Source: Naegleria gruberi (Eukaryota). Taken from it: a DNA stretch of 1,640 bases. The translations under genes and the position numbers were made by a program. Under the pieces are notes generated by a model that did no database searches, had not been told where the DNA came from, and worked only from the letters and a program-made list of their open reading frames with translations. This document shows, one piece after another, positions 1-1,640 of the stretch. The DNA lies in assembly GCA_000004985.1 (NCBI GenBank), contig GG739359.1. One strand, given 5' to 3'. Each line of letters starts with the position of its first letter. Position 1 is the stretch's first letter.

Positions 1-45
1 CTATGTTGTGTATAATTATTAACTAATTAAATATAATTAAAAAAC
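1..45 (-). other. Probable 3' UTR or downstream flank of the minus-strand gene
   Basis: On the minus strand, just after the TAA stop, the sequence is AT-rich and contains TATAT and TAATAAT-type elements (tataatta occurs twice, at 11..18 and 32..39 on the plus strand). No canonical AATAAA is visible before the window ends. Confidence 0.35.
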
Positions 46-828
46 TTACTCTAAAGATCCGAAAATAAATTGTAACTCTGGTACAAAGTAGGATTGTTTT
101 GCTTGTTTGGCAGATGTTGGTTGACTCGATATTGTTGAATTATTTCCAACAACAGTATTATTTGATTTATCGCCCAATGAACTAGAAGAAAGCTCTGCAA
201 CTGTGACCAGCACTCTAGAATTCACTGATTGATTAGATCCACTCGATATAGGTGTATATTTAGCACATGTAAATGGTGTAATTTTAAATGTTAAAGTATG
301 TTCCGATTGTTTTTTAATCAACAAACTCTTTCCTTCCTTCAACCGTAAACTACACTTTACCATATGCATTCCTTCGTTAGTATTTACAGATTTCTTCTCC
401 ACTAAAATGTAGGCCTTCCCACTATATCCAAGATAGCCATGATCAGCAGCAACAGAATTCGATGGAGAGGACAATGGAGAAACCTGCAGGTTTGGTGAGG
501 GGCTACTTTGAGGCATTTTTAATGGTTGATTATTAATACAAGTTGATGTCGTCGCACTGCTGACGGTTGTGGAAGTGGTGTCGCTTAGTGATGAAGAGTT
601 GTCGTTAGCTGATATCGATTGGTTAGTATTGTTGGTGGTGACTGTTATAGTTGGTGATCGAGAGGTATTGTTGGAGAGTTGGAGATGAGGTGGGAGTTGA
701 GGCAATTTTTGATTCTTGTATTGTTGTGGGTCGTGACTTGTTTGGTTTGTGCTTTCTGGAACACTACTACAGGAACTAATTTGATCGTAACTTGAGGATT
801 CATCCAAGTGGAGAGGAATGGTAAGCAT
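46..828 (-). CDS. Ser/Thr/Asn/Gln/Pro-rich low-complexity protein with a globular beta-strand-like C-terminal domain. It may be a single-exon gene or the terminal exon of a gene. Unknown function.
   Basis: A 274-codon open frame on the minus strand, 46..870 including the TAA stop at 46..48. In a 33% GC sequence an open frame this long is very unlikely by chance. The plus strand is G+T-skewed across the ORF, so the coding strand is A+C-rich, as expected for ACN, AAC, CAA and TCN codons. The 'M' at 868..870 is really GTG, and an in-frame TGA sits at 877..879. The first in-frame ATG is at 826..828, giving MLTIPLHLDESSS... and a 260-aa product. Immediately upstream on the coding strand is an acceptor-like ttttgtgcag|AACCCTGG (AG at 865..866). 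This fits either an SL/trans-splice or cis-splice acceptor about 36 nt before the ATG, or an internal exon starting at 864. Codon usage points to a eukaryote: GGA is the main Gly codon, CAA the main Gln codon, and Arg uses CGA, CGG and AGA. The C-terminal region, YILVEKKS...MHMVKCSLRLKEGKSLLIKKQSEHTLTFKITPFTCAKYTPISSG...RVLVTV, alternates hydrophobic and polar residues like a beta-sandwich. There is a very faint resemblance to an MSP/PapD-like fold. I cannot assign a family confidently. Confidence 0.6.
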   Translation of the reverse strand: MLTIPLHLDESSSYDQISSCSSVPESTNQTSHDPQQYKNQKLPQLPPHLQLSNNTSRSPTITVTTNNTNQSISANDNSSSLSDTTSTTVSSATTSTCINNQPLKMPQSSPSPNLQVSPLSSPSNSVAADHGYLGYSGKAYILVEKKSVNTNEGMHMVKCSLRLKEGKSLLIKKQSEHTLTFKITPFTCAKYTPISSGSNQSVNSRVLVTVAELSSSSLGDKSNNTVVGNNSTISSQPTSAKQAKQSYFVPELQFIFGSLE

Positions 829-846
829 TGGTGGATAGAGATGAAT

Positions 847-871
847 GTCATTACAACCAGGGTTCTGCACA
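847..871. repeat. Left arm of an inverted repeat. The core cagggttctgcaca (857..870) is the exact reverse complement of 1317..1330.
   Basis: I compared the two arms base by base. There are 14 contiguous perfect matches, and about 20 of 23 when extended to 847..871 versus 1317..1341. This arm overlaps the first approximately 24 nt of the ORF-track reading frame (46..870), upstream of the called ATG at 828. Confidence 0.7.
856..867 (-). other. On the minus strand, ttttgtgcag|AAC is a 3' splice or trans-splice acceptor-like site. The AG is at plus 865..866.
   Basis: A pyrimidine/T-rich tract is followed by CAG immediately before the in-frame coding sequence. The nearest in-frame upstream stop is only 4 codons away, at 877..879. 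Confidence 0.35.
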
Positions 872-1002
872 AAACCTCACATTGTGAGGTTACGATGAAA
901 TAAGAAAAAGACACTTGATGAGCCATGAATCACACAAAACTACCGTTACTAATAAAATTTAAAAAATTTGATGAAAAAAAAACATCCTGATGATGTTTTG
1001 TG
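868..1002. promoter_or_regulatory. A cluster of CACAAAAC/GTTTTGTG 8-mers sits at 868..875 and 933..940 (as CACAAAAC) and at 995..1002 (as GTTTTGTG), with two more at 1616..1631.
   Basis: There are five copies of an 8-mer expected about 0.05 times by chance in 1.6 kb. All lie in the non-coding half, upstream of the minus-strand gene. The core CRCAAAW matches the MSE/Ndt80-family site, which would matter if the source is a yeast. Confidence 0.3.
875..889. promoter_or_regulatory. The 15-bp palindrome CCTCACATTGTGAGG, with 7-bp arms around a central T, is a candidate dimeric transcription-factor site.
   Basis: cctcaca and tgtgagg are exact reverse complements. The site lies 5 to 20 nt upstream (coding-strand sense) of the start of the ORF-track frame and directly abuts the left inverted-repeat arm. 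Confidence 0.4.
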
Positions 1003-1144
1003 AATGAATCGTGCCGGGATGTTTAATTGCAAGTTATGATGTGAATCAAAAACATACCGTTCTACAAACAAGAGTAATAGCAATAATATTGATTATTGAA
1101 TATTAATTAAACAAAAAGAACACTGACCACTGGTTGAATAGAAT

Positions 1145-1194
1145 GCCTCAGGTTCTAGCTTGGTTCTAATCACCTTAGCACAATGTGCTGAGGC
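1145..1194 (+). other. Potential stem-loop or structured element: the 7-bp inverted repeat gcctcag (1145..1151) / ctgaggc (1188..1194) encloses two GGTTCTA units and the CACAATGTG palindrome.
   Basis: I read the inverted repeat directly. ggttcta occurs at 1151..1157 and 1163..1169. The gttctaatcacc segment loosely resembles a tRNA B-box (GGTTCGANTCC), but no tRNA cloverleaf can be assembled around it. Confidence 0.25.
1178..1193. promoter_or_regulatory. This second copy of the same core is the near-palindrome GCACAATGTGC followed by TGAGG.
   Basis: The 9-mer CACAATGTG is at plus 1180..1188 and again, on the opposite strand, at 878..886. Both copies are followed by GAGG, as cacaatgtgAGG and cacaatgtgctGAGG. 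Confidence 0.35.
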
Positions 1195-1316
1195 GTGCAA
1201 AGTAAAACTTTTCAAAAATAAAAGTATGGGTTCTATATTAATAGTTGAAAATTGATATGTATATGACTGAAAACAAAAACAAATAATATATTGGTTTATT
1301 TCCAAATTCAATATTC

Positions 1317-1341
1317 ATGTGCAGAACCCTGATTCTAATCA
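1317..1341. repeat. Right arm of the inverted repeat. The core tgtgcagaaccctg (1317..1330) extends imperfectly to about 1341.
   Basis: It is the reverse complement of 857..870. Its extension, tgattctaatca at 1330..1341, is also a direct near-copy of tggttctaatca at 1161..1172 (11 of 12 bases). Confidence 0.7.
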
Positions 1342-1345
1342 ATTA

Positions 1346-1355
1346 TTCTTTCCAG
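1346..1355 (+). other. On the plus strand, ttctttccag|TTCG is a 3' splice acceptor-like site.
   Basis: It is a near-consensus TTTCCAG-type acceptor. A second one, attcatgtgcag|AACCCT, lies at 1313..1324 inside the right inverted-repeat arm. Neither has a convincing downstream coding exon. Confidence 0.2.
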
Positions 1356-1640
1356 TTCGTTATCATTTTCATTTGAAAATATCGAACATTGTACTGAATT
1401 GTCGAGTCAACCAAGTCAAGAAGAAATGCTCTTTCGTTTGCTACCAATTTCATCTTCGGTGCTTTGATAAGGAAGGAGAAGAGTTTTGCGTAGAGGATTT
1501 TTAATTGTAGCGTGTCAGATAGACTGAGCAAATGATTCCTATTTTCAAATTTCACTGTCAGGTGTCAATCGAGTATGTAGTTGCATCACAGAAGAAGAAT
1601 TAAAAAAAAATCGAGGTTTTTGTGTTTTGTGTGTAACTCA

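What the first reader, a model, noticed from the sequence alone, without database searches (positions are those of the whole stretch)
826..879. The ORF-track start at 870 is GTG, so the true 5' end of the coding region is unresolved (ATG at 828, or an exon acceptor at 865)
The track appears to allow bacterial starts: 870 is GTG, 1311 is TTG, and 1319 and 1555 are GTG. For a eukaryotic gene the options are these. First, translation starts at ATG 826..828, with a 5' UTR beginning at a trans- or cis-splice acceptor, ttttgtgcag at 865. Second, this is an internal or terminal exon whose reading frame continues from an upstream exon, with a TGA at 877..879 lying in intron or outron. A weak SD-like GAGG sits 4 nt before the GTG, so a bacterial reading is not strictly impossible. 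However, 770 bp of adjacent non-coding DNA and the protein composition argue against it.
Basis: partly seen in the sequence, partly recalled or inferred. Interest (0 to 1): 0.5.

Follow-up and report, generated by a model that had tools for sequence, protein, structure and literature searches.

The report
Truncated Naegleria gene fragment, ambiguous start
The window is a tiny leftover scaffold of the amoeba Naegleria gruberi holding part of the first exon of a tandem-PH-domain gene; the GTG 'start' is a bacterial ORF-calling artefact, the real start codon most likely lies outside the window, and the annotated stop is really a splice site, so this is an ordinary annotation problem.

Summary
The window is a complete 1,640-bp Naegleria gruberi scaffold, so the organism is a eukaryote and GTG 870 only marks the first bacterial-type start after TGA 879-877. 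The deposited 260-aa model (XP_002668073.1) starts at ATG 828. Both of its ends look wrong. At the 3' end, TAA 48-46 sits inside a donor, GA|GTAAGT. Three orthologous loci have this donor at the same codon and splice it to a second exon (PH1 capping helix, PH2, coiled coil) that the scaffold lacks. At the 5' end, a second N. gruberi copy on a 342-kb scaffold (XP_002673232.1, 377 aa) is almost identical from codon 849-847 downstream. It then continues 108 residues upstream that are encoded nowhere in the window. Similarity is lost within 850-867, where the GTG and the 'acceptor' lie. An acceptor at 865 would give NPGCN, not the HKSCT of that copy, and the motif is weaker than 16 other YAG sites. 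No report of trans-splicing in Naegleria was found. The break could be a structural variant, a partial duplication or an assembly chimera; I could not fetch the 342-kb scaffold DNA to decide. Interest is low.

The parts
50..849 (-). Fragment of exon 1 that matches the fuller N. gruberi copy. It encodes the low-complexity N-terminal tail and the beta-core of the first PH-like domain.
   Evidence: BLASTP against P0007 gives 267/274 identities and is identical from D (849-847) onward apart from one 1-aa indel and two substitutions. The frame is open; over 870-508, only 18 of 5000 shuffles have no stop.
52..438 (-). Conserved block: seven beta-strands of PH-like domain 1 (GYLGYSGKAY ... LQFIFGS).
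   Evidence: tblastx/blastn conservation with N. lovaniensis, N. fowleri and the L004 taxon covers only window 43-435. tblastn starts at residue 145. The AF2 model of the orthologue has strands at 17-129 followed by helix 132-165. Foldseek hits are tandem-PH and single PH structures.
44..49 (-). 5' splice site GTAAGT (GT = 49-48). The annotated stop TAA 48-46 lies inside it, so exon 1 ends at 50 in phase 2.
   Evidence: The same GA|GTAAGT is at the same codon in L001, L002 and L004. Splicing there reproduces the deposited orthologue proteins...FIFGSEE-ESKEWCDKIM.
1..49 (-). Intron fragment. The contig ends on ...CATAG, 49 nt after the donor. Exon 2 is absent.
   Evidence: The orthologous introns are 89, 62 and 41 nt.
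850..867 (-). Homology break between the two N. gruberi copies, a zone of partial similarity (QNPGCN against QHKSCT).
   Evidence: Codon-by-codon minimum differences are 0,1,3,1,0,1 here, 0 downstream, and about 1.9 upstream against a random value of 1.6. The N-terminal 103 aa of P0007 are not encoded anywhere in the window.
868..870 (-). GTG, the table-11 ORF start. Not a biological start.
   Evidence: The organism is a eukaryote.
865..874 (-). Acceptor-like ttttgtgcag. Probably not used.
   Evidence: Pyrimidine score 6 of 11, below 16 other YAG sites. The predicted product disagrees with P0007.
877..882 (-). In-frame ATG (882-880) followed directly by TGA (879-877). It lies inside the palindrome CCTCACA-T-TGTGAGG (875-889).
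826..828 (-). ATG used by the deposited model XP_002668073.1. It corresponds to internal Met117 of the fuller copy.
   Evidence: The context is ccaccaATGc, and ATGs at 926, 882 and 851 precede it.
514..516 (-). In-frame ATG (codon 119) at the position where most family members start, 26 residues before the conserved block. Context ttaaaaATGc.
850..871 (.). Left arm of the inverted repeat. It covers the GTG and the acceptor-like motif.
   Evidence: the repeat finder I1: 22 nt, 91% complementary. With gaps it extends to 871->832 against 1318->1355. Matched by 8 of 300 and 12 of 300 shuffles.
1318..1339 (.). Right arm of the inverted repeat.
871..1640 (.). Non-coding sequence of unknown origin, unrelated to the upstream coding part of the fuller copy.
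   Evidence: Stops in all six frames, 32% GC. No Rfam family or tRNA. No match to the upstream neighbours at the orthologous loci. No plasmid or phage match.

Best explanation
The window is an orphan 1.6-kb scaffold of Naegleria gruberi NEG-M. It carries a copy, truncated at both ends, of the first exon of a tandem-PH/coiled-coil protein gene that I found only in Heterolobosea. GTG 870 is simply the first table-11 start after an in-frame TGA and means nothing in a eukaryote. The gene's real coding 5' end is not in the window. In the fuller N. gruberi copy (NAEGRDRAFT_71639) the same reading frame continues 108 residues further upstream. The window copy loses similarity to it within 850-867 and runs into unrelated non-coding DNA. 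ATG 828, used by the deposited model NAEGRDRAFT_77017, is therefore just the first ATG downstream of a breakpoint. That breakpoint could be a haplotype structural variant, a partial duplication or an assembly/cloning chimera. At the other end, the annotated TAA is part of a conserved GTAAGT donor, and the mRNA should continue into an exon 2 that lies beyond the contig. Shown: the organism, the conserved donor and its splicing in the orthologues, the protein-level break, and the lack of coding potential in 871-1640. Inferred: that the N-terminal extension of the fuller copy is one continuous exon, and what caused the break.
For: Organism and models. Break: BLASTP against P0007, tblastn of the P0007 N-terminus finds nothing upstream of 867, codon-wise differences. 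The N-terminal tail behaves as coding: no stop in 121 codons (18 of 5000 shuffles) while the other frames have 3 and 10 stops; the two copies differ by a one-codon in-frame indel; in the L004/L005 taxon the equivalent extension has in-frame indels (15 and 3 nt) and 5 of 6 substitutions at third positions. Three ATGs (926, 882, 851) precede ATG 828. 3' end: conserved donor and exact reconstruction of the orthologue proteins by splicing; every full-length family member continues into the E..EW..IQNNV helix, a PH domain (PF00169) and a coiled coil; the structure model places the junction between strand 7 and the capping helix.
Against: I could not fetch the DNA of the 342-kb scaffold, so the break is seen only through a JGI gene model that may itself contain an intron or be wrong. 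Most family members (N. fowleri, N. lovaniensis, Willaertia, Acrasis) start within about 20 residues of the first strand, so a long N-terminal extension is not the ancestral state. The inverted repeat at the break is only marginally non-random. No transcript data were available.
Confidence: 0.65

Rival explanations
1. ATG 828 is the true start of this copy, as in the deposited 260-aa model. The window would be a real 5'-truncated allele or paralogue transcribed from the adjacent AT-rich DNA.
For: It is the first in-frame ATG after TGA 879-877 and was chosen by the JGI/NCBI model.
Against: It is internal Met117 in the fuller copy. ATGs at 926 (93-codon out-of-frame ORF), 882 and 851 precede it, so scanning would require a transcription start within 850-829. 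The -3 position is C. The coding-like open frame continues upstream of it to the break.
Confidence: 0.12
2. cag|864 (or an acceptor a few bases away) is a real 3' splice site. The window would then hold an internal exon and 865-1640 would be intron, with the start codon in an upstream exon outside the window.
For: The fuller copy shows that coding sequence continues upstream. The motif has YAG plus a T-run and a GTAAC about 27 nt upstream, and the exon would be in phase 0. A single A-to-G change at 851 (ttgtaa to ttgtag) would create an acceptor compatible with P0007 (inference).
Against: An acceptor at 865 predicts NPGCND, not the HKSCTD of P0007, and there is no other AG in 870-848. The site is weaker than 16 other YAG sites. 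The orthologous genes have only the one downstream intron. The intron would be at least 776 nt, against 41-89 nt here and a mean of 203 bp (PMC8296547).
Confidence: 0.12
3. Translation really starts at ATG 516-514 (codon 119), the position equivalent to the orthologues' start. Positions 517-870 would be 5' UTR, so the disputed region would not be coding at all.
For: N. fowleri, N. lovaniensis, Willaertia and Acrasis proteins start no more than about 20 residues before the first strand. The context is A-rich, ttaaaaATGc. There is no conservation upstream of about 438.
Against: The frame is open for 118 codons upstream in the window (18 of 5000 shuffles over the 121 codons of 870-508) and for about 220 codons in the P0007 model. 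The two copies differ by an in-frame one-codon indel. GC is 41-45% in 508-870, against 32% in the flanking non-coding DNA. An analogous extension is under coding constraint in the L004/L005 taxon.
Confidence: 0.1
4. A bacterial-type gene starting at GTG 870 with the GAGG as a Shine-Dalgarno sequence, or a spliced-leader trans-splice acceptor at 865.
For: The motifs exist.
Against: The sequence is a Naegleria gruberi nuclear scaffold, and its relatives are all heterolobosean eukaryotes with spliceosomal introns. The literature search found no report of SL trans-splicing in Naegleria. From my own knowledge, it is known in Euglenozoa and not in Heterolobosea.
Confidence: 0.01

Closest known systems
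NAEGRDRAFT_71639 (XP_002673232.1 / EFC40488.1, 377 aa), the second N. gruberi copy, on a 342,059-bp scaffold
   Same: 267/274 identities with the window ORF. Identical from DIHLYPPM to ...FIFGSLE apart from one 1-aa indel and two substitutions. It ends at the same spurious stop.
   Different: It has 108 additional N-terminal residues (MCAKLSRSNSS...RQHKSCT) that are encoded nowhere in the window. Its DNA was not retrievable.
N. fowleri (446 aa, P0004) and N. lovaniensis (C9374_000110, 458 aa, 'PH domain-containing protein', P0003) orthologues
   Same: 54-60% identity over the conserved block, with the same GA|GTAAGT donor at the same codon.
   Different: They start about 15 residues before the first strand, with no long low-complexity tail. 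They include exon 2 (PH1 helix, PH2 = PF00169, acidic tract, EPDIFG motif, coiled coil), which the window lacks.
Tandem-PH proteins with solved structures (centaurin-alpha-1 3lju/3feh; FARP2 DH-PH-PH 4gzu)
   Same: The AF2 model of the orthologue aligns over about 290 columns, covering two consecutive PH-like folds.
   Different: Sequence identity is only 8-14% and TM scores over the full length are low. There is no ArfGAP or DH domain, and the heterolobosean family adds a C-terminal coiled coil. Pfam's PH model does not detect the first domain.

Membership tests
Bacterial GTG start with Shine-Dalgarno | The organism is prokaryotic and the gene is unspliced | tested here: not met
   100% match to a Naegleria gruberi scaffold and protein. 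The orthologues carry a spliceosomal intron.
Spliceosomal GT-AG intron, 5' splice site at 49-48 | GT(AAGT) at a position conserved in the orthologues, where splicing restores the frame | tested here: met
   GA|GTAAGT is at the identical codon in L001, L002 and L004. The spliced translations equal the deposited proteins. The window reads gga tct tta ga|gtaagt.
Spliceosomal 3' splice site at 865 | YAG preceded by a pyrimidine tract stronger than background | tested here: not met
   6 of 11 pyrimidines. 16 of 41 YAG sites on the strand score at least 7.
Spliceosomal 3' splice site at 865 | The spliced product agrees with an independent copy or transcript | tested here: not met
   It predicts NPGCND, whereas P0007 has HKSCTD. 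No transcript data were available.
Spliced-leader trans-splicing | An SL RNA and SL-bearing mRNAs in the lineage | not testable with these tools
   The literature search returned no report for Naegleria. There is no Rfam hit in the window.
PH domain (PF00169 / PH-like fold), for the exon-1 block | Match to the Pfam PH profile | tested here: not met
   The window ORF and P0007 give no PH hit. In the orthologues PF00169 matches only the second domain (residues 181-290).
PH domain (PF00169 / PH-like fold), for the exon-1 block | Seven-stranded beta-sandwich capped by a C-terminal helix carrying a conserved Trp | tested here: met
   In the AF2 model of orthologue P0004, strands lie at 17-129 and the helix at 132-165, with pLDDT 77-92 in these segments. 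Foldseek hits are tandem-PH and single PH structures. hhalign pairs FIFGSEE-ESKEW with the last strand and Trp helix of PH2 (E = 1.4e-4, probability 53%). The helix is encoded by exon 2, so the window alone encodes an incomplete domain.
TIR transposon / MITE (850-1339) | Terminal inverted repeats | tested here: inconclusive
   20 of 22 nt are complementary, but 8 of 300 shuffles do as well, and 12 of 300 for the gapped score.
TIR transposon / MITE (850-1339) | Target-site duplication flanking the arms | tested here: not met
   The flanks are GATGAATGTC / CAATTATTCT, or ATTACAACC / GATTCTAAT around the perfect core. These are not direct repeats.
TIR transposon / MITE (850-1339) | Multiple copies in the genome | not testable with these tools
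The metagenome scans found nothing.

The most novel reading that the evidence does not exclude
The break at 850-867 is a real, haplotype-specific rearrangement. Either an inverted-repeat-bounded element of about 490 bp (850-1339) or a fold-back event has replaced the 5' third of exon 1 in one N. gruberi haplotype. That would leave a 5'-truncated allele of a Heterolobosea-restricted tandem-PH gene. It would also point to a previously undescribed small mobile or fold-back element in Naegleria.
Probability: 0.12. Interest if true: 0.35.

Novelty: already known. Interest (0 to 1): 0.12.

Why it matters
The value here is for annotation. Both N. gruberi models of this gene (XP_002668073.1 and XP_002673232.1) end at a stop codon that is really a splice donor. 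No N. gruberi protein in the databases contains the PH2/coiled-coil half. The 260-aa entry should be treated as a fragment missing both ends, on an orphan scaffold. Comparative studies that count genes or domains in N. gruberi would miscount this family. No new biology is implied.

Tried and rejected
1. Fetching the N. gruberi scaffold DNA by exact protein look-up failed for both P0007 and P0001.
2. Two metagenome scans for relatives found nothing.
3. A search with the P0007 N-terminus returned only its own cluster.
4. No paper mentions either locus tag. The N. gruberi review PMC4929615 is not held.
5. Rfam, tRNA, plasmid and phage searches of the window or of 871-1640 were all negative. The bacterial promoter/terminator scan was at background.
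6. The first AF2 model (6 sequences) had pLDDT 37 and was discarded. PDB sequence searches with the exon-1 block gave nothing meaningful.
7. I looked for the 3' end of the syntenic upstream neighbour in 871-1640 and found none.
8. I considered a 16-nt mini-intron, GTGAGG...GTGCAG (880-865), and rejected it as far too short. This is an inference from this gene's 41-89 nt introns.
9. Folding 820-1370 gives z = -3.9. That only restates the inverted repeat.

Full report
OBSERVATION. The ORF in question is on the minus strand, 870..46 (274 codons). Reading that strand confirms every coordinate in the finding:
- GTG at 870-868.
- In-frame ATG at 828-826 (codon 15).
- In-frame TGA at 879-877.
- 'ttttgtgcag' at 874-865, so a putative exon would begin at 864 in phase 0.
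- GAGG at 878-875, four bases before the GTG.
The 770 nt at 871-1640 have stops in all six frames and 32% GC. The GTG start is what a table-11 ORF lister returns by construction. The acceptor-like motif is not special: 16 of the 41 YAG sites on this strand have a more pyrimidine-rich tract, and the 865 site scores 6 of 11.

IDENTITY. The ORF matches, at 100%, a 260-aa 'predicted protein' of Naegleria gruberi (XP_002668073.1 / EFC35329.1, NAEGRDRAFT_77017) whose contig is 1,640 bp long. The window is therefore that whole scaffold. Since 260 = 274 - 14, the deposited model starts at ATG 828. The organism is a eukaryote, which disposes of the bacterial reading. An exhaustive HMMER search plus name look-ups found relatives only in Heterolobosea: Naegleria fowleri, N. 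lovaniensis, Willaertia magna, Acrasis kona, a Percolomonas transcriptome, and a few unnamed Logan and metagenome contigs.

THE 3' END IS NOT A STOP. The N. fowleri and N. lovaniensis proteins (446 and 458 aa) continue past '...FIFGSEE' for about 310 residues. At all three orthologous loci the DNA reads GA|GTAAGT at exactly this codon. Removing introns of 89, 62 and 41 nt reproduces the deposited proteins (...FIFGSEE-ESKEWCDKIM). The window reads gga tct tta ga|gtaagt. So TAA 48-46 lies inside the donor (GT = 49-48), exon 1 ends at 50, and only 49 nt of intron remain before the contig ends on ...CATAG.

Exon 2 encodes a helix (E..EW..IQNNV), a PH domain (PF00169, 29.5 bits), an acidic tract with an EPDIFG..FW motif, and a coiled coil. 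With 13 sequences, AlphaFold models orthologue residues 17-129 as seven strands followed by a helix at 132-165, with pLDDT 77-92 in those segments. Foldseek's best hits are tandem-PH proteins aligned over about 290 columns, plus many single PH domains. hhalign pairs 'FIFGSEE-ESKEW' with the last strand and Trp helix of the second PH domain (E = 1.4e-4, probability 53%). The window therefore encodes the beta-core of a first PH-like domain without its capping helix. Pfam's PH model does not detect this first domain. No N. gruberi protein in the database contains the exon-2 half.

THE 5' END. The 90% cluster of the deposited protein has a second member, XP_002673232.1 (NAEGRDRAFT_71639, 377 aa), on a 342,059-bp scaffold.
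- It agrees with the window ORF at 267 of 274 positions. It is identical from D (849-847) downstream except for a one-residue indel and two substitutions.
- Upstream it reads ...SLINRQHKSCT and continues to an N-terminal MCAKLSRSNSS..., 108 residues in all. The window reads *GFVQNPGCN there.
- tblastn finds those residues nowhere in the window.
- The minimum nucleotide differences per codon are 0 downstream of 849, then 0,1,3,1,0,1 across 867-850, then about 1.9 further upstream (random expectation 1.6).
The two copies therefore part company within 850-867, exactly under the GTG and the 'acceptor'.

IS THE N-TERMINAL TAIL CODING? Conservation with other species stops at about 438. Most family members start within about 20 residues of the first strand, which makes the in-frame ATG at 516-514 (context ttaaaaATGc) a candidate start. 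Several observations point the other way.
- The frame has no stop across the 121 codons of 870-508, which only 18 of 5,000 shuffles achieve. The other two frames carry 3 and 10 stops.
- GC is 41-45% in 508-870, against 32% in the flanking DNA.
- The two N. gruberi copies differ there by an in-frame one-codon indel.
- In the L004/L005 taxon an analogous Ser/Pro-rich extension shows in-frame indels (15 and 3 nt), and 5 of its 6 substitutions are at third codon positions.
I conclude that the tail is probably translated, so the coding region runs up to the break.

WEIGHING THE STARTS.
- ATG 828 is internal Met117 in the fuller copy. It has C at -3. It is preceded on the same strand by ATG 926 (93-codon out-of-frame ORF), ATG 882 (followed at once by TGA) and ATG 851 (68-codon out-of-frame ORF). 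It looks like the first ATG after a breakpoint.
- An acceptor at 865 would encode NPGCND, not HKSCTD, and no other AG exists between 870 and 848. The colinear-allele version needs an extra A-to-G difference at 851 and chance identities at Q and C. It would also imply an intron of at least 776 nt. This gene's intron is 41-89 nt and the N. gruberi mean is 203 bp (PMC8296547 Table 2).
- I found no report of SL trans-splicing in Naegleria. PMC11613528 uses N. gruberi as a reference species for conventional intron positions.

WHAT THE BREAK IS. I could not decide this. A 22-nt inverted repeat (850-871 / 1318-1339, 20 of 22 complementary) has one arm on the break, and with gaps it extends to about 40 nt. 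It closes the minimum-free-energy fold of 820-1370 (z = -3.9). By itself it is only marginal: 8 of 300 and 12 of 300 shuffles do as well. There is no target-site duplication either. The 770 nt upstream match nothing I could search. N. gruberi is reported to be heterozygous (Fritz-Laylin 2010, as cited in PMC9928731), so a haplotype structural variant is plausible. A partial duplication and a chimeric clone are equally plausible for a 1.6-kb orphan scaffold. The scaffold DNA that would settle this was not retrievable.

VERDICT. The specific acceptor and trans-splicing ideas are not supported. The most likely situation is a gene fragment whose real start codon and second exon both lie outside the window. 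This is an ordinary annotation and assembly matter of low interest. The practical point is that both N. gruberi models of this gene are truncated at a splice donor.

Noticed in passing
window 44-50 (minus strand): The ORF's stop TAA 48-46 lies inside a conserved GTAAGT splice donor. Both deposited N. gruberi models (260 and 377 aa) end at this spurious stop, and no N. gruberi protein in the database carries the exon-2 half (PH2 plus coiled coil).
   Followed up: yes
window 850-871 and 1318-1339 (gapped: 832-871 / 1318-1355): An inverted repeat (20 of 22 complementary, 446 nt apart) has its left arm on the homology break and the GTG. This is why two ORFs in the track both begin 'MQNP'. It is statistically marginal and has no target-site duplication.
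   Followed up: partly
window 875-889: A perfect 7+7 palindrome, CCTCACA-T-TGTGAGG, lies immediately upstream of the GTG. On the minus strand it contains an in-frame ATG (882-880) followed directly by TGA (879-877).
   Followed up: no
window 1-5: The scaffold ends on ...CATAG exactly 49 nt after the donor. The orthologous introns are 41-89 nt, so the contig may end right at the acceptor, just before exon 2.
   Followed up: no
L002 6001-6237 (N. fowleri) against L001 5953-6000 (N. lovaniensis): In N. fowleri the frame is open for 79 codons upstream of the annotated MQSKSG start and begins 30 nt after the upstream gene's stop. In N. lovaniensis a stop lies 16 codons upstream. The extension in the raw N. 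fowleri ORF (P0002) is therefore probably not coding.
   Followed up: partly
L005 about 290-300, against L004 852-930: The second metagenome contig of the L004 taxon has an in-frame 78-nt deletion. It removes the most conserved segment of the first PH-like domain (EGKSLLVKKQSEHTLTFKITPFTCAK).
   Followed up: no
family alignment A3: The family has a fixed architecture: PH-like, helix, PH, acidic tract, EPDIFG..FW motif, coiled coil. I found it only in Heterolobosea (Naegleria, Willaertia, Acrasis, Percolomonas). Its function is unknown.
   Followed up: partly

What the first reader, a model, noticed from the sequence alone, without database searches (positions are those of the whole stretch)
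847..1341. A 14-bp perfect (about 24-bp imperfect) inverted repeat brackets a 445-bp AT-rich segment between the two ORF-track 'starts'
cagggttctgcaca at 857..870 is the exact reverse complement of tgtgcagaaccctg at 1317..1330. The match extends imperfectly to about 20 of 23 bases. For a 14-mer in 1.6 kb the chance expectation is below 0.01. Each arm ends in an acceptor-like tgtgcag|AACCCTG, so the ORF-track ORFs 46..870 (minus) and 1319..1504 (plus) both appear to begin MQNP. Three explanations are possible. It could be a small TIR/MITE-like or foldback insertion, since a CAGGG... terminus resembles hAT-type ends, whose acceptor has been co-opted by the gene. It could be a local inverted duplication of the exon's 5' end. 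Or it could be paired cis-elements. The GGTTCT family (finding 4) and the CACAATGTG palindromes (finding 3) share sequence with the arms (e.g. cagggttct). This suggests the whole 857..1341 block is one composite repetitive unit.
Basis: seen in the sequence. Interest (0 to 1): 0.7.

Follow-up and report, generated by a model that had tools for sequence, protein, structure and literature searches.

The report
Inverted repeat at a gene-copy breakpoint
A real 14-base inverted repeat in a small Naegleria gruberi contig brackets 446 bases of AT-rich non-coding DNA that begins where this truncated gene copy stops matching its sister copy, so it looks like an inserted or rearranged block (possibly a small transposon), not two exon starts.

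Summary
CAGGGTTCTGCACA at 858-871 is the exact reverse complement of 1318-1331, and the match is 20/22 over 850-871/1318-1339. Only 1.2% of dinucleotide shuffles contain such a 14-mer.

The window is a complete 1,640-bp orphan contig of Naegleria gruberi. Its minus-strand ORF is a genuine exon, conserved in N. fowleri, N. lovaniensis and Willaertia. The two "MQNP" starts arise because the repeat contains GTG-CAG-AAC-CC and was read with a bacterial start-codon rule. No in-frame donor or upstream exon exists.

The key result concerns a second N. gruberi copy (NAEGRDRAFT_71639, on a 342-kb scaffold). It matches this exon at about 98% up to codon 855-853. It then continues with 107 residues that the window does not encode. 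The contig's non-homologous DNA therefore begins within 1-2 nt of the left arm's outer end. That DNA is non-coding and about 30% GC. It is enriched in GGTTCT (x5), CACAWTGTG hairpins (x2) and CACAAAAC (x4).

Best reading (about 0.4): an inverted-repeat-bounded inserted or rearranged block, resembling a small non-autonomous transposon. It has no target-site duplication, its far flank does not resume the sister sequence, and copy number could not be tested. Main rival (about 0.25): the scar of an inverted template-switch or duplication. Interest is modest.

The parts
858..871 (.). Left arm of the perfect 14-bp inverted repeat (CAGGGTTCTGCACA on +). These are the first bases of the DNA that is not shared with the sister gene copy.
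   Evidence: breakpoint inferred
1318..1331 (.). Right arm of the perfect 14-bp inverted repeat (TGTGCAGAACCCTG on +).
850..857 (.). Outward imperfect extension of the left arm (ATTACAAC), 6/8 complementary to 1332-1339. It belongs to the exon sequence shared with P0010. As a direct repeat of 1332-1339 it is only 5/8.
1332..1339 (.). Outward imperfect extension of the right arm (ATTCTAAT).
872..1317 (.). 446-nt spacer: 29.6% GC, stops in all six frames, no protein or RNA family match, no internal mirror symmetry.
873..891 (.). Perfect 19-nt palindrome AACCTCACATTGTGAGGTT (core CACATTGTG), starting two bases inside the left arm.
   Evidence: (z = -4.5)
1173..1193 (.). Second hairpin CCTTAGCACAATGTGCTGAGG (core CACAATGTG, one G.T pair), nested in the GCCTCAG...CTGAGGC stem at 1145-1194.
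1151..1167 (+). Two GGTTCT copies 11 nt apart (1151-1156 and 1162-1167). With 861-866 (+), 1229-1234 (+) and 1323-1328 (-) they form a 5-copy family, two copies of which lie inside the arms.
50..857 (-). Genuine coding exon of a PH-domain-protein gene (deposited model XP_002668073.1 starts at ATG 828). Residues from about 129 onward are conserved in other Naegleria species and Willaertia. About 98% protein identity to sister copy P0010 from codon 855-853 onward.
1..49 (-). Start of a conserved-position intron (GA|GTAAGT...CATAG) that runs to the contig edge. The model's stop codon TAA (48-46) lies inside the donor.
1332..1640 (.). Right flank: non-coding and not the sister copy's upstream ORF. 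1373-1506 shows weak to moderate inverted, co-linear similarity to exon 149..25, including the perfect 13-mer 1402-1414 = reverse complement of 117-129.

Best explanation
The window is an orphan 1,640-bp Naegleria gruberi contig. It carries a 5'-truncated second copy (an allele or a recent duplicate) of gene NAEGRDRAFT_71639. From base 857 leftward it is that gene's first coding exon, on the minus strand. From base 858 rightward it is at least 783 bp of AT-rich non-coding DNA unrelated to the upstream reading frame of the sister copy.

This foreign DNA starts, to within 1-2 nt, with CAGGGTTCTGCACA. The same 14 bases recur inverted 446 bp further in. The enclosed block repeats a hexamer that is part of the arm (GGTTCT) and carries two CACAWTGTG hairpins.

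I read 858..1331 as a terminal-inverted-repeat-bounded block of inserted or rearranged DNA. It works like a small non-autonomous DNA transposon, or like the repeat-rich end of a larger one, sitting at the breakpoint that cut off this gene copy.

Shown here: the repeat, its statistics, the non-coding nature of the block, the motif enrichment, and the coincidence with the breakpoint (at protein level). Inferred: that the block was inserted or mobile. The 'MQNP' ORF starts are simply the two arms read from GTG by a bacterial-style ORF caller.
For: A perfect 14-mer inverted repeat with a sharp inner edge; 1.2% of shuffles contain one.

The contig is N. gruberi and the exon is real.

The sister copy P0010 is on a 342,059-bp scaffold. 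It aligns at 97.4% over 274 residues, with identity beginning at codon TGT 855-853. Its 107 N-terminal residues are not encoded in any frame of the window. The novel DNA therefore begins at 857/858, which is the outer end of the left arm.

The block and right flank are non-coding: no Pfam hits and 12-23 stops per frame. The spacer is 29.6% GC.

Short motifs are enriched, as in the subterminal repeats of DNA transposon ends (my own knowledge of Ac, En/Spm and P elements). GGTTCT occurs 5 times against 0.63 expected, including both arms. CACAWTGTG occurs twice against 0.02 expected. CACAAAAC occurs 4 times against 0.13 expected.

A perfect 14/14 core next to roughly 70-75% similarity outside it fits a functional terminus better than uniform decay of a duplicate.

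N. gruberi is reported to contain DNA transposons and many unclassified repeats (PMC12344493).
Against: There is no target-site duplication at the exact arm ends; the 8-bp flanks ATTACAAC and ATTCTAAT match at only 5/8. A TA-flanked variant (ends at 854/1335) is excluded because 853-857 is host codon sequence shared with P0010.

The right flank does not resume the sister copy's upstream ORF. A simple insertion of 858..1331 into the scaffold-type sequence is therefore refuted. A second event, a larger element, or a transposon-bounded duplication must be assumed.

Inverted similarity crosses the breakpoint into the exon (p about 0.01). The right flank shows further exon-like inverted patches (p about 0.017; 2 of 150 real-DNA windows). 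A transposon does not predict either.

The internal GGTTCT copies are not arranged symmetrically.

Copy number in the genome could not be tested. Metagenome and viral scans found nothing, which is uninformative.

The breakpoint is inferred from protein models, not from scaffold DNA.
Confidence: 0.4

Rival explanations
1. Scar of a local inverted rearrangement (fold-back or template-switch repair, or an old inverted partial duplication). On this reading the DNA right of 1318 is a scrambled, internally deleted inverted copy of the neighbouring exon and the start of its intron. The 14-mer is its best-preserved or most recently copied patch.
For: A second perfect inverted 13-mer at 117-129/1402-1414 is co-linear with the arms, and no shuffle in 2,000 has two inverted matches of 13 nt or more. 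Exon 140..117 is matched by 1371-1385 plus 1402-1414, split by a 20-nt insertion flanked by TCGA on both sides. Exon 72..53 (QFIFGS) matches 1445..1465 (FIFGAL). The co-linear chain score has z = 5.4-6.6 against shuffles, with orientation controls at null level. With the arm excluded, the best inverted alignment has p about 0.017. The outward extension of the arm across the breakpoint has p about 0.01, and the inward extension is zero. The absence of a target-site duplication and the unrelated far flank are both expected.
Against: Against real Naegleria/Willaertia DNA the chain score is only about p 0.013 (2 of 150). The 14-mer is not part of the sister copy's exon (QHKS there, QNPG here), so the arm was not simply copied from the parental gene. 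The left exon is about 98% identical to the sister copy while the putative right copy is heavily decayed and has lost about 700 nt. That requires either gene conversion or error-prone one-step synthesis. A perfect 14-base run is unlikely (about 1%) under uniform decay at about 72% identity. This reading does not explain the enrichment of GGTTCT, CACAWTGTG and CACAAAAC in the block.
Confidence: 0.25
2. Paired cis-regulatory elements. The arms would be two oriented copies of a protein-binding motif (core AGAACC/GGTTCT) in ordinary intergenic or promoter DNA, perhaps a bidirectional promoter, with no mobility or duplication involved.
For: The arm core GGTTCT recurs three more times in the spacer. 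In gene-sense orientation four YAGAACC copies lie upstream of ATG 828 and one inverted copy lies at the far end. A Willaertia intergenic region between divergent genes carries about ten copies of CACCAATTTAAA-like (CAACCAATTTAAA) motifs arranged in mirror orientation, giving exact 15-nt inverted repeats without any transposon. N. lovaniensis has TTAGAACCAATCTCGAA about 105 nt upstream of the orthologue's ATG, which resembles window 1171..1150.
Against: The 14-mer does not recur, even with 3 mismatches, beyond chance in 26 kb of N. lovaniensis and N. fowleri loci. No gene is detectable on the plus strand to the right. The 10-mer shared with N. lovaniensis is within chance expectation (about 0.2). 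This reading does not explain why the arm's outer end coincides with the breakpoint relative to P0010.
Confidence: 0.12
3. Coincidence. A chance 14-mer inverted match in AT-rich, motif-rich DNA with no structural or functional meaning.
For: 1.2% of shuffles produce such a match, so across a genome-wide scan of many windows some chance cases are expected. The real-DNA rate of complex matches of 13 nt or more is about 0.06 per window.
Against: It would have to coincide by chance with three other things: a second perfect 13-mer (0 of 2,000 shuffles for two), the breakpoint relative to P0010, and membership of the arm core in a 5-copy motif family.
Confidence: 0.1
4. Cloning or assembly artefact. 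The orphan contig would be a chimera joining an allelic exon fragment to unrelated DNA at 857/858.
For: The contig is an unplaced 1,640-bp piece. Its counterpart sits on a 342-kb scaffold. Similarity ends abruptly. The left end of the contig coincides exactly with a likely intron 3' end.
Against: A ligation chimera does not create a perfect inverted copy of its own junction sequence 446 bp away. The exon differs from the scaffold copy by real-looking polymorphisms, including an in-frame one-codon indel, so it is a distinct haplotype or paralogue and not a mis-joined read of the same molecule.
Confidence: 0.08
5. Intron with paired ends. 865..about 1330 or more would be a 5' intron of the minus-strand gene, with ttttgtgcag|AACC as its acceptor. 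The arms would pair in the pre-mRNA to loop out the intron.
For: The left arm contains a good Naegleria-type acceptor, comparable with ttttgcag|AG in the N. fowleri orthologue. The arms close a 446-nt domain in the minimum-free-energy folds of both strands (z = -4.9 and -4.7).
Against: The only canonical donor upstream (GTATGT at 1057) has no in-frame ATG-initiated exon, and no other GT gives a plausible one. The right arm on the gene strand reads G|GTTCTG, a poor donor. The orthologous introns seen here are about 45-90 nt. An in-frame TGA lies at 879-877. The sister copy reads through this point with different residues.
Confidence: 0.05

Closest known systems
MITEs / small non-autonomous class II (TIR) DNA transposons
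   Same: Short perfect terminal inverted repeats (14 bp) bound a block of about 470 bp that is AT-rich and has no coding capacity. A motif from the repeat recurs inside the block. The block lies in or next to a gene, and one end coincides with the loss of similarity to a sister gene copy.
   Different: No target-site duplication. The far flank does not resume the sister sequence. Multi-copy status is unknown. The internal motif copies are not arranged symmetrically.
hAT superfamily ends (Ac, hobo, Hermes)
   Same: From my own knowledge, not tested here: hAT termini follow YARNG, and CAGGG fits. The hobo TIR CAGAGAACTGCA resembles CAGGGTTCTGCA at 9 of 12 positions. Ac carries subterminal hexamer repeats.
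   Different: The defining 8-bp target-site duplication is absent (5/8). No transposase-related sequence is present. The resemblance covers only a few bases.
Inverted (fold-back / template-switch, MMBIR-type) duplication junctions and polymerase-theta templated insertions
   Same: A sharp inner boundary, imperfect homology just outside the copied patch, short perfect inverted patches copied from nearby sequence, no target-site duplication, and a location exactly at a structural breakpoint.
   Different: The copied 14-mer is not present in the parental-type exon. The primer-end base (857) would be mismatched with the template. At least 783 bp of novel DNA is far more than typical templated insertions.
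Oriented promoter-motif clusters in heterolobosean intergenic regions (Willaertia L005 3430-3720)
   Same: Multiple short motif copies in both orientations give exact 13-15-nt inverted repeats within a few hundred bp of AT-rich DNA.
   Different: Here the long match has only two copies, no divergent gene is evident, and the arm sits at a breakpoint.

Membership tests
MITE / non-autonomous TIR transposon | Terminal inverted repeats at both ends of the element | tested here: met
   14/14 perfect at 858-871/1318-1331; 1.2% of shuffles contain such a match
MITE / non-autonomous TIR transposon | Target-site duplication (direct repeat) immediately flanking the TIRs | tested here: not met
   No direct repeat of 2 nt or more at 857/1332. 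The 8-bp flanks match at 5/8. The TA variant at 854/1335 is excluded because 853-857 is shared host codon sequence
MITE / non-autonomous TIR transposon | Small, AT-rich, no coding capacity | tested here: met
   474 bp, 31% GC, stops in all frames, no Pfam hits
MITE / non-autonomous TIR transposon | Many dispersed copies in the host genome with conserved termini | not testable with these tools
Metagenome and viral scans were negative but uninformative
MITE / non-autonomous TIR transposon | An empty site in a related copy: both flanks contiguous where the element is absent | tested here: inconclusive
   The left boundary coincides with the end of similarity to P0010. The right flank does not encode P0010's upstream residues. 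Protein-level evidence only
hAT superfamily | 8-bp target-site duplication | tested here: not met
   ATTACAAC against ATTCTAAT, 5/8
hAT superfamily | TIR beginning YARNG | tested here: met
   The arm begins CAGGG. The consensus is recalled from my own knowledge, so this is a lead and not a proof
Spliceosomal intron / co-opted acceptor | YAG acceptor preceded by a T-rich tract | tested here: met
   ttttgtgcag|AACC at 865/864, comparable with the acceptors of the orthologous introns
Spliceosomal intron / co-opted acceptor | A matching donor and an in-frame upstream exon | tested here: not met
   The only canonical donor (GTATGT, 1057) has no in-frame ATG exon. All other GT sites give implausible exons or introns
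Spliceosomal intron / co-opted acceptor | Transcript evidence of splicing | not testable with these tools
   No RNA-seq or cDNA data available
Inverted segmental duplication of the exon (pseudo-exon) | Co-linear similarity extending well beyond the arms | tested here: inconclusive
   z = 5.4-6.6 against shuffles; p about 0.017 with the arm excluded; 2 of 150 against real DNA
Inverted segmental duplication of the exon (pseudo-exon) | The arm sequence belongs to the parental gene sequence | tested here: not met
   The sister copy reads QHKS where the arm encodes QNPG
Introner-like element | The element supplies a donor and an acceptor on the same strand at its two ends | tested here: not met
   On the gene strand the right arm gives G|GTTCTG, a poor donor. 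Both arms carry outward-facing acceptor-like CAG sites instead
Foldback element | Long terminal inverted repeats built from subrepeats | tested here: not met
   Arms of 14-22 bp only. The spacer halves are not complementary (observed 10 against a null of 10.5)
tRNA-derived SINE / known RNA gene | tRNA-like structure or an Rfam family match | tested here: not met
   ARAGORN finds no genes. All Rfam hits are far below the gathering scores

The most novel reading that the evidence does not exclude
858..1331 is one copy of an uncharacterised Naegleria gruberi DNA-transposon family. It would have a CAGGG... (hAT-like) terminus and GGTTCT subterminal repeats. Each end would carry an outward-facing splice-acceptor-like tgtgcag, so insertions in either orientation could truncate or re-splice host genes. 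This copy would be caught as a polymorphic or paralogue-specific insertion that cut off the N-terminal 107 codons of one copy of NAEGRDRAFT_71639.
Probability: 0.12. Interest if true: 0.5.

Novelty: new member of a known kind. Interest (0 to 1): 0.3.

Why it matters
If the block is mobile, it would be a concrete, bounded example of a small TIR element in Naegleria gruberi. According to PMC12344493, most of that genome's repeats remain unclassified. It would also be an example of a transposon-associated structural difference between two copies of one gene. If it is a rearrangement scar, it documents a template-switch-type junction in a heterolobosean. Either way, the practical lessons are ordinary. 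The two 'ORF starts' are artefacts of bacterial ORF calling on a eukaryotic contig. Both N. gruberi gene models for this locus appear truncated at a stop codon that lies inside a conserved splice donor.

Tried and rejected
1. A gapped alignment with nearly free long gaps scored close to its shuffles and was discarded. It was replaced by standard local alignments and a fixed-jump chain score.

2. The shuffle nulls were checked against real Naegleria/Willaertia DNA. The chain score weakened to about p 0.013. An apparent excess of inverted 13-mers in real DNA turned out to be A/T low complexity in Willaertia.

3. The antisense ORF 1555..1343 as a real gene was rejected. The HMMER hits against 1.84 billion representatives were repeat-inflated (six copies of a 22-residue stretch at 41% identity), and there was no BLASTP or Pfam support.

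4. tRNA/SINE origin of TGGTTCTAATCA was rejected: no tRNA. Rfam families all scored far below threshold.

5. A palindromic spacer (ancient perfect palindrome) was rejected: the halves are not complementary.

6. An outer inverted repeat between 858-875 and the contig's right end was not significant (520 of 3,000 shuffles reach the score).

7. A retrocopy reading (right flank continuing into the next exon) found no support from orthologue probes.

8. The arm as a general motif in other Naegleria loci occurs at chance level only.

9. A Helitron-like reading (hairpin followed by CTRR) was considered, but it rests on too few specified bases and I did not pursue it.

10. Attempts to reach more data failed. 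The N. gruberi scaffold DNA is not retrievable. No C-terminal part of the gene and no upstream-neighbour orthologue was found in the N. gruberi protein set. The metagenome and viral scans were empty.
Full report
**Observation**

The window was read in full. CAGGGTTCTGCACA lies at 858-871 and its exact reverse complement TGTGCAGAACCCTG at 1318-1331. That is one base to the right of the coordinates given. The repeat finder reports arms 850-871/1318-1339 at 20/22 complementary, 446 nt apart. With two small gaps the similarity continues to 871..832 against 1318..1354. Toward the inside it stops dead, with an anchored extension score of 0. The spacer is 29.6% GC, against 38.6% for the exon.

**What the window is**

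The 274-codon minus-strand ORF (870..46) hits a Naegleria gruberi 'predicted protein' at 100% identity, and that protein's only contig is 1,640 bp long. The window is therefore a complete orphan contig of the N. gruberi assembly (XP_002668073.1, NAEGRDRAFT_77017).

Residues from about 129 to 274 are conserved in N. fowleri, N. lovaniensis, an environmental relative and Willaertia magna. The orthologues are 431-458-residue proteins that contain a PH domain. They continue past '...FIFGSEE' after a short intron at a conserved position, GA|GTAAGT...YAG|AG, about 45-90 nt long. The window has the same GA|GTAAGT at 50/49, and the intron runs to the contig's left edge. The minus-strand ORF is thus a genuine exon, and the model's stop codon lies inside the splice donor.

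**The 'MQNP' starts and the acceptor idea**

Both listed ORFs start at the GTG inside the arm (GTG CAG AAC CC...), so the shared MQNP is simply the repeat translated under a bacterial start-codon rule. The deposited model begins at ATG 828, and an in-frame TGA lies at 879-877.

The left arm does contain a good Naegleria-type acceptor, ttttgtgcag|AACC; compare ttttgcag|AG in N. fowleri. However, the only canonical donor upstream on the gene strand (AGAACG|GTATGT, 1057) has no in-frame ATG-initiated exon. No other GT gives a credible exon.

The plus-strand ORF 1319..1504, the antisense ORF 1555..1343 and every other ORF in 858-1640 lack family matches. A full HMMER search with the antisense ORF returned only repeat-inflated artefacts. 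No tRNA or Rfam family is present.

**The key comparative result**

The 90%-identity cluster of this protein has a second N. gruberi member, P0010 (XP_002673232.1, NAEGRDRAFT_71639, 377 aa), on a 342,059-bp scaffold. It aligns to the window's exon at 97.4% over 274 residues, and identity starts at 'C[T/N]DIHLYPPML...', which is window codon TGT 855-853. The differences look like real polymorphisms and include an in-frame one-codon indel.

P0010 also carries 107 further N-terminal residues (...SLINRQHKS) that are not encoded in any frame of the window. Where the sister copy reads QHKS-C, the window reads QNPG-C. The two copies therefore part company at 857/858, within a base or two of the outer end of the left arm.

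Everything to the right (at least 783 bp) is non-homologous, non-coding DNA. I could not retrieve the scaffold DNA, so this breakpoint rests on protein models.

**Internal structure of the novel DNA**

- GGTTCT occurs 5 times against 0.63 expected (0 of 200 shuffles reach 5). All copies lie within 861-1328 and two are inside the arms.
- CACAWTGTG occurs twice against 0.02 expected. Each copy is the core of a hairpin: the perfect 19-nt palindrome at 873-891 and the hairpin at 1173-1193.
- CACAAAAC occurs 4 times against 0.13 expected.
- The spacer has no mirror symmetry.
- None of these motifs, nor the arm itself, recurs beyond chance in the loci of the other species.

**Evidence for a transposon-like, TIR-bounded block**

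- A perfect short inverted repeat with sharp inner edges.
- An outer end that coincides with a breakpoint.
- Small size, AT-richness and no coding capacity.
- A motif from the arm repeated internally.
- A CAGGG start that fits the hAT YARNG rule. This last point is from my own knowledge and is only a lead.

**Evidence against a transposon-like block**

- There is no target-site duplication at 857/1332, and the 8-bp flanks match at 5/8.
- A TA-flanked version is excluded, because 853-857 is host sequence.
- The right flank does not resume the sister copy's upstream ORF. A plain insertion of 858..1331 into scaffold-type sequence is therefore refuted. A larger element, an adjacent rearrangement or a transposon-bounded duplication has to be assumed.
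- Copy number, the decisive feature, could not be tested. Two metagenome scans and one viral scan found nothing, but Naegleria DNA is nearly absent from those collections.

**Evidence for the rival: an inverted-rearrangement or duplication scar**

- The window has a second perfect inverted match, the 13-mer at 117-129/1402-1414, co-linear with the arms. No shuffle in 2,000 has two matches of 13 nt or more.
- Exon 140..117 is matched by 1371-1385 plus 1402-1414, interrupted by a 20-nt insertion flanked by TCGA on both sides. Exon 72..53 (QFIFGS) matches 1445..1465, which reads FIFGAL.
- A co-linear chain score is 5.4-6.6 sd above shuffles, with the direct, reversed and complement controls at null level.
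- With the arm excluded, the best inverted alignment has p about 0.017.
- Against real Naegleria/Willaertia windows the chain score is reached by 2 of 150.
- The outward extension across the breakpoint has p about 0.01.

These are moderate, partly post hoc signals.

**Evidence against this rival**

- The arm is absent from the sister exon.
- The putative copy is heavily decayed while the exon is about 98% identical to its sister.
- A perfect 14-base run is improbable under uniform decay.
- The motif enrichment is left unexplained.

**Other readings**

A Willaertia intergenic region between divergent genes carries about ten CAACCAATTTAAA-like motifs in mirror arrangement. These produce exact 15-nt inverted repeats, so oriented cis-motifs can mimic this signal. 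That keeps 'paired cis-elements' alive at low probability. An intron with paired ends, pure coincidence and a cloning chimera are each less likely, for the reasons given in the rival list.

**Verdict**

The repeat is real and non-random, and it is not a pair of exon starts. It brackets a non-coding, motif-repetitive block that begins where this truncated gene copy diverges from its sister copy. My ranking is:

| Explanation | Probability |
|---|---|
| TIR-bounded inserted or rearranged (transposon-like) block | about 0.4 |
| Inverted template-switch or duplication scar | about 0.25 |
| Paired cis-motifs | about 0.12 |
| Chance | about 0.1 |
| Cloning or assembly artefact | about 0.08 |
| Intron with paired ends | about 0.05 |

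Membership in the MITE or hAT families cannot be claimed, because the target-site duplication test failed and copy number is untested. Interest is modest. A BLASTN of the block against the N. gruberi genome, together with a nucleotide alignment to the 342-kb scaffold, would settle the matter.

Noticed in passing
window 46-51 (minus strand); also P0010: Both N. gruberi gene models for this gene (XP_002668073.1 and XP_002673232.1) end at ...FIFGSLE*. The stop TAA lies inside a conserved GA|GTAAGT splice donor, whereas the orthologues continue for about 310 residues including the PH domain. No N. gruberi protein matching that C-terminal part was found. Both models therefore look truncated, or the downstream exons are unannotated or missing.
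   Followed up: partly
window 1-49: The contig's left end coincides exactly with a plausible intron 3' end (GTAAGT...ACATAG, 49 nt). That length is within the range of the orthologous introns (about 45-90 nt). It is an odd place for a contig to end.
   Followed up: no
window 117-140 and 1371-1414: The exon 24-mer 140..117 is matched in inverted orientation by 1371-1385 (12/15) plus 1402-1414 (13/13). The two matches are separated by a 20-nt insertion flanked by TCGA on both sides, which resembles a small duplication-flanked insertion.
   Followed up: partly
window 868-875, 933-940, 995-1002, 1624-1631: CACAAAAC/GTTTTGTG occurs 4 times against 0.13 expected (0 of 200 shuffles), all in the novel DNA. 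One copy overlaps the inner edge of the left arm and one lies near the contig's right end.
   Followed up: partly
window 508-870 (minus strand): The N-terminal part of the ORF (about 120 codons, rich in S/T/N/Q) is specific to N. gruberi. The orthologues start near the position of ATG 516 (MPQSS...), so the true start codon may be 516 rather than 828.
   Followed up: partly
L005 3430-3720 (Willaertia magna): The intergenic region between divergent genes holds about ten CAACCAATTTAAA-like motifs (CCAAT plus TTTAAA). The left half are in one orientation and the right half in the other, so each has the same orientation relative to its flanking gene. This is a candidate bidirectional core-promoter motif array.
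   Followed up: partly
L001 about 5887-5903 and window 1171..1150 (minus strand): N. lovaniensis has TTAGAACCAATCTCGAA about 105 nt upstream of the orthologue's ATG. It resembles TTAGAACCAAGCTAGAACC in the window's spacer. The shared 10-mer is exact but within chance expectation (about 0.2).
   Followed up: no
L001 2140-2153 / 2678-2691: An exact 14-nt inverted repeat, TTGCATCAGAACCA, lies inside the large upstream gene of N. lovaniensis. It also contains CAGAACC. Probably coincidence.
   Followed up: no
window 572-613: A 21-nt tandem duplication (2 copies, 81% match) lies inside the low-complexity coding region and encodes the serine/threonine-rich stretch.
   Followed up: no
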